64,000 nucleotides of DNA from Patescibacteria group bacterium (GTDB lineage: Bacteria > Patescibacteriota > Patescibacteriia > JAXHNJ01): assembly GCA_041649715.1 (NCBI GenBank), contig JBAZMP010000002.1, positions 132,964 to 196,963 on the forward strand, given 5' to 3'. This document shows, one piece after another, positions 1-64,000 of this stretch. The translations under genes were made by a program, and so were the position numbers. Below the pieces are notes generated by a model. It saw only the letters and a list, made by a program, of their open reading frames with translations. It was not told where the DNA came from and did no database searches. Position 1 is the first letter of the stretch; the number at the start of each line of letters is the position of its first letter.

Positions 1-1
1 G

Positions 2-2053
2 AATCTTTTCGGTTGGGGAAAATTCATCTTTCCTTTCTTGCTTTTGATCATCGGCTATTTTCTTCTGAAACCGGAGCAGTATCGTCTTAAGTCTGCCAAT
101 TATCTTGGCCTTATTTTCTTTATCCTGAGCTTTTCTGGTCTTCTCCACCTCTTTATAAAATTGGAAGAAGCCGTAGAAAAAATACCCGAAGGAGTCGGGG
201 GCGGCTACGCCGGGTTGGTTTTAAGCTATCCCCTTCAAAAAATCATGGGTTTTTGGGCCAGCCTTATCGTTCTGCTAGCCATTTTTGTCATTTCCCTGTT
301 GGTCATGTTCAATACTTCTTTGCAGAATATCGCGGATAAAAGAGGTTGGATCAATTATTTTTTTGGAAGAATCGGAGCCATTTTTTCCCGTCCTCCTAAA
401 CTCTCCGAATCTTATGAACCGACCAGTTTTACCCGGCGGGATATTGCTAAAGAAGTTATGGAGAGGGAAGAAGAAAAATCCGCCAAAGGCGAATCCGCCT
501 CGGGCGGAGAAAAGAAAGGTCAAACCGCCATACCTACGTTAGAAAAACCGAAAAAAATCCGGCGCGAAGTTCATATTTCTTTGGATCTTCTGGATAGTTC
601 TTCAAGTAAACCTAGAAGTGGCGACATAGAGTTGAATAAGATGAAAATCAAAAAGACTCTGGAAAATTTCGGCATCGCCGTGGAAATGGGCGATGTGAAT
701 GTCGGGCCGACGGTCACTCAATTCACGTTGAAACCCTCGGAAGGGGTAAAGCTTTCCCAAATAACAAGCCTTCAAAATGATATTGCCTTGGCCTTGGCCG
801 CCCACCCCATCCGGATGGAGGCGCCGATTCCGGGAAAATCTCTGGTCGGGATCGAAGTGCCAAACCAAACCGTGGCTTTAGTCAATCTCAAAGAGGTTTT
901 GTCCTCTGATTCTTTCCGTAACCGCCGGTCTAATCTAAGTTTTGCCCTGGGTAAGGATGTTTCCGGCCGGCCTTTATGCGCGGACCTGGATCCTATGCCT
1001 CATCTTTTGATTGCCGGCGCCACTGGATCGGGCAAGAGTGTCTGTATCAACAATATAATCACGAGCTTCATGTTTGCCAACTCGCCGGACGATCTGAAGT
1101 TTATTTTAGTAGATCCGAAAAGAGTGGAATTGACGGTTTATAACAATAATCCTTATCTTTTGTCGCCGGTCATTACCGAGGTTAAACAGACGATTAACGC
1201 CTTAAGGTGGTTGGTTTCCGAAATGGACCGGCGTTTTCAAATTCTCTCGAAGACCGGCAAGAGGGATATTCACGTGTACCACCGGGAAGTGGAAGACGGC
1301 ATGCCCTATATCATTTTGATCATTGATGAATTGGCGGATCTGATGTCAGTCGCTTCGGTGGAAGTAGAATCGGCGATTATCCGTTTGGCCCAGATGGCCC
1401 GGGCGGTCGGTATCCATCTGGTTCTGGCCACTCAGCGGCCGTCAGTCAATGTCATTACCGGGCTCATTAAGGCTAACATCACCGCACGCATTGCTTTTAA
1501 TGTTGCTTCGGCCGTGGATTCGCGCACCATCCTTGATAGCAGCGGCGCGGAGAAGCTTTTAGGGAAAGGCGACATGCTTTTTATTAATTCCGAGTTGTCC
1601 AAGCCTAAGCGGCTGCAAGGTTCGTACGTTTCCGATAAGGAAATTGAAAGAGTGGTGAGTTTTGTCCATGATCAGGCGAAAACCGAATACAATGAAGAAA
1701 TCACGGAAAAATTACAGGAATCACCCCTGGGCTCCAGTATGGAGGATTTGGGTGACGATGCACTGATGAGTCAGGCAAAAGAAGTAATTGCTCGAGCCGG
1801 CAAAGCCTCGGCTTCGCTTTTGCAGCGACGTTTGCGGGTCGGCTATGCCCGGGCGGCCAGAATATTAGATCTAATGGAAAAGCAGCATCTAATCGGCCCG
1901 GCCGACGGCGCCAAACCGCGGGAAGTTTATTTCCGTCTTCCGGATCGGGGAATGGGGCCGGTTGAAAGTAGCGAGCCGGAAGAGAATATTTCTGAAGAAG
2001 AAGCTTTAGATAAACAAGGCGAAAGCGAAAATGAAAACGAAATAGAGGAATAA
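2..2053 (+). CDS. ftsK: DNA translocase FtsK/SpoIIIE, N-terminus cut by window edge
   Basis: Frame is open from base 2, so the listed ORF 38..2053 starts at an internal TTG. Hydrophobic N-terminal helices. Walker A 'AGATGSGKS', Walker B 'IILIIDELADL'. C-terminal winged-helix gamma domain 'LLQRRLRVGYARAARILDLME'. Confidence 0.93.
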   Translation, partial: NLFGWGKFIFPFLLLIIGYFLLKPEQYRLKSANYLGLIFFILSFSGLLHLFIKLEEAVEKIPEGVGGGYAGLVLSYPLQKIMGFWASLIVLLAIFVISLLVMFNTSLQNIADKRGWINYFFGRIGAIFSRPPKLSESYEPTSFTRRDIAKEVMEREEEKSAKGESASGGEKKGQTAIPTLEKPKKIRREVHISLDLLDSSSSKPRSGDIELNKMKIKKTLENFGIAVEMGDVNVGPTVTQFTLKPSEGVKLSQITSLQNDIALALAAHPIRMEAPIPGKSLVGIEVPNQTVALVNLKEVLSSDSFRNRRSNLSFALGKDVSGRPLCADLDPMPHLLIAGATGSGKSVCINNIITSFMFANSPDDLKFILVDPKRVELTVYNNNPYLLSPVITEVKQTINALRWLVSEMDRRFQILSKTGKRDIHVYHREVEDGMPYIILIIDELADLMSVASVEVESAIIRLAQMARAVGIHLVLATQRPSVNVITGLIKANITARIAFNVASAVDSRTILDSSGAEKLLGKGDMLFINSELSKPKRLQGSYVSDKEIERVVSFVHDQAKTEYNEEITEKLQESPLGSSMEDLGDDALMSQAKEVIARAGKASASLLQRRLRVGYARAARILDLMEKQHLIGPADGAKPREVYFRLPDRGMGPVESSEPEENISEEEALDKQGESENENEIEE

Positions 2054-2060
2054 CCTTAAG

Positions 2061-2741
2061 ATGGATTTCAAGCATAAAAAAATTCTGGAAAATAATACTT
2101 TGGGGGAAAAGCTGAAAGGTTTAAGGGAAGAGGCCGGTTTTTCCTTAGAAAAAATAAGTGAAAAATTGGGAATTACAGAAAACTATATCCGGTTTTTAGA
2201 GGAGGGGCATTATGAAAATTTGCCGGGAGAGGTTTACACAATTAGTTTCTTAAAAAAATATGCCCAAGCCCTGTCGATTAACGAAGACAAGGTGATGAAG
2301 TTATACGCCGACGAACGAAAGGTGTATCAAAAACTTAAAAGCAGTGATCATAACATTTATCTGCCGCCTAAAGCAAAAGTGCATTTTTCTTCCTTTAATC
2401 CCAAATTCTTCCGGAACGCCGTCATCGTTCTATTTGTCCTAGCGATTTTGGCCTACTTGGGCTGGGAATTAATGCATGTAATGGCACCCCCTCGCCTGGA
2501 AATCACTTTTCCGCCGGAAAGATATACGACCAGTGAGGAAAATCTTAAAATAACTGGCCAGACCACGCCCGAATCAAAGGTCCTGGTGAATGGCAAGGAA
2601 GTCAGCGTGGACACGGAAGGCAAATTTGCCGAGGAGATTGTTTTAAAAGAAGGGGTGAACGAGATTAAAATCTCCGCTTATAAAAAACAGGATAAAGTCA
2701 GCACCATTACCCGGATGATTTTATACCAATTAGACAAATAA
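2061..2741 (+). CDS. RodZ-like membrane protein with N-terminal XRE-type helix-turn-helix
   Basis: N-terminal HTH '[36 protein letters not shown]'. One central TM helix '[16 protein letters not shown]'. Beta-rich C-terminus. Confidence 0.6.
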
Positions 2742-2775
2742 ATTATTAATTTTGGTGGCGGAAAGGATAAAATAT

Positions 2776-3810
2776 ATGGTGAAAGAAAAAATAAAAAAGG
2801 ACAAATCATCAGACCGGTCAAAGGCGGCCTTACTGGCCATTGAGCAGATTAAGGAGAGATTTGGCGCTGGCTCCATCATGAAGTTCGGCGAGGCAAGGAG
2901 CGCGGACGTGCCGGCCGTTTCCACCGGTTGTCTTTCTCTGGATATCGCCCTGGGCGTCGGGGGATTACCGAGGGGTCGCGTGGTGGAAATTTTCGGGCCA
3001 GAAGCTTCTGGAAAGACGACTTTAGCCCAGCACGTGGTGGCGGAAGTGCAGAAGATCGGCGGTTTGGCCGCCTTTATTGACGCGGAACACGCTCTGGATC
3101 CCGTTTATGCCCGTAAAATCGGAGTTAACGTGGACGAACTTTTGATTTCACAGCCTGATACCGGGGAACAAGCCCTGGAAATTTTAGAGACGCTGGTGCG
3201 CTCAAACGGCGTCGACATAGTCGTCATTGATTCGGTAGCGGCTTTAACCCCCAAAGCGGAGATAGAAGGGGAAATGGGTGATCAGCATATGGGCCTGCAA
3301 GCAAGGCTAATGAGCCAGGCTCTGCGTAAACTTACTTCCATTGTCTCAAAATCAAAAACCATCGTCGTTTTCATCAATCAGGTGAGAATGAAGATCGGCG
3401 TTTTTTTCGGTAACCCGGAAACGACCACCGGCGGTATGGCCTTGAAATTTTATTCTTCCGTAAGGATTGAAACCCGAAGGATCGGCCAGATCAAAAAAGG
3501 CGAACAGATCGTGGGCAACCGGACCCGGGCCAAGGTGGTGAAAAATAAGGTGGCGGCTCCCTTTAAATCCACCGAATTTGATATCATGTATAATGAAGGA
3601 ATTTCGGCGGCCGGCGATACGCTAGATACCGCCCTGAATTATGGCGTAATCGTTAAGACTGGAAACAGTTTTACTTACGGCCAGATAAAGTTAGGAGTCG
3701 GCCGTGATAACTCCCGCGATTATCTAAAAGAACATCCGGAGTTGATACAGGAGATTAAAACAAAGGTCTGGGAAGTGGTGAAAAGCCGGGAAAAAAGCGA
3801 CAATACATAA
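2776..3810 (+). CDS. recA: recombinase RecA
   Basis: Walker A 'GPEASGKTT', '[10 protein letters not shown]', L2-loop region '[20 protein letters not shown]'. ATG at 2776 follows 'GGAAAGGA'. The ORF-track start at 2752 is an upstream alternative codon. Confidence 0.97.
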
Positions 3811-3835
3811 TCACAACTTACATAATATAGAAAAA

Positions 3836-3871
3836 ACCCACCGGCGGCCAGGCGCTTGTCAGTGGGTTTTT
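3836..3871 (+). terminator. recA intrinsic terminator
   Basis: Stem ACCCAC/GTGGGT around a long loop, followed by a T-run. Confidence 0.55.
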
Positions 3872-4481
3872 AGGTTTGAAAAAAGAAAAATTTCAAGAAA
3901 AGAGCGGTCAGGACGGGTACCAGCAGATTGTCGTTGACTTGATAACTAAGGAACTTAATTTCCAAGGCTTCAATAAAGGTGGCGAAAAGGCTGACGGATA
4001 GCCAGATTTTCATCCAGCTCGGCTCGGGAAAAAGAAATTTGAGCGTGAAGAGGCTTAAGGCAAGCCCGGTCAGAAAAAAACCAAAACTGCCGCCCCAAGT
4101 TTTATGACTGCTCGGGAAATGAGGAGAGAAGATATGATGACCGAAGATTTCGGCCATCGGGTCGGCAAAGCCGGCGTAAATTACGGCTAGACAGACGATC
4201 TCTTTTTCCGGAATAAAACTGATGATAAGGTAGCCCAGGGTCAGCCAGAGAGAGCCGGTGAAACGGGTTTTTTCGATTTCTCTAAGGCAGAGGCGCCAAG
4301 GACCCCGGTGGTATTCTTTCAGATGCGGTTCTTTCAGCCGCCTTAAGTCAAGGATCAACATGATAAGAAAAACAGCGCCCGCCAAGCCGATCCTGAAAGG
4401 ATACGGGGCAAAATAGCCGATGAAAAAAGCGCCGGCGGAAGCGGCCCAGTGAAAATATTTCCGTGGCATCAGCAGAGCCAT
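3870..4481 (-). CDS. polytopic membrane protein, CTP-transferase / polyprenol (dolichol-phytol) kinase-like
   Basis: Six or more hydrophobic segments. 'GFADPMAEIFGHH...KTWGGSFGFFLTG' resembles the cytidylyltransferase-family signature. Remote similarity recalled from memory only. Confidence 0.4.
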   Translation of the reverse strand: MALLMPRKYFHWAASAGAFFIGYFAPYPFRIGLAGAVFLIMLILDLRRLKEPHLKEYHRGPWRLCLREIEKTRFTGSLWLTLGYLIISFIPEKEIVCLAVIYAGFADPMAEIFGHHIFSPHFPSSHKTWGGSFGFFLTGLALSLFTLKFLFPEPSWMKIWLSVSLFATFIEALEIKFLSYQVNDNLLVPVLTALFLKFFFFQT

Positions 4482-4551
4482 GAATGATTACCTCCTTTTA
4501 AGGGTTTTAAAGAGCGGTTTAATATCTTAACACATAAATAATTTTTCTGCA

Positions 4552-4574
4552 AAAAAATGGCCGGTGGCCATTTT
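4552..4574 (-). terminator. efp terminator
   Basis: AAAAAAATGGCC-GGT-GGCCATTTT hairpin with flanking A/T runs immediately downstream of efp. Confidence 0.6.
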
Positions 4575-4656
4575 AGATATCTAGATATTAAGATATCAAG
4601 TGGTGGGGCAAGATCGATATCGCAATATCTTAATCGCTCAATCGCTTAATATCTAA
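4575..4656. repeat. AT-rich GATAT/ATATC-type palindromic low-complexity repeat (family also at 39797-39828)
   Basis: 'agatatctagatattaagatatc ... gatatcgcaatatcttaatcgctcaatcgcttaatatct'. The same 'gatattaagatatt' motif recurs after the 38828..39799 gene. Confidence 0.6.
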
Positions 4657-4657
4657 A

Positions 4658-5227
4658 TTACTTATTCACCCTTTCCAAGTATTTTCCCGTTTCCGTATTA
4701 ACCAGGATATCCTCCCCGTTTTTAATGAAGAGAGGCACCTTGATATTATGGCCGGTCTCCAAAATCGCTTCTTTCATCACGGATCCTTGGGCGGTGTCGC
4801 CTCTGACTCCTTCGCTGGTTTGGGTCACTTTCAAGACCATTTTAATCGGGATGACCAGATTGATAGGCCGCTCTTCAAAGCGGAGTATTTCCACATCCGA
4901 ACCCTCTTTGATAAAATTTGCTTTTTCGCCGATCTGTTTTTTATTAAGGGAAAATTGATCGTAGGTGGCGTTATCCATGAAAAAATAGTTTTCTCCTTCT
5001 TTATACAGGAAATTAGCCTTGGTTTGGTTGAGATCGGCTTCTTCGAATTTTTCTCCGCCGCCTTTAAATGTTTTTTCGACGATTGAACCGGTGATCAGAT
5101 TTTTTATTTTAGTGCGCAAGATACCCTTGCTTTGGGCCATTTTGATATGGTCAGAATAGACGACTTGGCAGGGTTCGCCGTCTAATTTAATAAAAACACC
5201 GACTTTTAGATCGTTGAGGGTAAGCAT
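4658..5227 (-). CDS. efp: elongation factor P
   Basis: 'MLTLNDLKVGVFIKLDGEPCQVVYSDHIKMAQSKGILRTKIKNLITG'. Typical EF-P length and KOW/OB architecture. Confidence 0.95.
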   Translation of the reverse strand: MLTLNDLKVGVFIKLDGEPCQVVYSDHIKMAQSKGILRTKIKNLITGSIVEKTFKGGGEKFEEADLNQTKANFLYKEGENYFFMDNATYDQFSLNKKQIGEKANFIKEGSDVEILRFEERPINLVIPIKMVLKVTQTSEGVRGDTAQGSVMKEAILETGHNIKVPLFIKNGEDILVNTETGKYLERVNK

Positions 5228-5239
5228 AGCGCATTAATA

Positions 5240-5467
5240 TTATTTGGGCGTAAAAGGCAATAAGGCCATAAAGCGCGCCCTTTTGATCGCTTCGGCCAGC
5301 TTTCTTTGGTGTTTCATGCAGACGCCTGAACGCCGTCTCGGCGCGATTTTGACGTAAGAGGAAATGAAGCGTTTAATGGTGGCGATATCCTTATAGTCAA
5401 TATCGCTTTGGTTATTGACGCAAAAATAGCAGGGTTTAATTTTTTGTTCTGTCGGGGGTTTAAACAT
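5240..5467 (-). CDS. rpsR: 30S ribosomal protein S18
   Basis: 'CYFC...[14 protein letters not shown]...[33 protein letters not shown]'. ATG at 5467 lies 1 nt after the ssb stop. Confidence 0.93.
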
Positions 5468-5468
5468 A

Positions 5469-5894
5469 TTAAAAGGGGATATCTTCCACATTAATTTCTT
5501 CTTCGTTTCCTTCCGCCGCCGGCGTTTCGCCGGGAGTTTCGGCCGCCGGTTGAGGAGCCGTCTCGCCTTTTTTATCCAGCATGATCATGTTGGAAATCAC
5601 GATTTCGGTCCGGTATTTTTTCACCCCTGTCGGGTCGTCCCAGGAGCGGGTTTGCAAACGACCTTCGACATAAACCTTGCTGCCTTTTTTCAAATAAGCG
5701 GAGCAGGTTTCGGCCATTTTGCCCCAGGCGACTATATTGTGAAATTCCGGCTTGTTTTGTCTTTCGCCGGCCTGGTTTTTCCAGACGCGGTTGGTTGCCA
5801 CGCCGAAAGAGCAGACGCTTTGGCCGGAAGGAGTGCTCCGCATTTCCGGATCACGGGTGACATTGCCGATAAGCATGGCTTTATTTAGATTCAT
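5469..5894 (-). CDS. ssb: single-stranded DNA-binding protein
   Basis: OB fold '[36 protein letters not shown]...[12 protein letters not shown]'. Acidic C-terminal tip '...EDIPF'. Confidence 0.95.
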
Positions 5895-5925
5895 AAGGGT
5901 TGGTCTTAATTAGTTATATTGTTAA

Positions 5926-6390
5926 TTATTCTTTTACGACGTCATCGCCCAAAATTTCATCCAATTTTTTATCCAATTCTTCAATACTCACTTTCTGAAG
6001 TTTTTCCTTGGTCTTTTCTTTAGCCGGTTCCTTCTTAAATATGCGCGGAGCCGGAGCTTCAATGGTCACCGGTCTAGGACGGATTACCTTGGGTTTTTCC
6101 TTAACCGGTTTTTTAATAACCAGCAAAAAACGAAGAATTTCCGTCAACAGTCTTAATTTTTGTTCAAGCGCCGGAAGTTTAGACGGTTCCAGGTCAAAAG
6201 ACAGGAGGTTATAATAGCCCGCGACGGCTTTTTTGATCGGATAAGCCAGCTTTTTTTTGCCCATCATTTCGGTGGCCGTGGCGGTGCCGCCGTCGTTTTT
6301 CACCAAGTTTTCTATTTCGGCCGCCAGTTTGGCGTGTTCTTCGTCAGTAAAATCCGGCCGGATAATATAGAGCATTTCGTAATGTTTCAT
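5926..6390 (-). CDS. rpsF: 30S ribosomal protein S6 with basic/acidic C-terminal extension
   Basis: 'MKHYEMLYIIRPDFTDEE...GYYNLLSFDLEP'. Sits in the conserved rpsF-ssb-rpsR order. Confidence 0.9.
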   Translation of the reverse strand: MKHYEMLYIIRPDFTDEEHAKLAAEIENLVKNDGGTATATEMMGKKKLAYPIKKAVAGYYNLLSFDLEPSKLPALEQKLRLLTEILRFLLVIKKPVKEKPKVIRPRPVTIEAPAPRIFKKEPAKEKTKEKLQKVSIEELDKKLDEILGDDVVKE

Positions 6391-6573
6391 AGGGTATCGG
6401 AATAGGTTAAAGATAAAAAAATAAGCGATTTTTTGCTTAAGAATATTCTAGCACAGACCCGTAAATTAGGCAAGCCTATCAGAGAAGGGAGGTAAAAAAG
6501 CGGGATGAAGGTTAGTTATTATCGGAAAAAAAGACTTTATTTATTCGCTAAAAAGCCGTATAATTGATTTACC

Positions 6574-7836
6574 ATGAACCGTTATTTTTTCATCCTCGGC
6601 CGCAATCAAGCCTTGTCTCTGGCGGAAAGCGCCGCTTTTTTTAGCCGCGAACAGATGGTTTTTAATCCGCTTTATTTAGGCCGGGATTTTTTGGTCTGGG
6701 AGACGGAAAATAAAATTGATTTGAAGGCACTGAATAACCGGTTGGGAGGAGTGATTAAAGCCGGAGAAATATGGGCGGAAAGGCCGAAAAAGCCGGATCT
6801 GCTCGCCGACCTTTCCGAAGCCCTGGGCTTTTCCACTATCAGTAAATTTCTGCCTGTCGGCGCAGAAAAATTATTCTTAGGCTTTAGTCTGTATTTTGAC
6901 GAGGGCAAGAGCTTCATTTATCTGCAAAAAGGCTTGGAAAGGCATTTTTTAAGCCTAAAAAAAGAGATAAAGGAAACCGGCCAAAAATTGCGCTTGGTCA
7001 CTTCGCGCGGCCAGACTCTTTCTTCCGTGGTGGTGAAGAAAAATAAATTATTGACGGCCGGGGCGGAAATCGTCATTTTTGTCACACCCGAAAAAATGTT
7101 TATCGGGAAAACTTCAAGCGTCCAAGATTTTGAGGGTTATAGTTTCCGGGATTTCCAGCGGCCCGGACGGGATATGCGGATCGGTTTGATGCCGCCAAAA
7201 GTTGCCCAAATCATGGTAAATTTAGCGCAGGCCCGGGAAAGTGAGGTCATCTTGGATCCTTTTGCCGGCTGCGGCACGATTTTGCAGGAAGCGATACTCT
7301 TGGGCTATAAAAATTTGGTCGGTTCGGATAATAACCCGCGGGCCTTAAGCCAGACCCGGCAGAATTTAGAATGGTTATGCAGAAATTATAAGATTGACGA
7401 GAAAAAAATCAATGTAAAATTAATGCCGATCGATGTCCGGCAGATATACAAAGACTTAAGCCCCAATTCAGTGGACACAATTGTGACCGAACCATATCTG
7501 GGGCCGGCGCTTGATGATCGACCGGGGGAAGGCAAAATAAGAATGGTGGCGGCTAATCTGAGCCAGCTTTACTTGGATTTTTTCACCGCCATTAAAAGAG
7601 TTTTGAAACCCGGCGGCAAAATAGTCATGATCTGGCCGGTTTTCCGCACTCCGGCCGGCAAGCAGTTTTTGCCGATCTTGGAAAAAGTTCTGGCCAAGGG
7701 TTTTGAAAAAATCAACCTGATTCCCGAAGTTTTTAAGGCCAACGATCTGGAGGAACTAACAAGCCGGGGCTCGATTCTATATTCCCGGGAAGACCAGAAT
7801 GTTTTAAGGGAAATTTTCGTTTTTAAAAATGTTTAG
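6574..7836 (+). CDS. putative RNA (N2-G / N6-A type) SAM-dependent methyltransferase, Trm11/RlmL-like
   Basis: SAM motif I 'ILDPFAGCGTILQEA' and catalytic-type motif 'IVTEPYLG' (NPPY variant). N-terminal THUMP-like region. Confidence 0.7.
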   Translation: MNRYFFILGRNQALSLAESAAFFSREQMVFNPLYLGRDFLVWETENKIDLKALNNRLGGVIKAGEIWAERPKKPDLLADLSEALGFSTISKFLPVGAEKLFLGFSLYFDEGKSFIYLQKGLERHFLSLKKEIKETGQKLRLVTSRGQTLSSVVVKKNKLLTAGAEIVIFVTPEKMFIGKTSSVQDFEGYSFRDFQRPGRDMRIGLMPPKVAQIMVNLAQARESEVILDPFAGCGTILQEAILLGYKNLVGSDNNPRALSQTRQNLEWLCRNYKIDEKKINVKLMPIDVRQIYKDLSPNSVDTIVTEPYLGPALDDRPGEGKIRMVAANLSQLYLDFFTAIKRVLKPGGKIVMIWPVFRTPAGKQFLPILEKVLAKGFEKINLIPEVFKANDLEELTSRGSILYSREDQNVLREIFVFKNV

Positions 7837-8890
7837 AAAAATAAGGCATTTTTGGGTATTTAGCGCCATTTTAGTCGTGGTTGGCGTATTTTTTATTTTT
7901 TATTTTCAGGCGATCGGGGCCCTGAATACGGAGTCAAATTTTAGGGCTGGGGTCGTAAAAATCCCGGAAGAATCCGTTAAGGAAACGTCCGTAATTTTCG
8001 GGGGCGATATCATGCTCGCGCGGACCGTGGAACAAAAGATATTGGCGACCGGGGATTACGCCCTGCCTTTCCGGAAAATATATCAGGAATTTAAAAAAGC
8101 CGATCTGGCCCTTGCTAATTTGGAGTCGCCTTTTTCAGACGGCGGTTCGGCGACCCCGAACGGCAGCACGGTATTCCGGGCCCTGCCCAGAACAATAGAG
8201 AGTTTAAAATTAGCCGGCCTCGATGCGGTTACCTTAGCGAACAACCATTTTGGCGATCAGGGCAATAAAGGCAAACTTTACACCTTTAAGCATTTAACCG
8301 ATAACGGTATTGAATATTGCGGAGCGGGCAATGATTATGACGAAGCGCATACGCCGGTGATTAAAGAGGTTAATGAGATCAAGATCGGTTTTTTGGGCTA
8401 CGGATATCCGGAAACGATGTATGTGGCAACCGGCGATTCGCCGGGGCTCGCCAATATGGATATTGAACAGATGAAAAAAGATATTGAGCGATTAAGCGAT
8501 TCAGCGGACTTTATTGTGGTGACCATGCACGCTGGCGCGGAATACACGCATACACCCGGCAAATCGCAAATCGCATTTTCGCATGCGGCTATAGACGCCG
8601 GCGCCAATTTAGTGATTGGTCATCATCCCCACGTGGTTCAATCAACGGAAAAATATAAAGACGGCTATATTATTTACAGCTTGGGCAATCTGGTTTTTGA
8701 CCAGATGTGGTCAGAGGAAACCCAGCAGGGAGTCGTCGTTAAAGTGATTCTTTCTGATAATAAACTAAAATCAATAGAATTTAAACCCATCCATATTTAC
8801 GATTATAATCAGCCGGATTGGGTCGTCGGCAGCGAAGCGGAAAAGATTTTAGGGGATATGGGATTAAACTCGTTTACCCTGTCATTCTGA
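7829..8890 (+). CDS. CapA-family (PGA_cap) metallophosphatase-like protein
   Basis: Signal/TM anchor, then 'GGDIMLAR', 'ANLESPF', 'TLANNHFGDQG', 'MHAGAEY', 'GHHPHVVQ'. The last codons and stop lie inside a palindromic repeat. Confidence 0.8.
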   Translation: MFRKIRHFWVFSAILVVVGVFFIFYFQAIGALNTESNFRAGVVKIPEESVKETSVIFGGDIMLARTVEQKILATGDYALPFRKIYQEFKKADLALANLESPFSDGGSATPNGSTVFRALPRTIESLKLAGLDAVTLANNHFGDQGNKGKLYTFKHLTDNGIEYCGAGNDYDEAHTPVIKEVNEIKIGFLGYGYPETMYVATGDSPGLANMDIEQMKKDIERLSDSADFIVVTMHAGAEYTHTPGKSQIAFSHAAIDAGANLVIGHHPHVVQSTEKYKDGYIIYSLGNLVFDQMWSEETQQGVVVKVILSDNKLKSIEFKPIHIYDYNQPDWVVGSEAEKILGDMGLNSFTLSF

Positions 8891-8963
8891 GGCCAAAGGC
8901 CGAAGAATCTCGACATTAATAATTTCACATACGTGAGATTCTTTGCTTCGCTCAGAATGACAA
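8879..8963. repeat. palindromic intergenic element, CTGTCAYYCTGAGG...CTCAGAATGACA family
   Basis: 'ctgtcattctgagg..gaagaatctc ... gagattcttt..gctcagaatgacaat'. The arms are inverted repeats. Related to the GTCACCCTGAGG elements at 50.2-52.7 kb. Confidence 0.75.
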
Positions 8964-8967
8964 TAAA

Positions 8968-9016
8968 AAATCCTTCGGCGCCAATAAAAAAGCCCGGGAA
9001 ACTGGATTCTCGGGCG
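8968..9016. repeat. left copy of duplicated ychF-type terminator (direct repeat with 9873-9918)
   Basis: Identical 24-mer 'ttcggcgccaataaaaaagcccgg' at 8974-8997 and 9879-9902. Both copies continue into a GCCCG...CGGG hairpin. Confidence 0.85.
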
Positions 9017-9263
9017 TACTTCATTGAGGAAAGATCCCTTAATTTTTTCTTTTTGTTTTCCGACTGATCAATGTTTCGATCAGTCCCTTGAATAATAGAA
9101 GAAATTGATTAAATGCCATTTCCGCATTACACAGCAGGGAGTTGTTCTTGTCTCCTATGATTACCATTATTCCTTCTTTCTTCTGATTTTTGTTGAAGAA
9201 CAGACTTATTTAATTAATTCACATTTATCAAAATTTTTGTATTGTGTCAATAGCATATAAATA

Positions 9264-9292
9264 ACCCCGGGAAATCCGTTTCCCGGGGTTAG
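9264..9292 (-). terminator. terminator of 9328..9786 gene
   Basis: AACCCCGGG-aaatccgttt-CCCGGGGTT hairpin just downstream of the stop on the minus strand. Confidence 0.6.
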
Positions 9293-9327
9293 CGAAGGTT
9301 AGGGGTGAATGTTATTGAATTCCAGAT

Positions 9328-9786
9328 TCACCGAGTTTTCTTCTTGGGGGGAGGGTAAATTTCTTCTCCTATCTTTTTGAAGATTTGGGATTTCTTCAGC
9401 GATTCGAGTAACGCCTTATGGCTTCTTAGAGAGAGAACGGTTTTTCTTTCCCGGTAGATCGCGAGGGCGAGCAGGCCCGCGTACAATTGCGCAGGGATTT
9501 CACGGTGCTTGTAATCTGAACACTTCGGGTTGAACAGGGCGTAGGGTTTGATGCCAGCGATCGGAATGAATTCGGCGATTATTTTCACCGCCGGCAGGCC
9601 GTGTTCCGAGGCCATGATTCTTTTCGTTTTGACTTCGATCCGGTCAAAGGTTTTTCTGTCTGTCGTCCTTATTTCCATCTCTGTCCCGAATACGTAGTCT
9701 ATCTGTCTCGCCAACACCCTCGCACACAATAAGCGCAGAATATTTTCAAGTTCATTCCGCGATAATTTCTTCTTTCTTTTTGTCAT
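9328..9786 (-). CDS. hypothetical protein (possible PD-(D/E)XK-like motif D..x20..EVK)
   Basis: Preceded by a consensus promoter (TTGACA 9867-9872, N17, TAAGAT 9844-9849, minus strand) and an 'AAGGAGG' RBS. 'IDYVFG...FDRIEVKTK'. No confident family. Confidence 0.6.
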   Translation of the reverse strand: MTKRKKKLSRNELENILRLLCARVLARQIDYVFGTEMEIRTTDRKTFDRIEVKTKRIMASEHGLPAVKIIAEFIPIAGIKPYALFNPKCSDYKHREIPAQLYAGLLALAIYRERKTVLSLRSHKALLESLKKSQIFKKIGEEIYPPPKKKTR

Positions 9787-9843
9787 TTTCCCGGCCTCCT
9801 TGGGGAAAGTTCGTGTCCAGATTCTTTGAATGTGCGCGTAAGT

Positions 9844-9872
9844 ATCTTATTCCACTAATATAAAATTGTCAA
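9844..9872 (-). promoter_or_regulatory. sigma-70-type promoter for 9328..9786
   Basis: Minus strand reads TTGACA-N17-TAAGAT. Confidence 0.55.
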
Positions 9873-9918
9873 GAATCTTTCGGCGCCAATAAAAAAGCCC
9901 GGTAGTGATTTCTCGGGT
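9873..9918 (-). terminator. ychF terminator (right copy of the direct repeat)
   Basis: Minus strand reads ACCCGAGAAATCACTACCGGGCTTTTTTATTGG, 12 nt after the ychF stop. Confidence 0.75.
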
Positions 9919-9930
9919 AATTTTTTTATA

Positions 9931-11037
9931 TTAAGCCTTAAAAAGATAATGCATCACATCGCCGTCCTGGACAACGTAGTCCCGGCCGACAATTTTCATG
10001 AGGCCCTTTTCCCGGGCGGCCAATTCTGAGCCGGCTTCGTATAATTCCTTCCAGTTGAAGACTTCCGCTTTGATAAAGCCTTTCTCAAAATCAGAATGGA
10101 TGATGCCAGCCGTCTCCGGCGCCAAGGCCCCTTTAACAAAGGTCCAGGCTCGTACCTCGTCTTCGCCGCCCGTCAGAAAAGTCTGGAAATCCAGCATTTC
10201 ATAACCGAGTTTGATCAATTTATTCAAACCTGACTCGGCGAGGCCGAGGTTTTTCAGGAATTCTTTCTTTTCCGATTCGGAAGACAGATCAGCGATTTCC
10301 GATTCCAGCTGGCAGGAGATGACTACGACGGCCGAGCCGTTCTTTTCGGCAATCTCGCGCACTTGTTTGACGAAAAGATTGTCTTCCAGAAAATTTTCAT
10401 CCACATTACAACAGTAAATCTGTTTTTTCAAAGTGATTAAAGCCAGATCAGAGACCATTTTTATTTCTTCTTCGGAAAAGCCAAGGCTTCGGGCGGCAAG
10501 GCCTTTTTTCAGGGCTTCTTCCAGTTTTGTAAGCAAGGCAAGCAAGGGCGTGATCTTTTTCAAGGTTTCTTTATCCGCCGCTTTCAGCTGTTTAGAAAGA
10601 TTATCTTTTCTTTTGCTGACGATTTCCAGGTCGGATAAAGCCAGCTCAACTTCAATGGTTTCGATATCATCGACAGGATTAACGTTGCCAGTGACGTGAA
10701 TTATGTCACTGTTATCAAAACACCGGACCACGTGGCAGATGACTTTGGTCTGGCGGATATTTTCCAAAAATTTATTGCCCAAGCCTTCTCCTTTGGAAGC
10801 GCCCTTGACCAAGCCGGCAATATCCAGGAATTCCACAATAGCGGGCACGATTTTTTTAGGATGATAAAAACTGGCCAATTTCTCCAGCCGTTCATCGGGG
10901 ACGGTAACAATGCCCACATTCGGTTCAATAGTGCAAAAGGGATAATTTTGAATATCCACTGACTGTTGGGTCAGGGCTTTAAATAAAGTGGACTTGCCGA
11001 CATTGGGAAGCCCGACAATTCCTATTGAGAAAGACAA
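9931..11037 (-). CDS. ychF: ribosome-binding ATPase YchF
   Basis: G1 '[18 protein letters not shown]', '[20 protein letters not shown]', C-terminal TGS-like '[11 protein letters not shown]'. Confidence 0.95.
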
Positions 11038-11093
11038 GTGGTTGATTAGTTAATTAATAAGGTGGTTTTGGTTTTTGATTATTGGGTATGGTC

Positions 11094-11600
11094 TCAGATC
11101 TTTATCTCGCAATATGACTGGCTTAGTCTTTTAGCTTTTGAGAGAGAAAGTAATTTTATTATTATTGCGTGTTCAAGTTTCGCCTCTTTTAAAGAAATTT
11201 TCCGGTCAATTGTTTCAAGCTCAATAAATTTTCCCAGGTCTTTTACGATATCCAAGTGTATGCGGGTATTTTTATATAACCATAGATAGCGGACTTTTTT
11301 GATTATGTTTTTGACGCCGAAAGCATCTTTAAAAAGTTTTTTAAGAGATTCAACCTGATTACTTTTTAGATTAATAACCTGTAAATTTGAAATCTTGGGT
11401 TTATCTATGTCCGGCCGCTGATAATATATTAGTTCGAAACAACGATTATTTATTTCTCTGATTTTTAAACGGCCCTTTTGGCAATAATAGTAGGTATCCA
11501 GCTGATTTAACTTTCCCGCATATTTTGCCTTTATTCTTTTAAGTGATATTTTTATTTCGTCAAACTCTCTAAGCTTGAATTTTGACTCGACGTTTTTCAT
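11094..11600 (-). CDS. CYTH-domain protein (class IV adenylate cyclase / triphosphatase-like)
   Basis: N-terminal 'VESKFKL' (ExExK-like) plus alternating beta-strand pattern, ~170 aa. AT-rich gene. Confidence 0.6.
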   Translation of the reverse strand: MKNVESKFKLREFDEIKISLKRIKAKYAGKLNQLDTYYYCQKGRLKIREINNRCFELIYYQRPDIDKPKISNLQVINLKSNQVESLKKLFKDAFGVKNIIKKVRYLWLYKNTRIHLDIVKDLGKFIELETIDRKISLKEAKLEHAIIIKLLSLSKAKRLSQSYCEIKI

Positions 11601-11608
11601 AACAGCAT

Positions 11609-12205
11609 TTACTTTTTCAGCTTTTTATACGTCATTTTTTTCAGGCCTTGCCACCAATCGGTGGAGGAGGATTTTTCAATGACTTTAAGTATTTCTTTGG
11701 CTGAGGGAGTTTCTAGCGCTTTCCGGACATTATCAATCCAGTTCTGCATGGCGGGATAACCCTGTTCGATGAATTCCTTGGCCGAAACCGCGGTTTCCAA
11801 CCAGTCCGCGTCCTGGGCGATAACACCTTCTTTGGTGTTTCTTTTATTTTTTTCATGATAAAGCTTCAGCCAGGTATCACGTGTTTTATTAGGCAGGGCG
11901 CTGATTTGCTCCAAGAAGGCTTTTTTCTCAGCCGGGCCCGTATCTATATAGCGCGCGGAAACTTTATGGTGGTCGCCGGTCCGAATTTCCGGGAAATCAT
12001 GGATCAGACACATTATACAGGTTTTTTCCGGATTAACATTTTCCAAATCAGCCAAGAGGTAGGCAATGGTCGCGGTCCGGACGGTATGATCCGCCAGACT
12101 GGTTAAATCATTGACGCCGGCAAGCAGTGGCCCGGTGTGTTTTTGCCTTTTGAGCAGGCCGAGTTCAAAAAAGAAATCGGCGATCTTTTTATAATTTGTG
12201 GTCAT
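11609..12205 (-). CDS. HD-domain phosphohydrolase (YfbR-like)
   Basis: 'ADHTVRTATIAY', 'LIHDFPEIRTGDHH', 'DADWLET'. Confidence 0.75.
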   Translation of the reverse strand: MTTNYKKIADFFFELGLLKRQKHTGPLLAGVNDLTSLADHTVRTATIAYLLADLENVNPEKTCIMCLIHDFPEIRTGDHHKVSARYIDTGPAEKKAFLEQISALPNKTRDTWLKLYHEKNKRNTKEGVIAQDADWLETAVSAKEFIEQGYPAMQNWIDNVRKALETPSAKEILKVIEKSSSTDWWQGLKKMTYKKLKK

Positions 12206-13043
12206 ATGGTTGTTTATTTAAATATTCAGAATTAAGATAAGTGTTTTCCAGCAAGTATGCCACGGTCAAGGGTCCCACGCCGCCCGGAACAGGGGAAAGC
12301 CAGGCCGCCTTGTTTTTGACGTCCTCAAAATCCACATCGCCGACCGTTTTTCCTTCTTCCGTGCGGTTGGTGCCGACATCGATCAGGATCGCTTTTTCCT
12401 TGATCACATTGGCTTTAATGAGCAGCGGTCGGCCGTAGGCGGCAATCACGATATCGGCCTCGCGGATGGCATCCTGGAAGTAGTCACCGGATTTTTTGAA
12501 CGTAACTTCCGCTTTCTTTTTTCCTAAGATGAACTTTAAGGGTTGGATGAAAACATCGCTGTTCGCCAGAATAACCGCTTTTTTCCCCCTGAGATTAACC
12601 TTGGTTTCTTTTAATAATGTCAAGATGCTCTTGATTAATCCCGGAACGATCACTTTTTGGCCCAGAATAAGATTTTTGATATTAAAGGGATGAAAGCCGT
12701 CGGCATCTTTCTGCCAATTTATCTGTTTAATGATATTATCTTCGTCCAGATGGCGGGGTAGAGGAAGTTGAACAATAATGCCGTGGATCTTGGGATCATG
12801 GTTAAGATTTTCTATTTTTTCGATAATTTCCTTTTCCTGGGTATAGGTGCTAAAGAAGTGTTTTTCAAAATATATTCCTACTTCTTTGGCCGCTTTTTCC
12901 TTGAGTTTGACGTAAAGTTGGGAAGCGGGGTCATCGCCGACTAAAATCACGGCCAGGCCGGGAGCGTAAGTCAGTTGTGAAACTTGAGTTTTTAGCTTGC
13001 CGAGGATTTTTGAGGCTAAAGATTTACCGTCAATAAGCTTCAT
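12189..13043 (-). CDS. folD: bifunctional methylenetetrahydrofolate dehydrogenase/cyclohydrolase
   Basis: 'MKLIDGKSLA', 'LAVILVGDDPASQLYVKLKEKA', 'IIVQLPLP', 'SPVPGGVGPLTVAYLLEN'. Confidence 0.93.
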   Translation of the reverse strand: MKLIDGKSLASKILGKLKTQVSQLTYAPGLAVILVGDDPASQLYVKLKEKAAKEVGIYFEKHFFSTYTQEKEIIEKIENLNHDPKIHGIIVQLPLPRHLDEDNIIKQINWQKDADGFHPFNIKNLILGQKVIVPGLIKSILTLLKETKVNLRGKKAVILANSDVFIQPLKFILGKKKAEVTFKKSGDYFQDAIREADIVIAAYGRPLLIKANVIKEKAILIDVGTNRTEEGKTVGDVDFEDVKNKAAWLSPVPGGVGPLTVAYLLENTYLNSEYLNKQPYDHKL

Positions 13044-13050
13044 AAAAATA

Positions 13051-13590
13051 TTATTTTTTATTAGTAGAATTATTAACGTTATTTCCCCCCTTCTTTAATA
13101 TAGTAGTAATGGTTGCAACAATAATTAGAAAGACGGACCCCAAAATATACATTAAAAGGAGATAGTTAGGCTTATTCTGATTTGTTACGTCTAAGAGAAA
13201 ATAAGGCGGTTGATACCAATCACTCTCAGAGTCTTTGAATATTCTGCCTTCAATTTTTTGGCCAATACTAATAGGATTTTTGTCGTATTCTTCGGCCGTT
13301 AGTTCTACTTGTTGTATATTTTGGGTAAATTTTTCGTCGCAAGGTGGTCCCTGTCCTTTCCTTTTATCAATATTTGTGATATTTAGATTCACAAGATAAT
13401 AATCTCTGTAGGTAAATAAACCTGCCATGTAATAAGCGTCATCTGGCCCATCAAATTTTTTGAATTCTATGTTTGTTATGGTTGCCGTGATTTTACAAGA
13501 GCTTGTATCTCCAGCCGCGGCCCTAGCTTCTTTTGCTAAAAAAGAGACAAAAAGTATTATTAAAAGGAAGAGTAGTTTATTCGCTTTCAT
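13051..13590 (-). CDS. hypothetical secreted/membrane-anchored protein
   Basis: Signal peptide 'MKANKLLFLLIILFVSFLAKEARA', C-terminal TM 'LLLMYILGSVFLIIVATITTIL'. AT-rich. Confidence 0.6.
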   Translation of the reverse strand: MKANKLLFLLIILFVSFLAKEARAAAGDTSSCKITATITNIEFKKFDGPDDAYYMAGLFTYRDYYLVNLNITNIDKRKGQGPPCDEKFTQNIQQVELTAEEYDKNPISIGQKIEGRIFKDSESDWYQPPYFLLDVTNQNKPNYLLLMYILGSVFLIIVATITTILKKGGNNVNNSTNKK

Positions 13591-13594
13591 TATA

Positions 13595-14836
13595 TTATAT
13601 TAATTCTGGATAAAGCGGATATTTTTCGGTTAAATCGTGAACTATTTTTAGCACTTCTTTTTTAACCGTATCATCGGTTGGATTCTTTAAAACCCTGGCG
13701 ATCAATTTTCCGATAATTACCATATCGTCTTCTTTAAACCCGCGGGTCGTTAAAGCCGGTGTACCTAATCTAATACCAGAAGGATCCAGAGGTTTTCTCG
13801 GATCATCGGGGATCATATTTTTGTTGACCGTAATTTTAACCGAGTCCAGTAGCTCTTGGGTTTGTTTGCCGGCCAGGCCAAAAGGCGTGACGTCGGTTAA
13901 GATTAAGTGATTCTCGGTCGTGCCGAAACAAATTTTAAAACCCTCATTTTTTAAGGTGTCACAAAGAACTTTAGCGTTCTTTTTGACTTGTCTGGCATAT
14001 TCTTTGAATTCCGGCTGCAAAGCTTCTTTAAAAGCCACGGCTTTGGCGGCGATATTGTGCTCGTGCGGCCCGCCCTGAAAACCGGGAAACACGGCTTTAT
14101 CAATGGCGCTGGCATATTTTTCTTTGCACATGATCAGGCCGCCTCTGGGGCCGCGCAAGGTTTTATGAGTGGTGGTCGTTATTACATCGAAAATCGGCAC
14201 GGGATTGTTCATTTCTCCGGCCGCGATCAAGCCGGCGATATGGGCGACATCTGCCATGGTAATGGCGCCTATTTCATCCGCGATTTCCTTGAATTTTTTA
14301 TAATCCAAATCCCGAGAATAGGCGGAGTAGCCGCACAAAATTATTTTTGGCTTATATTCATGCGCTAATTTTCTGACCATTCCGAAATCGATCAAGCCTT
14401 CCGGCGTGGTCTTGTACCTCACGAATTTAAAAAGTTTGGCCATATAAGTCACGGGGTGGCCGTGCGTCAAATGTCCGCCGTGGGAGAGGTCCATGCCCAA
14501 AACCGTGTCGCCGGGCGAAAGTAAGGCGAAATAAACCGCCACGTTGGCCGGCGCTCCGGAGAGCGGCTGGACATTGACGTGCTCCGCGCCAAAAAGTTTT
14601 TTCGCCCGATCAATGGCGATCTGTTCCACCGTATCCACATTTTCCGTGCCGCCGTAATATCTTTTGCCGGGGTAGCCTTCGGAGTATTTATTGGTCAAAA
14701 CGCTGCCCAGAGCCTCCAAGACGGCCAGGGAAACGAAATTTTCCGAAGGGATCATTTCCAGGCCTTCTTGTTGGCGTTTGATTTCGGCCGCGATGGCGCG
14801 GGCAATTTCCTTATCTTGTTTTTCCAGCTGTTTCAT
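13595..14836 (-). CDS. glyA: serine hydroxymethyltransferase
   Basis: 'IPSENF', '[13 protein letters not shown]', PLP-lysine motif '[14 protein letters not shown]'. Confidence 0.97.
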
Positions 14837-14876
14837 AAACGTGATTATTTTAGCACAAAAAGCCAGATTTTACGAG

Positions 14877-14905
14877 TTGACAAGGAATAATATCCATGAT
14901 AAAAA
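14877..14905 (+). promoter_or_regulatory. promoter TTGACA-N14-TGATAAAAA (extended -10)
   Basis: TTGACA 14877-14882, TGn + TAAAAA 14897-14905. The same architecture recurs at 15794 and 16433. Confidence 0.5.
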
Positions 14906-14960
14906 GATGACAAATATCAAAGTCGCTCATTAGCAACGAAACGAAAAAGGAGGGGAAATA

Positions 14961-15347
14961 ATGGCGCAAGAAAAACGCGTCTTGGTTGTTTGTCATGTGG
15001 AAGCCGTGCTTTGGCCGATAGTCAGAAGATACAAAGAAGCGGGCTGGCAGGTGCAAGCGGCGAGTAATTTGCCTTCCGGCATGAGGATTTTTGAGGCCAA
15101 TCCAATCGGGTTCGACCTGGTGATCATGGATGAAGATCATGGCTGCGAGAATGGTTCTTTCCGCGACGTGCTGGCTGGCCTGCGCGAGATCAGGTGTTTG
15201 AATGGCCAGTGCGTGGTTATTGCCATGACGACCATAGCCAGAAGCAAAGTGGAAGTCAGGGATCTGAAAGAATGGGTCAATAAGGTTATAGACAGAAAGT
15301 CTTGGCCCACTCTCGTTGCTCTGTCGGCGCAGTATTTCAAGAAATAA
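14961..15347 (+). CDS. stand-alone receiver-like (CheY-fold) protein lacking the N-terminal acidic pair
   Basis: RBS 'AAAAGGAGGGG' 6 nt upstream. 'RVLVVCH', 'FDLVIMDEDHG', 'VVIAMTT' match the receiver beta1/beta3/beta4 pattern. Confidence 0.6.
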   Translation: MAQEKRVLVVCHVEAVLWPIVRRYKEAGWQVQAASNLPSGMRIFEANPIGFDLVIMDEDHGCENGSFRDVLAGLREIRCLNGQCVVIAMTTIARSKVEVRDLKEWVNKVIDRKSWPTLVALSAQYFKK

Positions 15348-15380
15348 TAATTGTTTACAAGATCCAAGGAGGTGAATCTG

Positions 15381-15752
15381 ATGGGAGAGGAATTCCGGTA
15401 TGAACTGCGGGTGCTTAGTGACACCGACTATAACGGTTTCGCCGAAGTGATGTTCTGGTACTTCGCGAATGGGGTTCAGTCGGCGACACACGCGAGCAGC
15501 CATTCGGTCAGACGCAAGTTTCCGTCGGGGACCCTTGTTCTCTGCCGCTTGAAAGCGGGCAAGGATAAAGATGGTCAACCCGGTTATTTCATGGCCGGTT
15601 TCGCCGAAGTCAAGCAGTCGGAGGCTAATGGCCGGCCGGTGGAATTCGGAGAAACGCTCAGTAATTCGGGTGTCGATGATTGGCAGCCGCCGGACAAGGA
15701 TACGCCGATCTTCGACTGTCGCACCAAAGGGGAGGCCAAGCAAATTCAATAG
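15381..15752 (+). CDS. hypothetical protein
   Basis: ATG at 15381 preceded by 'AAGGAGGTG'. Followed by a clean terminator at 15766. Confidence 0.55.
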   Translation: MGEEFRYELRVLSDTDYNGFAEVMFWYFANGVQSATHASSHSVRRKFPSGTLVLCRLKAGKDKDGQPGYFMAGFAEVKQSEANGRPVEFGETLSNSGVDDWQPPDKDTPIFDCRTKGEAKQIQ

Positions 15753-15765
15753 AAATATTTCCTAC

Positions 15766-15822
15766 GGGCACCGATAAACGGTGCCTTTTTCTATTGACAA
15801 AAGAGTTAACTTGTGATAAGAA
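15766..15822 (+). repeat. terminator+promoter module, copy 1
   Basis: GGGCACCgataAACGGTGCCTTTTT, then CTATTGACA-N14-TGaTAAGAA. Near-duplicate of 16403-16461. Confidence 0.75.
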
Positions 15823-15873
15823 AAAGGCAGACTTTTGTTCATTGAGTCTTTACAGAATTAAAGGAGGGCACGC

Positions 15874-16383
15874 GTGGGTCGAATAATGTTCGTGATCCTG
15901 GTTATTTTAGCAGGTATTGGTCTGATGAGTTGCGGCAAGAGTGGCGATCAGGTCGTTCGGGAACAGCTGGCTGGCCGGCCGGCTGATACCTTGACCACGT
16001 TTACCGTGGATTCACGCGAATTGTCTGAATGTCTTGCGAGCATGAGGGATTTTTACGGCCAGAAGATGGAACGGCCAAAATATGTCCTTTATCGCGACAA
16101 GAAATGGCAGTTTCATTTCGTCAGCCCGGCGGTCATGGGTCAGGCAGTGATCGAATTCTGCGAGGAGCAATTTGATCGGGACCTGATTCCCCGGGATCAG
16201 AAATGGGGCAAGGAATTTGCCCAGCACTATATAGTTTTGTCCTACGCGACCAGAGAGTGGCCGGACGCGAAAAAAAACAAGGAAAAGGCCAAACTTTTTG
16301 ACAAGATATTTTCCAGCATTTGCGGCATAGATGATTTGACGAAAAATCATCTTGTTCAGGGAGGCGGAACTCTACTCGAGTAA
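15874..16383 (+). CDS. hypothetical lipoprotein
   Basis: GTG start 5 nt after 'AAAGGAGGG'. Lipobox 'AGIGLMSCG'. Confidence 0.65.
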   Translation: MGRIMFVILVILAGIGLMSCGKSGDQVVREQLAGRPADTLTTFTVDSRELSECLASMRDFYGQKMERPKYVLYRDKKWQFHFVSPAVMGQAVIEFCEEQFDRDLIPRDQKWGKEFAQHYIVLSYATREWPDAKKNKEKAKLFDKIFSSICGIDDLTKNHLVQGGGTLLE

Positions 16384-16402
16384 AGCCCAGAAGTGAAAAC
16401 AG

Positions 16403-16461
16403 GGGCACCCGTAAAACGGTGCCTTTTTTCTATTGACTGAATATGTGTTTTATGATAAAAA
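16403..16461 (+). repeat. terminator+promoter module, copy 2
   Basis: GGGCACCcgtaAAACGGTGCCTTTTTT, then CTATTGACT-N14-TGaTAAAAA. Confidence 0.75.
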
Positions 16462-16499
16462 GTCTTTATTCAGCGTTCTTTAACAAAGAGGTGATAATC

Positions 16500-16919
16500 A
16501 TGAAAAAGCTGGTCAGACCAACGGAGCCGACGCCTTTCGCGAAGTGGATGGGCGTCAAAAAGCTGGGAGAATATGACGGGATCAAACATACTTACGTTGT
16601 CGTAGCGCAGGTTCCCCCGGAGGCGCTTAATTTTTTCGGCACCGTGCATGGCGGTTATCTGGCCGGCTTGTTTGATGATGCATTCGGGATGCTGGCTTAC
16701 TTCATTTACGGAGTTAATTCCGCGACGACATTCGATGGAAACGTGAAGCCTTTGAAAATGTTAAGGCTGTCCGGCGGTAACAGTTTAGTGTTCGAAACTC
16801 GTTTCAAGGAAGAATCGGATTGTGTCATTCAGCTGGAGGGTTCGGTGAAAAGAGGAAACATTATCATGGCAGAAGCGGTAAGTTTCTGGCTCTTGAGAAA
16901 GAATCGAGGCGGGAAATGA
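16500..16919 (+). CDS. PaaI/hotdog-fold thioesterase
   Basis: ATG 16500 after 'AAAGAGGTG'. 'GTVHGGYLAGLFDDAFG' is the PaaI-type catalytic segment. Confidence 0.7.
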   Translation: MKKLVRPTEPTPFAKWMGVKKLGEYDGIKHTYVVVAQVPPEALNFFGTVHGGYLAGLFDDAFGMLAYFIYGVNSATTFDGNVKPLKMLRLSGGNSLVFETRFKEESDCVIQLEGSVKRGNIIMAEAVSFWLLRKNRGGK

Positions 16920-17008
16920 AAAAGAGAAGAATACCGGATTGGGTTTGGTTTATTGCGGGATTTTTAGCCGCATGGTTAATATTGGGTTTGATCCTTGGGG
17001 GCTGCTAG
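16916..17008 (+). CDS. 30-aa single-TM peptide, ATGA-coupled to the thioesterase gene
   Basis: 'MKKRRIPDWVWFIAGFLAAWLILGLILGGC'. Its start overlaps the upstream stop (ATGA). Confidence 0.35.
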   Translation: MKKRRIPDWVWFIAGFLAAWLILGLILGGC

Positions 17009-17023
17009 AAAAGGAGAAGAAAA

Positions 17024-17491
17024 ATGAAAAGAATGGGCGGAATGATCGGACTGGTTATATTGTTGTTTGCTATTCTCTTGTTCTTTTATTTTGATACGCC
17101 CAGGCTTCAGACCTGTAAGATTAGCTCTCAATCGCAGGCGACTCAAATCTATGCCGCTTTGCTCCGGGCCGAAACAAAAGGGGAAAAAGCCCAGGGATAT
17201 CTTCTTGTTTTTAAAGACCACGGCCGGGGTTGTCAAATTCGGGGCGAGGCGGCGGTGGACGCGCTGGTCGTCTATCACGAAAAAATCGCCCAGGCCTTGC
17301 CTGATAGCCTGGTCGGATTCCTCTCGGGCCGGATTGAGCTGATAAAATCCGAAAAAGAACAGTGGCGCAAGGCTAAGGGCAAATTGCAAAGACGAATGGC
17401 TTTGGGCCATATTTGCGGCGCTCTGGAGATTCTTAATAACCGGGAAGAGGTTTACGAGATAAGGGCGGTCAAGGACCGATTGTTCGATTGA
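17024..17491 (+). CDS. hypothetical membrane-anchored protein
   Basis: RBS 'AAAGGAGAAG'. N-terminal TM 'MIGLVILLFAILLFFYF'. Terminator at 17516-17543. Confidence 0.55.
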   Translation: MKRMGGMIGLVILLFAILLFFYFDTPRLQTCKISSQSQATQIYAALLRAETKGEKAQGYLLVFKDHGRGCQIRGEAAVDALVVYHEKIAQALPDSLVGFLSGRIELIKSEKEQWRKAKGKLQRRMALGHICGALEILNNREEVYEIRAVKDRLFD

Positions 17492-17515
17492 ACCAAAAAG
17501 AATTATTTCTAAGCA

Positions 17516-17543
17516 AGGTCGCTTTAAAAGAGCGGCCTTTTTA
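17516..17543 (+). terminator. intrinsic terminator ending the GC-rich block
   Basis: AGGTCGCT-ttaaaag-AGCGGCCT followed by TTTTT. Confidence 0.65.
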
Positions 17544-17616
17544 TATCGAAAGAAATTGAATTTTCTTACGGGATTAATATCTTGCCTTTTATGGCGCAAA
17601 ACGCTAATATAAAAAC

Positions 17617-18306
17617 ATGACGAAAAAAGGCCAAAAAATCATCATTATCGTAATCGTGGTCCTGGTGGCCATCATCGGTTTCTTGGTAATCGCCCGCCTA
17701 ATAACAGGCGAGGATACTTGGATATGCTCAAACGGCGAATGGGTAAAACATGGTCAGCCTTCGGCCGCCAAACCGACCAGCGGCTGTGGAAATGTTAACA
17801 CTAACCTTAGTAATAGCAATAGTGATGCCAATACTAATTCGAGCGAGAATACCAATTCTACGGCCGGCAGTTTTGATGCCTGCGTGTTAGCGGGCAATCC
17901 AGTGCAGGAAAGCTATCCGCGGAGATGCGCCATGAACGGTCAAACATACACGGAAGATATCGGCAACGAACTGGAAAAAGCGGACTTGATTACGATTACT
18001 TCGCCGCGCCCTAACGCCATAGTGACTAGCCCCATGAGCGTTTCCGGGCAGGCAAAAGGTACCTGGTTTTTTGAGGGCGTTTTTCCGGTCAAATTAACGG
18101 ACGAGAATAATAATGTTCTGGCGGAAACGCAAGCGCAGGCTTCCGGCGACTGGATGACGGAAAATTTCGTCGAGTATACCGCCACTTTGACTTATACGAC
18201 GCCTCTTTCCGGTAAATTATATATGATCTTAAGCAAGGCCAATCCTTCCGGTTTGGCCGCCAACGCCGACGAATTGAAAATTCCCCTGAAATTGTCTAGT
18301 GATTAA
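17617..18306 (+). CDS. secreted protein with Gmad2-type Ig-like domain
   Basis: TM/signal anchor, Asn/Ser-rich linker. 'ITSPRPNAIVTSPMSVSGQAKGTWFFEGVFPVKLTDENNNVL' is typical of Gmad2 domains. Confidence 0.65.
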   Translation: MTKKGQKIIIIVIVVLVAIIGFLVIARLITGEDTWICSNGEWVKHGQPSAAKPTSGCGNVNTNLSNSNSDANTNSSENTNSTAGSFDACVLAGNPVQESYPRRCAMNGQTYTEDIGNELEKADLITITSPRPNAIVTSPMSVSGQAKGTWFFEGVFPVKLTDENNNVLAETQAQASGDWMTENFVEYTATLTYTTPLSGKLYMILSKANPSGLAANADELKIPLKLSSD

Positions 18307-19948
18307 TTAATGCTTTCGCCATATAGGTATTTTCCAGACGGTACCCTGATTTTCGGTAATATTCTCTGACGCCGATGCCAGAAATGACGGCGATTTTTTT
18401 ATAGCTTTTTTTACGAACAATCTTTTCCGCTTCTTGCATTAATTTATAACCGAGGCCTGAGTGTTGGACGGCAGAGCGGATTTGGGAATCCGCTCTTCTC
18501 CGGAGCGGGAGGGATTGGCCGTAGGTGTGGAGTTCGCGGATCAGGGCGGTGTCGGATAACATCGCAGACTGGAAAGTCTGCGATGTGGGGTAAGGAGGAT
18601 GTGATGACGACATCCTATTTATTCCCAGCGCAGGCTTTCTAGCCTGCGCGTCATAAATTTGTGGCAGACGCAACCTTAAAAAAGCATAAAGCGTTTTTTT
18701 ATCTTTTGATTCAAGGCTTAGAAAGATTTCCTGGCCGCCAGAAGCATAATATTGTCTTTTAACTAAGATGATATCTTTCCCTTCAATTGTTTTGCTTTTT
18801 GCTTCCCGGCAGCGGATACATTGGCATTTAACCTTTTTATCCTGTAAAAGCTGGCGCAAATTGGTGATTTTATTACCAGCGATGATGCTGTCTCCGGGAA
18901 TATCGCGGATAAGGCGGTTAATCCGGACATAAGGCGGAACAACCTTTTTGATTTTAACCAACAGCTCATTCAGGGTTTTCGGCGAATATGGTTTGAATTG
19001 GCCCTGTTTGTATGATTTGTAAAGTGGCGCGGTTCTTAAAACTACACACGGGTATATTTTAAGCATATCCGGCTGAAAGCGTTCATCGGAAAATATGGTT
19101 TTAAACATCTTTAAGTCTTTGGCGGGTGTGGAGCCGGGTAAATTCGGCATCAGGTGATAAACGATCTTAAAACCAAAATCTTTCAGGATTTTGGTGGCTT
19201 TCACTATGTGTTCAACGGTATGGCCGCGCTTTATTTTCCTTAAAACTTCCGGATAAATACTTTGGATGCCCAGTTCCAAGCGGGTGATCCCTAATTCCCG
19301 CATTTTCCAGGCTTCTTTTTCGGTGACCAAGTCCGGCCGGGTTTCCACGGACAAACCAATAATTCTGTGTCTGGCTTTTTCATTATCTTTTTGCGCTTTT
19401 GGCAAATCAGAGGCCGGCCGGCCATTTGCGGCTTCAAATAATCTTTTCACAAACCACGCTTTGTATTTTTCCGGATAAGCGGTCCAGCTGCCGCCCAGGA
19501 TAATCAGTTCAATTTTATCGGTTGGATGGCCGGTTTTATTCAGAGCCACAATCCGCATTTTCACTTGTTTATACGGATCAAATTTATTCAAAAAAGCGCG
19601 CTGGGCGGCGGGTTCGTTTTTCAGATAGCTTTTCGGCATCCCTTTTTCGCTCGGGCAATACACGCATTTTCCCGGGCAAGGAAAAGGTTTGGTTAAGACC
19701 GTTATTACGCTGACCCCGGATAAAGTCCGGATTTCTCTTCGCTTCAACAATTTCTCAATTCTCTCAATCCTCTTAATACTTCTTTTAGACACCATTTGCC
19801 GATAAACAGCCAAAAGGGTAATATTAGAGAGGAGAGGTGCCTTATATTCTTTAGAGAATTTACGTTTTAACTGAAGTAATTGAGACAGAGAGGTTGTTCT
19901 TGCTCGAACAAGTTTGTTAATGAATTTTTCTTTAATTTTTTCCTTCAT
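18296..19948 (-). CDS. elp3: Elp3-type radical-SAM / GNAT tRNA wobble-uridine carboxymethyl synthase homolog
   Basis: Radical-SAM cluster motif 'CPGKCVYCP', 'GGSWTAYP', 'RLELGIQS'. C-terminal KAT domain 'IRELHTYG...VQHSGLGYKLMQEAEKI...VISGIGVREYYRKSGY'. Confidence 0.9.
   Translation of the reverse strand: MKEKIKEKFINKLVRARTTSLSQLLQLKRKFSKEYKAPLLSNITLLAVYRQMVSKRSIKRIERIEKLLKRREIRTLSGVSVITVLTKPFPCPGKCVYCPSEKGMPKSYLKNEPAAQRAFLNKFDPYKQVKMRIVALNKTGHPTDKIELIILGGSWTAYPEKYKAWFVKRLFEAANGRPASDLPKAQKDNEKARHRIIGLSVETRPDLVTEKEAWKMRELGITRLELGIQSIYPEVLRKIKRGHTVEHIVKATKILKDFGFKIVYHLMPNLPGSTPAKDLKMFKTIFSDERFQPDMLKIYPCVVLRTAPLYKSYKQGQFKPYSPKTLNELLVKIKKVVPPYVRINRLIRDIPGDSIIAGNKITNLRQLLQDKKVKCQCIRCREAKSKTIEGKDIILVKRQYYASGGQEIFLSLESKDKKTLYAFLRLRLPQIYDAQARKPALGINRMSSSHPPYPTSQTFQSAMLSDTALIRELHTYGQSLPLRRRADSQIRSAVQHSGLGYKLMQEAEKIVRKKSYKKIAVISGIGVREYYRKSGYRLENTYMAKALINH
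18560..18649. repeat. three consecutive perfect hairpins inside the Elp3 coding sequence
   Basis: CATCGCAGACT-ggaa-AGTCTGCGATG (18560-18585). AGGATGT-gatgacg-ACATCCT (18597-18617). GCGCAGGCT-ttct-AGCCTGCGC (18628-18649). Confidence 0.8.
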
Positions 19949-20671
19949 ATGAAACCGGATTACGCGAAATATTTAATCGATAAAGGGCGTAATGATTATA
20001 ATAAAATCGCCCAGCATTTTGCCGAAACTCGCTATCATCTTTGGCCGGATTTTGAAATCTTCCGGCCGTATTTTAAGGATGGCGATACAATTTTAGACGC
20101 GGGCTGCGGCAATGGGAGATTATCAGAAATTTTTGAAAAAATCAAGGTTAACTATATCGGAATTGATTCCAGTGAGAGATTAATCGCCACGGCACGGGTT
20201 AAATATCCCAGCCTGAAATTTGAAGTAGCGGATATACTAGAATTGATTTTTCCCGATGGGCAGTTTGACGTAGTTTTTTTAATCGCGGTTTTACAGCATG
20301 TTCCTTCTAATGAACTGCGGCTTGAGGCTTTTAAAAATATCTATCGCATTTTAAAACCGGATGGCCATCTTTTAATGACTAATTGGAATCTCTGGCAGGA
20401 TATTTTTCGGATGAACCGGTTAAAAAATAACTTAAAAAAACTCCTTGGTTTTAGTCAGCTAGACAAGAATGATATCTTCAAGACTTGGAAATCACCGCAA
20501 GGAGAAATTATCGCGGAGCGTTATTTGCACGCTTTTAATCTTCCAGAAATTGAGGAACTGATGAGTCAAGCCGGTTTTAAAGTTATGAAGAATTTTTATT
20601 CTTTTAAGGGTCGGACCGTTGGACAAAAAGAAGGCCGCAATATTATTACTATCGGTCAAAAAATAGATTGA
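19949..20671 (+). CDS. Trm9/ALKBH8-like class I SAM methyltransferase
   Basis: 'DYNKIAQHFAETRYHLWPDF...ILDAGCGNGRL' parallels the yeast Trm9 'VYNEIAPHFSQTRYKPWP...IDVGCGNGKY'. 'FDVVFLIAVLQHV' parallels 'FDFAISIAVVHH'. ATG 19949 abuts the Elp3 start. Confidence 0.75.
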   Translation: MKPDYAKYLIDKGRNDYNKIAQHFAETRYHLWPDFEIFRPYFKDGDTILDAGCGNGRLSEIFEKIKVNYIGIDSSERLIATARVKYPSLKFEVADILELIFPDGQFDVVFLIAVLQHVPSNELRLEAFKNIYRILKPDGHLLMTNWNLWQDIFRMNRLKNNLKKLLGFSQLDKNDIFKTWKSPQGEIIAERYLHAFNLPEIEELMSQAGFKVMKNFYSFKGRTVGQKEGRNIITIGQKID

Positions 20672-20724
20672 AATATAAGGATAAAAATGTTAAGATTTAA
20701 AAGCTTAATTACCAATAAAATACC

Positions 20725-21945
20725 ATGAAAAAACTCTTTATTTTTCTGTTCGTTTGCGCTTTATTGCCTTTTACAGTCAGCGCTTTGACCGACGAGGAAG
20801 AGACAAATATCCTTATTCCTGAAAGTCAGACCGTAGACGATAATTATGTTAAGGCCGGGTATATTTTTGACCTTCGCGGCCAGTTCAAGGGTGACGTGAT
20901 CGTCGTCGGCTCCTCGGTCGATATCAGCGGCAAGGTGGAGGGGGATGTTATCGCCGCCGCCGCCAATATAACCATCAGCGGCGAAGTTTTGGGTAATGTC
21001 CGAGTTGCGGGGAGCAACGTTACGATTAACGGTAAGGTGGGAAAGAATGTGAATATTTTTGCCGCGACCGCCGAACTTGGCAAGGGCTCTCAAGTTGGCG
21101 GCAGTGCCGTAGTTTTTGCCGGCACAGCGAATTTTAAAGGAACAATAACGGGAAAAATTGACGGCGGAGCCGGAAATATTGTCATCAGCGGGACGGTAAA
21201 AAAAGATATTACTTTAAGATTTGACACCGGGAAGCAAGAAACCAATTATTCAAATCTGTCCGTAATGTCGACAGCGGTGATTGAAGGGAATTTGAACTAT
21301 TATGGCTGGAATATGGCTCGGATAGACAGCGGCGCGAAAATTTCCGGTCAGGTGACCAGGCATGAACCAGCCAGCGTTGTCAAAGAAACGAAAGATTTCT
21401 ATAATTCTTTATGGTGGTTTGTCCGGATTGCCGGTTTATTCGGTCTTCTGATTGTGGGTTTGGTTATAATCAATCTTTTTAAAAAGCAAGCAAGAGAAAC
21501 GCCGGTCCTGATGTTAAAAAGTCCGGGGCGATGCATGTTGAGGGGTCTGGCGATTTTATTTCTAACGCCTGTTGTTTGTTTCTTCCTTTTATTTACCGTC
21601 ATCGGCATACCCCTCGCTCTTATTGTGATGGTATTATACGTCATCATTATCTATACTGCCCAGATATTTATCGGTCTTTTCATCGGTCAAAAAATCTTGG
21701 CGTATTTTCAGAAAAGATCAATCGACAACATGGCGGAGAAAAAGGAAATATCTCTTTTTTGGTCAATGGTTTTAGGGGTGTTTGCCTATCTTTTAGTGAC
21801 CGAATGGCTTTTGAGCGCCAATTGGCCGGGGGTCTGGGGCTGGTTCGGGTTTTTGGGTGGCCTGGTCAAGTTTGTCGCTCTAATCTGGGTTTTGGGGGCG
21901 ATCTATCTGCAGAAAAGAGAAAAGACAATGACGGTGGCTAAATAA
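20725..21945 (+). CDS. membrane protein with bactofilin-like (polymer-forming) beta-helical repeats
   Basis: Signal peptide. Repeats 'GDVIVVGSSVDISGKVEGDVIAAAANITISGEVLGNVRVAGSNVTINGKVGKNV'. Four or more C-terminal TM helices. Confidence 0.6.
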   Translation: MKKLFIFLFVCALLPFTVSALTDEEETNILIPESQTVDDNYVKAGYIFDLRGQFKGDVIVVGSSVDISGKVEGDVIAAAANITISGEVLGNVRVAGSNVTINGKVGKNVNIFAATAELGKGSQVGGSAVVFAGTANFKGTITGKIDGGAGNIVISGTVKKDITLRFDTGKQETNYSNLSVMSTAVIEGNLNYYGWNMARIDSGAKISGQVTRHEPASVVKETKDFYNSLWWFVRIAGLFGLLIVGLVIINLFKKQARETPVLMLKSPGRCMLRGLAILFLTPVVCFFLLFTVIGIPLALIVMVLYVIIIYTAQIFIGLFIGQKILAYFQKRSIDNMAEKKEISLFWSMVLGVFAYLLVTEWLLSANWPGVWGWFGFLGGLVKFVALIWVLGAIYLQKREKTMTVAK

Positions 21946-21963
21946 GAATATTATTCGTTAATC

Positions 21964-24177
21964 ATGCCAGAACATAAAAAAAATTTTGCAAACCCCAAAG
22001 AAAGGCAGAAATATTTGCAGATTCTGCAAGAAGAATATTTCGCCGGGATAGAAAAATCTACCCCCCTGGAATATAGAGAGGAACCGATTATTGAATTGAG
22101 CAATACGGGCGAGATTAAGCTTACTATTACTAAAGAAAAAATTGAAAAGTGGGATCTGGAAGGCTGGCTGAAGAATTACAAAAAGGAGGCGGAGCAGTCA
22201 ACCGGCGGCATCAGGGGGCCGCAAAATATCTTGTATTATTGGGATCCGCGTTTCCCCCTGAATCAAATTGGGGTGGCGCTGGCGACTCTAGGGAAAAGTC
22301 TGGTCTTAAAGGATAAAATCAAAGATCATCCGATTAATAAGATTGTTTCCGGCGAGGTACGCTATAATACAAAAAAATATATTGAGCTTATTTCTCGCAT
22401 ACACGCGGCCCAGGGGATAGTCACCCATCAAGTTCCCAATAACGGGACAACGGCCATTTGGCTGGTCTCTTTTCTTGTTTTTATGCTTGATTACGACGGC
22501 GGAGAGTTTGTCACTTCCAGTCACGCGATCAGCAGCAAGATTGCGACTAAGGATTTGGATGATCAGGGAAGCCAATTTTTGCCGGAGATGTCTTTGGCTT
22601 TCATCGCCAAAATCGAGGAGATCATTAAAAAAGCCAAAGAATCGCCGGCGGGCTATACTCTCACTCTGGCCCCGGAAAAAAACGATTTTACGATTCAGGA
22701 TTTTTCTGGCCTTGACCTTTACGCGGATTATCTCCGTAAGGGGGTGGCGAGTGAAGAAAATTTAGCCCTGATAAAGAAGGCGGCTAAGCAGGGTTTGCGC
22801 CTGATGTATGAAACGGTCGGCGGCTGCATGTATCAAACAATGGTGCCGTTGCTTAAGAAATTTGATATCTTAGAGCTATTTGACTGGAATAATCAGGAAG
22901 AGGATCCGTATTTTCACGGCGTCGGCAAAACCCGCCGGGTTAATCCGAAAACCGGCCATGAGGAATTTTTTGATCTTTCCTGCGACGCCTGTTTGCCTGA
23001 AGTGGTGGATACTATGTATTATGAATATTTATTGAGAGATAAGCCGATCGGCTACGTGGTATTGATCACCGATCCCGATGGCGACCGTCTAGTGATCGGC
23101 CAGGTGGAACCGGCCGCCAATGCTAAGCTGATCGATGATCTAGGCATCTATTATATTCGAATAAATGAAGAAAAGATCGTCACTATTTATCATCCCACTT
23201 TTACCTTTTTGATGATTATGGACTTTCACATGAAGCAGCTGAAGAAAACCGGCCATTGGCCGAAACATGACCGTTTTATGATCACGACCACACCTTCTTC
23301 GCGCGCCTGGGATGAATGGGCGAAAAAACACGGAGTTGCTATCTTGACCACTCCGGTCGGTTTCAAGGAAATCGCCACCATCATGAAAAAAGTGGAGAAA
23401 AAACTTTTTGCGGAACCAAACAAAGACGTAATCTTGCCCGATATCCGCGGTAAAAAGGTTAATATCGGGGCCGATCCGCGTATTGCCTTTGCCGGCGAAG
23501 AGAGCGGTGGGATGATTATCGGGCCCGAAGAACCCATTGAGAGCAAAAGAGGACGAAAAGCCTTGGCGATGCGGGAAAAAAGCGCAGGCGAAGCCTCTAT
23601 TATCGCCACGGCTTTAGCGGCGCAGCTTTATTTGGAAAATAAATCCATGACTGAATACTTGCAGGAGATATTTGCGGAGTGCGGCACGGTCTATCGTTAT
23701 TATAAAAGGGCAGATATTGTTTATTACAACGAAAGTGAACCGGATCCGGTTAAGTTGTTAAAGGATAAGTTAGAGGGTGAGAAGAAGAGGGATAAAATCG
23801 ACCAGTATTGTTTAGGAATCGCCCTGGCTATAAAAGAGGGTTTGATTACTTTATTCGAGGCGAAGGATATATTAACTGAAGCCATGCCCGAGCTAGACTT
23901 TTCCTCTTTGGAAGAAGTGTTTTTCACGGGTGATGCCACTTATTTCGGCTTTAGGAATATGTTTGTCCAGATCCGCCGTTCGGGGACCGACGCCAAGCTG
24001 CGCGCCTACAGCAACGGCGATGATAAGGATAAAGTTGCGCGTTACATGACGACGATGGTTAATTATTCAGGCGAAATAAATCCTCTTTACGATAAAAAAA
24101 TACCCGTCATTTTCCGTCAGGATATCTATAGAAAAACAAAAAAATTATATCAAGATTATCTTTATCAGGGTTTGTAG
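21964..24177 (+). CDS. divergent alpha-D-phosphohexomutase-superfamily protein (737 aa)
   Basis: Phosphoserine-loop-like 'FVTSSHAIS', metal loop 'ITDPDGDRLVIG', sugar loop 'FAGEESGGMI'. Unusually long for the family. Confidence 0.65.
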   Translation: MPEHKKNFANPKERQKYLQILQEEYFAGIEKSTPLEYREEPIIELSNTGEIKLTITKEKIEKWDLEGWLKNYKKEAEQSTGGIRGPQNILYYWDPRFPLNQIGVALATLGKSLVLKDKIKDHPINKIVSGEVRYNTKKYIELISRIHAAQGIVTHQVPNNGTTAIWLVSFLVFMLDYDGGEFVTSSHAISSKIATKDLDDQGSQFLPEMSLAFIAKIEEIIKKAKESPAGYTLTLAPEKNDFTIQDFSGLDLYADYLRKGVASEENLALIKKAAKQGLRLMYETVGGCMYQTMVPLLKKFDILELFDWNNQEEDPYFHGVGKTRRVNPKTGHEEFFDLSCDACLPEVVDTMYYEYLLRDKPIGYVVLITDPDGDRLVIGQVEPAANAKLIDDLGIYYIRINEEKIVTIYHPTFTFLMIMDFHMKQLKKTGHWPKHDRFMITTTPSSRAWDEWAKKHGVAILTTPVGFKEIATIMKKVEKKLFAEPNKDVILPDIRGKKVNIGADPRIAFAGEESGGMIIGPEEPIESKRGRKALAMREKSAGEASIIATALAAQLYLENKSMTEYLQEIFAECGTVYRYYKRADIVYYNESEPDPVKLLKDKLEGEKKRDKIDQYCLGIALAIKEGLITLFEAKDILTEAMPELDFSSLEEVFFTGDATYFGFRNMFVQIRRSGTDAKLRAYSNGDDKDKVARYMTTMVNYSGEINPLYDKKIPVIFRQDIYRKTKKLYQDYLYQGL

Positions 24178-24263
24178 ATGAAAACTCGGTAAAAAAACAG
24201 AGTTTTGTCGCCAGTAATAAAATATTGCATAAAAAATATTAAATATCATTAACCAATAAAACT

Positions 24264-25052
24264 ATGATCGGTATTTTCGACTCGGGTTTGGGGGGATTAA
24301 CCGTGGTCAAGGAATTTTTTCAAAAATTCCCCGCCTATGACACCATCTATTTCGGTGACACCGCCCGCACGCCCTACGGCAACAAGGGGCCGGAAGTGAT
24401 CGAAGCTTATGCCAATGAAGACGCCCGGTTTCTGCTCAATAGGGGGGCGGATATGATTATTGTTGCCTGTAATACGGTTTCCGCGGTGGCTTATCCTGGC
24501 CTGAAAAAAAAGTTTAACATGCCGATTTTTGAAGTGATCAATCCGGCGGTCGAAGCGGCGGTCAAGGCCACAAAAAACAAGAAAATCGGCGTGATCGGCA
24601 CCCGGGCGACCGTAAATAGCGGCATGTATGAGAAGTTAATAAAGCGTCTCGATCGGAATATTCAGGTTTTTTCAAATCCGGCCCCCTTACTCGTGCCTTT
24701 AGTCGAAGAAAATTGGCTTTCCAAGGCGGAGACCAAGATGATCCTGAAAAAATACTTATACCCCCTGCAATTGAAGCAAGTGGATACTTTGATCTTAGGC
24801 TGCACGCATTATCCTTTTTTGAAAAGCGCGATCGCCGAAAAAATGGGCAAACGGGTCACTTTAATCGATTCGGCGGAGGAAGTGGTGAAAAACGTCGCCA
24901 AGCATTTAAAAGAAAATCCGGCCCTAGAACGAAAATTAAGCAAATCCGGCAAGCATCAGTTTTATGTTTCCGACTTGACCCCGCAGGCGGAAAGCCTGGC
25001 GAAAAAATGGTTTGACAACAAAGTAAAGTTGGAATACTATTCACTATCATAA
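24264..25052 (+). CDS. murI: glutamate racemase
   Basis: 'IGIFDSGLGGLTV', 'IIVACNTVSA', 'LILGCTHYPFL'. Confidence 0.93.
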   Translation: MIGIFDSGLGGLTVVKEFFQKFPAYDTIYFGDTARTPYGNKGPEVIEAYANEDARFLLNRGADMIIVACNTVSAVAYPGLKKKFNMPIFEVINPAVEAAVKATKNKKIGVIGTRATVNSGMYEKLIKRLDRNIQVFSNPAPLLVPLVEENWLSKAETKMILKKYLYPLQLKQVDTLILGCTHYPFLKSAIAEKMGKRVTLIDSAEEVVKNVAKHLKENPALERKLSKSGKHQFYVSDLTPQAESLAKKWFDNKVKLEYYSLS

Positions 25053-25106
25053 TCAGCGTCATTATAAAAGAAAAAACCAAGACTTTTTTCAAAAAGGAGG
25101 AATCGC

Positions 25107-25265
25107 GTGTCTTCTAGCAACTCCTATGAATTGGCGGAAAAGTGGGAAGAAAAACCTCTTTTTCTTCAGATTCTGGTTCATCTTGTTCTTTGCCCTTTAT
25201 TGACTCTTATTCTGGCTTTTGGTTGCGCCGCATACTGTTTGTATGCCAAGACGATTGCTCGCTAG
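25107..25265 (+). CDS. possible 52-aa membrane peptide (GTG start; not in the ORF track)
   Basis: 'AAAAAGGAGGAA' 6 nt before the GTG. Translates by hand to VSSSNSYELAEKWEEKPLFLQILVHLVLCPLLTLILAFGCAAYCLYAKTIAR. Confidence 0.3.
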   Translation: MSSSNSYELAEKWEEKPLFLQILVHLVLCPLLTLILAFGCAAYCLYAKTIAR

Positions 25266-25319
25266 GTAGCGGGGGAAATAGAAACGATCGCCCGGGTTTC
25301 CGAAAGAAGGAGGAAGAAT

Positions 25320-25589
25320 ATGTTTTCCCTGGGAAAAAGATTGCTTTCAGCCCTTGAATTCTGTTTCGGAGCTTTTCTATTGTTCTTGATTTTTACCGTC
25401 GGTTCATTCATTTTCTGTTTTTCAAACCTGAAAATGATCGTTGGGGGAATTCTGATCATCGCCTACTTTCTCACTCTTTTGCCCCTAACGGCGCTTATCA
25501 TCGGCTTGAGTTTGTGGGCGTTGGTCATTTTTACGTTAATTCTCGGCCAGCCGGTCATCATGGATGACGGGGCGTGGATATTGAACTAG
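25320..25589 (+). CDS. hypothetical 3-TM membrane protein
   Basis: RBS 'GAAGGAGGAAG'. Hydrophobic throughout. Terminator at 25608-25633. Confidence 0.5.
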   Translation: MFSLGKRLLSALEFCFGAFLLFLIFTVGSFIFCFSNLKMIVGGILIIAYFLTLLPLTALIIGLSLWALVIFTLILGQPVIMDDGAWILN

Positions 25590-25607
25590 AATAGTGAATC
25601 AGAAAAC

Positions 25608-25633
25608 GGCTCGTTTCGCGACGAGCCTTTTTT
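25608..25633 (+). terminator. intrinsic terminator
   Basis: GGCTCGT-ttcgcg-ACGAGCC followed by TTTTTT. Confidence 0.7.
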
Positions 25634-25723
25634 ATAAATTATTGAATTTAAAAAAGGTTCGACCATCATTCATTTTTATAATGAATTCAGCCGAACCTCA
25701 ATGATCCAATCTTCTGAAGAGTC

Positions 25724-26107
25724 TTATCGTTCTCGTCTTGCGGGATTTATCGCTTGCTGAAAAGCTGGACCGGCGCTACCAAGGCCAACGAATGGCGTCG
25801 CATTCGATCTGCGACTTTTTTTCTCCGCCTGTTTCTTAAGAATCAAATTCGTCTGTAGCTTGCCGCCCAGCAAGTAGGGAATGCCGGCGAGAACGGCGAC
25901 AAAGCCTTTCCAGGGCATGGGCGTTAGCCACATGATCACCAGGCCTAGTATTCCGGATAGACCGACGAGGCCGTACCATAGGAATTTGCGGGCGACGGGA
26001 TCGTTTTTGGCGCGACAGAGTCGGTACCAATTGAAGGAGACAATCGGATAGAATATGAGCGTTAGCATCATCCCTAGTGTTTGAAAGAACAGAGTTATTT
26101 TTTTCAC
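25724..26107 (-). CDS. hypothetical membrane protein
   Basis: RBS 'GGAGGTGAAG'. Three or four TM helices and a basic C-terminus. A long hairpin plus T-run at about 25655-25705 lies downstream. Confidence 0.55.
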   Translation of the reverse strand: MKKITLFFQTLGMMLTLIFYPIVSFNWYRLCRAKNDPVARKFLWYGLVGLSGILGLVIMWLTPMPWKGFVAVLAGIPYLLGGKLQTNLILKKQAEKKSRRSNATPFVGLGSAGPAFQQAINPARRER

Positions 26108-26241
26108 ACTTCACCTCCATCTAAGGCGTGGGTGCAGGTTTTCATTTAGACGATAAGATTCTGATATCAAATAAAGGTAGCAGCTATGGTTATAATTGTC
26201 AAGAGCGGATTCTGAATCCGTTCTTCTCGTTGGATAATAGA

Positions 26242-27384
26242 TTATATCAAACCCATTTTTTGCTTGACCTCGCGCAGGGTTTTTACCGCGATCGGCCGGG
26301 CTTTGGCCGCGCCGGCTTCAAGTATTTTTTTGACCTCTTCGGTTTTTAAAGCCGCGCGTTTTTTACGGAAATCAGCGAAAAAGTCTATAATATCTTGGGC
26401 TAATTGCTGTTTTAATTCGGAATATTTGATTTTTTTCTCTTGTTCTTCTTTCTCAAATTTCATATAAACTTTCGGGTCGGAAAATTCTTTTAATAAAAGA
26501 AAAAGATTTTTAACGCCCGCTGATTGAGTGCCGCCGGTCGTGGCGGTCACGGCGGACATTATTTTTTCTTTTATCATATCTGGGCTATCAGAAAGAAAAA
26601 TACATGATTTTTCATTATCCGTCTTGGACATTTTTTTTGTCGGCTCTGTCAGTGACATAATACGTTTTGCATGAGTTATTTTTGCTTTTGGTTCAGGAAA
26701 AGTCTGGCCGAAAGTGCCATTAAATTTGCGAGCCAAAACGCGGGTTAATTCCACATGCTGAACTTGGTCTTCGCCGACGGGCACCACTTGGGCTTTATAA
26801 AGCAGGATGTCAGCCGCCATTAATACGGGATAGTTCAAAAGACCTGCTTTTGCGGTACTTCTTAATTTTTCAATTGTCGAGCTAATAAATTCTGTAAATT
26901 TGTTCGATGAAACAAACTTATTAAGTGTTTTGCTAATTTCATTAATAGCCTCGGCTGATTTAATATCATGTTTCATTATTTCATTGATCGCTATTTCTGA
27001 CGCTTTGTCTAGAAAGATTTTTTTTATTTTATTAGACTGGATGCCAGCCTTATCTTTAAATTGTGTCATTCGTTCCAGCTCAGCTACGGATGTTAAGGTA
27101 TTTAATAGCCACATCAATTCGGTGTGTTCTGGAATATGGGATTGGATAAAAATCGTGCTAGTTTTCGGGTCGAGGCCGGCAGCCAGATAATCGAAAGCAA
27201 TATTCATTATTGTGTCCTGCATTTTTTCCGGGTCATAGGCTTCCGTAATCGCATGAAGATCAACAATGCTAAAAAAACTTTCGTATTTATCTTGAAGTTC
27301 AACCCATTGTTTGAGGGCCCCTAAATAGTTACCGATATGTAATTCATTGCTCGGTTTAATGCCGGAAAATATGCGTTCTTTCAT
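26242..27384 (-). CDS. trpS: tryptophan--tRNA ligase with a ~57-aa internal insertion
   Basis: HIGH motif 'ELHIGNYLGA', 'YPVLMAADILLY', 'VPVGEDQVQH', KMSKS motif 'KKMSKT'. Confidence 0.93.
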   Translation of the reverse strand: MKERIFSGIKPSNELHIGNYLGALKQWVELQDKYESFFSIVDLHAITEAYDPEKMQDTIMNIAFDYLAAGLDPKTSTIFIQSHIPEHTELMWLLNTLTSVAELERMTQFKDKAGIQSNKIKKIFLDKASEIAINEIMKHDIKSAEAINEISKTLNKFVSSNKFTEFISSTIEKLRSTAKAGLLNYPVLMAADILLYKAQVVPVGEDQVQHVELTRVLARKFNGTFGQTFPEPKAKITHAKRIMSLTEPTKKMSKTDNEKSCIFLSDSPDMIKEKIMSAVTATTGGTQSAGVKNLFLLLKEFSDPKVYMKFEKEEQEKKIKYSELKQQLAQDIIDFFADFRKKRAALKTEEVKKILEAGAAKARPIAVKTLREVKQKMGLI

Positions 27385-27409
27385 ATTTCATATTTTATCA
27401 ATATATGGC

Positions 27410-29125
27410 TTAAACTTCAATCAAGACGGGCAGAACCATCGGTCTTCTTTCGGTCTTGTTGAAAAGATACTGGCCGATGTCGTCGCGGATTTTCCCCTGT
27501 AAGGGGGCCCAATAACTGGTTTTGCGGTGAGGCGAACTGTTGAAGATATCCTTGACCTTTTGTTTTGTTTCGGCCATCAGCCTGTCTGAACCTTTCATGT
27601 AGACGAAGCCGCGGGAAATAATATCGGGTTCATCCACCAGCTGTTTTTTCTTGTCGTCAATTTTGACAATAATGACGACCATGCCGTCCTGGGCCAGAAC
27701 ATTGCGATCGCGCAAAACCACTTCGCCCACATCCCCGATGCCTAAACCGTCAACCATCACATAGTTAGAAGGGATCTTGTTGGCTAAGAGCCGTGGACGG
27801 CCGTCAAGGAATTCCAAGACGGAGCCATTATCCAAAACAAAGATATTATCTTTGGGAAAACCGGCTCCTGTCGCCAGTTTGGCCGCTTCTTTCAGAAAAT
27901 AGTGGTTGGCATAAACAGGCAAGAGGTAGGTCGGCTGGATTTGTTTGATGATTTCCACCATATCGGCGGCCGTGCTGTGCCCGGAGGTGTGGACATCCAT
28001 GATGTCCGAGTGGATGACGTTATCGCTCAAGCGGTAAATGCTGTCCTTAAGCCGCTGGATGGTTCTTTCGTTGCCCGGGATAATGGAGGAGGAAAAAATG
28101 ATGGTGTCCTGTTTTTTTATCTCCACGTATTTGTGGGAGCCGTCTACCATGCGGGAAAGAACGGCTTCCGGCTCGCCTTGCGCGCCGGTGCAAAGGATGA
28201 GGATCTTGTTGTCATGATAATCAGAGATTTTTTTGATCGGAATGACAGTGTCTTTCTGGAATTTGATATAGCCTAATTTTCGGGCGACTTCCACGTTCAT
28301 CCGCATGCTGTAGCCGTCAAAAGCGATCTTCCGGCCGTATTTTTCCGCCATCGGAATCAGATTTTTTATTCTTTCGATCTGGGAGGAAAAAGTGCCGATA
28401 ATTATCCGGCCGGGAGCTGAAGCGATCAATTTTTCCAAATTAGCATATACCGTTTTTTCCGGAACATGAGGGCGGGTGTTGGTGGCGGCCAGGCTTTCGA
28501 TCATCAAAACGGAAGGTTTTTTTAAACCGGCAAGTTGATGATAGGAAACCGCCGGCCGGCCGTAAGGGTCTTCCTCATAGGTCCAGTCGCCGGAATGGAT
28601 AATGGTCGCTTTTGGAGTTTCCAAGACCACGCCCACGGCATCCATTATCGAGTGATCAACCGGGAAAAAGTGGACGGTAAATTCGCCCAGCCGCAGCCGG
28701 TCACGGGTGGATTTTATGACGATGGTCTTTAATTTTTTGGCGGAATTCTTTTTTAGATCTTCCTGCCGGTTTTTGACCAGCGCCAGCGTCAGGGGTCGTC
28801 CGATGATGACAGGATTGCCGAGTTTTTCCAAAAGGATCGGCGCCGCCCCGATATGATCCATGTGGCCATGAGTGAAGATAACGCCGCGGATCTGTTTTTC
28901 CCTGCCTCTCAGATATTTAGTATTAGGTATAATATAATCAATACCCGGCATGTTTTCTTCGGGAAATTGGATACCCATGTCGATAATGACGATATCCTGT
29001 CCGTATTCAAAAACGGTCATGTTGCGGCCGACTTCCTCCTGGCCGCCCAAAGGGATGATACGAAGGATTTTTCCCTCGTGTTTTTTCGGCAGGAATTTTA
29101 TTTTTTTCTTGTGTTTTTGTGTCAT
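27410..29125 (-). CDS. rnj: ribonuclease J
   Basis: Metallo-beta-lactamase motif 'FTHGHMDHIGA', beta-CASP region, 'HTSGHS'. 571 aa. Confidence 0.93.
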   Translation of the reverse strand: MTQKHKKKIKFLPKKHEGKILRIIPLGGQEEVGRNMTVFEYGQDIVIIDMGIQFPEENMPGIDYIIPNTKYLRGREKQIRGVIFTHGHMDHIGAAPILLEKLGNPVIIGRPLTLALVKNRQEDLKKNSAKKLKTIVIKSTRDRLRLGEFTVHFFPVDHSIMDAVGVVLETPKATIIHSGDWTYEEDPYGRPAVSYHQLAGLKKPSVLMIESLAATNTRPHVPEKTVYANLEKLIASAPGRIIIGTFSSQIERIKNLIPMAEKYGRKIAFDGYSMRMNVEVARKLGYIKFQKDTVIPIKKISDYHDNKILILCTGAQGEPEAVLSRMVDGSHKYVEIKKQDTIIFSSSIIPGNERTIQRLKDSIYRLSDNVIHSDIMDVHTSGHSTAADMVEIIKQIQPTYLLPVYANHYFLKEAAKLATGAGFPKDNIFVLDNGSVLEFLDGRPRLLANKIPSNYVMVDGLGIGDVGEVVLRDRNVLAQDGMVVIIVKIDDKKKQLVDEPDIISRGFVYMKGSDRLMAETKQKVKDIFNSSPHRKTSYWAPLQGKIRDDIGQYLFNKTERRPMVLPVLIEV

Positions 29126-29146
29126 ATTATTAATTGGTAATTATAA

Positions 29147-29231
29147 TGGTGCCCTGGGGGAGATTTGAACTCCCATCCCGTGAGGGACACGCTCCTGAAG
29201 CGTGCGCGTATGCCAGTTCCGCCACCAGGGC
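29147..29231 (-). tRNA. tRNA-Leu(CAG), CCA encoded
   Basis: Hand fold. Acceptor GCCCTGG/CCAGGGC. D arm GCGG-aactggcata-CGCG. Anticodon arm CACGC-ttCAGga-GCGTG. Long variable arm. T arm GGGAG-ttcaaat-CTCCC. Ends A-CCA. Confidence 0.93.
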
Positions 29232-29288
29232 ATATTGATAATTTTTTAATGAAGGTATAAGATGTTTTTATGGAAAAGGAGGCGGGTT

Positions 29289-29402
29289 ATGAGCCAGGAA
29301 AACGGCTTACTTTGCCCGAATTGTGGCCAACCAGTATCCGAAGAAGAGACAATTTGTCCCGCTTGCGGTGAAGCGATCGCCGCCGCGGAAAAAACCGTTT
29401 AA
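29289..29402 (+). CDS. 37-aa zinc-ribbon peptide (not in the ORF track)
   Basis: 'AAAGGAGGCGGG' RBS. 'MSQENGLLCPNCGQPVSEEETICPACGEAIAAAEKTV' has two CxxC pairs. Followed by hairpin CCCCTCC...GGAGGGG. Confidence 0.45.
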   Translation: MSQENGLLCPNCGQPVSEEETICPACGEAIAAAEKTV

Positions 29403-29450
29403 CCTTGATCGATCTTTGCCCCTCCCCGTATCCGGGCGGAGGGGATTTTA

Positions 29451-31274
29451 TTATTTCCAGACCCTTTGGGTCTTTATGTACCAAGAAGCCGCATCCGTGA
29501 AACGGTCCTGGGGGCTGACGATCTTCTCCAAATCAAAACCCTTGACCTTTTTGGCCAGCCCGTAGGTATAATAGGGGGAATAAAGGAAAATGGCCGGCAG
29601 TTCATCGGAGAGCAAATTTTGGAATTCCACGTATTTTAAAGCTCTTTCCTTTTCATCGGTGGTGACGCGGGCTTGTTCCAAAACCTTGTCAATCTGCTTA
29701 TTATAGTAAATGGCCAGATTCAGGCCGGGGTCTTTTTCCTGCGAAGAATGCCAGAAAGGGTAAGGGTCGGGATCATAACCCAGGATCTCGCCGTAGAGCA
29801 GGGCGTCGTAAGTCCGGGGCTTGATCACCTCTTTTTGGATGCGGGCACTTTCCACAATATTCAGTTCGACGGTATAACCCGCTTTTTCCCAGGAAGCTTT
29901 TAAGATTTCCGCCGCTTTGGCGTAATCGGTTTGGTCAACAGTGGTCAGCGTGAATTTTAATTCTTCGTTATTTTTCACGCGTTTGCCCGCCTCATTTTTC
30001 TTCCAGCCTGCATCATCTAATATTTTTTCCGCGGCCGCCAGGTCGTAATTATATTTTTTTATGTCCGGATGATAACCCAAGAAACCGGTTAAGATGGGGC
30101 CATTGATTATTTTTCCCTTTCCATTAAGCACTTCATTCAGGATCTGTTCGCGGTCAGAAGCAAGGGCGAGGGCTTGGCGCACCTCTTTGTTTTTCAGGAC
30201 ATTATTTTTTGTGTTAAAGAAAATGGCGGTGTATTGGGGCAAGGTCAGATTATAATAGTTGATATTGAGCCTTGCCGGAAGTTTTTCTTCGTATTCTTTG
30301 GAAAGATAACTGATTCCTTCCACATTTTTGTTTTTTAAGGCTTCTACCCCCGAAGCCATGTCGGGATAGAAACGGAAAATGAGGTTATCAAGATAGGGGA
30401 TATCCCCGTAATAATCGCTGTTTTTTTCCAGGGTGTATGACTTGATATTACCCAGACTTTCCCGGGTCAAGGATTTAAATTTAAAAGGGCCGGAACCGAC
30501 CGGTTTTAAATTATATTCCACCAGACTGAAGTTTTCCGGCAGAATGTCCATGAATAAATGCAGGGGCAATATGCCGAAGTTTAAACTGGAAATAAAGGGA
30601 GCGAAAGGCTCTTTAAGGGTCAGTTTAAAAGTATAATCATCCACTTTTTCCGTGGTCACTCCGTTTAAGTTGTAGTAGAGCGGACTTTTGAACTCCGGAT
30701 CCTGGATGGTTTCAATAGTGAAGAGCGCGTCATTGGCATTCAGGTTTTCTCCGTCATGCCATTTGACGTTTTTTTTCAAATAAAAAGTATATGTTTTTTG
30801 ATCCTCGGAAACCTCATATTTTTCCAGCAGGTCCATGGTTAGCTGGCCCTGTGAATCATACTTTATCAGGGAGGAAAAAATTAGCTTGACCAGATCCTGG
30901 TCGACATCGCTGGTTTGAGAAAGAACGGGATTGACGTACTTAGGGGCGCCGATCATCGCTTCGACATACTTCCCGCCTTTTTCGGGCTGGAAACTGATGT
31001 GACGCTGGTAATATCTTAAACCCAGAAAGATCAGACAGAGAATAAAAATCGTCAGGCCGGTATTTACGATGAATTTTTCCTTCAGGCTGAAAGTGTTTTT
31101 CAGGTAACGCCACTGGTCTTTCGCGGGCAGTCTTTTTTTAGCCAGGCCGAAGACGAGTTTTTTGTCCAGGTCCTTTTTTCCTTCGTAGGGATTGGACGAT
31201 AAATTTGTTTTTTTATCCTTAATACCAAAAAGTGATTTTAGACGTTCTAAAATTTTAGCTAATGTGAACTTCAA
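29451..31274 (-). CDS. ABC-transporter substrate-binding protein, family 5 (peptide/nickel type)
   Basis: N-terminal TM anchor, then family-5 SBP-like segments 'VKWHDGENLNANDALFT', 'DDYTFKLTLKEPFAPF', 'GSGPFKF'. 607 aa. Confidence 0.85.
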   Translation of the reverse strand: MKFTLAKILERLKSLFGIKDKKTNLSSNPYEGKKDLDKKLVFGLAKKRLPAKDQWRYLKNTFSLKEKFIVNTGLTIFILCLIFLGLRYYQRHISFQPEKGGKYVEAMIGAPKYVNPVLSQTSDVDQDLVKLIFSSLIKYDSQGQLTMDLLEKYEVSEDQKTYTFYLKKNVKWHDGENLNANDALFTIETIQDPEFKSPLYYNLNGVTTEKVDDYTFKLTLKEPFAPFISSLNFGILPLHLFMDILPENFSLVEYNLKPVGSGPFKFKSLTRESLGNIKSYTLEKNSDYYGDIPYLDNLIFRFYPDMASGVEALKNKNVEGISYLSKEYEEKLPARLNINYYNLTLPQYTAIFFNTKNNVLKNKEVRQALALASDREQILNEVLNGKGKIINGPILTGFLGYHPDIKKYNYDLAAAEKILDDAGWKKNEAGKRVKNNEELKFTLTTVDQTDYAKAAEILKASWEKAGYTVELNIVESARIQKEVIKPRTYDALLYGEILGYDPDPYPFWHSSQEKDPGLNLAIYYNKQIDKVLEQARVTTDEKERALKYVEFQNLLSDELPAIFLYSPYYTYGLAKKVKGFDLEKIVSPQDRFTDAASWYIKTQRVWK

Positions 31275-31295
31275 TTCTTGAAATAAAATTAATTA

Positions 31296-31511
31296 CTAAA
31301 TAATAAAATTGGCTAGCGCTACTCCCAAAAAGAGTACGGCCAGCACAATCGTAGAGATAAAGACCACTTTTTCCACTCCCCGTTTGGTTTGATAAACGTT
31401 GCCTTCGCCACCGAAAACGCCACCCAAACCCGCTCCCCGGGATTGTAGAAGAATGGCGGCAGACAAGCCGATTGCTAAGGCGATTTCAATGATATTTAAA
31501 TAAAAACCCAT
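31296..31511 (-). CDS. secG: preprotein translocase subunit SecG
   Basis: 'IIEIALAIGLSAAILLQSRGAGLGGVFGG' plus a second TM. Start trimmed to the ATG at 31511 to give the usual ~71 aa. Confidence 0.8.
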   Translation of the reverse strand: MGFYLNIIEIALAIGLSAAILLQSRGAGLGGVFGGEGNVYQTKRGVEKVVFISTIVLAVLFLGVALANFII

Positions 31512-31597
31512 AATAGATTGGTTTAATAAACTGAGATATAGCATAGCAACGGCGGGGTGAATTGTCAATGAACGGGCGATAGCCAAGCGTAACCCGT

Positions 31598-31744
31598 CTA
31601 TTTAGTGTCTTTTTTTACAATCAGTTTTTGTAAGCGGAAAACGCTTTTGCCAGTGACTTTCATCGTTGGTCTTTTTTTCTTTTCCCGGCGTTTGATCTTT
31701 TTTTCAAGCTTTTTTTCCAAAGCTTCAAGGTCGTTTTTTTTCAT
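31598..31744 (-). CDS. 48-aa highly basic peptide, ATGA-coupled to the uvrC stop (not in the ORF track)
   Basis: Hand translation MKKNDLEALEKKLEKKIKRREKKKRPTMKVTGKSVFRLQKLIVKKDTK. Its ATG overlaps the uvrC TGA. Confidence 0.35.
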   Translation of the reverse strand: MKKNDLEALEKKLEKKIKRREKKKRPTMKVTGKSVFRLQKLIVKKDTK

Positions 31745-33519
31745 AAATAAGTTTTTAGGGTTTGAAAAAGTTTATTTCCGATTAATTTTAATATTTCCGA
31801 ATCCGGGGCTTTTTTTATATTTTCCACCGAACCGAATTTAGCCATAAGCTTTCTTTTTGTTTTGGGGCCCAGTCCGGGGACTTCATCCAAAAGAGAATGA
31901 TAGCTTGTCTCATCGTGTTTTTGCCGGAAGAAGCCAACGGCAAAGCGATGGGCCTCATCCCGGATATTCTGCAGCAAATATAGCGCGGGCGAATCGGCGG
32001 GCAAAATCAAGGAATTTTTCCGGCCGGGCCGGAATATTTCTTCCAGTCTTTTTGCCAGGGTAATAAGGGGGATTTTCAAACGCATTTTTTTCAAAACTTT
32101 AAGCCCGGCGCCCAGCTGGGCCTTGCCACCGTCAAGCAAAATCAGATCGGGTGTCGGCCATTCTTTGTTTTTCAGCCTTCGGGCCAGGATCTCCGCCAGC
32201 ATGGCCGGGTCGTTGGCCCCGACCACGGTTTTGATCTTGAATTTTCGGTAATCGGACTTTTGGGGTCGGCCTTCGCCGAATACGATCATAGAACCGACCG
32301 GATTTACCCCCTGGATGTTGGAAATATCATAGGCCTCTATTCTTTCGGGCGATTTTTCCAGCCCAAGGTTTTTTTTCAAAGCGAGAAGGGCGTTTCTTTT
32401 TTTTAATGTCGATTTTTCCTCAAATAATTGTTTTTTCTCCAAAAAGTCGTCCGCATTTTCTCGCCCGAGTTTTATCAACTGGTAGTTTTTGCCTCTTTGG
32501 GCGCTAATGATTTTTGTTTTATTTAATTTTTCCAGGATATTTTTATTTTTTAAGATCAAGGGCAGAACGATTTCTTCGGGCTTGTCCGTCACCTGGGGAT
32601 AGTATTGGTTAATAAAGGAGGAAAAAATCTCATTTTCCGGCGTTAGGCGGGCATGATGGAGGATGAGGGTTTTTTTGTCCAGCAATTTTCCCTGGCGGAT
32701 GGAAAAAAGATTCATGGCCGCTTCCCCCTCTTTTTGCGCCAGGCTTAAGATGTCCTGGTTCAAGTTTTTGGGGGAGATGATCTTTTGTTTTTCCAAAACT
32801 TTTTCCAGGGTAAAAATCTGATCTCGGAGCTTAGCCGCTTTTTCGAAAACTTTAAGGGCGGCCGCTCTTTCCATTTCTTTTCTCAGTCCTTTCAGCACCT
32901 CATCCAGATTGCCTTTTAGGAACTGGATAATTTTGGCGATATTTTTCCAGTACTCCTCTTTCTTTATCTGTTTATCGCAAGGCGCCGGACAATAACCCAG
33001 ATGATACATTAAGCAAGGTTTTCCGGGAAGACGGCGGCAGGTTCGAAAAGGAAAAATTTTTCTTAATATGTAAAGGGTTTCCCGGGCGGATCTGGCGGAT
33101 AAATAAGGGCCAAAATAACGGGCCTTATCCTTGGCGATTTTTCGGCCCAGAGTAATGAGGGGGAAATCTTCGGCCGTGATCTTTATATAGGCGAAGTTTT
33201 TATCGTCTTTCAAGATGATATTGTATTTTGGCTGGTATTTCTTGATCAGATTGGATTCCAAAAAGAAGGCCTCGGTTTCCGAAGAAGTGATGATGTGCTC
33301 AAGATTATTGGCGTTCTCAAGCATCTCCGGCTTTTGGGGCGAGCTTATTTTCTGGAAATAGGAGGCCACTCTTTTTTTTAGGTTTTTCGCTTTGCCGACA
33401 TAGAGGACGGTCTGATCTTTTTTAAATAAATAAACCCCGGGTTTAGCCGGCAATGATTTTAATTTTTCCCTTAATTTATCCATCAATTTAAGTATAGCAA
33501 GTTTTAACGAGGTTGACAT
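31741..33519 (-). CDS. uvrC: excinuclease ABC subunit C
   Basis: GIY-YIG 'GVYLFKKDQTVLYVGKAKNLKKRVASYF'. UvrBC domain, RNase H-like endonuclease domain, C-terminal (HhH)2. Confidence 0.95.
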   Translation of the reverse strand: MSTSLKLAILKLMDKLREKLKSLPAKPGVYLFKKDQTVLYVGKAKNLKKRVASYFQKISSPQKPEMLENANNLEHIITSSETEAFFLESNLIKKYQPKYNIILKDDKNFAYIKITAEDFPLITLGRKIAKDKARYFGPYLSARSARETLYILRKIFPFRTCRRLPGKPCLMYHLGYCPAPCDKQIKKEEYWKNIAKIIQFLKGNLDEVLKGLRKEMERAAALKVFEKAAKLRDQIFTLEKVLEKQKIISPKNLNQDILSLAQKEGEAAMNLFSIRQGKLLDKKTLILHHARLTPENEIFSSFINQYYPQVTDKPEEIVLPLILKNKNILEKLNKTKIISAQRGKNYQLIKLGRENADDFLEKKQLFEEKSTLKKRNALLALKKNLGLEKSPERIEAYDISNIQGVNPVGSMIVFGEGRPQKSDYRKFKIKTVVGANDPAMLAEILARRLKNKEWPTPDLILLDGGKAQLGAGLKVLKKMRLKIPLITLAKRLEEIFRPGRKNSLILPADSPALYLLQNIRDEAHRFAVGFFRQKHDETSYHSLLDEVPGLGPKTKRKLMAKFGSVENIKKAPDSEILKLIGNKLFQTLKTYL

Positions 33520-33592
33520 ATTTTTTCAAAGAGTTAGGGTATATGTATAAGAGGTTTTTAAGGTTGTCCTTTCTTTTCTAGGGGGTGCCAAT

Positions 33593-33820
33593 ATGTCCAT
33601 ACCCATTGGTTGGCTGGTCTTTTTATTCGTGTTTATTGCCTTGCTCTGTTTGGTGACATGGAGAGTGTATCGCAAACCGCGTTGTTGCGGACATGAAATG
33701 AGGGAAAAATCCATCAAGGATGGTATCAGAACGTATATTTGTCCGGTTTGCGGACGTGAATTTTCCCGGCTGGAGGCTGAACCGGATGATTACTTCTTTG
33801 TGAATCGCTTTCCTCTTTAA
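33593..33820 (+). CDS. small TM + zinc-ribbon protein
   Basis: TM 'IGWLVFLFVFIALLCLVTW'. 'CCGHEM...YICPVCGREF'. Terminator at 33842-33873. Confidence 0.55.
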   Translation: MSIPIGWLVFLFVFIALLCLVTWRVYRKPRCCGHEMREKSIKDGIRTYICPVCGREFSRLEAEPDDYFFVNRFPL

Positions 33821-33841
33821 GAGTGGGGCATAATAAATAGC

Positions 33842-33873
33842 CGAGGCCCTTCCTAAAAAGGCCTCGTTTTTTT
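33842..33873 (+). terminator. intrinsic terminator
   Basis: CGAGGCC-cttcctaaaaa-GGCCTCG followed by TTTTTTT. Confidence 0.7.
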
Positions 33874-33901
33874 ATTTGTTAATATTTATAGCAGGAAGGG
33901 G

Positions 33902-33930
33902 TTGACACATTTTAAAATTTGTGTTAACAT
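33902..33930 (+). promoter_or_regulatory. promoter TTGACA-N17-TAACAT with an imperfect inverted repeat in the spacer
   Basis: TTGACA 33902-33907, TAACAT 33925-33930. The spacer 'cacattttaaaatttgtg' is quasi-palindromic and could be an operator. Confidence 0.5.
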
Positions 33931-34007
33931 TGGCTGTTCGTTCGTTCCATATTTTATACCTTAATTCACCGTAAGTAACCCAGGGTTTCTGAGCAAGGAG
34001 GTAGTGC

Positions 34008-35198
34008 GTGTTGAAAACGATAGCGGTTCATCCGAGTCCGGACGTGGACGCCTGTATCTGTGCTTGGTTGGCGACACGGTTCGGCCGGAAGCATTTCCCG
34101 GGAATCGAGACGGCGAAAGTCGAGGCTTGGCCTACGGGCCGGCCGCCTGAAGGTATGAAGCCCGAGGATTTGGCCGAAGTGCTGGCGGTTGACGTGGGCT
34201 TTGGCATTTACGATCACCATAATCCGGAATTGGCGGAGGCCAACAAGAGCTCCGCCGACCTGGTGGCTCAGGCGATCGGTCGCATCCATGACGGCAGCTT
34301 GGCAAACTTGCTGGAATTCTGTCGGTTGCAGGACGGCGAGGCCAGGGGATATCTGACGGGCGGCGATCGGAACGCCCGCATGATCAGCTTGGTCAACACG
34401 ATCAAAGGATGGAACCTGCTTTATCCGGACGATCCCCAGAAGGTAGTGGAACTTGCCGGCCTCTGCCTGGACGGGATTTACGCCATGGAAAAAGACGAGT
34501 TCCAGGCCAACTGCGATTACGCCCGCGCCGAGTTCAAGGTGGTCAGAGGGGCGATGAGGATCGGCTTCGTCATTTCTTCGACCAACCTGATTTCCGGCGT
34601 GATGCGTCAGGGCGGACCGAAGAAGGATCAGGCGGAAAGATGCCAGGTCGTCATCGTTTCCCATCCCGAGACCGGCCATGTTCGGATCGAAGCCCATCGG
34701 GATCTTGATCTAGCGGCGGTCAGATTGCGCCTTGTCATCCTTGAGGCCTACTACCGTAAAATCGAACTGGCAGGACGCTGGGCGGATCTTGAACAATTGG
34801 CCACCTGCCGGACGGTTGAGCCGGTGCCGAACATTTATTTTCATGCCCAGAATCTGATCCTTAACGGCAGCCTGACCCATCCCGAGGTCGAACCGATGAT
34901 GATCGACAGGAATCGGTTGCTGCAGATCACGGCTGACGCTCTGGCCGACCGCTTGCCCTCCGATTATCCTTGCGCAAAGGATCAGTCTTGCGCCAGAAAA
35001 AGGGGTTGCCCTTTCGGACCGTTTAACTTGCGGCTTTGCCGCGAATATCGTCAGGTACGGTGGGAGGCGTATCAGCGGAGTCTGGCGGAAGGAAAAACCG
35101 GCGCAGAGGAAACGGAAGAAGTTTCCGAAGCGGAGAATCCGCAAGTGGTCATTCACCTCGACGGGAGAAGGGGTGAGAAAAAAGCCGGCGAAGCCTAA
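34008..35198 (+). CDS. DHH/MYG1-like metal-dependent phosphoesterase-like protein with Cys-rich C-terminus
   Basis: GTG start 6 nt after 'AAGGAGG'. 'IAVHPSPDVDACICAWL' (DxD) and 'LAVDVGFGIYDHHN' (DHH). C-terminal 'CAKDQSCARKRGCPFGPFNLRLC'. Clean terminator at 35227-35261. Confidence 0.6.
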   Translation: MLKTIAVHPSPDVDACICAWLATRFGRKHFPGIETAKVEAWPTGRPPEGMKPEDLAEVLAVDVGFGIYDHHNPELAEANKSSADLVAQAIGRIHDGSLANLLEFCRLQDGEARGYLTGGDRNARMISLVNTIKGWNLLYPDDPQKVVELAGLCLDGIYAMEKDEFQANCDYARAEFKVVRGAMRIGFVISSTNLISGVMRQGGPKKDQAERCQVVIVSHPETGHVRIEAHRDLDLAAVRLRLVILEAYYRKIELAGRWADLEQLATCRTVEPVPNIYFHAQNLILNGSLTHPEVEPMMIDRNRLLQITADALADRLPSDYPCAKDQSCARKRGCPFGPFNLRLCREYRQVRWEAYQRSLAEGKTGAEETEEVSEAENPQVVIHLDGRRGEKKAGEA

Positions 35199-35226
35199 AT
35201 TCGCCTGAGTTTGCCCTTTTATACAT

Positions 35227-35261
35227 CCCTGTCCTGGGGTCTTCCGGGACAGGGTTTTTTT
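35227..35261 (+). terminator. intrinsic terminator
   Basis: CCCTGTCC-tggggtcttccg-GGACAGGG followed by TTTTTTT. Confidence 0.75.
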
Positions 35262-35444
35262 AATTATTGACACGTTTTGATCCCGCACTATCCTTTCCTT
35301 GTGAAGGTTGCGGGACCGGGACTCAAAGAAACAGTGTCTATCTTTGCTGGCTAGCTTCATTGCTAAAAAAGTTGGGTTGACAGAGCTTGACAAGGGGTGT
35401 ATACTTTCTCAAGTCTTATACACAGATGAATTTTGGGGAATCTT

Positions 35445-38336
35445 ATGGCCGATAAAATCATTATCCGGGGCGCCCGGGTCCATAACTTAAAGAATGTCAG
35501 TCTGGAATTGCCTCGGGATAAATTCATCGTGATCACCGGCATTTCCGGTTCGGGCAAGTCTTCCCTGGCTTTTGACACGATCTATGCCGAGGGGCAGAGA
35601 CGATATGTTGAGTCACTCTCTTCCTACGCCCGGCAGTTTTTAGGGTTGATGGATAAGCCGGATGTGGATCAGATTGAAGGCTTGTCGCCGGCCATTTCCA
35701 TCGACCAGAAATCAGTTTCCCATAATCCGCGTTCCACGGTCGGCACCTCGACGGAGATATACGATTATCTCCGGCTTTTGTTCGCCCGCGTGGGCGTTCC
35801 GCACTGCCCGCAATGCGGCCGCGTCGTTTCTAAGCAGACGATTGATCAGATCGTGAAGCAGGTTTTCAAATTGCCCAAAGAAACAAAAATCATAATTCTC
35901 GCTCCTTTAATTCAGGATAAAAAGGGCGAGCACAAGAATATTTTGAAAGATATAAGGAAGGCCGGTTATGTCCGGGTGCGTTTTGACGGCGAAATGTATA
36001 GCATCGAAGAGGCGGAGGATTTGACGGTCGATAAAAACAAGAAGCACAGTCTGGAAGTGATCGTAGACCGTCTGACCGTCAAAGAAGGAGAGGAAAAAAT
36101 AGAAGACGAAAAAGAAACGAAATTGAGACTGGCCGATTCCTTAGAAACCGCCCTGGATCTAGGCGACGGCAAGGTTGTTGTCCAAATGGCCGATAAAAAA
36201 GAAGATCTGCTTTTCAGCGAACATTTGGCCTGCCCGCACTGCAATATCAGCTTGGAAAATATCGAGCCAAGGAATTTTTCTTTTAATTCTCCTCATGGCG
36301 CTTGTCCCGAGTGCACGGGCTTGGGCACTAAACTGGAAATCGATCCTAAATTGATTATCCCTAATCCACGTTTGACTCTGGCGGAAGGAGCAATCCGGCC
36401 TTGGTCGCGGACCTCTTCCAATCAAACTTGGTATTTTCAGATATTAAAGACCGTGGCTGAAGAAAACGGTTTTTCCATTGATACGCCGGTGGAAAAACTG
36501 TCGGCCAAAGCGGTGGAGATTGTTTTGTACGGCACGGGCGAAAAACGATATAAATCTTCCTATTCCTCCCCGCGTTTTGACGGTGACTTATACACGACTT
36601 TTGAGGGAGTCATCCCCAATTTGATGCGCCGCTACAAAGAAACAGACTCTGACTATATCCGAGCGGAAATTGAAAGATACATGCGCATCTATTCCTGCCC
36701 GACCTGCGGCGGCAAACGGCTAAAACCGGAAGTATTGGCGGTAACCGTGGGCGGAAAAAATATATTTGAGGTCGTTGACCAGCCGATCGACAAGGTAAAA
36801 GAATTTTTTGAGGGCTTGGAAAGCAAGAAAAATCAGGATTCTCCCCGTCTTTCCGAAAGGGAGCAAAAGATCGCCCGGCAAGTCTTAAAAGAGATCAAGA
36901 ACCGTCTTTTGTTTTTGCATAATGTCGGTCTGGACTATTTGACTTTAGACCGGGCCACTTCCAGTTTGGCCGGCGGAGAGGCCCAGCGCATCCGTTTGGC
37001 CACCCAAATCGGTTCGTCTCTGGTTGGTGTTATTTACATATTGGACGAGCCTTCGATCGGTCTTCATCAGCGGGATAACGCTAAGCTGATCACGACCCTG
37101 AAAAAATTAAGGGATTTAGGTAATACCGTCATTGTCGTGGAACACGACGAAGCGACGATGCTGGCCGCTGATTATCTGGTGGATATCGGCCCCGGGGCCG
37201 GGGATCACGGAGGAGAAGTGGTGGCCTGCGGCACCCCGGCCGAGATCAAAAAACACCCGCACTCCTTAACCGGCAAATATCTTTCCGGAAAACTAAAAAT
37301 CGACGTACCCAAGGAATACCATCGTGGCAATAGCAAGAATATCTTAATTAAGGGAGCCCAAGAATTCAATCTAAAGAATATTGACGTGAAAATCCCTTTG
37401 GCAAAGTTTGTCTGCATCACGGGAGTTTCCGGGTCGGGCAAATCGACCCTGATGATCGATATCCTGGCGAAAGCAATGGGCCAGTATTTTTACAAATCCA
37501 AGGACCTCCCGGGCATGCACAAGGAGATCAAGGGACTGGAAAATTTGGACAAGGTGATTCATATCGACCAATCGCCCATCGGCCGCACGCCGCGCTCCAA
37601 TCCCGCCACCTACACCGGCGTTTTTACCTATATCCGCGAGCTTTTTTCTCAGTTGCCGGAAGCGAAAATCAGGGGCTACGATCCTGGCCGTTTCAGTTTT
37701 AATGTTAAAGGCGGCCGGTGCGAAGCCTGCCAGGGCGATGGCATGGTGAAGATAGAAATGCATTTTCTGCCGGATGTCTACGTGGAATGCGAAGAATGTA
37801 AGGGTAAAAGATACAACCAGCAGGCTCTGGAAATTCATTATCATGGAAAAAATATTTCCGATGTCTTGAATATGACGGTCGAAGAGGCCATGGAATTCTT
37901 CAAAAATATTCCGGCCATCAAGCAAAAATTGGAAACCTTGCACGAAGTCGGCTTAAGCTACATGCATTTGGGGCAGTCGGCCACCACTTTATCCGGTGGT
38001 GAGGCTCAAAGAGTGAAATTGGCGACCGAGCTTTCCCGTCGGGCGACCGGCAAAACTTTGTATATTCTTGATGAACCGACGACTGGCCTGCACGTGGATG
38101 ATATAAAGCGTCTTTTGAGCGTCATTAAAAAATTGGTGGACAAAAGCAATACGGTATTGGTCATCGAGCATAATCTAGAGGTGATCAAATCTGCCGACTG
38201 GATAATTGACTTGGGTCCGGAGGGGGGAGATCGAGGGGGGTATCTCGTGGCCGAAGGCACGCCGAAAGAAGTGGCCAAAGTGAAAAAGAGCTATACCGGT
38301 CAATATTTAGCCAAGATTTTAAATAATAAAAAATAG
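35445..38336 (+). CDS. uvrA: excinuclease ABC subunit A
   Basis: 'GARVHNLKN', two ABC modules ('[14 protein letters not shown]', '[11 protein letters not shown]', 'LSGGEAQR' twice), zinc modules 'CPHCNISL...CPECTG' and 'CEACQGDG...CEECKGKRY'. Confidence 0.97.
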
Positions 38337-38360
38337 TCCTTTTGGAAAAAGGAGGAGGGG

Positions 38361-38477
38361 ATGATAATCGCGCGTTGTCTCGGGTTTGTCGGCCGCTACA
38401 TCGTGGAGCCGATCGCGGAAGCCTATGGCTTCATCTTCATGCTCTGCGCTTACGCGTACTGTCTCTGGGGGAAATAA
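38361..38477 (+). CDS. possible 38-aa hydrophobic peptide (not in the ORF track)
   Basis: 'AAAAGGAGGAGGGG' immediately before the ATG. MIIARCLGFVGRYIVEPIAEAYGFIFMLCAYAYCLWGK. Terminator-like hairpin at 38502-38527. Confidence 0.3.
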   Translation: MIIARCLGFVGRYIVEPIAEAYGFIFMLCAYAYCLWGK

Positions 38478-38582
38478 CTTTCCCCATCTTTGGAAGTAAA
38501 GGCATCGGTTTAGCCGGTGCTTTTTTCAAAAAAGAAAAACTCCCGTTGTATGAAAACGGGAGTTATGCCAAAGATCATTGAT

Positions 38583-38759
38583 CTATCGTCCGTGCCAAGC
38601 CAGATCACTCAGCAGGTTTTTTAGCCGTGCTTGGCATTCGGGGCAGTGATCGACATGTTCTTGTTGCTCAGCGGGGAGTGGTTTGCTATGGTTGACATGG
38701 GCAAAGAGGCTGTTTTTATCCGGGTGAAAGTCCGATGGAGAAACCGAGGGTTCGGCCAC
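38583..38759 (-). CDS. 58-aa protein with zf-HC2-like H-x3-C-x2-C motif (GTG start; not in the ORF track)
   Basis: 'AAAGGAGGTG' RBS 4 nt upstream of the GTG. VAEPSVSPSDFHPDKNSLFAHVNHSKPLPAEQQEHVDHCPECQARLKNLLSDLAWHGR. Hairpin CTCCCGTT...AACGGGAG (38540-38563) lies downstream. Confidence 0.4.
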   Translation of the reverse strand: MAEPSVSPSDFHPDKNSLFAHVNHSKPLPAEQQEHVDHCPECQARLKNLLSDLAWHGR

Positions 38760-38827
38760 TAGACACCTCCTTTGCGCAGAATAACCAATTAAACTATAAT
38801 AAATGTATAAGAACTTGTCCCTATTTT

Positions 38828-39799
38828 ATGCCAACCGCAAAATTTAGTCAATTGGAAAAAGCCATTTTGGCCGGCCTATGCTATTATGATGTCTTTGATT
38901 ATCCTTTGACCGCGGAGGAAATCTGGCGTTGGCTTTACGTCAAGGACGGAAAAACGGATTTTCCCAAGGATTTAAACGCGGTATTGGAAGTTTTAGAAAT
39001 GAGCAAAAACTTGAAAGAAGTGATGGAGACCGATGAAAATTATTACTATTTGAAGGGCAGGCGGGAGATCGTGGAGACGAGAAAGGAAAGGTTTGAAGCC
39101 GATAAGAATAAATGGCGGATCGCCAAATCGGCTATGGGTTTTTTGCGGATGGTTCCTTTTTTGAAATACGTCGCGGTCTGCAATAACGTGGCCATCAATA
39201 ACGCCAAGGCGGAAAGCGATATTGATTTTTTTATCGTGGCTTCGACCGGCCAGCTCTGGACCTGCCGTTTTTTCACCACCTGGTTTACCTGGATGCTGGG
39301 TTATTGGCGGCATAAGAATAAGATAAGGAACAAAATTTGTCTGAGTTTTTATGCCGCTGAAGAATCTCTGGATTTTCAGCCGCTCTTGTTAAAAGAAGGT
39401 GACCCTTATTTTAATTTCTGGGTCGATCAGCTGGTGCCGCTTTTTGACCGCGGGGGAACAGGCGAAAAGATCAAAGCCCAGAATACCTGGGTATTAAAGC
39501 AGCTGCCCAACGCTTTGGCCGGCCAGAAAGAGAGCCTGGTAAAACCGGATTCGCTGACCGCCATGATCCAGCAGTTTTTTGAGATAGTTTTTATCAATCC
39601 TATTTTAGGGCCCTGGCTGACGAACTTTATCCGGCACAACCAGATGAAAAAAATGGGAAAGAATCAAGAAAGCGTAGCGAAAGAAAATAATACCAAGGTG
39701 GTTATTGCCGATTCCGTTCTGAAGTTCCACGAAACGGATAAGAGAGAATTTTATCGGCAGAAATTCTACGAAAGGTTAAAAACTCAAGGGTTAGAATAG
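38828..39799 (+). CDS. hypothetical protein, possible nucleotidyltransferase-fold core
   Basis: ATG 38828 chosen because the upstream part of ORF 38735.. overlaps the divergent small gene. 'AKAESDIDFFIVAS' resembles an NTase acidic motif. Weak call. Confidence 0.55.
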   Translation: MPTAKFSQLEKAILAGLCYYDVFDYPLTAEEIWRWLYVKDGKTDFPKDLNAVLEVLEMSKNLKEVMETDENYYYLKGRREIVETRKERFEADKNKWRIAKSAMGFLRMVPFLKYVAVCNNVAINNAKAESDIDFFIVASTGQLWTCRFFTTWFTWMLGYWRHKNKIRNKICLSFYAAEESLDFQPLLLKEGDPYFNFWVDQLVPLFDRGGTGEKIKAQNTWVLKQLPNALAGQKESLVKPDSLTAMIQQFFEIVFINPILGPWLTNFIRHNQMKKMGKNQESVAKENNTKVVIADSVLKFHETDKREFYRQKFYERLKTQGLE

Positions 39800-39932
39800 A
39801 TATTGATTGAGATATTAAGATATTAACATACCGAGTTATTAGGGAATACTAAGTAAAAATACCTATTCTCCGGTTGTGGAAAACTTGACGAGTCTGGAAA
39901 ATTAGCCTAACATTCAATAATAATATACCCTT

Positions 39933-39959
39933 TTAGCACTCTTGACTAAGGAGTGCTAA
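39933..39959 (+). promoter_or_regulatory. CIRCE operator (HrcA binding site) upstream of groES
   Basis: Exact consensus TTAGCACTC-N9-GAGTGCTAA. Confidence 0.92.
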
Positions 39960-40003
39960 TTGGTTAAAATGTGTATTACGAGCTTAATAATTAAGAAAAA
40001 GAT

Positions 40004-40294
40004 ATGAATCTAAAACCCCTAAACGACAAAGTCATTGTTAAAGGTTTGACCGGCGATGAAATGACCAAGGCCGGCATTATTTTGCCTGACACGGCGGAAA
40101 AAGAGAAACCGGAAAAAGGCGAGGTTTTGGCCGTCGGCCCGGGCAAACTTTTGGAAAATGGCCAAAGATCGCAGATGTCCGTTAAGGTCGGCGACAAAGT
40201 TTTGTTTAAGAAATACGGGCCGGATGAGGTGAAGATTGATGATAAAGAGTTGTTAGTGGTGAGCGAAGAAGATATTATTGCGATTATCGGGTGA
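40004..40294 (+). CDS. groES: co-chaperonin GroES
   Basis: 'LKPLNDKVIVK...KAGIILPDTAKEK.. GEVLAVGPG' pattern. 96 aa. Confidence 0.95.
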   Translation: MNLKPLNDKVIVKGLTGDEMTKAGIILPDTAEKEKPEKGEVLAVGPGKLLENGQRSQMSVKVGDKVLFKKYGPDEVKIDDKELLVVSEEDIIAIIG

Positions 40295-40399
40295 TTCGTT
40301 ATTCGAGACTCGAGATTCGGAATAGAGCCGAGTCACCAATCACAAATTTCGAATTCCGAAATTATAAATTATACTTTATAAATTATTAATTACAAAACT

Positions 40400-42037
40400 A
40401 TGGCTAAACAAATCTTATTTCGGGAAAAAGCGCGCGCCGCTTTGAAGAAAGGTGCGGATCAGCTGGCGGCCGCCGTGCGCGTGACCTTGGGTCCCAAGGG
40501 CCGCAACGCGGTGCTGGACAAAGGTTTCGGGGCGCCGACTATCACCAATGACGGCGTCACGATCGCTAAAGAAATCGAATTAGAGGATAAATTCGAAAAT
40601 ATGGGTGCGGAACTAATTAAGGAGGTCGCTTCCAAGACCAATGATGTCGCCGGTGACGGAACCACGACGGCCACTATACTCGCGGCCAGCATTATTCAGG
40701 AAGGTCTCAAGAATGTGGCGGCGGGAGCCAACCCTCTCGTAATCAAGCGCGGCATCGAAAAAGGCGTTATAACGATTGTCGAAGGTCTTAAAAATATTTC
40801 CAAACCGGTCAAGACCAACGAAGAAGTGGCTCAGGTCGCGTCCATCTCCGCTAACGATAAAACAATCGGCGAAATAATTGCCAAGGCTTATGAAAAAGTG
40901 AAAAAAGACGGAGTGATCACCGTGGAAGAATCTCAGTCTTTCGGTCTGGAGCTAGAAGTCGTGGAAGGCATGCAGTTTGACAAGGGTTATGTTTCACCCT
41001 ATATGATCACGGAAGCCGAACACATGAAGGCGGAATACGAGGATTGCCACATTTTGATTACCGATAAGAAAGTTTCCGCTTTATCGGAAATTCTGCCTCT
41101 TTTAGAAAAACTGGCTCAGGCCGGAAAGAAAGAATTAGTGATTATCGCTGACGAAATAGAGGGCGAGGCCTTGGCGACTTTTGTCGTGAACAAGCTGCGG
41201 GGCACGTTCAATGTCTTGGGTATTAAGGCCCCGGGTTTCGGCGATCGCCGGAAAGAAATGCTGGCCGATATTGCCATTTTGACTGGGGGTAAAATGATCA
41301 CCGAGGAAATGGGCTTGAAACTGGAAAATACGGAGATCGCCGATCTCGGCCAGGCCCATAAAGTCATCGCCACCAAAGAGAATACCACGATCGTTGAAGG
41401 CAAGGGCGATGAAAAAGTGATTAAAGACAGAATCGCCCAGATTAGAACCGAACTTAAAGATTCCACTTCAGAGTTTGATAAAGAAAAATTAGAGGAAAGA
41501 CTGGCCAAGCTGGCCGGGGGCGTTGCCGTCATTAAAGTCGGCGCGGCCACGGAAACGGAAATGAGAGAGAAAAAACACCGGGTGGAAGACGCCAAAGAAG
41601 CGACGAAAGCCGCCATGGAAGAAGGCATTGTCCCGGGTGGCGGTGTGGCCCTGATCAGGACCTTGCCTCTGCTGGAAGCTTTGGCTATTACCGATCCGGA
41701 AGAGAAGATCGGCCTTGATATTCTGAAAAAGGCGGTGGAAGAACCCCTCAAGCAGATCGCTACCAACGCCGGCAAAGAAGGTTCGGTGATTGTCGAAGAG
41801 GTGAAAAAATTAAAGGGCAATCAGGGTTATAATGCTGCTTTGGATAAATTCGAAGATTTGGTGGCGGCCGGTATTGTCGACCCCACCAAAGTGACCCGTT
41901 CGGCTTTGCAGAACGCGGCTTCTGTTTCGGCCATGCTTCTGACCACGGAAACGGCCATCACCGATAAACCGGAAGAGAAAGATAAAGGGATGGGTATGCC
42001 GGGCGGGATGCCCGGCGGCATGCCGATGGGGATGTAA
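40400..42037 (+). CDS. groEL: chaperonin GroEL
   Basis: 'AKQILF', '[13 protein letters not shown]', '[12 protein letters not shown]', C-terminal '[16 protein letters not shown]'. Confidence 0.98.
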
Positions 42038-42151
42038 ATAACTATTACTTCAAATACGGGGAGGTGGACCAATCAGTCTGCCTTCCTTTATATTTAAAGG
42101 TAATAAATTTCTTGTTTGTCAGAAACGGGGAAATTTACTATAATAAATCGT

Positions 42152-42646
42152 ATGATAGAAGAGGGCGAAAAAGAAGGGCATGTCAGACCGCCAGAAGGGA
42201 TTTCCGGAGATTTGTTCGGTAAAACTATCGGGTTTTACTTCTCGCTTTTTAGATGGCCGGTTTTAGCCGCCCTGGTGATAGAGATTTTCTTGATTGTTTT
42301 TGATCAGAGGTTGATTTATATTTGGTTCGTGAATCTGATAATTTTTGTCTTTTTGGCCTTGTGGGGGAGAAAAATTAACCAGCTACGTTTGGGACAGATA
42401 TTATTCTTGGGCTTTAGCGCCGGATTGGTTTTGGGCCTGCTTGTGGCTATTTTTAAACTGATCTGGCTGCACAAATTTTACCTCTTTTTTAATCTTATGT
42501 TTGAGGCGGTTGTGACCGCCCTGGCCGGACTGCTTCTTTGCGGCGGGACTTATCTGTTGATGACGAAAGAGTATAAAAATCAAAATTCATTTTCAAAATA
42601 TCTTAAAAAAAACAAGAAAGGGGGTGGAGAAAATGGAAGAAAATAA
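42152..42646 (+). CDS. hypothetical 4-TM membrane protein
   Basis: Hydrophobic helices throughout. The start is uncertain (TTG 42116 or ATG 42152). Confidence 0.5.
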   Translation: MIEEGEKEGHVRPPEGISGDLFGKTIGFYFSLFRWPVLAALVIEIFLIVFDQRLIYIWFVNLIIFVFLALWGRKINQLRLGQILFLGFSAGLVLGLLVAIFKLIWLHKFYLFFNLMFEAVVTALAGLLLCGGTYLLMTKEYKNQNSFSKYLKKNKKGGGENGRK

Positions 42647-42941
42647 ACCGATAATGGGCGACACCCAGGAGAACAAATTACTGGCGGCCATTTCTTATCT
42701 TTGGATTGTAAGCATCATAATGCTTTTGATCAAGAAAGACAGCAAATTGGTCCAGTTTCACGCGAAACAAGGCTTAGTTTTATTCATTGTTTCGATCGTA
42801 TTGTGGTTTATTCCGGTAATCGGCTGGATCTTGAATCTCTTGGTGGTGGTGGCGATTGTCATCGGGTTCATCAAAGCCTTGTCCGGCGAGTACTATAAGA
42901 TACCCGCTGTTTCTATTATCGCCGAAAAAATAAACTTCTAG
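42633..42941 (+). CDS. DUF4870/Tic20-like small membrane protein
   Basis: 'LLAAISYLWIVSIIMLLIKKDSKLVQFHAKQGLVLFIV' is typical of this family. RBS 'AAGGGGGTGGAG'. Confidence 0.6.
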   Translation: MEENKPIMGDTQENKLLAAISYLWIVSIIMLLIKKDSKLVQFHAKQGLVLFIVSIVLWFIPVIGWILNLLVVVAIVIGFIKALSGEYYKIPAVSIIAEKINF

Positions 42942-43084
42942 TTTATTGTATATAATTCGGTACTCTTCTTTTTTTCAAGAGGAGTACTCATATTGTATGT
43001 CAATTACTAGTTGTGGTTTTAGGTGGTAGGGCGTGGCGGCTAGTATGGTTGTAGGGCAGGGTCATAGGTCATTTAATAGTCCGA

Positions 43085-43232
43085 AGCACAAAGCTCAAAA
43101 CTCAAAGCACAAAACAAATCTAAATATATAAATCCAAAATTCAAAAAGTCGGCCGGGTTTAGATATTTGAATTTTGAACAATTAATATTATTTTGGATTT
43201 TGGGCTTTGCGCTTTGAATTTCAAATGCCGAA
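43085..43232. repeat. long imperfect A/T-rich palindrome upstream of ppsA
   Basis: Left arm 'gcacaaagctcaaaactcaaagcacaaaac..aaatccaaaattcaaaa' pairs with right arm 'tttgaattttga..attttggattttgggctttgcgctttgaatttcaaa'. Confidence 0.65.
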
Positions 43233-43262
43233 TATAAATATAAATAAGAGAAATAAACTTAT

Positions 43263-45686
43263 ATGTCTAAAAAGAAAAGTACGGCAAAAAAAGCTAAGAA
43301 GACAATCATGTGGTTTTCCCAGATCAGGAATACCGACGTGCCATTGGTCGGCGGCAAAAACGCCTCTTTGGGCGAGATGTATTCGACTCTGACCAAAAAA
43401 GGCATCCTGGTGCCTAATGGTTTTGCCATCACGGCAAATGCCTACCGGGATTTTTTAGAAAAAGGCGGTATAAAAAAAGAGATTAAAAAGATTCTCTCCG
43501 ATTTAAATACGCACAATATCAAGAATCTGCAGGCTAGAGGAAAAGCCGCGCGGGAATTAATGATAAAAACTGATTTTCCCAAAGATTTGGACGAAAAGAT
43601 TGCGGCGGCTTACCATAAAATGGAAGAAGAGTATGGCCAAAACGTGGATGTGGCCGTAAGGTCAAGCGCCACTGCCGAAGATTTGCCAGACGCTTCTTTC
43701 GCCGGCCAGCAGGAAACTTACCTCAATATCAGGGGTAAAGAGGAACTGCTTAAGGCCTGTAAAAAATGTTTTGCTTCGCTTTTCACTAATCGGGCGATTT
43801 CCTACCGTCAGGATAAAAAATTTGATCATTTTAAAATCGCCTTATCCATCGGCGTTCAGAAAATGGTCCGCTCGGACAAGGCTTCCTCGGGCGTGATTTT
43901 CACCATAGATACGGAAACCGGTTTTGATAATGTCGTCTTAGTCAGCGGCATCTGGGGCCTGGGAGAGAATATTGTCCAGGGCAATGTTAACCCGGATCAA
44001 TGGTATGTTTTTAAGCCTACTTTGCAGAAGGGTTATAAATCGATTATTTTCCGCAGTTGCGGCACGAAGGCGATAAAAATGGTATACACGGGTGACAAAG
44101 GCCGACCGACCCGGAATATTTCAGTGGAGGACAAGAATCGGCACGTCTTTGTTTTAAATGACAAAGAGGTTTTGGATTTGGCTCGCTGGGCGGTGGTGAT
44201 TGAAAAACATTACGGCAAGCCGATGGATATTGAATGGGCCAAGGACGGTTTTAATAACAAATTATATATTGTTCAGGCCCGGCCGGAAACAGTGGTCTCA
44301 AGGAAGGACCTATCCGTTTTGGAAGAATATGTCATTGAAAAGAAGGGCCGGAAGTTGTTAATCGGTTCGCCGGTCGGGGCGAAAATCGGCGCCGGCAAAG
44401 TGCATATAATAAAAGATCCGCGTCAGATCGGCCAATTCAAGAAAAACGAAGTTTTGGTTACGGATATGACTGATCCTGACTGGGAGCCCATCATGAAAAT
44501 AGCCTCGGCTATTGTTACCGACCGCGGCGGCCGGACCTGCCATGCGGCTATTGTCAGCCGGGAACTCGGAATTCCTTGCATTGTCGGGACGGGGAACGCG
44601 ACCCGGAAACTGAAAAACGGCCAGACCGTGACTGTTTCCTGCGCCGAAGGAGAAAAGGGCTTTGTTTATGAAGGCAGGGCCAAATATCGATTGAAAAAGA
44701 CCAGCTTGAAGACGATTGAACGGCCGAAAACCAAGATCATGATGAATATCGGCAGTCCGGATATTGCGTTCGCCAATTCATTCATTCCCAATGACGGCGT
44801 CGGTTTAGCCCGGGAAGAATTCATTATCAATGATTTCATCCAGATTCATCCGCTGGCGCTGATCAATTTTGAAAAACTAAAAGATGAAAAAGTAAAGAAA
44901 CAAATTGAAGAGATTACCATCGGTTATCATAATAAGATCCAGTTTTTTGTCGACATGCTCGCTTCGGGCGTGGCCATGATCGGCGCCGCCTTTTATCCAA
45001 AGGACGTGATCGTCCGCCTCTCGGATTTTAAAAGTAATGAATACGCCAATCTCATCGGCGGCAAACAATTTGAACCGGTTGAGCCGAATCCAATGATCGG
45101 CTGGCGGGGGGCAAGCCGCTATTACGATCCGAAATTTAAAGCCGCTTTTGCCCTGGAATGCCAAGCCATCAAAAAAGTGCGCGACGTAATGGGCCTGAAT
45201 AACGTGAAGGTGATGATTCCTTTTTGCCGGACGCCGGAAGAGGGAAAAAGAGTTCTGAATGAGATGGAAGTGAACGGCTTGAGAAAAGGCGAGAACGGAC
45301 TTGAGGTTTACGTGATGTGCGAAATTCCCTCCAACGTGATATTGGCCGAGCAATTCGCCGAGATATTTGACGGATTTTCCATTGGTTCCAATGATCTGAC
45401 CCAATTGACCTTGGGCTTGGACCGTGATTCCGAGCTAGTCTCGCATGTCTATGACGAAAGAAATCCGGCCGTGTTAAAGCTGGTTTCTCAGGTGATCAAA
45501 GTCTGCCGGGAAAAAGGGCGGAAAATCGGTATCTGCGGTCAGGCTCCATCGGATTACCCGGAATTCGCCCGATTTCTGGTGGAACAGAAAATTGATTCTA
45601 TTTCCTTAAATCCCGATACCGTTATCAAAACCACCTTGGATCTTCTGAAAACAGAGAAAAGGTTGCGGCGCCATAAGAAAGGATAG
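43263..45686 (+). CDS. ppsA: phosphoenolpyruvate synthase (pyruvate, water dikinase)
   Basis: ATP-grasp N-domain, phosphohistidine segment 'TDRGGRTCHAAIVSRELGIPCIVG', PEP-utilizing C-domain 'GFSIGSNDLTQL'. Confidence 0.95.
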   Translation: MSKKKSTAKKAKKTIMWFSQIRNTDVPLVGGKNASLGEMYSTLTKKGILVPNGFAITANAYRDFLEKGGIKKEIKKILSDLNTHNIKNLQARGKAARELMIKTDFPKDLDEKIAAAYHKMEEEYGQNVDVAVRSSATAEDLPDASFAGQQETYLNIRGKEELLKACKKCFASLFTNRAISYRQDKKFDHFKIALSIGVQKMVRSDKASSGVIFTIDTETGFDNVVLVSGIWGLGENIVQGNVNPDQWYVFKPTLQKGYKSIIFRSCGTKAIKMVYTGDKGRPTRNISVEDKNRHVFVLNDKEVLDLARWAVVIEKHYGKPMDIEWAKDGFNNKLYIVQARPETVVSRKDLSVLEEYVIEKKGRKLLIGSPVGAKIGAGKVHIIKDPRQIGQFKKNEVLVTDMTDPDWEPIMKIASAIVTDRGGRTCHAAIVSRELGIPCIVGTGNATRKLKNGQTVTVSCAEGEKGFVYEGRAKYRLKKTSLKTIERPKTKIMMNIGSPDIAFANSFIPNDGVGLAREEFIINDFIQIHPLALINFEKLKDEKVKKQIEEITIGYHNKIQFFVDMLASGVAMIGAAFYPKDVIVRLSDFKSNEYANLIGGKQFEPVEPNPMIGWRGASRYYDPKFKAAFALECQAIKKVRDVMGLNNVKVMIPFCRTPEEGKRVLNEMEVNGLRKGENGLEVYVMCEIPSNVILAEQFAEIFDGFSIGSNDLTQLTLGLDRDSELVSHVYDERNPAVLKLVSQVIKVCREKGRKIGICGQAPSDYPEFARFLVEQKIDSISLNPDTVIKTTLDLLKTEKRLRRHKKG

Positions 45687-45762
45687 GGAGACTCCATCTT
45701 GACCCCGTTAGAAATGATGGGGCGAGAATATATATTTTTGTATATCATTATTACAAAAAGGG

Positions 45763-45791
45763 TTGACAATTATTTTTGTTTAGATTATAAA
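45763..45791 (+). promoter_or_regulatory. promoter TTGACA-N17-TATAAA
   Basis: TTGACA 45763-45768, TATAAA 45786-45791. Confidence 0.55.
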
Positions 45792-45899
45792 TAAGAATTG
45801 TTCTTTTCACGGTCGAAAAGGAAAGGAGGCGCTGATTTCAAAGATTAATCTGGTCCAAATCGAAGAGCCAAGGTGCTTTTTAAATCAAGGAGGAAAACC

Positions 45900-46247
45900 T
45901 TGAGGGGACGCGGTTCGTTCAATCCCAAGAACGCCAAGCTGGACGGTAAGGGTCTGCCCATGCCGACCAAAGTGTCTTCCACCGAAGAATTTCTCGCCCT
46001 GATGGGTATCCGCACGAAAGGACCGGCCCACCGGCTGGTCGAACACGTCAAAGATCCGTGTGAAATCGATGAGGCCTATTGCCAGGAAGGAAAAAAGCTT
46101 TTTAGCACGACCGTGAATTTGTTTCATGAAGCCTGCGGTTGTCCGAAAAAAGCCGCCGAAGCGGCCCGCCGGCTGGTCCGCGTGGCCACCAACGATATGC
46201 CCGTAAGACGCGGCGTCTGGAGCAATATCGTCGGCCGGCCCGGCTGA
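45900..46247 (+). CDS. hypothetical GC-rich protein
   Basis: TTG start 6 nt after 'AAGGAGG'. Followed by terminator CCCCGTT(T)CC...GGAACGGGG-TTTT (46277-46310). The antisense ORF 45885..46259 has neither signal. Confidence 0.5.
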   Translation: MRGRGSFNPKNAKLDGKGLPMPTKVSSTEEFLALMGIRTKGPAHRLVEHVKDPCEIDEAYCQEGKKLFSTTVNLFHEACGCPKKAAEAARRLVRVATNDMPVRRGVWSNIVGRPG

Positions 46248-46276
46248 CAAGAATTTCAAAATTAGATCTTCGGTAA

Positions 46277-46310
46277 ACCCCGTTTCCAGTGGGAACGGGG
46301 TTTTCTTTTA
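46277..46310 (+). terminator. intrinsic terminator
   Basis: AAACCCCGTTTCC-agtg-GGAACGGGGTTTTC. Confidence 0.7.
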
Positions 46311-46359
46311 GCCAAAAATATGTTATGGTATAATGCACTTGCAGAATGGAAAAATGAAG

Positions 46360-46480
46360 GTGGGCAGAGCGGAGGGTTCGCATATCACCGCAAAGCGGGA
46401 CCCCCCCGCAATGCGGGGTGGGTGGTCTAGTGCGCTTGCTTGTCCCGCAAAGCGGGATGCCGCTCTGCGGCAGAGAGCCG
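46360..46480 (+). other. GC-rich structured segment built from tRNA-Ser 5'-half fragments plus small hairpins
   Basis: 'ggagggttcgcat' (11/13 match to tRNA positions 1-13) and an exact 21-mer 'gtggtctagtgcgcttgcttg' (46422-46442 = 46572-46592). These are separated by hairpins CCGCaaaGCGG, CCCCGCaatGCGGGG and TCCCGCaaaGCGGGA, all closed by GCAGAGCGG/CCGCTCTGC. Confidence 0.6.
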
Positions 46481-46557
46481 GAAAATAAGCATATGTATTC
46501 TGTCTGCATATAAAAGTTATAAAGGCGGTTTGCAATTTAATAAGTAGCGGAAAGAAC

Positions 46558-46644
46558 GGAGAGGTCGCATAGTGGTCTAGTGCGCTTGCTTGGAGAGCAA
46601 GTAGACCTTCACCGGTCTCGCGAGTTCAAATCTCGCCCTCTCCG
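46558..46644 (+). tRNA. tRNA-Ser(GGA), no encoded CCA
   Basis: Acceptor GGAGAGG/CCTCTCC. Anticodon arm CTTGC-ttGGAga-GCAAG. Long variable arm. T arm GCGAG-ttcaaat-CTCGC. Discriminator G. Confidence 0.92.
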
Positions 46645-46761
46645 TTCTTCCCGCTACAATCTTGCCCTCTCCGCCAATTATTTTAAATAAAAAAATCGCA
46701 AAAGTCTTGCATTTTTCTGGCGGGTGTTTGTTAAGATAAATTAAGTCGCAATTTGATTGGT

Positions 46762-47910
46762 ATGAATTTCTATGACCTTAGGAATAAAATAGGCCGCTAT
46801 AAAAAATTTTCCCTTGTTACGACACTAGAAAAAAGCTCTGTAGTAAACGAAGCCTATCCGGGCCAATTTAATCTTAGCTTCACTGAATCAAAATGGCTGG
46901 ATAAATTTGACAATTATATAGATGTAAATGAAGATTTTTTCTTTAGTACCATACAGCCCGTTATTAGATACAACGACTTCAAAAATCAAATCTTAACAAA
47001 TAAGACTGCGCACAAACATCTAGCGTTATTTGATATGGCAGATTTGGTCGGAGCAGGAGTTTTTGTTGATAAGAATTCGGGCAATAACTTTACAATACTT
47101 GAGATTCAAGAATTTATTAAATTATTTTTGGAGCTAAAAATTTCTCTCGACAGAGTATATGTTAGTAGCTTTGCCGGCGCGAAAGTAAATGAGGCTACAA
47201 GAGGGAAATATAAATTTGAAAAATTTATACCACCATTTGAATTCGGAAGAAATCAGTGGGTGAAAAACGGGATACCTTCAAAAAATATTATTCCCGATAA
47301 GTCTCGTGACACATTTCTAGCTCTTAATCTTTATGGAAGACCAACGCCCTGGGGTTATCGCAACGAAATTTATATTAAATCTTCCGCCGGCGAATTAATT
47401 GATATCGCTACGTTAGAACATTTAATTTGGTGCCCCGTTTTTAAAGACGGCGAGATTATTGATTTAGTTGACTATGAACATTTCGTAGGTTTGAATGTTA
47501 TTGGAGTCGAAAGGTTATGCATGATCATTAATGATTTCACTAATATTTCTCAATGTGAACATATTTATCCTCTAATCTTAGCGATTAAAAAAGTTTCATT
47601 AAATTACAATTACCATTCGGCTTTTACCGTTGTCGAGAGTGTGCGGGCGGTACATAGGATTATTGCGGATATCGACAAACCAAGCAATCTGTCAAAAACG
47701 CGTCATACAAAATTTAATGATTATTTAGAGGCTTTATACATTCATTTGAATATGCTTAAAATATCAGATAAGATGGGTGTGTTAGAGAAAATATTTGAAT
47801 TAAATGCGAAAATCAATCCGCATTATCCGGAATTACAAAGTGCGGCTAACAATGCTAAAAAAACAGTAGAAGCATATTTTGAGGTAAGATTTAAAAATAG
47901 GGATTGTTAA
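46762..47910 (+). CDS. free-standing AlaRS catalytic-core-like (class IIc) paralog, divergent
   Basis: Colinear remote matches to E. coli AlaRS, recalled from memory. 'STIQPVIRYNDF...KTAHKHLALFDMADLVG' vs 'TSQRCVR...TARHHTFFEMLGNFS'. 'IGVERLCMIINDFTNISQCEHIYPLI' vs '[27 protein letters not shown]'. 'VVESVRAVHRIIADIDKPSN' vs '[22 protein letters not shown]'. AT-rich. Confidence 0.55.
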   Translation: MNFYDLRNKIGRYKKFSLVTTLEKSSVVNEAYPGQFNLSFTESKWLDKFDNYIDVNEDFFFSTIQPVIRYNDFKNQILTNKTAHKHLALFDMADLVGAGVFVDKNSGNNFTILEIQEFIKLFLELKISLDRVYVSSFAGAKVNEATRGKYKFEKFIPPFEFGRNQWVKNGIPSKNIIPDKSRDTFLALNLYGRPTPWGYRNEIYIKSSAGELIDIATLEHLIWCPVFKDGEIIDLVDYEHFVGLNVIGVERLCMIINDFTNISQCEHIYPLILAIKKVSLNYNYHSAFTVVESVRAVHRIIADIDKPSNLSKTRHTKFNDYLEALYIHLNMLKISDKMGVLEKIFELNAKINPHYPELQSAANNAKKTVEAYFEVRFKNRDC

Positions 47911-47942
47911 AGAAAAACTTAAAATAATACTAATAATATTCC

Positions 47943-49106
47943 ATGAGACAAGAATTTGAAACAGATTTAAGAGATTTCGGCCAGGTGGCCAAAGAAGAGT
48001 TAAATACGGAAGAAAAACTTTCAGGGGGCAACTTCGAGAGTTTGTCTGCCGTTTCACGCCAGGATGAAGCGGCCAAAAGGCAGCATACCTCCCGCGAAAC
48101 GCAGCGTGAGATTTATGATATCCAAAAAGAAAAGCAAAAGATAATGCAGGCCTTAAAGGAACAACTGGCATGTCTGGACAACCCTGAGGGCAGACTGGAG
48201 CGGGAAAGAGGCGAACGGACGGTTTCTTTTGACGAAGCAGAGGGTGTTTTCGTTTATCAAGATGACCGGGGCCGCCGGCAAAAAGCGACTTTCGGGGAAA
48301 TCATGACCGACATGGATTGGAATGTTCTTTACCACCTGGATAAAGATTCAGCGCCGCGGCCCATGGTAAAGAAATACCTGGTGGAAAGAGCCAAGGCAAA
48401 ATTGTCGGCTCTGCTGGATCTGCAGATCATCAAAAGCGAGTCCGGAAGCAGTGTGGTCCACGAAAAAAAACAACAGGCTTACCGCCGCATTGAAATGGAC
48501 AGACAAAGCGGGGCGGTCAAGGAAAGCTGGGGCTTGGTTTCCGAGTTGATCGTCAAGGACTTTTTAAAAAAATTGAGCCTGGACAAGGATTTCCCTTTCA
48601 AGATCAAGGAAGCGGATGTTTTTCAGGACGTGGAGGAAAAAATCGATTTCATCATCCACCTAGAGAAGAAAAAACGGGGCGTTAACGTGGAGACCGACGA
48701 AAAAGCCAAGGATATCGGCATCCAGTTCACCGTTTCCCCGGAGGTGGCGCCGCACAAGGAGCAACAGCTGCAAAAAGCCAGGCAGGATGTCAAAAAGCAA
48801 GGAGAACGCATTGACGATATCGTCTTGGTCGTCTTTCCCCTGAAAATGGCCAGCGCCTTGCAGCGGCAATGGCGGCACGAGGGCCGCCCGGCCGGCGGGC
48901 CGGATAAATTTTTGTACCGGCAGGAGGCAGAAAAGCTCTTCAAGGAATTGCTGCAGGGCGTGCTTAAACCCGAGGAAATTGCCCAATATTGGGCGACTGT
49001 CCAGAACAATTGGGAAGAAGACCCGCAAATTATCGAGGAAAGAAAAACGCAGCGGGCCAGACACCAAATGAGTCAGCAAGCCTTAAAAAATAAAAATCAG
49101 CAGTGA
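47943..49106 (+). CDS. hypothetical charged protein (possible D..EEK nuclease-like motif)
   Basis: Long uninterrupted ORF. 'EADVFQDVEEKIDFIIHL...GIQFTVS'. No confident family. Confidence 0.55.
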   Translation: MRQEFETDLRDFGQVAKEELNTEEKLSGGNFESLSAVSRQDEAAKRQHTSRETQREIYDIQKEKQKIMQALKEQLACLDNPEGRLERERGERTVSFDEAEGVFVYQDDRGRRQKATFGEIMTDMDWNVLYHLDKDSAPRPMVKKYLVERAKAKLSALLDLQIIKSESGSSVVHEKKQQAYRRIEMDRQSGAVKESWGLVSELIVKDFLKKLSLDKDFPFKIKEADVFQDVEEKIDFIIHLEKKKRGVNVETDEKAKDIGIQFTVSPEVAPHKEQQLQKARQDVKKQGERIDDIVLVVFPLKMASALQRQWRHEGRPAGGPDKFLYRQEAEKLFKELLQGVLKPEEIAQYWATVQNNWEEDPQIIEERKTQRARHQMSQQALKNKNQQ

Positions 49107-49139
49107 TTAGAGTGTTTAGAGAATTGAGGTATTGAAAAT

Positions 49140-49496
49140 ATGAAAACCACCCTTAAAATTTTATACGGCCTGCTTTTTCTTTTAACCGCTTTCTGGCTGG
49201 CGGCGGGTTTTTACATGTTATTTAAAGAGGTAAAGGCGGAAATTTTCTGGCCGGCAAAAATCATCGCGATTCTCATGATCGGCAATGCTTTTATTTTCTT
49301 GGTTTTGGCCTGGGGAGTTTGGAAAAAGAAAAAATGGCTTTTCTATCCCGGTCTGATCTATCTGGCGATAAACGTCATTTTAAGCATAGCTGACCAGCTG
49401 GGATTCTGGGATTTTGTCGGCCTTGGTATCAGCCTGATAACTTTAATTTTTTTCTACAAAGCAAAAGCGGTTTTCAAAGAAACAAAGCCGGCCTGA
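49140..49496 (+). CDS. hypothetical 4-TM membrane protein
   Basis: Four hydrophobic helices. ATG preceded by 'GAGGTATTGAAAAT'. Confidence 0.6.
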   Translation: MKTTLKILYGLLFLLTAFWLAAGFYMLFKEVKAEIFWPAKIIAILMIGNAFIFLVLAWGVWKKKKWLFYPGLIYLAINVILSIADQLGFWDFVGLGISLITLIFFYKAKAVFKETKPA

Positions 49497-49599
49497 CTTG
49501 GACAAAACAGGAGAAATATGTCGCAATATGAGCCGAGCGTGGCTTTTTTTGCAAATATTGCTATAATATTAGGGCCTATTTGTCTGATAATATATTAAG

Positions 49600-49899
49600 A
49601 TGCCTAGCCCAGAAGAAAATAAATTTCAAGAAACAGAAGAGGATAATTTGGAATTAAAGCAATACAGGGAGTTTGATTTGGAATCTTTGCGACAAATGCA
49701 GGGTCGTTTAATGGTCAAGATAGAAGAAACAAGAGCACTTATAGCGGACAAGCAGCAGGAGATTAAGATAAAAGAAGAGCAAAAAGATGATGATGGTGTT
49801 TATGTCTGCGGATTGGAGTTAAGGCAAAAAGAGACGGTTCTCGGGGGCCTTGAGGAGAATTTAAAAATGTTGAATATGGCAATAGAAGAAAAAATATAA
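49600..49899 (+). CDS. hypothetical coiled-coil protein
   Basis: Heptad-like charged sequence. No family assigned. Confidence 0.45.
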   Translation: MPSPEENKFQETEEDNLELKQYREFDLESLRQMQGRLMVKIEETRALIADKQQEIKIKEEQKDDDGVYVCGLELRQKETVLGGLEENLKMLNMAIEEKI

Positions 49900-49917
49900 A
49901 TCATAACTAATAAAACT

Positions 49918-50250
49918 ATGCCCAGAGAACACGAAGGGGAAAATCCCGAAGAATCGTTTAGCGAAACAGACAGAGAAAATGAAAAAGAAATATCAGTCAC
50001 ATTATCTCGGGAATCGACATTTGCCGACCTGTACAGATTGATGGAAAATCATGAAAATAGTGAAGAATTGAAGGATTTGTTTGATCAGGAATTAATCGAT
50101 AATTTCGGCCAAGAAATAGTTGATGAAGTTATGGCTTTTGAAGAATCTGCTAACCCTGAAGCGGCCAAAACAAAAGTAATTGATTTCTTCGTGGAGCGCG
50201 GTTATGAAAAAGGGGATATTATTGCTTATTTGCCCGTTGAATTTAAGTAA
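49918..50250 (+). CDS. hypothetical acidic protein
   Basis: Highly acidic 110-aa ORF. No family assigned. Confidence 0.45.
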   Translation: MPREHEGENPEESFSETDRENEKEISVTLSRESTFADLYRLMENHENSEELKDLFDQELIDNFGQEIVDEVMAFEESANPEAAKTKVIDFFVERGYEKGDIIAYLPVEFK

Positions 50251-50257
50251 TACAAAA

Positions 50258-50345
50258 CGTCACCTCGAGGTATCCTTCGACGCGGCTCAGGGCTCAGCCT
50301 GACAATATGGACTAAGCCTTTTTTTGCCCGGGGTTTGGGGGGGAA
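50258..50345. repeat. degenerate member of the GTCACC..GAGG / CTCAG..TGACA palindromic repeat family
   Basis: 'cgtcacctcgaggtatccttcgacg..ctcagggctcagcctgacaat..actaagcc..gcccggggtttggggggg'. Confidence 0.6.
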
Positions 50346-50354
50346 CAAAAAGCT

Positions 50355-50819
50355 ATGCGCGACCCGAAGCTTGAAACATCAGGAAAAATAATCGGCTTTT
50401 ATGAAAGGGAGTTTTATTGTTTTTCCAATTTTTCAAGTTTTAAAGTGGAGTGGCAGGGTAAAATCTGGATGACCTCGGAACATGCCTATCAGGCGGCCAG
50501 ATTCTTGAAAACCGCGCCGGCCATCGCGGAAGAGATTTATAAGGCCAGGTCCGCCCACGAAGCGAAAAAGATCATGGAAAGAAACCGGGCCAAAGAGGAG
50601 CCGAACTGGGAGACCAAGAAGGTTGGCGTGATGGAAGAAATATGCTCTAATAAACTCAAGCAGAACCCTTATATCCAAAAGAAGCTGCGGGAAACCGGAA
50701 CAAAAGATATTGTGGAGGATTCGCCGGTGGATGGTTTCTGGGGCTGGGGTCCTGATCGCAAAGGCAGAAATGAACTTGGGAAGATTTGGATGAGATTAAG
50801 AGAGAAACTGTCACCCTGA
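50355..50819 (+). CDS. NADAR (YbiA/DUF1768) family protein
   Basis: 'FYEREFYCFSNFS...WMTSEHAYQAARF', 'DGFWGWG'. The last four codons and the stop lie in the repeat core. Confidence 0.8.
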   Translation: MRDPKLETSGKIIGFYEREFYCFSNFSSFKVEWQGKIWMTSEHAYQAARFLKTAPAIAEEIYKARSAHEAKKIMERNRAKEEPNWETKKVGVMEEICSNKLKQNPYIQKKLRETGTKDIVEDSPVDGFWGWGPDRKGRNELGKIWMRLREKLSP

Positions 50820-50942
50820 GGTGCGGAGCCTCGAAGGGTGACGCCTGAAAAAAGGCACATTGTCTATGCTTCGAGACGCCCGCCGGGCTCCTCAGCATGA
50901 CAATGTGGGCTAGCCTTTTGAGCCCGTGGTTTGGGGGGCGAC
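50808..50942. repeat. palindromic repeat element with 34-nt core TGTCACCCTGAGGTGCGGAGCCTCGAAGGGTGAC (core 50809-50842)
   Basis: Core identical at 50809, 51905 and 52560. The second half ends '...ctcctcagcatgacaat'. Confidence 0.85.
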
Positions 50943-51027
50943 GGAGATATCAAGATATTGTCCGCCCAAGGCGGATCCGCCTCTGGCGGAAGATGTCGAG
51001 AACTAGTTAAGTAAAAGGCTTACATTT

Positions 51028-51243
51028 ATGATAAAAAAGAATACCAAAGCCATTTTTCTTGACGGTGATTACAAAGGCGAATATGACTGGCAAGGAGGCA
51101 TCCCTCTTTTTGAAGGAGAAATTATGTCCGTCAAAGTTAAAGGGAAAGTGCTTCCTTACAAGTTAATTAAGAAGGAAGTTTCTTGTGAAGCAGAAAGCGA
51201 TGATCAGGTAATTGAGGCTGTTTATACTTTCAAACTGACATAA
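51028..51243 (+). CDS. hypothetical small protein
   Basis: 71-aa ORF between repeat elements. No family assigned. Confidence 0.4.
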   Translation: MIKKNTKAIFLDGDYKGEYDWQGGIPLFEGEIMSVKVKGKVLPYKLIKKEVSCEAESDDQVIEAVYTFKLT

Positions 51244-51311
51244 AAAACTTCTCGGGGTTTGGGGGAGGAAAAATAATTAACTAATATATTAATATTAAGG
51301 AGGCAAAATAT

Positions 51312-51896
51312 ATGACAAAAACAATCGAAAATTTAACTAAAGCGTTTATTGGCGAATCTCAAGCAAGGAACAGGTATACCATCTATGCGGCGCAAGCGAA
51401 AAAAGAGGGCTATGAACAATTAGCGGGAATTTTTGAAGAGACCGCCAATCAGGAGTTTGAGCATGGTGAGTGGAATTTCAAAATGCTCAAAGAATTGCTG
51501 GCCAAAGAAGGTTTAGGCATGCCGGAGCTAAAAGTGGAAGCCGGGGCGCCGACCACCTGGGGCAGCCTGATTGAAAACCTGCAAGGTGCGATCAAAGGGG
51601 AAAACTGGGAGCACACGACCATGTATCCGGAATTCGCGGAACAGGCCAAGAAAGACGGTTATCCGGAAGTGGCCAAGCGCTTACTTTCCATTGCCAAAGC
51701 GGAAGAGCATCATGAAGAAAGATATTTAAAGTACGTGAAAGTGCTGGAAGACGGCACGGTTTTCAAGAAAGAGAAAAAAGTCTGGTGGTACTGCCGCAAG
51801 TGCGGATACATGCATTTTGGCGAAGAAGCGCCGACGACTTGTCCGTCCTGTGGTCATGCGCAAGGGTTTTATCAGATGAAGTGTGAAGAGTACTAA
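51312..51896 (+). CDS. rbr: rubrerythrin
   Basis: Ferritin-like diiron ligands ('EFEH', 'EEHH') plus a C-terminal rubredoxin-like 'CRKCGY...CPSCGH'. RBS 'AAGGAGG'. Confidence 0.93.
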   Translation: MTKTIENLTKAFIGESQARNRYTIYAAQAKKEGYEQLAGIFEETANQEFEHGEWNFKMLKELLAKEGLGMPELKVEAGAPTTWGSLIENLQGAIKGENWEHTTMYPEFAEQAKKDGYPEVAKRLLSIAKAEEHHEERYLKYVKVLEDGTVFKKEKKVWWYCRKCGYMHFGEEAPTTCPSCGHAQGFYQMKCEEY

Positions 51897-51903
51897 ATAG
51901 TAA

Positions 51904-52027
51904 CTGTCACCCTGAGGTGCGGAGCCTCGAAGGGTGACCCTTTAATAAGCTTCCGCTGTCTATACTTCGACACCTTCGCCCTTCGATGCCACTCAGGGCT
52001 CGGGCTCAGTATGACAGCGGACTAAGG
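51904..52027. repeat. palindromic repeat element (core 51905-51938)
   Basis: Identical 34-nt core. Second half 'gctgtctatacttcgac...ctcagtatgacagcgg'. Confidence 0.85.
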
Positions 52028-52038
52028 AGACAAACGAC

Positions 52039-52554
52039 ATGGCCAAGCTCTGGCGCTGCGAAATCTGCGGAGATTGCTATATCGGCGAAAAACCGCCGAC
52101 CAACTGCCCTTTTTGCGGAGCGCATCAAAAATATTTTAAGATCGCCAAAATAGCCAAGGCTAACTTTGACGTGAAGCTGAATGAAAAAGACCTGGCCAAC
52201 GCCGAACACGCCTTAGCCGTGGAAGTCTCCAATTTCACTTTCTATTTCTGCGCGGCCAAGAAAACGGATGATGAAGAAGGTAAGCTGTTATTCAAAGCTT
52301 TGGGCAAGGTGGAGCTGGAGCATGCGACAATCTGGAAGAAAATCTTAAAAAATGCCGCTATTCCGGCGGGCAATGACCAGTGCCATACGGCCAATAAGGA
52401 AAATCTTTCCGACTCGCACGCCCGAGAAACCAAGGCCATTGAATTTTATGCCAAAGCGGCCGGGGAATCGACAGACTCAAGGATCAAGCAGATTTTTGTC
52501 GCCTTAGTGGAAGTGGAGACGGATCATTTACACTTATCCGAGGAACGTTTATAA
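52039..52554 (+). CDS. reverse rubrerythrin-type protein (N-terminal rubredoxin-like Cys4 + ferritin-like domain)
   Basis: 'CEICGDCY...CPFCG' at the N-terminus. 'VELEHA' and 'VEVETDH' diiron-type helices. Confidence 0.8.
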   Translation: MAKLWRCEICGDCYIGEKPPTNCPFCGAHQKYFKIAKIAKANFDVKLNEKDLANAEHALAVEVSNFTFYFCAAKKTDDEEGKLLFKALGKVELEHATIWKKILKNAAIPAGNDQCHTANKENLSDSHARETKAIEFYAKAAGESTDSRIKQIFVALVEVETDHLHLSEERL

Positions 52555-52558
52555 TATA

Positions 52559-52665
52559 TTGTCACCCTGAGGTGCGGAGCCTCGAAGGGTGACGCTTTGA
52601 TAAATACTACTGCCATACTTCGAGGCACTTCGCTTTCGCTCGTGCACCTCAGTATGACAGTATGG
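52559..52665. repeat. palindromic repeat element (core 52560-52593)
   Basis: Identical 34-nt core. Second half 'ctgccatacttcgag...cctcagtatgacagtatgg'. Confidence 0.85.
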
Positions 52666-52711
52666 TAAAAACTTAACTTCTCAACAACTTAACAACTCAA
52701 CAACTAACAAC

Positions 52712-53092
52712 ATGACCCAACTCAAACAAATCTACAAATGCGCGGTTTGCGGAAATATCGTGGAAGTGGTCCATGACGGGGTCGGCCAGCTTGTTTGTTG
52801 CGGCCAGCCCATGGATTTATTGGAAGAAAAGACGGAAGATGCTGGTAAAGAAAAACATGTGCCGGTGATCGAGAATAAAGAAGGCAAAGTCTTGGTGAAA
52901 GTCGGCAGCATCCCGCATCCTATGGAAGAAAAGCATTTTATTGAATGGATCGAGCTGAATACGGATGGGGTGGTCCGACGGAAATTCTTAAAACCAGGGG
53001 ACAAGCCGGAAGCGGAATTCTGCGTCTGCGACGCTAAGGAATTGTCAGCCCGGATTTACTGCAACGTGCACGGACTCTGGAAGAATATATAA
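52712..53092 (+). CDS. dfx: desulfoferrodoxin (2Fe superoxide reductase)
   Basis: Center I '[10 protein letters not shown]...CCGQPM'. Center II region 'KHVPVIE...[12 protein letters not shown]...CNVHGLW'. Confidence 0.92.
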
Positions 53093-53110
53093 ATAAACAA
53101 TTTTAAGAAT

Positions 53111-53875
53111 ATGGAAACTCAGCCTATTTATAAATATATTTGGTTTGGAACTTGTCTTCGTTTTCTTCAAGACGTAACTTCAAATACAAAAATTCATGGA
53201 GATGGACTAGTTCTAGCTAATATTAATGGATTTTTAGAATATTTAGATATATTAGGATTGATAGTTACAAAAAGAGCTTCAGCTAAATTAGTTCAGTTTA
53301 AAAAAGAAATAGAAAACTTGCCAACCCATTCCAATTTAACTGTTGATCAAGCAGTTAAGTTAAGAGGTTTAATGGATAGTATACGTAATACGCTAAGTGC
53401 AGAGGCGGAAGGAGTTTTGATTTTTGTAGTAACATCTAAAAGATTAGATGTGAATAAGTTGCTCAATGAAGTTTCTAATCTTTTTGCTCCGGATGTTTTT
53501 AAAAATTTACCAGATGTTGCTCGCTTTGATTTTAATGAAGCAGGTAAATGTATAGCTTTTTATAGGCCCACTGCCGCCGCTTTTCATTTATTAAGAGGCA
53601 CAGAGGCAATGTTGAGGGAGTTTTATTGTAGATTGATTAAACAAAAGCGTCTCAAAGAACTTTTGTGGGGTCCAGTAGTGGATAACCTAAGGTTGCGTCA
53701 GAAAACAAAAAAATATGATACATTGTATAATAATTTAGATAATATACGTCTTTCATTCAGAAATCCGACACAGCATCCAGAAAAAGTTTATGATATTGAT
53801 GAAGCACAAGATCTTTGGTCATTATGCATTGATGTTGTAAATAGAATGTCTAAAATATTAATGGAAAATTCATAA
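53111..53875 (+). CDS. DUF4145/HEPN-like protein (Rx4H motif), AT-rich
   Basis: 'FNEAGKCIAFYRPTAAAFHLLRGTEAMLREFY' followed by 'IRLSFRNPTQHPE' (R-N-x3-H). The stop TAA directly abuts the dnaG ATG. Confidence 0.5.
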   Translation: METQPIYKYIWFGTCLRFLQDVTSNTKIHGDGLVLANINGFLEYLDILGLIVTKRASAKLVQFKKEIENLPTHSNLTVDQAVKLRGLMDSIRNTLSAEAEGVLIFVVTSKRLDVNKLLNEVSNLFAPDVFKNLPDVARFDFNEAGKCIAFYRPTAAAFHLLRGTEAMLREFYCRLIKQKRLKELLWGPVVDNLRLRQKTKKYDTLYNNLDNIRLSFRNPTQHPEKVYDIDEAQDLWSLCIDVVNRMSKILMENS

Positions 53876-55681
53876 ATGCCAGATTCGCAAGTAGACGAAA
53901 TAAAACAGCGTCTTAATATCGCCGAAGTTATTGGCGAATACATCAAGTTGACGCCGGCGGGGACGAATTTTAAGGCGAGGTGCCCGTTTCACAACGAAAA
54001 GACGCCTTCTTTTATGGTCTCTACCGATAAGCAGATCTGGCATTGCTTCGGCTGCGACAAAGGCGGGGACATTTTCACTTTTGTCCAGGAGATCGAAGGA
54101 GTCGATTTTCCGGAAGCCCTGGGGATTTTGGCCAAAAAAGCCGGCGTAAAACTGGTCGCCCGGAATCCTCTCGTGGCCAGTCAGAAGACGAAGCTTTTGG
54201 AAATCATAAAATGGGCGGCTGCTTATTATTACAAAACATTGCTGGATTCGCCGCGGGCGGATAAGGCCCGCGCCTATCTGAAAAGCCGGGGAGTGAGCGA
54301 AGAGATGATCGATGATTTTAAATTAGGCTACGCCCTTATGGATTGGGAAAACCTGAATAATTTTTTGAAGAAGAAGGGCTATGCCGAAGAGGATATCTTT
54401 TTGGCCGGCCTGACCATCAAAAAAGAAAGAGGGGTGGGTTTTTATGACCGTTTCCGCGGCCGCCTTCTTTTTCCCATTGCCAATGTTCACGGCGAGATCA
54501 TCGGTTTTTCCGGCCGCCTTATCGAACAAGAGGAAGGCAAGGAAATGGCCAAATATATCAATACACCCAATACTTTGGTCTATAACAAAAGCCAGGTCCT
54601 TTTCGGGCTGGATAAGGCCAAGACCGCGATCAAAGAAAACAAATTGGCGATTTTGGTGGAGGGGAACATGGATGTCTTGTCTTCTTATCAGGCGGGAGTG
54701 AAAAACGTGGTCGGTTCTTCGGGTACGGCTTTGACCGCGGAACAGGTGGGCCTTTTAAAACGTTACAGCCCGAACTTCGCTTTTTGTTTTGACACGGATG
54801 CGGCCGGCCAGCAGGCGACGTTAAGGGGCCTGGAGGAGGTTTTTAAACAGGGAGTGAATATCAAGATTATTGAACTGCCTTTTGGCAAGGATCCGGACGA
54901 ATGCATCAAAAAAGACAAAGATTTATGGGTGAAAGCGGCGCAAGAAGCGAAATCAGTGATGGAATATTATTTTTCCCTGGCGGAGAAAAAATTTGATTTT
55001 ACCCAGCTGGAAGATAAAAAAGAGGCGGCCAAATTGCTTCTTTCTTTGATTTCCAAACTGACCGATTCCATCGAACAGACACATTATCTGCAGAAACTAA
55101 GCGGTTTGATCCGGGTGGAAGAGAATATTCTGCGTGACAGCCTGAACAAAATTATCAGGCAGAAGAAATATTCTTCCGAGGGCGGAACGGAAGGAGCCAA
55201 GCCCTTTGCGCCTAAGAACAAGGAGAAAAATTTAATGCTCAGCGAGATGATCCTAGGGCTGGGCCTAAAGTTCAGTCAAGAACTGCCCCACATCATAAAC
55301 AGCTTAAAAGCCGAGGCGGTCCATGATTCTCTCCACTCTCTTTACAAAAGACTGATAATTTATTATAATCAGAAGCACGAGCTAAATTTAGAGGAATTCA
55401 GGTCTGAAGCGCGGGAGGCGGATCCTGATTTTGGCCAAAAAATTGATTATTTACTTCTTTTGGCGGAAAAAGAGCTTGCCGAAGAGCCGGATGAAAAATG
55501 GCTGGAAAACGAAAGAAAAGAAATGGTTAAATCATTGAATAAAGAACATATCACCGGCCAGATCAAAGAGCTTAGTTTAAAAATAAAAGAGTCGGAAAAA
55601 ATGCAGGATAAGGCGTCATTAGTCCAATTATATCAGGAATTCAGCCAATTAACCGAAGAATTAAAAAATCTTCGCTCTTAA
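53876..55681 (+). CDS. dnaG: DNA primase
   Basis: CHC2 zinc finger 'CPFHNEKTPSFMVSTDKQIWHCFGCDKGGDIFTF'. Toprim 'LVEGNMDVLS' and 'CFDTDAAGQQA'. Confidence 0.95.
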   Translation: MPDSQVDEIKQRLNIAEVIGEYIKLTPAGTNFKARCPFHNEKTPSFMVSTDKQIWHCFGCDKGGDIFTFVQEIEGVDFPEALGILAKKAGVKLVARNPLVASQKTKLLEIIKWAAAYYYKTLLDSPRADKARAYLKSRGVSEEMIDDFKLGYALMDWENLNNFLKKKGYAEEDIFLAGLTIKKERGVGFYDRFRGRLLFPIANVHGEIIGFSGRLIEQEEGKEMAKYINTPNTLVYNKSQVLFGLDKAKTAIKENKLAILVEGNMDVLSSYQAGVKNVVGSSGTALTAEQVGLLKRYSPNFAFCFDTDAAGQQATLRGLEEVFKQGVNIKIIELPFGKDPDECIKKDKDLWVKAAQEAKSVMEYYFSLAEKKFDFTQLEDKKEAAKLLLSLISKLTDSIEQTHYLQKLSGLIRVEENILRDSLNKIIRQKKYSSEGGTEGAKPFAPKNKEKNLMLSEMILGLGLKFSQELPHIINSLKAEAVHDSLHSLYKRLIIYYNQKHELNLEEFRSEAREADPDFGQKIDYLLLLAEKELAEEPDEKWLENERKEMVKSLNKEHITGQIKELSLKIKESEKMQDKASLVQLYQEFSQLTEELKNLRS

Positions 55682-55722
55682 GCTAACTAAAATCCCAAAG
55701 GTAAGTTAGGTATTTTTACTTT

Positions 55723-56910
55723 ATGTCCAGGCAGGCAAAAAAGAAGAATAAATCAAAAAAATCTTTTAATAAAAAAAAGGCCGCTAAACCAAGAAAGACG
55801 CCGAAAGAGAAGTATCTAAAGGCGGATTTTCCCCGGGAAAAAATCGAAGATTTGATCAATAAGGGCCGTTCGCGCGGTTTTATCACCGAGACGGAGGTTC
55901 TTTATGTTTTGCCGGATTTAGAGGATTATTTGTTGGAATACGAGCAATTGATGGATAAATTTGAAAATCTCGGCATTGTCATCGTGGAATCGCCGACCTC
56001 TATTTTAGCGACAAAAAAAGAAAAGGAAGAATACCAGGAAAAATTCGGGCACGGGAAGGACGCCCGCCGTTTTGACCTGGGCGACATTTCCGATGATTCC
56101 ATCCAGATGTATTTAAGGGAAATCGGCAAAGTCCATCTTTTAAAGACGGAAGAAGAGGTCAGTCTGGCCAAAAGGAAGGAAAAGGGGGACATGGAAGCGC
56201 AAAAAAAACTCGTGGAAGCGAATTTGCGTTTAGTGGTGTCCATCGCCAAAAAATTTACCGGCCGTTCATTGTCCCTGTTGGATTTGATTCAGGAGGGCAA
56301 TATCGGTTTATTCCGGGCCGTGGAAAAATTTGATTATCGCAAGGGCTATAAATTTTCCACTTATGCCACCTGGTGGATCAGGCAGGCGATCACCCGGGCG
56401 CTGGCCGATCAATCCCGCACCATCCGTATTCCCGTTCATATGGTGGAGACGATAAATCGTTTCCAGCAGGTGGAAAGACAATTGATTCAGGATCTGGGCC
56501 GCGAGCCCCTGCCGGAAGAGATTGCCGCCGAAATGGGCGAACCGGTGGAAAAAATCCGCCACATCATCAATATTTCCCAGGATACTGTCTCTTTGGAAAC
56601 CTCGGTGGGCGACGAAGAAGAAGATTCCACTTTGGGTGACTTTATCGAAGACGTAAAAACCATCACGCCGGACCGGGTGGCCGCTTTACAACTCCTGAAG
56701 GATCACGTAAAAGATATTATCAAGGAATTGACCCCCCGCGAGCAGAAGATATTGGAAATGCGTTTTGGATTGCTTGACGGCGTGGCCCATACCTTGGAGG
56801 AAGTAGGCAAGGAATTCGGGGTGACTCGCGAAAGGATCCGCCAGATCGAGGCCAAGGCTTTGGAGAGAATCCAGGAACATCACGGGATGAGAAAGCTGAA
56901 GGATTACTAA
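55723..56910 (+). CDS. rpoD: RNA polymerase sigma factor RpoD
   Basis: Region 2 '[39 protein letters not shown]'. Region 4 '[24 protein letters not shown]'. Confidence 0.96.
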
Positions 56911-56927
56911 TAATTAGTACCCAAAGC

Positions 56928-56999
56928 TCCGCGATAGCTCAATGGTAGAGCAACCGGCTGTTAACCGGTAGGTTGTCGGTCCGAATCCGACTCGCGGAG
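56928..56999 (+). tRNA. tRNA-Asn(GTT)-like gene with non-canonical T-loop (TCCGAAT)
   Basis: TCCGCGA ta GCTC aatggta GAGC a ACCGG ctGTTaa CCGGT aggtt GTCGG tccgaat CCGAC TCGCGGA g. Position 55 is C instead of the near-universal U. Flanked by TACCCAAAGC / GCTTTGGGTA. Confidence 0.7.
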
Positions 57000-57020
57000 C
57001 TTTGGGTATTTTATTTATTT

Positions 57021-57222
57021 ATGGTATCCCTGGTTGCCGCTGCAACCGGGACCCCGGCGCGAAGCGCCAGGGGGAGCAGCCGGCTGTTAACCGGTAGAGT
57101 CTGTCCTGAGTGGCAACGAAGGATTGTCGGTCCTGCGCCCGAGGCGCACCCGCCTTGGGCGGGGAATCCGACTCGCCCCGTACCAAAGCGCTTGCGCTTT
57201 GGTACGGGGCTCGCGGAGCTGG
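57021..57222 (+). pseudogene. second tRNA-Asn-like copy broken into four blocks by GC-rich hairpin insertions
   Basis: Blocks 57074-57097 (23/24 match to copy 1), 57124-57133, 57164-57176 and 57210-57220. They are separated by inserts of 26, 30 and 33 nt. The 5' part is replaced by hairpins. Confidence 0.55.
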
Positions 57223-57254
57223 CGAGATTATTTTTTTGTCGTCTAGCCAGAATT

Positions 57255-57290
57255 AAAAAGCCCCTTTTAGCAAAAGGGGCCTAGTTTTTG
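57255..57290. terminator. bidirectional terminator
   Basis: AAAAAGCCCCTTTT-agc-AAAAGGGGCCTAGTTTTT. Confidence 0.7.
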
Positions 57291-57295
57291 GGGGA

Positions 57296-57622
57296 TTATG
57301 CTCCCAATATCTGATGACGAGGCAAGAGCTTTTTCAGGAGAGCAGGCGTCGCATTTTCCAGCTGGAAAGCCTGGCGGAAAGGTTTCGCAATCTTGGGGTG
57401 AAAAAGGCTCAAGACTTCTTCCAGACTGCCTTCTCTTCGGGTTCCCCCGTGCTCGGGATCTTGAGCGATGGCCACGAAAGATTTTTCTTGCCGGGTGATG
57501 GAGATGGTAAGGCAAGGTTCCAGATTCCAGAGGGTATATTCCTCGATTTCGACCACTTGGCCGTTTATTACCTGGATGGTATCCGGTGGCAGTTTTGCCC
57601 TATCGGCTAATCCTGGTTCCAT
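57296..57622 (-). CDS. hypothetical protein
   Basis: Strong RBS 'GAGAGGAGGAAAT' before the ATG on the minus strand. The overlapping plus-strand ORFs lack one. Confidence 0.6.
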   Translation of the reverse strand: MEPGLADRAKLPPDTIQVINGQVVEIEEYTLWNLEPCLTISITRQEKSFVAIAQDPEHGGTRREGSLEEVLSLFHPKIAKPFRQAFQLENATPALLKKLLPRHQILGA

Positions 57623-57706
57623 ATTTCCTCCTCTCGAGTTTGGGCGGAAAGAACGAATTTATAAGGTATCTAGATGTTATTAAAATAAGATACATTTGTC
57701 AATATC

Positions 57707-57736
57707 TTGACAAATGCGGCTCATTTGCTCTAAGAT
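57707..57736 (+). promoter_or_regulatory. promoter TTGACA-N18-TAAGAT
   Basis: TTGACA 57707-57712, TAAGAT 57731-57736. Confidence 0.55.
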
Positions 57737-57746
57737 GTAATTACTT

Positions 57747-57803
57747 ATGAAACTTGCGAAGCAAAATCTGAATAACAATAATAACCGTCTTTTGGCCGGG
57801 TGA
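57747..57803 (+). CDS. candidate 18-codon leader ORF MKLAKQNLNNNNNRLLAG (six Asn codons)
   Basis: ATG about 4-10 nt after the predicted TSS, with no SD. Codons AAT CTG AAT AAC AAT AAT AAC. The 3' end GGCCGGG is complementary to the terminator 5' arm. Confidence 0.35.
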   Translation: MKLAKQNLNNNNNRLLAG

Positions 57804-57832
57804 GTTTCATTTAATTTGTAATTATGAGGAAA

Positions 57833-57857
57833 CCCGGCCAAATGAGCCGGTTTTTTT
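57833..57857 (+). terminator. intrinsic terminator (attenuator candidate)
   Basis: CCGGC-caaatga-GCCGG followed by TTTTTTT. CCCGGCC (57833-57839) can alternatively pair with GGCCGGG (57794-57800). Confidence 0.75.
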
Positions 57858-57867
57858 GTTTATAGCC

Positions 57868-58148
57868 GGGCGCCGCGCTCAGGGGTAGTTGAGCTGGTAC
57901 CCCGCATAACTCACTGTGTTCGTATGCGGGGCAGGCAACGCCGGTAATATATTTTAATGATTATTCCAGCTCTCCTGTAGTTTAATTGGTAAAACGCTGC
58001 ACTGTTAATGCAGAGATTGGAGGTTCGAGTCCTCCTGGGAGAGCTGGGATAATCATTGTAGCACTGCTTGTCCCGTAGGAACAGAAAGCGACTTACGGGA
58101 TTAATGCGGAGACCGCTGGTTCGAATCCAGCCCCCTGAGCGCGGCGCC
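57868..58148 (+). pseudogene. degenerate tRNA(Asn-like) gene interrupted by hairpins and by a complete nested tRNA-Asn cassette
   Basis: 18-bp closing helix GGGCGCCGCGCTCAGGGG / CCCCTGAGCGCGGCGCC. 5' block 'tcaggggtagttgagctggta'. 3' blocks 'gcactg' + 'ttaatgcggagacc GCTGG ttcgaat CCAGC cccctga g'. Hairpins at 57900-57931 and 58071-58100. Confidence 0.55.
57971..58043 (+). tRNA. tRNA-Asn(GTT), canonical
   Basis: TCTCCTG ta GTTT aattggta AAAC g CTGCA ctGTTaa TGCAG agatt GGAGG ttcgagt CCTCC TGGGAGA g. Closely resembles E. coli tRNA-Asn. Flanked by GATTATTCCAGC / GCTGGGATAATC. Confidence 0.93.
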
Positions 58149-58294
58149 AGTGTTTCGTCTGTCCGTCGAAACCCTGAAAGGGTGAAGGCGGAAGCCCACC
58201 TGGAGGAGCCAAATATTATTTAAATATTTGGTAGAAAAGAAAAACGCCCCACGAAGCGACAATTGTTTTGTGCTTTGTCGGGCGTGTACTGAGA

Positions 58295-58510
58295 TCAGGC
58301 TTGTGCCTTCCCCTTTCTTTTTTCTTTGTATTCGTCGAGGTTTTCGGCGAGAAATACCCACTTTTCTTCGCCTGTATTTATGATGCCCCCAGATTCTTTG
58401 CGATAAACCGCTTTACAGGCCTTGCATGCTTTTACTCTTCCGAATCCTCCGCAACCGCCGCTTTCGAGATGTTCCCAATCACTTTTTCCACACTTTGGGC
58501 AAAATTCCAT
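58295..58510 (-). CDS. small zinc-ribbon protein
   Basis: RBS 'GAAGGGAGGG'. 'CPKCG...CKACKAVY'. Confidence 0.6.
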   Translation of the reverse strand: MEFCPKCGKSDWEHLESGGCGGFGRVKACKACKAVYRKESGGIINTGEEKWVFLAENLDEYKEKRKGKAQA

Positions 58511-58629
58511 GATTTACCCTCCCTTCAATTAGTTACAGTTAGGTGAATTCCATATCTAATGTACAGTTAATATGTAAATTTATTATATCTACATTAATTT
58601 GTCAAGTTCCCGCAGCTCGGCGCCTTTAG

Positions 58630-58658
58630 TTGACAAGTCTTATTAACCAAATTAAAAT
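58630..58658 (+). promoter_or_regulatory. promoter TTGACA-N17-TAAAAT
   Basis: TTGACA 58630-58635, TAAAAT 58653-58658. Confidence 0.6.
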
Positions 58659-58698
58659 AGTTAATCAAGATAAGCCTTTTTTATTCAAAGGAGTGGTC

Positions 58699-58935
58699 AT
58701 GTCAAAAAAGAAAAATAGGGGAAGTCTCCAAAAGCTTGGCGGTACGATCGGCAGCCGGAAACACGGGAAAAGCGGCCATGTTCATAATGAACAGCATTTT
58801 ACAGGCACGAAGGCCGGGAAAAGGCAGCGCCGAAACCGGAGAAAGAGCAAAAAGGGAAGCGAGGCTTTTTCTCTCACGCGCAAGGAAAGGCACGCCAAGA
58901 GAAGAACGCACGTGAACAAATACCGGACAAATTAA
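58699..58935 (+). CDS. small, extremely basic protein
   Basis: RBS 'AAAGGAGTGG'. 78 aa rich in K/R/H. Terminator at 58942-58972. Confidence 0.55.
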   Translation: MSKKKNRGSLQKLGGTIGSRKHGKSGHVHNEQHFTGTKAGKRQRRNRRKSKKGSEAFSLTRKERHAKRRTHVNKYRTN

Positions 58936-58941
58936 TTCCGG

Positions 58942-58972
58942 ACCGCTGGCTCTTGCCGTCAGCGGTTTTTTC
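58942..58972 (+). terminator. intrinsic terminator
   Basis: ACCGCTG-gctcttgccgt-CAGCGGT followed by TTTTTT. Confidence 0.7.
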
Positions 58973-59000
58973 TTATTCAGAAATATGTTAGAATAATTAT

Positions 59001-59462
59001 ATGGACCCAAACGCCATTAATTTTTTAAGAGATTCGCTGGCTCACCACCATAATTTGAGGAATTCTTTGGACGGCAAAGCCTCTTTTTTATTGGCCATTG
59101 CCGGGGTGGTTTTCGGCTTAAGCGTTATCAGACTGGAAAAAGTCCAGTTTGTGGTGATTGCCATTACCGCTTTTCTGACCATTCTTTTGACGGTCTTCGC
59201 CGTCTTTCTGCCTTACCGCGGGAAAATGAAAGAGAAAATCGGCCTGATGTGCTGGTGGGGTTTCGCCGGAAAAAGTTATGAAAGCTACCAGGAAGAAGTT
59301 AATCGAGTTATTAAAACTGACGAAGCGATTGCCGACGAATATAAGAAGGAGATCTGGAATCTGGCCAATTATTCTCTAAGACCGAAGTCAGTCTTGCTGA
59401 AATGGGCGAGTTTCGTTCTGACGGTCGGGCTTTTGGCCGGGTTTGTTCTGTTTTTCGTTTAA
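59001..59462 (+). CDS. 3-TM protein, DUF5706 / Pycsar-effector (PycTM)-like
   Basis: 'HHHNLRNSLDGKASFLLAIAGVVFGL' followed by a second TM and a C-terminal TM. The pattern was recalled from memory and was not searched. Confidence 0.45.
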   Translation: MDPNAINFLRDSLAHHHNLRNSLDGKASFLLAIAGVVFGLSVIRLEKVQFVVIAITAFLTILLTVFAVFLPYRGKMKEKIGLMCWWGFAGKSYESYQEEVNRVIKTDEAIADEYKKEIWNLANYSLRPKSVLLKWASFVLTVGLLAGFVLFFV

Positions 59463-59612
59463 ATAATAGAATCAAAATAGCCGAATTTTAGGGCTATTTT
59501 TTTGTTTGACTAAAAATCATTCTTATGGTAAGAAACATTAACGCCCTTTGACAGTTTTATAATTTTTCAAGTCACAAAACACAGAAATCTTCAAGAAAAC
59601 AAGGAGGTGGAG

Positions 59613-62501
59613 ATGGAAGAGAATCATGGTTTTAACCTGGAAACGCCCCTGGCTGTGACCCCTGATGATATTAAGAGCATTTCTGATCCATCTCCGCGTT
59701 TTCGGAGCTGGGCCTGGCAAATGTATCTTCGCCGCGAGCTTAACCTGATCGTGGAGGCGGTCATCTGGTTGGGCAAAGCGGCCAATATCATCGAAGCCCT
59801 TGCTTATCTTAACCGTCTGACGGTTGAGTATCCGGAAACCGAGCTGAAGGTCGTGGTCAAGGATCTGGAGAATATCCGAGATCCCGGCCCGAAAATGGTG
59901 AAGCTAAGAACCCTCGTGAGAGGGATCAGAGCCAAAGCGAAGGATCCGCAGCTCACGCGCGGCGCCTTGACGCATCAGGCGGTCAATGACCTTTTTAGCG
60001 GTCGGCTGATGTCTTCCGGCGGGAGAAGAACCGACAAGACTTCTTCTCAGCTTGAATTGTTCAAGCTTGAGAAAAGCCGTCAGATTCTTCTTTTTGATGA
60101 ATTCGCCGAGGAGTCAGTTCAAAGCGAAAAATCGGAAAAAATGCGTCTGAGCCGCACCCGAGTGCTTAATCGGATTCAGCATCACTGGAAAGTGATAAGG
60201 TCGGCCATCGAAAAGCAGGGTTGGCCGGCCTGGCGACGGAAAAGGCGAAACGTCAATTGTCTGGAAAAATGGCTGGCGATTCTTTTCGGCGAACACGCCG
60301 TTAAGCTTGGCGCCGAAGTAGGCTTCGGCGAACACTTTAAGGTGTTGACCGAGCTGACTTGGGCCGCCGCCGCGAGCTATTGGCTGAGAGAAAGACAAAG
60401 GCCGATGATTTTGTTCCGGGAGATAAACGTGATTGCCTCGCGTCATCACCTTGGCGGCGGACGCATTGACGCTCTTGAGGTGCGTCGCATCGGCGGAAAG
60501 TTGCCGAATCGGAGGCAAGACCGGATACTTACCGAAATGAGCCGTAACCGCTATAAATCCGTCGGCCATCTGATCATGGAGCTTGGCAAACGCTTTGACC
60601 AGCCGGTTGAAGTGACGGTCATCGACTGGAAATCTTTGGTCGGCGACGTGGTCACCGGGGATAAAGAATGGTCTTCGACGGATTTAAAAAAAGAACCCCA
60701 ATTCGCCGATCAGGAACAGATGAAGAGGTATCTGACGCTGATCCCTCTGGATTGCTACTTGGTCGGTCAAAAAGGTGAGCTTTGGCGACCCGAAGACGTG
60801 ACTCTGCGCGGGGAACTCTGGTATTTGATGCCTGACCAGGCGCCCATTGTTCATGAAGTGAGCATGGCCGTCGAGCAAATGCAGGATTATTTTTTGAATT
60901 ACGTCGTGCTTGAGTGGCCCGAAGCTTCCCGGCGGGCTTTGGCCAGGGAAGTCAATAACATTTTCCTTCGCCATCTGGTCGAGATCCATGAAAAAGGGGA
61001 AAGTCGCCCGAAGAAAGGAGCTTTCGGCAATAATCATAACGGGAATCAGGCTCTGCCACTTTTCCCGGAAGAAAAAGTAAAAGTCGTGTCCGTCCGGGAG
61101 ATAATCCGAGCGCATCGGGATAAATATCCGCTCTTTGCCGACCGCCGGCAGATTCTCCAGATTGTGGGCAAGCGCCGCAAGACAGGGACCCATAAATTGG
61201 AGATGAATTACAGCAAGCTGCTAGAGGCCATGGCAAAAGGGGAGGTAAAAACCTACAGTTGGTCGGATCCCGCCCAGCCTTTTACCGTGCAGTGCCTGAT
61301 GGACGATCACCGGGATTCTGACCCTTCCATGCGTATTTATCCCGACTGGTTACGTTTCTGGTGTTTCGGTTGCCGCACGGGCGGAAGCATTGCCATTGAA
61401 TCCGTGCCGGGCGACCTCGCCAATCGACTGGCGCCAAAATGGCAGGAAATCAGCCGCCAGCCCACTAAGCTTGACTGGTCGGTCTTGCCGGTTATTCCCG
61501 AAGAACATGACCGGATTATGCGCCGCGCCCAGCAGTTGCTGGCCTTATCTTTTTGGCCTAGTCCGGCGGTGGAATATCTGCGTCAAGAAAGGAGAGTAGA
61601 TCCTTCCCTGGCTTATGAATACGGCGCGGGTTACGGCAATAACAGCTTGATCATCGGGTTGATGAGTGAAGGTTATTGCTTAGATGATCTGATCCGCTAC
61701 GGATTCGTAAAAATCACGCCTAATTTCTGGCGGGCCAGCAGTCTGATCGGATTGTTGCAGGAAGAGTTCGGTCTTTCCGCTCAGGAAATCACGCGCGAGT
61801 ACTTATCTAAGAAGACTCAGCGGACGGAAATTGGTTATCCCTATTCAGTTCTGGCTGGCCGCGTGACTTTCCCTTTGAAGCTTGAAGGCAAACACACCAA
61901 TTTCTATGGCCGGATAATTCCGCCTACAGAGGAGATGCTGACGCACATCAAGCTTTCGATGCTGGGCGAAAAAGTCGTCCAGGGCGGCTTCAATACCGAC
62001 ATTCTTTTGTCAGACGCTAAGGAGGTGAAATTTGCCGAAGCGGTCATTGATACTCTGACCTTAGCCCAGATGGGTTATCGGAACGTGATCGCTTTGGTCG
62101 GCACCGAGAATGTCGAGATTCTCAAAGCGGCGATCCGGGCCCGCAAGAATATTGGCTTGTCCCTTGATTACGACAAGTTCGGCCGGAAGCTGACCCTGAG
62201 GACGATCAGGCGTTATTTGGCCACGGTGAATTTGGGCGGCGAAAAAGTCTGGCGGGAAATTGATCAGTATGTCCGCGAGATTGAAGAAGCGATCAAGAGG
62301 GAGGAAACGGGAGAAAAAGAAGCTCTTCATTTCGGGGAATATTTCCGCCGGCTGGGTTACCTGGGGATTGAGGATTTCACCGCTAGATTCGTGGCTGACC
62401 ATCGGGAATGTCTTGGTCGTGAATTTGATTTCAACACCTGGTGGCAGAGATTCGGTTGTCAAAACGCACCTTTATCTTGGGAGGAAGACAATAACGCGTA
62501 G
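59613..62501 (+). CDS. fusion protein: RecB-family PD-(D/E)XK nuclease-like N-terminal half + CHC2 zinc finger + Toprim primase-like C-terminal half
   Basis: RBS 'AAGGAGGTGGAG'. 'GGGRIDALEV', 'VTVIDWKSL', 'EQMKRYLTL' (D / DxK / QxxxY). 'CLMDDHRDSDPSMRIYPDWLRFWCFGCRTGGSIAIE' (CHC2). 'FAEAVIDTLTLAQMGYRNVIALVGT' and 'LSLDYDKFG' (Toprim E, DxD). Confidence 0.75.
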   Translation: MEENHGFNLETPLAVTPDDIKSISDPSPRFRSWAWQMYLRRELNLIVEAVIWLGKAANIIEALAYLNRLTVEYPETELKVVVKDLENIRDPGPKMVKLRTLVRGIRAKAKDPQLTRGALTHQAVNDLFSGRLMSSGGRRTDKTSSQLELFKLEKSRQILLFDEFAEESVQSEKSEKMRLSRTRVLNRIQHHWKVIRSAIEKQGWPAWRRKRRNVNCLEKWLAILFGEHAVKLGAEVGFGEHFKVLTELTWAAAASYWLRERQRPMILFREINVIASRHHLGGGRIDALEVRRIGGKLPNRRQDRILTEMSRNRYKSVGHLIMELGKRFDQPVEVTVIDWKSLVGDVVTGDKEWSSTDLKKEPQFADQEQMKRYLTLIPLDCYLVGQKGELWRPEDVTLRGELWYLMPDQAPIVHEVSMAVEQMQDYFLNYVVLEWPEASRRALAREVNNIFLRHLVEIHEKGESRPKKGAFGNNHNGNQALPLFPEEKVKVVSVREIIRAHRDKYPLFADRRQILQIVGKRRKTGTHKLEMNYSKLLEAMAKGEVKTYSWSDPAQPFTVQCLMDDHRDSDPSMRIYPDWLRFWCFGCRTGGSIAIESVPGDLANRLAPKWQEISRQPTKLDWSVLPVIPEEHDRIMRRAQQLLALSFWPSPAVEYLRQERRVDPSLAYEYGAGYGNNSLIIGLMSEGYCLDDLIRYGFVKITPNFWRASSLIGLLQEEFGLSAQEITREYLSKKTQRTEIGYPYSVLAGRVTFPLKLEGKHTNFYGRIIPPTEEMLTHIKLSMLGEKVVQGGFNTDILLSDAKEVKFAEAVIDTLTLAQMGYRNVIALVGTENVEILKAAIRARKNIGLSLDYDKFGRKLTLRTIRRYLATVNLGGEKVWREIDQYVREIEEAIKREETGEKEALHFGEYFRRLGYLGIEDFTARFVADHRECLGREFDFNTWWQRFGCQNAPLSWEEDNNA

Positions 62502-62613
62502 ACTCGTTTGGTTTATTGCCAAATGGTTCTGCGCGTTTTTTTATGGGCTTATTATTGTAATATTGGGCCGATTCTTTTATAATTATCTGGTGATATAATT
62601 AAATATAAAACCT

Positions 62614-63111
62614 ATGAAAAAATCTGTTATTTTCGCACTTTGCCTGTTGGCGGGCACCGCTTTGATCCTGACCGGCTGCGGCAAAAGCGCGGCGGAAAAA
62701 GCCGCCGAAAAAGCAGCGGAATCGGCGACCAACGGCCAGGCGGATGTTGATTTGAGCAATCAGAAGATAACGGTAAACACCAACGGATCCACGATCGAGG
62801 TCGGCGGAGATATCGCTTTGCCCTCCGGTTTTCCGGAAGATGTTTATGTCGTTGACGGCACCATCAAGTCGGCTTCCACGGTCAACGAGGGCAAGGGTTA
62901 CAGCGTCATGATCGAAACAAATCAGAGTGTGGCCGATCTCAAGGATCTCTATGACGCAAAGCTGAAAGAGGAGGGCTGGAATATCACCTTCAGCATGAAC
63001 TTGGGCGACAGCTTCACCATGGCTGCGGAAAAGGGTAACCGTACCGCCAATGTCACTCTCGGCCAGGGAGAAGAAGCCAATACCGTCCTTATCGGGACAA
63101 GCGAAAAATAA
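62614..63111 (+). CDS. lipoprotein
   Basis: Lipobox 'LILTGCGKS'. Terminator GCCTCTTT-tc-AAAGAGGC at 63138-63160. Confidence 0.7.
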   Translation: MKKSVIFALCLLAGTALILTGCGKSAAEKAAEKAAESATNGQADVDLSNQKITVNTNGSTIEVGGDIALPSGFPEDVYVVDGTIKSASTVNEGKGYSVMIETNQSVADLKDLYDAKLKEEGWNITFSMNLGDSFTMAAEKGNRTANVTLGQGEEANTVLIGTSEK

Positions 63112-63205
63112 TATTTTACCGTCTATGTTAATAAATTGCCTCTTTTCAAAGAGGCGATTTATGGTTAAGATTACGACATTGATAAGGTAACAATATTTTT
63201 GATTT

Positions 63206-63685
63206 ATGAACAGTGCCATAAAAAAGGGTTTCGGCTTCGGCCTGACTTCTGGCGTCATCACCACCCTGGGGATGATCGTCGGTTTACAAGCCGGCACCGG
63301 TTCGAAAACGGTGGTCTTGGGCGGCATTTTTATCATTGCTTTAGCCGATGCCCTTTCTGATGCCTTGGGCACGCATATTTCTGAAGAATCGGAAGACCAG
63401 CATTCAAATAAAGAAATTTGGCAGGCGACTTTCGCCACGTTCGTCGCCAAGCTGATAGTTGCTCTTACTTTTGTCGCGCCCGTGCTTTTATTCAGTTTGA
63501 CGACGGCTATCTGGATCAGTATTGTCTGGGGTCTTTCCCTGATCATAATTTTCAGTTATTTGATTTCCCGCGCTCAAGGCCTTAAGTCGGCGGCTTACGT
63601 CGTTTTTGAACATCTGATTATCGCGGTTTTCGTCATTATCGCCACCCATTATATCGGCGACTGGGTGAATAAGATTTTCGTGTAA
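63206..63685 (+). CDS. VIT1/CCC1-family (short form) membrane protein
   Basis: 'GLTSGVITTLGMIVGL', 'IALADALSDALGTHISEESE', C-terminal TM helices. Confidence 0.7.
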   Translation: MNSAIKKGFGFGLTSGVITTLGMIVGLQAGTGSKTVVLGGIFIIALADALSDALGTHISEESEDQHSNKEIWQATFATFVAKLIVALTFVAPVLLFSLTTAIWISIVWGLSLIIIFSYLISRAQGLKSAAYVVFEHLIIAVFVIIATHYIGDWVNKIFV

Positions 63686-63793
63686 AGAATATTTATCTTG
63701 AAGTTATATTAATGATATGCTTTGTTTTTTTCGTATAAAAAACAGGGGTTCGTCACGCTTGGCGTGACTCGCCCCCGATTGTCGTTTGTCTGT

Positions 63794-64000
63794 TTACTCC
63801 TCGATGGAAAAACCTTGCTTTTTGGCTATTGCTTCCACGAGCATCTTGTTTTTTGAAGCGCCTCCGTGGAAGGTTGAAATTGCGTCACTGATCTTACCTC
63901 TTTTATGCCAAGGCTTTCTCACCGCTTCAGCCAGATTGTCTGCCAATATCCACAGCCTTTTGTACCCTCCGAGGATATCTTCAATGTACCTTTGTGCATT
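63794..64000 (-). CDS. 3' end of an unidentified gene running off the window
   Basis: Hand translation '...NAQRYIEDILGGYKRLWILADNLAEAVRKPWHKRGKISDAISTFHGGASKNKMLVEAIAKKQGFSIEE*'. Stop at 63794-63796, hairpin GTCACGC-ttg-GCGTGAC downstream. Confidence 0.4.
   Translation of the reverse strand, partial: NAQRYIEDILGGYKRLWILADNLAEAVRKPWHKRGKISDAISTFHGGASKNKMLVEAIAKKQGFSIEE

Follow-up and report, generated by a model that had tools for sequence, protein, structure and literature searches.

The window analysed here is a 64-kb stretch of a 262-kb contig, and the gene under study lies on its forward strand between a tRNA gene and an ORF of similar length. It encodes a protein related to alanyl-tRNA synthetase (AlaRS) and is called the AlaRS-like gene below. 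The three features of the locus are as follows.

46557..46645, + strand: tRNA-Ser(GGA), context and probable insertion landmark (ARAGORN; Rfam tRNA, 56.9 bits)
46762..47910, + strand: AlaRS-like gene, 382 aa plus stop codon (ORF list, 101 homologs, hhalign, AF2, Foldseek, dN/dS)
47943..49106, + strand: 387-aa gene, downstream neighbour, context only; Patescibacteria-only family, GC 0.497

The ORF ends at 47910 and could start at the ATG at 46762 or, alternatively, at a TTG at 46753; the ATG is the start also found in the ortholog of locus L009, whose product is 81% identical. The preliminary description had given the length as 383 aa, and the ORF is real, but that figure includes the stop codon and the protein has 382 residues. 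Its placing of the gene directly after tRNA-Ser, in an AT-rich patch and ahead of a 387-aa ORF, agrees with our analysis: the tRNA lies upstream with a gap of 116 nt, and the GC content of the AlaRS-like ORF is 0.336 (GC3 0.305), whereas the window averages 0.452 (sd 0.039), which makes it the lowest-GC 1.15-kb stretch of the whole window. The protein has 101 homologs at E ≤ 1e-3, and dN/dS against the L009 ortholog is 0.059, showing that the gene is under strong purifying selection; thus, a chance ORF or a pseudogene is ruled out.

Relationship to the aminoacylation region of AlaRS

Searching with the single protein gave no match in Pfam, NCBIfam or the PDB sequences, and PF01411 (tRNA-synt_2c) did not match it even at E ≤ 1. 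Among the family members, 16 of 73 match PF01411 at E ≤ 0.01, the best with 39.3 bits against a cut-off of 30.3. The family profile returned AlaRS alone from the PDB sequences (E 5e-5), and hhalign aligned the 73-member family profile with the AlaRS profile at 99.8% and E 8.5e-28, pairing residues 1–382 of the AlaRS-like protein with residues 3–372 of E. coli AlaRS. The AF2 model has a pLDDT of 97.2; Foldseek matched it only to AlaRS catalytic fragments (TM 0.70–0.76, E about 1e-16 to 1e-17), and the next folds, ThrRS, GlyRS-alpha and SepRS, stayed below TM 0.43. The family profile run against 1.84 billion proteins did not reach canonical AlaRS at E ≤ 1e-3. The agreement of profile, hhalign and Foldseek supports the view that the protein stands alone and derives from the aminoacylation region of AlaRS, from which it has diverged strongly; it is colinear with the N-terminal part of AlaRS, as the preliminary description had held. 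The similarity to class IIc synthetases, which it had proposed to check, is significant for the family profile and the structure, but fails in the HMMER comparison of the single sequence with tRNA-synt_2c. The parts of the protein, all on the + strand, are the following.

46762..47529: class II (IIc) catalytic domain, residues 1–256, aligning with E. coli AlaRS about 3–250
46858..46896: 'PGxFNLSFxE' segment, residues 33–45, equivalent to AlaRS 'PTLLFTNAGM', gap-free in hhalign
46945..47052: motif 2 region, residues 62–97, with Q65, R69, D72, K85, H86, F90, D91 and M92
47395..47424: pocket strand, residues 212–221, 'LIDIATLEHL', equivalent to E. coli 'YIEIWNIVFM' (HMMER and hhalign agree)
47488..47529: motif 3, residues 243–256, 'GLNVIGVERLCMII', with G248, E250 and R251 kept (three alignments)
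47530..47907: all-helical domain, residues 257–382, aligning with E. coli 251–372

In the model, the catalytic domain is beta-rich and ends with the motif 3 helix, and three alignments place its motif 2 region on E. coli 'QRCVR...RHHTFFEM'. The all-helical domain, with model helices at residues 269–377, is the helical half of the AlaRS tRNA-recognition domain and conserves R295, H298, D303 and a basic patch at 312–319; it stops before the 'YDTYGFP' subdomain, which carries a conserved Asp, so that the C-terminus falls at about E. coli 372. The whole protein is made up of the class IIc catalytic core and, from the recognition domain, its helical 'tRNA latch' half: the editing domain (PF07973) and C-Ala are absent, and no separate editing-domain gene was found within the 64-kb window. 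The preliminary description was right about the loss of these two domains, but had also taken the tRNA-recognition domain as lost, of which the helical half is kept and only the 'YDTYGFP' subdomain is gone. Of the residues reading G3:U70 in E. coli, N303 and D400, the AlaRS-like protein has neither at the equivalent position: it ends ahead of D400, and by hhalign the N303 position corresponds to S311, which is G or S in the family, and an Asn two residues upstream is seen in this protein only.

Compared with the aminoacylation fragments of AlaRS (E. coli 1–441, A. aeolicus AlaRS453 and the human catalytic domain; PF01411), the protein shares the fold, the colinear catalytic and helical domains and the ATP residues of motifs 2 and 3 at equivalent positions. 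Identity is 15–19%; the protein has four residues fewer in the motif 2 loop and a longer hairpin connecting pocket strand to motif 3, lacks the G3-reading Asp and its subdomain along with the editing domain and C-Ala, and carries other residues at the positions of M43, W170, N212, V214, D235 and G237.

Catalytic residues and the amino acid pocket

Residues were mapped to E. coli AlaRS by sequence-profile alignments, and conservation was counted in the 73-member family alignment and in a wider set of 191 relatives. The class II catalytic residues are nearly invariant in the wider set, with R69 in 189 of the 191 sequences, F90 in 187, E202 in 188, D/E214 in 190, G248 in 190, E250 in 188 and R251 in all 191; the motif 2 Arg and Phe and the motif 3 Arg, by which a class II ATP site is recognised, are thus each present in at least 187. 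As judged from these alignments, the residues predicted to bind ATP and the adenylate are shown to be retained, namely the motif 2 Arg and Phe, the equivalents of E183 and E209, and the Gly-x-Glu-Arg of motif 3.

The alanine pocket is different. In E. coli AlaRS it is formed by M43, R69, W170, N212, D235 and G237 (PMC12467997), and D235 holds the alpha-amino group of alanine (PMC7373986, PMC12143591). Val204 of the Methylomonas enzyme sits against the substrate methyl (PMC12143591), and it corresponds to E. coli V214 since the offset of +10 is the same as that between Asp225 and Asp235. Of the set M43, W170, N212, D235 and G237, the AlaRS-like protein does not keep the alanine-binding combination. 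Asp235 has become L244, a position occupied by I, V, L, A or G in the family and essentially never by an acidic residue, and three independent alignments bear out the correspondence of 'DTGMGLER' with 'LNVIGVER' from which the replacement of the alpha-amino-binding Asp had been proposed. G237 has become V246 (G, A or V across the family), N212 is T217, V214 is E219, E209 is D214 and M43 is E42; W170 falls on F185 or L186 (F or L in the family), its register differing by one residue between alignments. The substituted positions are conserved in their own way: F36, N37, S39 and E42 occur in 73 of 73 family members, as do D214 and T217 of the pocket strand, and E219 occurs in 70 of 73; E42 is also present in 162 of the 191 relatives. 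Furthermore, the ATP residues are fixed while the pocket positions differ between distant subfamilies, which is the pattern expected of active enzymes with diversified substrates.

Family distribution and apparent horizontal transfer

The profile search recovered 458 clusters of the family at E ≤ 1e-3 among 1.84 billion representatives, and a single DPANN AlaRS query recovered at least 8000 clusters of AlaRS; the AlaRS-like family is at least 80-fold rarer than DPANN AlaRS. Its members are free-standing proteins of about 350–400 aa with a patchy distribution in DPANN archaea and Patescibacteria. It is a small family of ultra-small bacteria and archaea for which no description was found in the literature.

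The copy in this window looks horizontally inserted, because its GC content is the window minimum, because it shares 81% identity with the L009 copy when identity is only 58% for GroEL, 41% for RNase J and 36% for the solute-binding protein, and because relatives have an 'empty site', in which tRNA-Ser is directly followed by the gene of the 387-aa family and the AlaRS-like gene is absent. The homology with L009, where a tRNA-Ser is also upstream, extends from 2 nt ahead of the ATG to 11 nt past the stop codon. No att-type repeats flank the ORF, and only duplicated tRNA pieces were seen upstream. A tRNA gene lies immediately upstream of the AlaRS-like gene in four Patescibacteria loci (this window, L009, L011 and L012). 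A functional link to tRNA-Ser was considered and rejected: the acceptor stem of the adjacent tRNA-Ser(GGA) has A3:U70, not G3:U70, and the closest relatives, L041–L043, have no adjacent tRNA, so that the adjacency is read as an insertion site rather than as a clue to the substrate. An origin from viruses or defence systems was also rejected, as there were no relatives in IMG/VR and no PHROG or PADLOC match; the giant-virus AlaRS is structurally no closer than cellular AlaRS (TM 0.72).

Possible functions and their genetic context

The best explanation, in which we place middling confidence, is that the gene was acquired horizontally and that its product is an accessory AlaRS paralog which forms an adenylate of a non-canonical substrate. 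The protein probably does something other than charging tRNA with alanine. It would bind ATP and form an acyl-adenylate from a substrate which may not be L-alanine, or may be held differently, as Asp235 is lost to a hydrophobic residue and two new near-invariant glutamates, E42 and E219, would line the pocket; these two glutamates might also re-create alpha-amino binding, in which case alanine or glycine may be the substrate. The enzyme would then transfer the acyl group, with the 3' end of an acceptor helix (RNA or tRNA) as the likeliest target; the retained basic helical domain may contact this helix. It would act outside housekeeping translation. A bolder version, in which a new synthetase-like activity uses a non-alanine substrate in the two-glutamate pocket and loads it on an RNA 3' end without reading G3:U70, we consider improbable. 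For such a pocket, glycine, a cationic or non-proteinogenic amino acid and a hydroxy acid are candidate substrates.

The gene neighbourhood of the homologs, which the preliminary description had suggested looking into, contains a single recurrent partner. In 11 DPANN loci a gene for a TrmB-like regulator is transcribed divergently, 49–1230 bp upstream of the AlaRS-like gene, and it was the sole recurrent neighbour (9 of the 108 neighbours scanned); the AlaRS-like gene and the divergent TrmB-like gene make up a module in many DPANN copies. Moreover, residues 114–254 of the TrmB-like protein, its C-terminal (effector/oligomerisation) domain, align with C-terminal extensions of the AlaRS-like core in L036, P0109, P0120 and P0148 (E 1e-20 to 1e-24). 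The fusion of this domain to the enzyme, together with the DPANN module, implies a regulated or ligand-coupled use. Apart from the regulator, no conserved pathway partner was found beside the family copies. The small ORFs between the two genes in DPANN loci have no mutual homology. The 387-aa neighbour in this window was rejected as a partner, since it does not accompany other family members and is not co-inherited; its confident model has no significant match in the PDB, and it shows no relationship to the 372-aa gene upstream in L041.

The module and the fusions would also fit a ligand-sensing or regulatory protein that is not a transferase. Its core would have ATP, an amino acid or uncharged RNA as ligand, and it would signal to the TrmB-like factor or work with it. 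We regard this as unlikely. HisZ-type regulatory paralogs of aminoacyl-tRNA synthetases (aaRS) and E. coli AlaRS, which represses its own gene, would be its analogues, and the RefSeq name of E. coli AlaS, 'alanine--tRNA ligase/DNA-binding transcriptional repressor', points the same way. However, the catalytic Arg, Glu and Gly residues, with the motif 3 Arg in every relative counted, are conserved more fully than mere binding usually requires, the TrmB-like gene or fusion is absent at this locus and in most Patescibacteria copies, and a divergent regulator–enzyme pair is also the normal layout of a regulated enzyme.

Stand-alone paralogs of aaRS cores include GluQRS/YadB, PoxA/GenX, HisZ, AsnA and the SerRS-like amino acid:carrier-protein ligases, which are alike in that a truncated synthetase core is reused in non-translational acyl transfer or regulation, but which are derived from other synthetases. 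A review names no genuine AlaRS-core paralog of this kind (PMC9437257). One parallel is AcmF of ascamycin biosynthesis, a truncated AlaRS-like protein which is likewise free-standing, consists of aminoacylation and tRNA-recognition parts only, has a role outside translation and has the N212 and D235 equivalents substituted (PMC12945691). Given this shared architecture, the retained basic helical domain and the tRNA genes adjoining four Patescibacteria loci, the protein could be an aminoacyl-tRNA-dependent transferase like AcmF, moving the acyl group from a charged tRNA to a small molecule or protein. We think this improbable: AcmF has lost most of its ATP-binding and activation residues and lies in a Streptomyces biosynthetic cluster (PMC12945691), whereas in the AlaRS-like family of DPANN and Patescibacteria these residues are near-invariant, no biosynthetic gene cluster was found around any copy and the closest relatives have no tRNA beside them.

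Reduced forms of AlaRS itself are also known, among them the 461-aa TuAlaRS of Tupanvirus (PMC10036535) and the small-AlaRS of CPR, DPANN and Asgard lineages (bioRxiv 10.1101/2023.05.29.542759), the latter from the same organisms as the AlaRS-like family and, in L022, on the same contig. Unlike the AlaRS-like proteins, both have retained motifs 1–3 together with the alanine pocket, and both charge tRNA-Ala; the recognition domain is complete in TuAlaRS, and small-AlaRS keeps the editing domain (PF07973). The AlaRS-like family has a different pocket and is about 80 residues shorter than TuAlaRS. The alpha subunit of the split AlaRS of the DPANN archaeon Nanoarchaeum equitans (NEQ547) is, like the AlaRS-like protein, a separate polypeptide with the AlaRS catalytic part, and alone it charges acceptor helices independently of G3:U70 (PMC11392972); it is, however, one half of an essential enzyme with a beta partner. 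That the gene encodes the organism's working AlaRS, as a cellular 'mini-AlaRS' or as such an alpha half, is very improbable: active mini and split forms exist (PMC10036535, PMC11392972), the ATP site is intact, viral TuAlaRS charges tRNA-Ala without the canonical Asn/Asp (PMC10036535) and the search for a canonical alaS in this genome covered only the 64-kb window, but Asp235, described as essential for holding the amino group of alanine (PMC7373986), is replaced family-wide together with N212, V214, M43 and W170, the family is far rarer than AlaRS, the gene was transferred recently, neither the window nor the surroundings of about 35 copies contain a beta-like partner, and in the Pacearchaeota contig L022 a family member and a genuine, complete 597-aa AlaRS are 5 kb apart. 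The rebuilt pocket, the rarity of the family and the coexistence in L022 speak against a split enzyme. When E. coli AlaRS, a DPANN small-AlaRS and P0236 served as tblastn queries against the window, no further AlaRS-related sequence came up, and L022 is the only one of the other loci with a second AlaRS-related gene.

The AlaRS-like family bears on ideas about the diversification of the catalytic core of AlaRS and bacterial GlyRS. AlaRS is described as having a single prototype architecture in all of biology (PMC10036535), and catalytic-core paralogs of AlaRS are not catalogued apart from AcmF and the viral and small forms (PMC9437257). The family combines an intact ATP site with a pocket that has been systematically re-engineered, and is as such a concrete candidate for a novel chemistry of acyl activation. 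Its hosts, DPANN and CPR, are the least understood of the prokaryotes; it crosses domains and is tied in archaea to a TrmB-like regulator. If the bolder version, with a non-alanine substrate loaded on an RNA 3' end, is true, DPANN and Patescibacteria symbionts would gain a horizontally exchangeable, regulator-controlled route to non-canonical aminoacyl-RNA.

Homology to AlaRS and domain architecture

The AlaRS-like gene and its neighbours lie in the window where the preliminary description had placed them:

46557-46645: tRNA-Ser(GGA), 116 nt upstream of the AlaRS-like ORF
46753 (TTG) or 46762 (ATG) to 47910, + strand: AlaRS-like ORF, 382 aa from the ATG
47943-49106: ORF for a 387-aa protein, downstream neighbour

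The ATG start agrees with that of an 81%-identical ortholog. As a single query, the protein has no match in Pfam, NCBIfam or PDB sequences, and a HMMER search against tRNA-synt_2c (PF01411) gave nothing even at E≤1. However, 101 homologs of about 360–410 aa from Patescibacteria and DPANN archaea were found in a collection of 5.8 billion proteins, a few of them with PF01411. Within the 73-sequence family alignment, PF01411 (16 members at E≤0.01) is the only Pfam family found repeatedly. Searched with the profile of this alignment, the PDB sequences yielded AlaRS catalytic fragments and nothing else (E 5e-5). With hhalign the profile scored 93.4% against residues 1–461 of E. coli AlaRS alone, and 99.8% (E 8.5e-28; query 1–382 to E. 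coli 3–372) when the counterpart was a profile built from E. coli AlaRS, 30 DPANN AlaRS and the AlaRS-like protein P0236. AlphaFold modelled the protein with very high confidence (pLDDT 97.2, pTM 0.94), and the model's top Foldseek matches in the PDB are AlaRS catalytic fragments of human, E. coli, A. aeolicus and Methylomonas (E 1e-15 to 1e-17, TM 0.68–0.76, 15–19% identity), while the next folds, ThrRS, GlyRS-alpha and SepRS, reach only about E 1e-5 with TM<0.43. Since family profile, hhalign and Foldseek all point to AlaRS, homology to its aminoacylation region is established by profile and structure, not by a single-sequence HMM, and the colinearity proposed earlier holds over the whole protein.

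Domains of the AlaRS-like protein
Residues 1-256: class II catalytic domain
Residues 257-382: five helices, counterpart of the tRNA-recognition domain's helical half in AlaRS

The protein ends near E. coli residue 372, ahead of the 'YDTYGFP' segment bearing the G3-reading Asp. The preliminary description had it lacking the domains for tRNA recognition and editing as well as C-Ala; the editing domain and C-Ala are indeed absent, but the helical half of the recognition domain is retained. R295, H298, D303 and a basic stretch (312–319) are kept in it, whereas a conserved Asn at the N303 position is not. Numbering is Met1-based for N303 and D400; for the pocket residues (R69, D235 etc.) it is one lower than the Met1 index.

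ATP site and substrate pocket

The class II ATP/adenylate residues are kept and nearly invariant across 191 full-length relatives; K/R85, Y/H86, E/D91 and M92 are also kept.

ATP/adenylate residues and their conservation
R69 (motif 2): 189/191
F90: 187/191
E202 (E. coli E183): 188/191
D/E214 (E. coli E209): 190/191
G248 (motif 3): 190/191
E250 (motif 3): 188/191
R251 (motif 3): 191/191

The alanine pocket of E. coli AlaRS comprises M43, R69, W170, N212, D235 and G237 (PMC12467997). In Methylomonas AlaRS the counterpart of E. coli V214, Val204, sits against the methyl group of the substrate (PMC12143591). Except for R69, the E. coli alanine-pocket residues are substituted, including the alpha-amino-binding Asp, whose apparent loss had been noticed from the sequence.

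Substrate-pocket positions (E. coli residue, residue here, family)
M43: E42; E in 162/191
W170: F185/L186; F or L; alignment register uncertain by one
N212: T217; T in 179/191
V214: E219; E in 158/191
D235: L244; I/L/V/A/G
G237: V246; G/A/V

More distant subfamilies carry yet other residues in the pocket (e.g. H42/S217/N219), and their ATP residues are unchanged. The free-standing P0236 (460 aa) matches PF01411 strongly (152 bits); its residues at the D235 and N212 positions are Y and T, respectively. In evolutionary terms it may stand between canonical AlaRS and the family.

Distribution and probable horizontal transfer

Searching 1.84 billion representative proteins exhaustively with an HMM yielded only 458 members at E≤1e-3 and 229 at 1e-10, nearly all of 350–400 aa, without reaching canonical AlaRS at E≤1e-3. 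In comparison, one DPANN AlaRS query retrieved at least 8000 proteins of about 580 aa with PF01411 and PF07973, the 'small-AlaRS' type (bioRxiv 10.1101/2023.05.29.542759). Pace-, Woese- and Nanoarchaeota have an ordinary AlaRS that fits this type (P0246-P0365; L022 13830-15623), about 580 aa long with catalytic, recognition and editing parts, without C-Ala, and 38–44% identical to E. coli AlaRS. A GTDB scan with a single stringent pattern gave 29 loci, most in Woese-, Pace- and Nanoarchaeota, the remainder including Saccharibacteria, Buchananbacteria and Berkelbacteria. The Pacearchaeota contig L022 has a family member at 7650-8786 and, 5 kb away, a genuine 597-aa AlaRS (13830-15623) with the canonical pocket; the 64-kb window holds no AlaRS-related sequence besides the ORF itself. 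Judged from the family as a whole and from L022, the AlaRS-like protein is very probably not the housekeeping AlaRS. The Nanoarchaeota contig L031 carries tandem overlapping copies, 8535-9668 (377 aa) and 9665-10858 (397 aa).

The protein is 81% identical (78% at DNA level) to its ortholog at locus L009, with dN 0.109, dS 1.85 and dN/dS 0.059, while GroEL, GroES, RNase J and a solute-binding protein of the same two genomes share 58%, 46%, 41% and 36% identity, by which the genomes are distant. At both loci the gene directly follows tRNA-Ser(GGA) and has a GC content below its surroundings, and the flanks are otherwise unrelated. In the window it is the lowest-GC 1.15-kb stretch (0.336 against a mean of 0.452, sd 0.039), bearing out the reported AT-rich patch. 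The family of the 387-aa downstream gene is confined to Patescibacteria (54 relatives), and on contigs L038 (8001-9080) and L040 (617-1717) its members lie directly beside tRNA-Ser with the AlaRS-like gene missing between. Since this arrangement looks like an empty site, the AlaRS-like gene appears to have been inserted at the window locus. Several family copies sit amid recombinases, integrases, OLD-type nuclease or toxin-antitoxin genes, and a rough NJ tree splits into a mostly bacterial and a mostly archaeal clade, which are partly interleaved. The gene is functional and appears to be mobile. The tRNA-Ser was set aside as a substrate and is read as an insertion landmark, because the other closest relatives (L041-L043) lie in unrelated contexts without an adjoining tRNA and this tRNA-Ser has A3:U70.

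Several further features were observed in the window. The ORFs at 53111-53875 (GC 0.316), 11094-11600 (0.318) and 13051-13590 (0.337) are unusually poor in GC as well and may be foreign genes too. A 154-aa ORF (50355-50819) gives hits to phrog_1017 (E 3e-36) and, in PADLOC, to PDC-M42C (E 6e-7), a model for a candidate defence gene. The 387-aa-family gene adjoins tRNA-Ser in three different genomes (window, L038, L040); the AF2 model of the 387-aa protein is confident (pLDDT 90.4), and no PDB fold matches it significantly, the top hits (E 0.06) being tRNA-splicing endonuclease subunits and PD-(D/E)xK nucleases. Just upstream of the intact tRNA-Ser lies a degenerate copy of its 5' half (46362-46480), of which 21 nt (46422-46442) are identical to 46572-46592 and which small hairpin repeats (CCGCAA[A/T]GCGGG) break at three places, 46388, 46406 and 46445. 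Within 46629-46676, the final 16 nt of the tRNA recur 29 nt downstream (46658-46673, 94% identical), with CCA behind them where the intact gene has TTC; this may be a scar of earlier recombination at the tRNA 3' end. In addition, leader (46544-46567) and trailer (46634-46657) are complementary (24-nt arms, 92%) and lengthen the acceptor stem. Similar complementarity flanks two same-strand tRNA-Asn(GTT) genes about 1 kb apart (56928-57000, 57971-58044) and the second tRNA-Ser of L038, and may form a lineage-specific pre-tRNA processing stem.

Predicted activity and partners

The most economical reading is that of an accessory adenylate-forming AlaRS paralog, whose substrate would not be alanine, or would be bound otherwise than alanine in AlaRS. 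Because the acceptor-helix-binding helical domain is retained, an RNA 3' end would be the most likely acceptor. The glycine pockets of GlyRS are acidic, and the two pocket glutamates recall them; to name glycine or a cationic compound as the substrate is guesswork.

TrmB is the sole repeated Pfam family among 108 nearest neighbours at about 30 loci; in 11 DPANN loci a divergently oriented TrmB-like gene (~247 aa) lies 49–1230 bp upstream. Its residues 114–254, the C-terminal, non-DNA-binding part of the regulator, align to the extensions of 150 aa that longer proteins of the family have at their C-terminal end (L036 of Berkelbacteria, P0109, P0120 and P0148; 29–37% identity, E 1e-20 to 1e-24). 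Taken together, neighbourhood and fusion argue for a functional link through a shared ligand or complex formation, which is absent at the window locus. The invariance of the catalytic residues while the pocket varies favours a real enzyme over a pseudo-enzyme. As a rival reading, the protein could be a sensor or regulator acting with TrmB-like proteins. An aminoacyl-tRNA-dependent transferase like AcmF is disfavoured, as AcmF has lost the ATP site (PMC12945691). A genuine AlaRS, mini or split (PMC10036535, PMC11392972), is likewise disfavoured by the replaced pocket, the rarity of the family, its coexistence with AlaRS and its horizontal transfer.

A full-text literature search found viral mini-AlaRS, the split AlaRS of N. 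equitans, small-AlaRS and AcmF, and nothing that describes the present family; in a review of aaRS paralogs, no genuine AlaRS-core paralog is catalogued (PMC9437257). The AlaRS-like family is best classed among the stand-alone synthetase-core paralogs.

Follow-up and report, generated by a model that had tools for sequence, protein, structure and literature searches.

A hairpin-decorated, 5′-truncated copy of tRNA-Asn beside rpoD in a Patescibacteria genome

In the window, by which we mean the whole 64-kb stretch of DNA that was analysed, dnaG, rpoD and a tRNA-Asn gene follow one another. RpoD is encoded at 55723–56910, and a −10-like TAATAAT, read by eye from the sequence, overlaps the rpoD stop codon. 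ARAGORN and Rfam both find two intact tRNA-Asn(GUU) genes, at 56928–57000 and 57971–58044, and neither calls a tRNA within 57021–57222. The first gene, tRNA-Asn1, does not encode CCA, and its T-loop reads UCCGAAU, with a C at position 55. Its leader and trailer (AGTACCCAAAGC and GCTTTGGGTAT) pair to form a stalk on the acceptor stem; leader–trailer pairing has been reported as a hindrance to RNase P (PMC9433436). The features from this gene to the end of the unit are as follows.

56917–56927, plus strand: leader strand of the tRNA-Asn1 stalk (gtacccaaagc), which pairs with the trailer and lengthens the acceptor stem
56928–57000, plus strand: intact tRNA-Asn(GUU) of "type A" (tRNA-Asn1), called by ARAGORN and scored at 71.9 bits by the Rfam tRNA model
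57001–57020, plus strand: trailer strand of the stalk (with g57000, gctttgggta), then a U-rich spacer
57021–57026, plus strand: block 0, ATGGTA, the D-loop at tRNA positions 15–20 and the 5′ end of the remnant
57027–57073, plus strand: insert 1, 47 nt, with hairpins H1 (57028–57050) and H2 (57052–57073)
57074–57097, plus strand: block 1, GAGCAGCCGGCTGTTAACCGGTAG, the D-stem 3′ strand, anticodon arm and start of the variable loop
57098–57123, plus strand: insert 2, 26 nt, a hairpin with tandem G.A pairs, CCUGAG-UGGCAA-CGAAGG
57124–57133, plus strand: block 2, TTGTCGGTCC, variable loop, T-stem 5′ strand and T-loop TCC
57134–57163, plus strand: insert 3, 30 nt, a tandem pair of hairpins that separates T-loop positions 56 and 57
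57164–57176, plus strand: block 3, GAATCCGACTCGC, T-loop GAAT, T-stem 3′ strand and start of the acceptor 3′ strand
57177–57209, plus strand: insert 4, 33 nt, a 15–16-bp palindrome flanked by duplicated CTCGC
57210–57219, plus strand: block 4, CTCGCGGAGC, end of the acceptor 3′ strand and discriminator
57210–57235, plus strand: block 4 with the trailer GCTGG, which forms a terminator-like hairpin with GCGAG, followed by a T-run
57258–57282, no strand assigned: bidirectional terminator-like hairpin

Immediately downstream of tRNA-Asn1 there is thus a partial second copy of the gene. With its inserts removed, 57021–57219 is colinear with positions 15–73 of tRNA-Asn1 and differs from it by one substitution and one 1-nt indel, in keeping with the first-pass annotation, which had described the exon-like blocks as almost unmutated. 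That annotation had placed the colinear blocks and the inserts of 26, 30 and 33 nt correctly; it missed the 47-nt insert after the D-loop block, and it set the start of the copy too far 3′, the true 5′ end being ATGGTA at 57021. It had found no 5′ acceptor or D-arm that it could identify with confidence, and the first 14 nt of the tRNA (acceptor 5′ strand, positions 8–9 and D-stem 5′ strand) are indeed nowhere in the copy.

Three of the four inserts sit at or in loops (D-loop, variable loop and T-loop), and the anticodon loop, CUGUUAA, is uninterrupted. The T-loop insert had been described as two tandem 6-bp hairpins, and both proved perfect on recheck, each with a 3-nt loop. The acceptor insert has the hairpin, the stalk-like arms and the CTCGC duplication earlier ascribed to it; its palindrome measures 15–16 bp, and its arms (CGTACC-AAAGC / GCTTTGG-TACG) match the tRNA-Asn1 stalk. 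Insert 2 was considered as a kink-turn, a reading rejected on the missing 3-nt bulge despite the tandem G.A pairs. The fold z-score is −8.8. Local hairpins were taken from a longer fold, as the global minimum-free-energy structure of the excised copy gave spurious long-range pairs.

The spacer GTATTTTATTTAT that separates tRNA-Asn1 from the copy is conserved in the relative L084, described below, and 57001–57020, taken with the 17-bp helix, resembles an intrinsic terminator. Given this stalk and U-run ahead of it, the copy would be transcribed, if at all, by read-through from tRNA-Asn1, in a transcript that would probably end at the hairpins of 57210–57235 and 57258–57282. The second of these closes both the tRNA-Asn1/copy unit and a convergent ORF of 108 aa that faces the copy (57296–57622, minus strand).

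The best GTDB representatives (Falkowbacteria, Moraniibacteria and similar), with RpoD proteins 60–69% identical to that of the window, were too distant to help. Close relatives were therefore obtained by RpoD protein search and contig look-ups; several uncultured relatives have RpoD proteins that are 83–94% identical. The region after rpoD was compared in nine distinct relatives, several of them present on more than one contig. All nine carry tRNA-Asn directly 3′ of rpoD, with debris around nearly all of these genes. L084 (GCA_043812155.1, an independent NCBI metagenome-assembled genome; RpoD 91% identical) has the same decorated copy, with the same block 0 boundary, H1, H2 and inserts 2 and 3. 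It is missing insert 4 and has instead a 65-nt AT-rich insert between GAATCC and CGAC, and after the copy comes a third 3′ fragment, in which there are three GC-rich hairpins of other kinds. The tRNA-Asn1 stalk has a wholly different sequence in L084 and in L082, with its complementarity kept.

At rpoD fourfold sites, the difference between the window and L084 is 38%, and across the syntenic 6 kb their coding sequences are 77–85% identical and the other spacers 39–66%. The decorated copy is identical at 136 of 150 positions (91%), second only to the tRNA itself in this comparison of two sequences. None of its 13 differences breaks a stem. One is a compensatory pair in H1 (U-A to C-G), and one turns a G.U pair of the anticodon stem into A-U; all others fall in hairpin loops or linker, H2 being identical and insert 3 differing only in loop bases. 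By a simple positional calculation, the chance that all uncompensated differences would hit unpaired positions is ∼1e-5 to 2e-4. Since no stem is broken at this level of identity, the hairpins are not drifting, and the comparison points to constraint or to conservation at the level of a repeat family. Similar behavior is seen elsewhere in the clade. The 5′ fragments of L090 and L099 are ∼86% identical (manual count on the alignment) despite a 57% fourfold difference in rpoD, and the nested second locus keeps ∼80% identity between the window and L098, which are 61% diverged at fourfold sites, with three compensatory double changes in the stalk of the inner tRNA. The copy does not show the unconstrained evolution by which a tRNA pseudogene is recognised, and it is far too well conserved for free decay, which counts against a plain remnant.

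The same comparisons bear on the age of the insertions, which had been attributed to a recent invasion on the grounds that the blocks are almost unmutated and the inserts clean. Inserts 1, 2 and 3 (47, 26 and 30 nt) are common to the window and L084, and L090 and L098, with ∼60% divergence at fourfold sites, have a T-loop insert homologous to insert 3 in that position. Because the inserts are shared so widely, they are old, and the earlier dating is not supported. The state of the tRNA-like blocks would have another cause. The C55 variant of the T-loop occurs in intact gene and fragments alike in the window, L082 and L084; in L090 and L097, both gene and fragments have U55. This matching suggests that the tRNA-like blocks evolve in concert with the functional gene, and such evolution would be why they look unmutated. 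Gene conversion with the neighboring functional gene would explain the near-identity of the blocks better than youth does.

Each insert was compared by BLAST against the window and the relatives' loci. Insert 2 has a copy matching 17 of 18 positions at 51980–51997 (minus strand). The corresponding motif, CCTGAG-N4-14-CGAAGG, occurs at six distinct sites in the window against 0.09 expected. All sites other than insert 2 lie in spacers at 50.2–52.6 kb, and the CCUGAG/CGAAGG stems are the same in every copy, the loops alone varying. Insert 3 is 89% identical over 27 nt to 50962–50988 (minus strand), a copy that is syntenic in L082 and L084. Tandem 6-3-6 double hairpins of this kind (15 + 15 nt) occur at three sites in the window, 57134–57163, 50961–50990 and 46443–46472, against 0.13 expected. 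The last of these interrupts the anticodon of a tRNA-Ser 5′ fragment (46370–46478) that lies just upstream of an intact tRNA-Ser gene; thus, the process is not specific to tRNA-Asn. H1, H2 and insert 4 have no second BLAST copy in the 64-kb window. Repeat-family membership is therefore shown for two of the five hairpins, inserts 2 and 3. For these two, the earlier suggestion of invasion by mini-hairpin elements is supported. The possibility, raised along with it, that the inserts are generic intergenic repeats applies to the same two, which also occur in ordinary spacers. Inserts 2 and 3 would then be conserved because their families are conserved as such, and the conservation of H1 and H2 may reflect either family-level or locus-level constraint.

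It is useful to compare these hairpins with REP and MITE repeats (PMC3733652, PMC2229807, PMC10969869). Like them, the window repeats are GC-rich imperfect palindromes of 15–35 nt with several dispersed copies, mostly just past stop codons, and their stems covary among copies. Unlike them, they are found inside RNA-gene remnants, often exactly in the former loops. A repeat resembling a MITE target-site duplication, CTCGC, surrounds insert 4 only. No GTAG/CGTC head of the REP kind was noticed among the hairpins, and no transposase, RAYT or integrase was found in the 57.2–64 kb region. No Rfam family matches the hairpins in a search of the locus at the gathering threshold or in permissive searches of 56800–58200 and of the spacers at 50.2–52.7 kb.

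The relatives place the copy within a wider pattern of remodelling. L088 has two complete tandem tRNA-Asn genes, the second with a CCAGC/GCTGG stalk and a group I intron at position 35/36 (Rfam, 61.6 bits). The trailer GCTGG is common to the window copy, this intron-bearing second gene and the third fragment of L084, and L084 and L088 have the same flank downstream. From this shared trailer and flank we infer that the window copy would be what is left, after decay, of the second gene in an ancestral tandem pair. Behind the first tRNA-Asn gene, the window, L084, L082 and L090 keep a 3′ remnant that has a T-loop insert, as does L097 in a more decayed form. In L082 and L083 (RpoD 93% identical), a 5′ fragment with a 38-nt D-loop hairpin is followed by the intact gene and then by a T-arm/acceptor fragment with an unrelated 40-nt T-loop insert, so that an intact gene is nested in a broken one. 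L090 has a broken type A gene that keeps its own leader/trailer pairing and encloses an intact tRNA-Asn of other sequence. L098 and L099 have 5′ fragments whose D-loop hairpins are homologous; L100 has, ∼110 nt past its intact gene, a 3′ fragment (GGTAGAGC..GACTCGCG) that is clean and undecorated; and L085 has two intact copies either side of one gene. Every decorated fragment, in the window or in the relatives, adjoins a clean intact gene of the same isoacceptor. At the gathering threshold, Rfam finds in the nine relatives' loci only tRNA matches and the one group I intron of L088. Together, these arrangements show rapid turnover of tRNA-Asn loci in this clade.

Metagenome scans for the block-gap architecture, or for type A 3′ ends interrupted in the T-loop, gave no further homologue; the sole true match, L092, is the same as L083, and the other four are chance matches in GC-rich coding DNA. 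Viral contigs scanned for both tRNA-Asn types yielded only unrelated phage tRNA arrays, and a phage origin has no support.

The finding itself is real and the architecture is confirmed. We read 57021–57235 as a 5′-truncated, redundant tRNA-Asn paralogue colonised by palindromes that are REP-like in a broad sense, and we put the probability of this reading at roughly 60%. In this account, a second, tandem tRNA-Asn(GUU) gene would have lost its 5′ end, leaving positions 15–73 and its own GCTGG trailer, and the remnant would no longer yield a tRNA. Four short GC-rich palindromes would have been inserted, at least two of them from families scattered through the intergenic DNA of this genome and its relatives. 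Gene conversion would keep the tRNA-like blocks nearly identical to the adjacent working gene, and stem complementarity would be maintained by whatever maintains the repeat family, be it a hairpin function at the RNA or single-stranded DNA level or a propagation mechanism. No splicing would be involved. The truncation may have arisen either by tandem duplication and deletion or as an integration scar, and the remnant would be one case of fast, lineage-wide tRNA-Asn turnover beside a variable gene island. Hairpin insertions at the loops of structured RNA genes have precedents in the intervening sequences of bacterial 23S rRNA and in the Rickettsia palindromic elements, which are found in genes including RNA genes. 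Those insertions are tolerated at loops as they are here, but their hosts are still functional, whereas the host here is truncated and redundant.

The integration scar concerns origin only and is compatible with the truncated-paralogue explanation. It supposes that an element carrying a partial tRNA-Asn integrated by a crossover near the D-loop GGTAGAG and displaced the 3′ part of the host gene, that the element was later mostly deleted, and that the hairpins came afterwards. The fragment breakpoints give this some appeal. The 5′ fragments of L082, L099 and L100 end ..CAATGGTA(GA(GC)), the 3′ fragments of the window, L084 and L100 start (AT)GGTAGAGC, and the two sets cluster around GGTAGAG. 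From one relative to the next, the genes that follow the tRNA-Asn cluster are nearly always different, with defence-type genes among them (the window has PycTM and Toprim; L090 has S24, HTH, EcoRI methylase and GmrSD; L098 has an rve_3 fragment), and the single gene between two intact copies in L085 would also fit. To our knowledge, the classical sublocations of integrases in tRNA genes are the anticodon loop, the T-loop and the 3′ end, and a D-loop crossover falls outside them. Fragments beside tRNA genes are a well-known by-product of integrating elements, and duplication can leave them too (van der Gulik et al. 2023, PMC9897764). The copy resembles such fragments and pseudogenes in being partial and colinear, with no complete cloverleaf, and in lying at the edge of a variable gene region; it departs from them in its four structured palindromes and in being more conserved than the neighboring protein genes. 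Against an integration scar, there is no integrase near the copy (57.2–64 kb), the intact gene and the copy are only 20 nt apart, and the plain tandem pair of L088, whose second gene has the copy's own GCTGG trailer, favors duplication with 5′ truncation. Simple integration also does not produce the nesting of intact tRNA genes in broken ones that the relatives display. Given the clustered breakpoints, integration may have contributed to the origin of the fragments, but as an account of this copy it stays tentative, with the weight of probability against it.

Alternatively, the copy could be a functional, tRNA-derived structured RNA, co-transcribed with tRNA-Asn1 and using stable hairpins as the scaffold that presents an intact anticodon arm. 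It might act as a decoy for, or a regulator of, an enzyme or toxin that recognises anticodons, or as a module for processing, stability or termination of the tRNA transcript. Its conservation speaks for such a role: the 91% identity to L084 exceeds that of any neighboring protein gene, substitutions are confined to loops or compensatory pairs, the anticodon loop is intact in both genomes, and the fold z-score is strongly negative. The retention of the 3′ remnant at the same place in the window and four relatives is likewise notable in small genomes. Several observations stand against it. L082 is as close to the window as L084 is, yet it lacks the copy and has the T-arm/acceptor fragment only; within L084 itself, insert 4 is missing and the 65-nt AT-rich insert lies elsewhere. 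Two of the inserts are generic repeats that also occur in ordinary spacers, a terminator-like stalk and U-run separate the copy from tRNA-Asn1, and no Rfam family matches. The comparison also comprises only two sequences, and we regard a functional RNA as unlikely.

A broader proposal is that the remnant is one product of a form of tRNA gene renewal in Patescibacteria that has not been described, combining cassettes, hairpins and retained RNA pieces. The moving units would be "stalked", CCA-less tRNA cassettes flanked by covarying inverted repeats, which would land in resident tRNA genes for the isoacceptor that they themselves encode. Insertion of small hairpin elements would favor the loop positions of tRNA genes, and the hairpin-studded pieces would be kept because they work as RNAs, such as platforms for processing or decoys in a conflict over tRNA-Asn. 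We hold this proposal to be doubtful.

The first-pass annotation had also raised, as its more speculative reading, a tRNA with several introns. Archaeal multi-intron, split and permuted tRNA genes have bulge-helix-bulge (BHB) introns, and by analogy the inserts would be removed by archaeal-type BHB splicing, or by RNase III-type excision and ligation. The resemblance lies in several short, clean insertions at noncanonical positions of a tRNA-like sequence, three of four at or in loops, between exon-like blocks that are almost unmutated. However, the exon set is incomplete, with the 5′ acceptor and D-stem strand absent. Removing the inserts in silico, a check that had been suggested earlier and was run with ARAGORN, gives no tRNA; tRNA-Asn is called only once the intact gene has supplied the 14 nt that the copy lacks. 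We also enumerated BHB (3-4-3) geometries at every junction, allowing 3-nt shifts and G.U pairs, and found no full motif at or within 3 nt of any of them. The best score, 9 of 10 pairs, requires junctions shifted by 3 nt, and the tRNA sequence is then not restored. The perfect stems of the inserts begin 0–1 nt from the junctions and therefore leave no room for 3-nt bulges. Moreover, the insert positions are not the same in the window and L084, the host is a bacterium, and intact intron-less genes lie 20 nt upstream and at 57971–58044.

Group I introns offer no better precedent for removal of the inserts. In Patescibacteria, tRNA-Asn is the commonest host of such introns, and the documented site is position 35/36 only (Nakagawa et al. 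2026, PMC13011429). The phylum and the host gene are the same here, and L088 has such an intron in the gene orthologous to the remnant. The window inserts, by contrast, are 26–47-nt hairpins with no ribozyme core and no Rfam match (Intron_gpI gives none at E ≤ 10 in 56800–58200), and none lies at 35/36. The multi-intron reading is thus close to refuted, and its probability is very small. Nor is it at all probable that the assembler concatenated strain variants of the tRNA locus: the contigs of L086, L087, L001 and L006 do break in this hard-to-assemble region, but the same architecture recurs with independent substitutions in L084, from another assembly and another project, L082 (ENA) and L083 (JGI) agree with each other, and the inserts are perfect palindromes of known local families rather than variant tRNA sequence.

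The second tRNA-Asn locus has a distinctive feature of its own. Directly upstream of it are a conserved promoter and a leader ORF (MKLAKQNLNNNNNRLLAG in the window) that contains 3–8 Asn codons across five genomes, and mutually exclusive antiterminator and terminator hairpins are predicted in the region. It looks like an Asn-codon leader-peptide attenuator ahead of the second tRNA-Asn. If this is true, a tRNA gene would be under ribosome-mediated attenuation that senses its own charged product. A separate candidate in this part of the window, a tmRNA, Y-RNA-like or other tRNA-like RNA at 57866–58150, was rejected: it has no ARAGORN or Rfam support, and in L082, L090 and L097 the orthologous stretch is an ordinary tRNA-Asn gene. 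A literature search returned no description of tRNA fragments decorated with hairpins, of tRNA genes nested in one another or of a tRNA gene controlled by an Asn leader.

Finally, a tRNA gene remnant alone would be an ordinary object. What distinguishes this one is that palindromic repeats appear able to colonise tRNA remnants at their former loops, with structure kept across ∼40% synonymous divergence. Decorated remnants of this kind are a caution for tRNA annotation in CPR genomes, and they raise the question of what maintains the hairpins. Overall, the window and its relatives document unusually fast remodelling of tRNA-Asn loci, through fragments, nested genes and a group I intron, in a clade of tiny genomes.

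The second tRNA-Asn locus of the window consists of one tRNA gene nested within another. The outer gene, here called type C, is broken.

57869-58148, plus strand: broken type C tRNA-Asn gene

Its acceptor stem, together with leader and trailer, still forms a 17-bp helix (57869-57885 paired with 58132-58148); also preserved are its D-arm and, at 58115-58131, a perfect T-arm. Its D-loop is split by a 32-nt hairpin followed by cagg (57900-57935), and its anticodon region houses a cassette containing the intact tRNA-Asn2 gene (57971-58044) with a 15-bp stalk, as well as a further hairpin at 58072-58099. Three relatives, represented by contigs L082, L090 and L097, have a plain intact tRNA-Asn gene at the orthologous locus. 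The nested architecture is also present in a fourth, L098, at ∼80% identity to the window, and between these two loci the outer acceptor stem and the T-stem covary.

A gene fragment of a second tRNA species in the window is also interrupted by hairpins.

46370-46478, plus strand: 5′ fragment of tRNA-Ser(GGA), upstream of tRNA-Ser at 46557-46645

This fragment runs from the 5′ strand of the acceptor stem to the anticodon loop. A hairpin of 38 nt is inserted into its D-loop (46385-46422), and two tandem hairpins, 30 nt in all, interrupt its anticodon (46443-46472). Thus, hairpin-decorated fragments are not confined to tRNA-Asn.

The window tRNA genes that do not encode CCA, namely both Asn genes and the Ser gene, share a stalk, a leader/trailer helix that continues the acceptor stem.

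56917-57010: stalked tRNA-Asn1
57956-58057: stalked tRNA-Asn2
46544-46658: stalked tRNA-Ser

The stalks measure ∼10–15 bp in these genes and 7–15 bp in the relatives having one; the tRNA-Leu gene (29147-29231, minus strand) encodes CCA and has no stalk. Those of close relatives are unrelated in sequence with their complementarity kept, and three compensatory double changes separate a tRNA stalk in the window from that in L098. Bacterial RNase P is reportedly hindered by pairing of the leader with the 3′ end that extends the acceptor stem (PMC9433436), which bears on the processing of stalked precursors.

Position 55 of tRNA is normally an invariant U, the site of pseudouridine-55. The T-loop of tRNA-Asn1 (56981-56987) reads UCCGAAU, with C at this position, and the variant is common to the window, L082 and L084, including the fragments of the latter two. 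Other relatives have UUCGAAU (L088, L099 and L100) or UUCGAGU (L097). In L088, a group I intron (5382-5605; RF00028, 61.6 bits) lies at position 35/36 of the second tRNA-Asn gene, in tandem with an intron-less copy, and the end of L099 holds the start of the same gene. This intron is consistent with those recently described in Patescibacteria tRNA-Asn genes (PMC13011429).

Hairpin repeats also occur between protein-coding genes, in the rubrerythrin/desulfoferrodoxin cluster.

50250-50300, 50803-50910, 51899-52010 and 52554-52660: copies of an intergenic repeat family

The units, ∼80–110 nt long and immediately 3′ of stop codons, are composed of hairpins with a CCUGAGG..CCUCGAAGG motif (tandem G.A pairs), a family that matched no Rfam entry.

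A variable island adjoins the tRNA-Asn cluster on its downstream side, and its gene content differs in nearly every relative, defense or mobile-type functions included.

Window 59001-62501: PycTM, resembling a Pycsar effector, and a Toprim protein of 964 aa
L090 6628-9245: S24 peptidase, HTH, EcoRI methylase and GmrSD
L098 3190-3606: an rve_3 fragment

Four contigs of relatives (L086, L087, L001 and L006) end inside or just past the post-rpoD tRNA-Asn/fragment region, consistent with repeats breaking short-read assemblies.

Finally, sequence reading, folding and four relatives point to a possible regulatory leader upstream of the second tRNA-Asn locus.

Window 57707-57862, plus strand: promoter, Asn leader ORF and attenuator-like element
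L082 5533-5685, L090 5691-5842, L097 3985-4128 and L098 2760-2908: corresponding elements

A sigma-70-like promoter (TTGACA-18-TAAGAT) is conserved in all five genomes, and ∼10 nt past it begins a short, Asn-codon-rich ORF encoding MKLAKQNLNNNNNRLLAG in the window and MKIRQQNLDSNNNRLSAG, MKFTRQNNNNNNNNRYMAG, MRFTRENNNDNNNRFMTG and MKFIRRNNNNNNNRFMVG in the others. A long helix, TTGGCCGGGT / ACCCGGCCAA, whose 5′ arm contains the ORF stop codon, is mutually exclusive with a terminator hairpin (CCGGC..GCCGG plus T-run); within ∼10–25 nt of the T-run a tRNA-Asn gene starts, in 5/5 genomes. RNAalifold recovered the antiterminator helix and showed no covariation in the element, and Rfam gave only subthreshold matches, to Leu_leader and Trp_leader. 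Our literature search found no report of Asn-leader attenuation controlling a tRNA-Asn gene. The element resembles ribosome-mediated attenuators of the trp/his type, and as such would putatively control the tRNA-Asn gene.

Follow-up and report, generated by a model that had tools for sequence, protein, structure and literature searches.

A short open reading frame rich in asparagine codons, a terminator-like hairpin and a tRNA-Asn unit, set one after another on a 255-kb metagenome contig of the Patescibacteria (CPR), raise the question of whether a bacterial tRNA gene can be controlled through the decoding of its own codon. Leader-peptide attenuation is a textbook mechanism, and to our knowledge it has been described only for protein-coding operons, namely those of amino-acid biosynthesis, a few aminoacyl-tRNA synthetases and resistance genes. 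Bacterial tRNA genes are usually thought to follow global growth-rate control only. An earlier note, made from the sequence alone, had proposed a leader-peptide attenuator at this site, and homologous leaders, linkage to tRNA-Asn and footprint-constrained folds now support that proposal. The leader probably works as a ribosome-mediated attenuator of transcription, responding to how much Asn-tRNA(Asn) is available and governing an accessory tRNA-Asn gene.

The window, by which we mean the whole analysed stretch of 64,000 nucleotides, carries the leader and a second tRNA-Asn unit downstream of dnaG, rpoD and a first tRNA-Asn, a gene order widespread among related metagenomic contigs. The features upstream of the leader are as follows.

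53876-55681: dnaG.
55723-56910: rpoD.
56928-57000, plus strand: tRNA-Asn(GTT) #1 (ARAGORN, Rfam), directly 3' of rpoD and outside the attenuator.
57022-57226: partial, hairpin-expanded tRNA-Asn copy, between tRNA-Asn #1 and the leader.
57296-57622, minus strand: orphan gene for a 108-aa protein, between tRNA-Asn #1 and the leader.

tRNA-Asn #1 is the constitutive copy and has an unusual C55 in the window's clade. An additional terminator also lies in the interval between it and the leader. The locus holds many partial copies, nested copies and hairpin insertions; beyond tRNA-Asn #1 the sequence is highly variable among relatives, with defence-like or mobile genes following in several genomes. 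The 108-aa gene was considered as part of the leader module and rejected: it is absent from the related locus L171, and its single homolog, 38% identical, lies in an unrelated context.

The leader itself opens with the following elements.

57707-57736, plus strand: sigma-70-type promoter, TTGACA (57707-57712), an 18-nt spacer and TAAGAT (57731-57736).
57747-57803, plus strand: leader ORF of 18 codons plus TGA (57801-57803), encoding MKLAKQNLNNNNNRLLAG.
57765-57785, plus strand: regulatory codon zone, AAT CTG AAT AAC AAT AAT AAC.

Both the promoter, with an ATG close behind it, and an ORF with six Asn codons in seven positions had been read from the DNA by the earlier note, and both are present. 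In a pattern scan the promoter hexamers match the consensus at 10 of 12 positions, and the ATG at 57747 lies 10 nt beyond the -10 box. Asn is encoded by codon 7 (57765-57767) and codons 9-13 (57771-57785). The note had cautioned that AT-rich sequence easily yields AAT/AAC runs by chance. That concern is not borne out, since the five-codon AAY run AATAAYAAYAAYAAY occurs a single time in the 64-kb window, both strands counted together, and in 0 of 100 shuffles, and in 1.75 Mb of related loci just two ATG-initiated ORFs (8-45 codons) contain at least four consecutive Asn codons, both of them members of the leader family. Leaders with cognate codons were also sought before the tRNA-Ser and tRNA-Leu genes of the window, and none was found.

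The loci of relatives were retrieved by DnaG-based and RpoD-based searches, and homologous leaders were found in five further species, six with the window. They are listed here with the identity of RpoD to that of the window.

L171 (= L087 = L172): RpoD 94-96%; peptide MKIRQQNLDSNNNRLSAG; then an intact tRNA-Asn.
L178: RpoD 83%; peptide MKFTRQNNNNNNNNRYMAG; then an intact tRNA-Asn.
L179: RpoD 83%; peptide MRFTRENNNDNNNRFMTG; then an intact tRNA-Asn.
L180: RpoD 83%; peptide MKFIRRNNNNNNNRFMVG; then a nested tRNA-Asn, as in the window.
L102: RpoD 79%; peptide MKQIFFRLNNNNNPLLSV; without a tRNA, a pilin-like gene instead.

The frame, length (18-19 codons), ATG start and TGA stop of the ORF are conserved in all six species, and the TGA lies within a conserved motif, GGGTGA (GTGTGA in L102). 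Each ORF has 4-8 Asn codons (6, 4, 8, 6, 7 and 5) at the same positions, which amounts to 36 of 109 sense codons. The repeat units of the Asn zone are exclusively AAT and AAC; where another codon takes their place, it is one nucleotide away from them (GAT, AGC) or, at two positions, a Leu/Arg codon, and the sole indel among the six ORFs is of 3 nt and adds one whole Asn codon. The earlier note had named homologous loci without the ORF, or with non-Asn codons, as outcomes that would speak against its proposal; neither turned up in the five further species.

Conservation extends to the promoter, whose -35 element TTGAC is invariant in all six, with a -10 box of TAAGAT, TAATAT or TAAACT 16-18 nt downstream. 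No Shine-Dalgarno sequence precedes the leader ORF in the window, and the note had concluded that the ORF would have to be near-leaderless. The distance from the -10 box to the ATG, kept at 6-10 nt in all six leaders, fits leaderless initiation, so that the missing Shine-Dalgarno would be explained by an mRNA that is leaderless or nearly so; in L102 a neighbouring gene likewise has the arrangement TATAAT-N6-ATG. Judged from the promoter, transcription in the window would start at about 57743-57744, some 3-4 nt before the AUG, and the predicted 5' UTR of both the window and L171 is thus about 3-4 nt rather than 0.

Profiles (nhmmer) of three and then six leaders, run against all 183 loci, returned no further members, and a weak profile match in L155 was rejected as lying inside a membrane-protein gene. 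In a scan of GTDB genomes with RpoD, the closest among the matches listed were 60-69% identical and none had the leader. Among viral contigs the core pattern of the family had 0 matches, and another pattern matched unrelated coding sequence only. An antisense ORF, in which the Asn run becomes a Leu run on the opposite strand, was also rejected as a candidate, being open for 53 codons in the window and for 19-42 in the homologs, with a start that is not conserved.

The RNA downstream of the Asn codons divides, together with the start of the ORF, into four regions that correspond to those of classical attenuators.

57747-57757, plus strand: region 1, the beginning of the ORF with its AUG, pairing with 57800-57810.
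57788-57810, plus strand: region 2, the last codons, the stop and 7 nt more; 57788-57801 pairs with region 3 and 57800-57810 with region 1.
57832-57845, plus strand: region 3, the 3' strand of the antiterminator, overlapping the terminator 5' arm CCGGC (57834-57838).
57846-57857, plus strand: region 4, the terminator 3' arm GCCGG (57846-57850) and T7 (57851-57857).

The complementarity of GGCCGGG (57794-57800) to CCCGGCC (57833-57839), already recognized in the earlier note, forms the core of a longer helix, 57788-57801 with 57832-57845, in which 13 of 14 nt are complementary. The region 2:3 duplex has an energy of -20 kcal/mol, which 0 of 2000 random 16-mers from the window matched; the corresponding fractions are 0 of 2000 in L171, 0.0015 in L178 and 0.02 in L180. 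The terminator, CCGGC-N7-GCCGG-T7 at 57834-57857, has the hairpin and T-run that the note had described, but its stem of 5 bp and about -8 kcal/mol does not deserve to be called strong. The second long-range pairing suggested there also exists: ATGAAACT/AGTTTCAT, 57747-57757 with 57800-57810, is the region 1:2 helix. Its strength varies across the family: L171 lacks it, the window has a marginal version (-14.5 kcal/mol, random fraction 0.04), and in L178, L179 and L180 it is much stronger (-15.5 to -21.6 kcal/mol), where it completes a trp-type 1:2 / 2:3 / 3:4 topology.

The end of the ORF is able to pair with the terminator in all five tRNA-linked leaders, the window included. Terminators of the window, L171 and L178 were found by a scan for a GC-rich hairpin followed by T6-T7, and those of L179 and L180 by sequence and folding. 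The terminator helix differs by subfamily (CCGGC/GCCGG, UCCCGG/CCGGGA, UCCCGC/GCGGGA) while the pairing with the ORF end is maintained; these pairs were tabulated by hand and by folding, MAFFT offsetting the subfamily terminators by a column. The hexamer CCCGGC stays the same, as pairing with the ORF end requires, and the 3' arm shifts its register among GCCGG, CCGGGA and GCGGGA, which indicates that the terminator helix has moved around a doubly constrained strand. Covariation of the two helices had been proposed in the note as a check. The pairing of ORF end and terminator persists, and the 2:3 helix is conserved mostly by sequence, with changes that are wobble-compatible and not fully compensatory.

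When the ribosome is represented in folding as a 28-nt footprint forced unpaired, placing the A site on the codon that opens the Asn run yields the antiterminator as the fold of lowest energy, and placing it on the stop codon yields the terminator, in each case in all five tRNA-linked leaders. Ribosome-free RNA of the window and of L171 folds into the antiterminator. The modelled default without translation is therefore read-through in these two, unlike in trp, and termination in L178, L179 and L180. The sequence elements are in place, conserved and linked to tRNA-Asn, and the switch is thermodynamically feasible.

What the terminator precedes in the window is a composite RNA.

57869-58149, plus strand: tRNA-Asn-derived shell of 281 nt enclosing tRNA-Asn #2 (z = -7.5).
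57869-57885 with 58132-58148: closing stem of the shell, a perfect 17 bp.
57971-58044, plus strand: intact tRNA-Asn(GTT) #2 (ARAGORN; Rfam 69.5 bits).

The note had placed tRNA genes 11 nt after the T-run, and a tRNA-Asn-derived unit does start there, at 57869; it is not a plain tRNA gene. Besides the closing stem, the shell comprises the 5' part of a D-arm, a hairpin (57900-57931), a long-range helix (GGGCAGGCA/UGCUUGUCC) and a T-arm (58115-58131), and the acceptor stem of the enclosed tRNA-Asn #2 is prolonged by an extension stem of 15 bp, 57956-57970 with 58045-58059. At the orthologous position of L171 (7703-7776) there is an ordinary, uninterrupted tRNA-Asn, whose acceptor and flanking stems differ from the outer stem of the window by compensatory changes and whose T-arm is identical, which indicates that the shell is the ortholog of a normal second tRNA-Asn gene. 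The inner tRNAs of the window and L180 are 97% identical, and the extension stem shows three compensatory double changes.

Group I introns are known at position 35/36 of tRNA-Asn, in the anticodon loop, in Patescibacteria (PMC13011429). The Rfam model Intron_gpI matches the tRNA-Asn of the relative L176 (61.6 bits) and has no match in the window insert 57886-58100 even at E up to 10, so the nested structure is not a group I intron. The tRNA-in-shell design is seen also behind the L180 leader, with compensatory changes in the inner stem, and around tRNA-Asn #1 itself in L171 (z = -7.75) and L178 (z = -9.7).

Linkage to tRNA-Asn is close. In the window, L171, L178, L179 and L180, 6-21 nt separate the T-run from a second tRNA-Asn(GTT) gene or from the nested unit, an interval that leaves no room for a separate promoter. 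Among the 45 retrieved loci in which rpoD is followed by a tRNA-Asn and by 600 nt or more beyond it, seven, the window included, have two tRNA-Asn genes after rpoD and five of these seven carry the leader before the second gene (L174 and L101 do not), while among loci with a single tRNA-Asn the leader occurs solely in L102, counts that are not phylogenetically independent, as the carriers belong to about three subclades. The leader is absent from the close relatives L173 (RpoD 94%), L174 (88%), L176 and L181 (84-85%), as well as from L182 and L183. The tRNAs associated with it form a paralog type of their own, with the D-stem GUUN/NAAC in place of the GCUC/GAGC of tRNA-Asn #1.

L102 speaks for another explanation, according to which the leader would be an independent small gene, encoding a micropeptide or a small RNA, with its own promoter and terminator beside a tRNA-Asn integration hot spot, the downstream tRNA being made through unregulated leakage. 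Promoter, ORF and terminator are all present in L102, yet no tRNA lies within 2.4 kb downstream. The 10-nt block AATAATAACC, invariant at the nucleotide level across the family and so conserved beyond what the coding of Asn demands, would also suit an independent gene, as would the high variability between relatives of the region beyond tRNA-Asn #1. This sole stand-alone copy, however, has lost both the 1:2 and the 2:3 pairing and terminates in every predicted state, as would be expected if the pairings exist to regulate a tRNA, and the other five of the six copies abut tRNA-Asn with no space for another promoter. The peptide argues against such a gene as well: beyond the Asn run it is poorly conserved, with about equal numbers of differences at codon positions 1, 2 and 3 (93, 85 and 99), its Asn residues number anywhere from 4 to 8, and what is conserved in the final codons is an RNA segment pairing with the terminator. 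The weak conservation outside the run suggests a sensory ORF rather than a functional peptide, and we consider an independent small gene unlikely.

A switch that works without translation appears more unlikely still. A protein or RNA would here bind the AAU/AAC repeats, or a sigma-70 pause or internal promoter would act at AATAAT, and the reading frame would be incidental. The alternative helices form regardless of translation, the Shine-Dalgarno sequence is absent, AATAATAACC is invariant, and internal promoter-like sites, with the Asn run serving as their -10 box, can be found in the window (57754-57782, TTGCGA-17-AATAAT) and in L178 (7735-7764, TTTACC-18-AATAAT). But L171 does not share the internal -35-like hexamer, the scan there returning the main promoter only, and Rfam points to no known riboswitch or T-box. 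An incidental frame also fits poorly with an ATG that keeps a distance of 6-10 nt from the -10 box, a TGA in frame and a single indel of 3 nt in six species, or with repeats whose third positions are T or C only, so that every triplet encodes Asn and matches the anticodon of the downstream gene. The least probable reading makes the leader a non-functional by-product of tRNA-Asn insertion, duplication or decay, such as a scar or the end of mobile-element cargo, and although the partial and nested copies and hairpin insertions at the locus, the variable, defence-like or mobile genes that follow in several genomes and the patchy phyletic distribution would agree with it, promoter, ORF, stop, terminator and antiterminator are intact where RpoD is 79-83% identical to that of the window, the tRNA behind the leader is intact (66-70 bits), and a scar would not retain a 57-nt frame together with two alternative helices. 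All three explanations are less well supported than the attenuator.

For the attenuator, we infer the start of transcription, translation of the ORF and coupling of the ribosome to the polymerase, and the following course may be envisaged. On a near-leaderless mRNA, with the AUG about 3-4 nt from the 5' end, a ribosome would start on the 18-codon ORF. With Asn-tRNA plentiful it would reach the UGA and cover the last codons (UUGGCCGGG); CCCGGCC would then be free, the CCGGC/GCCGG hairpin would form and the polymerase would stop at the T-run. With Asn-tRNA scarce the ribosome would stall at the first of the six Asn codons, at least three codons upstream of GGCCGGG, also masking region 1 at the 5' end, and the GGCCGGG/CCCGGCC antiterminator would let the polymerase continue into the tRNA-Asn unit 11 nt on.

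The physiological benefit of such a response may be extra tRNA-Asn when the constitutive copy becomes limiting. Alternatively, it may lie in more substrate, if Asn is made on the tRNA; neither AsnRS nor GatCAB was found among the ten larger window ORFs scanned with this idea in mind. The selective logic is conjectural, because extra tRNA does not relieve asparagine starvation as such. It is tempting to combine the regulation of a tRNA-Asn gene by its own decoding with the tRNA within a tRNA into a homeostasis or backup circuit and a tRNA gene architecture not previously described, and we put this forward tentatively, as a possibility somewhat short of an even chance. Stalling, whether brought on by a lack of Asn or by the constitutive tRNA-Asn #1 being lost or cleaved, would then switch on a distinct accessory tRNA-Asn paralog, and in the window and L180 this accessory tRNA would be made from inside the conserved shell RNA.

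Several known systems resemble the proposed one in part. In E. coli, the pheM leader peptide controls the phenylalanyl-tRNA synthetase genes pheST. As here, a short ORF rich in one codon type is combined with a terminator and a competing antiterminator, the controlled gene serves translation with the same amino acid, and the signal is the supply of charged tRNA. The pheM-pheST target is a protein-coding synthetase operon and its ORF has a ribosome-binding site, whereas in the present case the target would be a tRNA gene, the ORF would be (near-)leaderless, the amino acid is Asn and the host a Patescibacterium, with no sequence relationship between the two. The attenuators trpL, hisL, thrL, leuL and pheL share with the leader the 1:2 / 2:3 / 3:4 logic, the run of regulatory codons, a stop codon positioned for the terminating ribosome to cover region 2 and a terminator placed directly before the structural gene; they differ in that region 1 contains the AUG here, in that the 1:2 helix is weak or absent in the window and L171, with read-through as the predicted default of their untranslated RNA, and in that an RNA gene rather than a biosynthetic operon would be regulated. 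Rfam leader families scored far below threshold, Trp_leader (RF00513) at 17.6 against 41 bits and Leu_leader (RF00512) at 15.8 against 50; the leader resembles the Rfam amino-acid leaders in mechanism only, and by sequence it belongs to none of them.

In mycobacteria, leaderless short ORFs with polycysteine runs are attenuators that affect how the gene behind them is translated (Canestrari et al., bioRxiv 10.1101/834739). The present case would share with them a leaderless sensory ORF, a run of a single codon and stalling that remodels the downstream RNA, but here the output would be an intrinsic terminator before a tRNA gene. The T-box, in turn, needs no ribosome: it makes direct contact with uncharged tRNA by means of a specifier codon and a conserved T-box sequence. 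Like the proposed attenuator, it reads tRNA charging and chooses between terminator and antiterminator upstream of translation-related genes; the leader described here is, by comparison, merely about 110 nt long. Rfam searches, run both at the gathering threshold and with E as high as 10, returned tRNA matches only, and no riboswitch, T-box, leader or shell. Direct, T-box-like sensing of tRNA was considered and rejected, as the UGGC in the window, a possible partner of the tRNA 3' end, is not conserved in the homologs, and neither is a UGGN bulge.

Neither control of a tRNA gene by a leader peptide nor an Asn leader turned up in open-access full text or in a genome-wide attenuator survey, in keeping with the earlier note, which knew of no leader-peptide control of a tRNA gene. 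The tRNA-Asn locus after rpoD, with its group I introns, nested tRNAs and expansion hairpins, is unusually inventive. If the attenuator is real, it would let the speed at which a codon is decoded feed back directly on the supply of its cognate tRNA, and would be a concrete case of gene-specific tRNA regulation in bacteria. It would also add weight to the view that leaderless sensory ORFs are used beyond Actinobacteria, and that genome-reduced Patescibacteria rely on compact RNA-based regulation.

The leader-controlled tRNA-Asn of the window (57971-58044), the second copy, which follows the proposed Asn-codon attenuator, is nested within parts of another tRNA-Asn-like gene. This "tRNA inside a tRNA-derived shell" is a recurrent architecture, observed in the window and at loci of related species (L numbers):

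Window 57869-58149, tRNA-inside-shell unit
L180 2906-3180, tRNA-inside-shell unit
L171 7267-7513, tRNA-inside-shell unit
L178 7293-7627, tRNA-inside-shell unit

Inside lies an intact tRNA-Asn, carried by a long extension stem. The shell derives from another tRNA-Asn-like gene, of which the 5' and 3' parts are present (acceptor, D-arm and T-arm); a hairpin is inserted into the D-arm, and the anticodon arm is absent. The nested units form highly stable folds (stability score z of -7.5 to -9.7, more negative being more stable), and comparison of the window with L180 reveals three compensatory double changes in the inner stem. Apart from tRNA itself, no Rfam family matched the nested unit. Its identity as a group I intron was ruled out, since the window insert gave no Intron_gpI match at E-values up to 10. 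A genuine group I intron is present elsewhere among the relatives:

L176 7382-7605 (also L181), second tRNA-Asn gene with a group I intron

In L176 the intron, scored by Rfam at 61.6 bits, separates anticodon-loop positions 35 and 36, in agreement with the Patescibacteria tRNA-Asn introns described recently (PMC13011429); this intron-bearing gene was missed by ARAGORN.

Extended stems also surround other tRNA genes of the window, including the constitutive tRNA-Asn(GTT) located immediately after rpoD (tRNA-Asn#1, 56928-57000):

Window 56918-57008, tRNA-Asn#1 on a long leader-trailer helix
Window 46543-46659, tRNA-Ser on a long leader-trailer helix

Both helices add 9-14 bp to the acceptor stem, with the discriminator base also paired. 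Helix sequences differ wholly among relatives, with pairing always kept (window, ACCCAAAGC; L171, GGCGCGAGC; L173, CCCCGCCCGC; L102, GACGCACATTTTG), and the helix may serve in processing, for instance by RNase III. U at position 55 is near-universal in tRNAs. The T-loop of tRNA-Asn#1 reads UCCGAAU (56980-56986), with C at position 55, a feature common to the window, L171 and L173; the normal UUCGA is found in more distant relatives and in the leader-controlled tRNA-Asn.

Downstream of tRNA-Asn#1 lies a further derivative:

Window 57022-57226, partial tRNA-Asn#1 copy, D-loop through 3' end

The tRNA segments of this copy match tRNA-Asn#1 exactly, and GC-rich hairpins are inserted in its D-loop, variable loop and T-loop as well as ahead of the 3' strand of the acceptor (fold z = -6.9). 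The same copy is present in L173, where one hairpin shows a compensatory change from GGUUGC/GCAACC to GGUCGC/GCGACC. At 57175-57210 the hairpin looks like the flanking stem of tRNA-Asn#1 with no tRNA enclosed.

The Asn leader and the region upstream of it contain the following elements:

Window 57694-57715, perfect palindrome ATTTGTCAA-TATC-TTGACAAAT
Window 57296-57622, minus strand, orphan 108-aa gene
Window 57712-57727 and 57839-57854, leader promoter spacer CGGCTCATTTG and terminator loop plus 3' arm CAAATGAGCCG

The palindrome contains the -35 boxes of both the leader promoter and a divergent promoter driving the orphan gene, and may serve as an operator. The orphan gene has a strong Shine-Dalgarno sequence, carries no Pfam domain and is not found in L171. 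Spacer and terminator segments are perfectly complementary over 11 nt, which would be relevant only if some transcripts begin upstream of 57712; leader homologs lack this complementarity. An Asn leader also occurs as an orphan:

L102 15002-15150, Asn leader MKQIFFRLNNNNNPLLSV

It retains a promoter and terminator but is followed by no tRNA. A pilin-like gene comes next and appears to be leaderless too, because it has its own TATAAT-N6-ATG.

Genes for two further proteins lie 3' of the tRNA unit:

Window 59001-62501, PycTM-like effector and 964-aa Toprim protein

The former is a two-transmembrane protein of 153 aa (Pfam and PADLOC matches), and the latter combines a Toprim domain with a CHC2 zinc finger and gives a weak PADLOC "RTasDnaG-like" match. 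Judged by these domain matches, the pair suggests that a defence or mobile island adjoins the tRNA-Asn locus.
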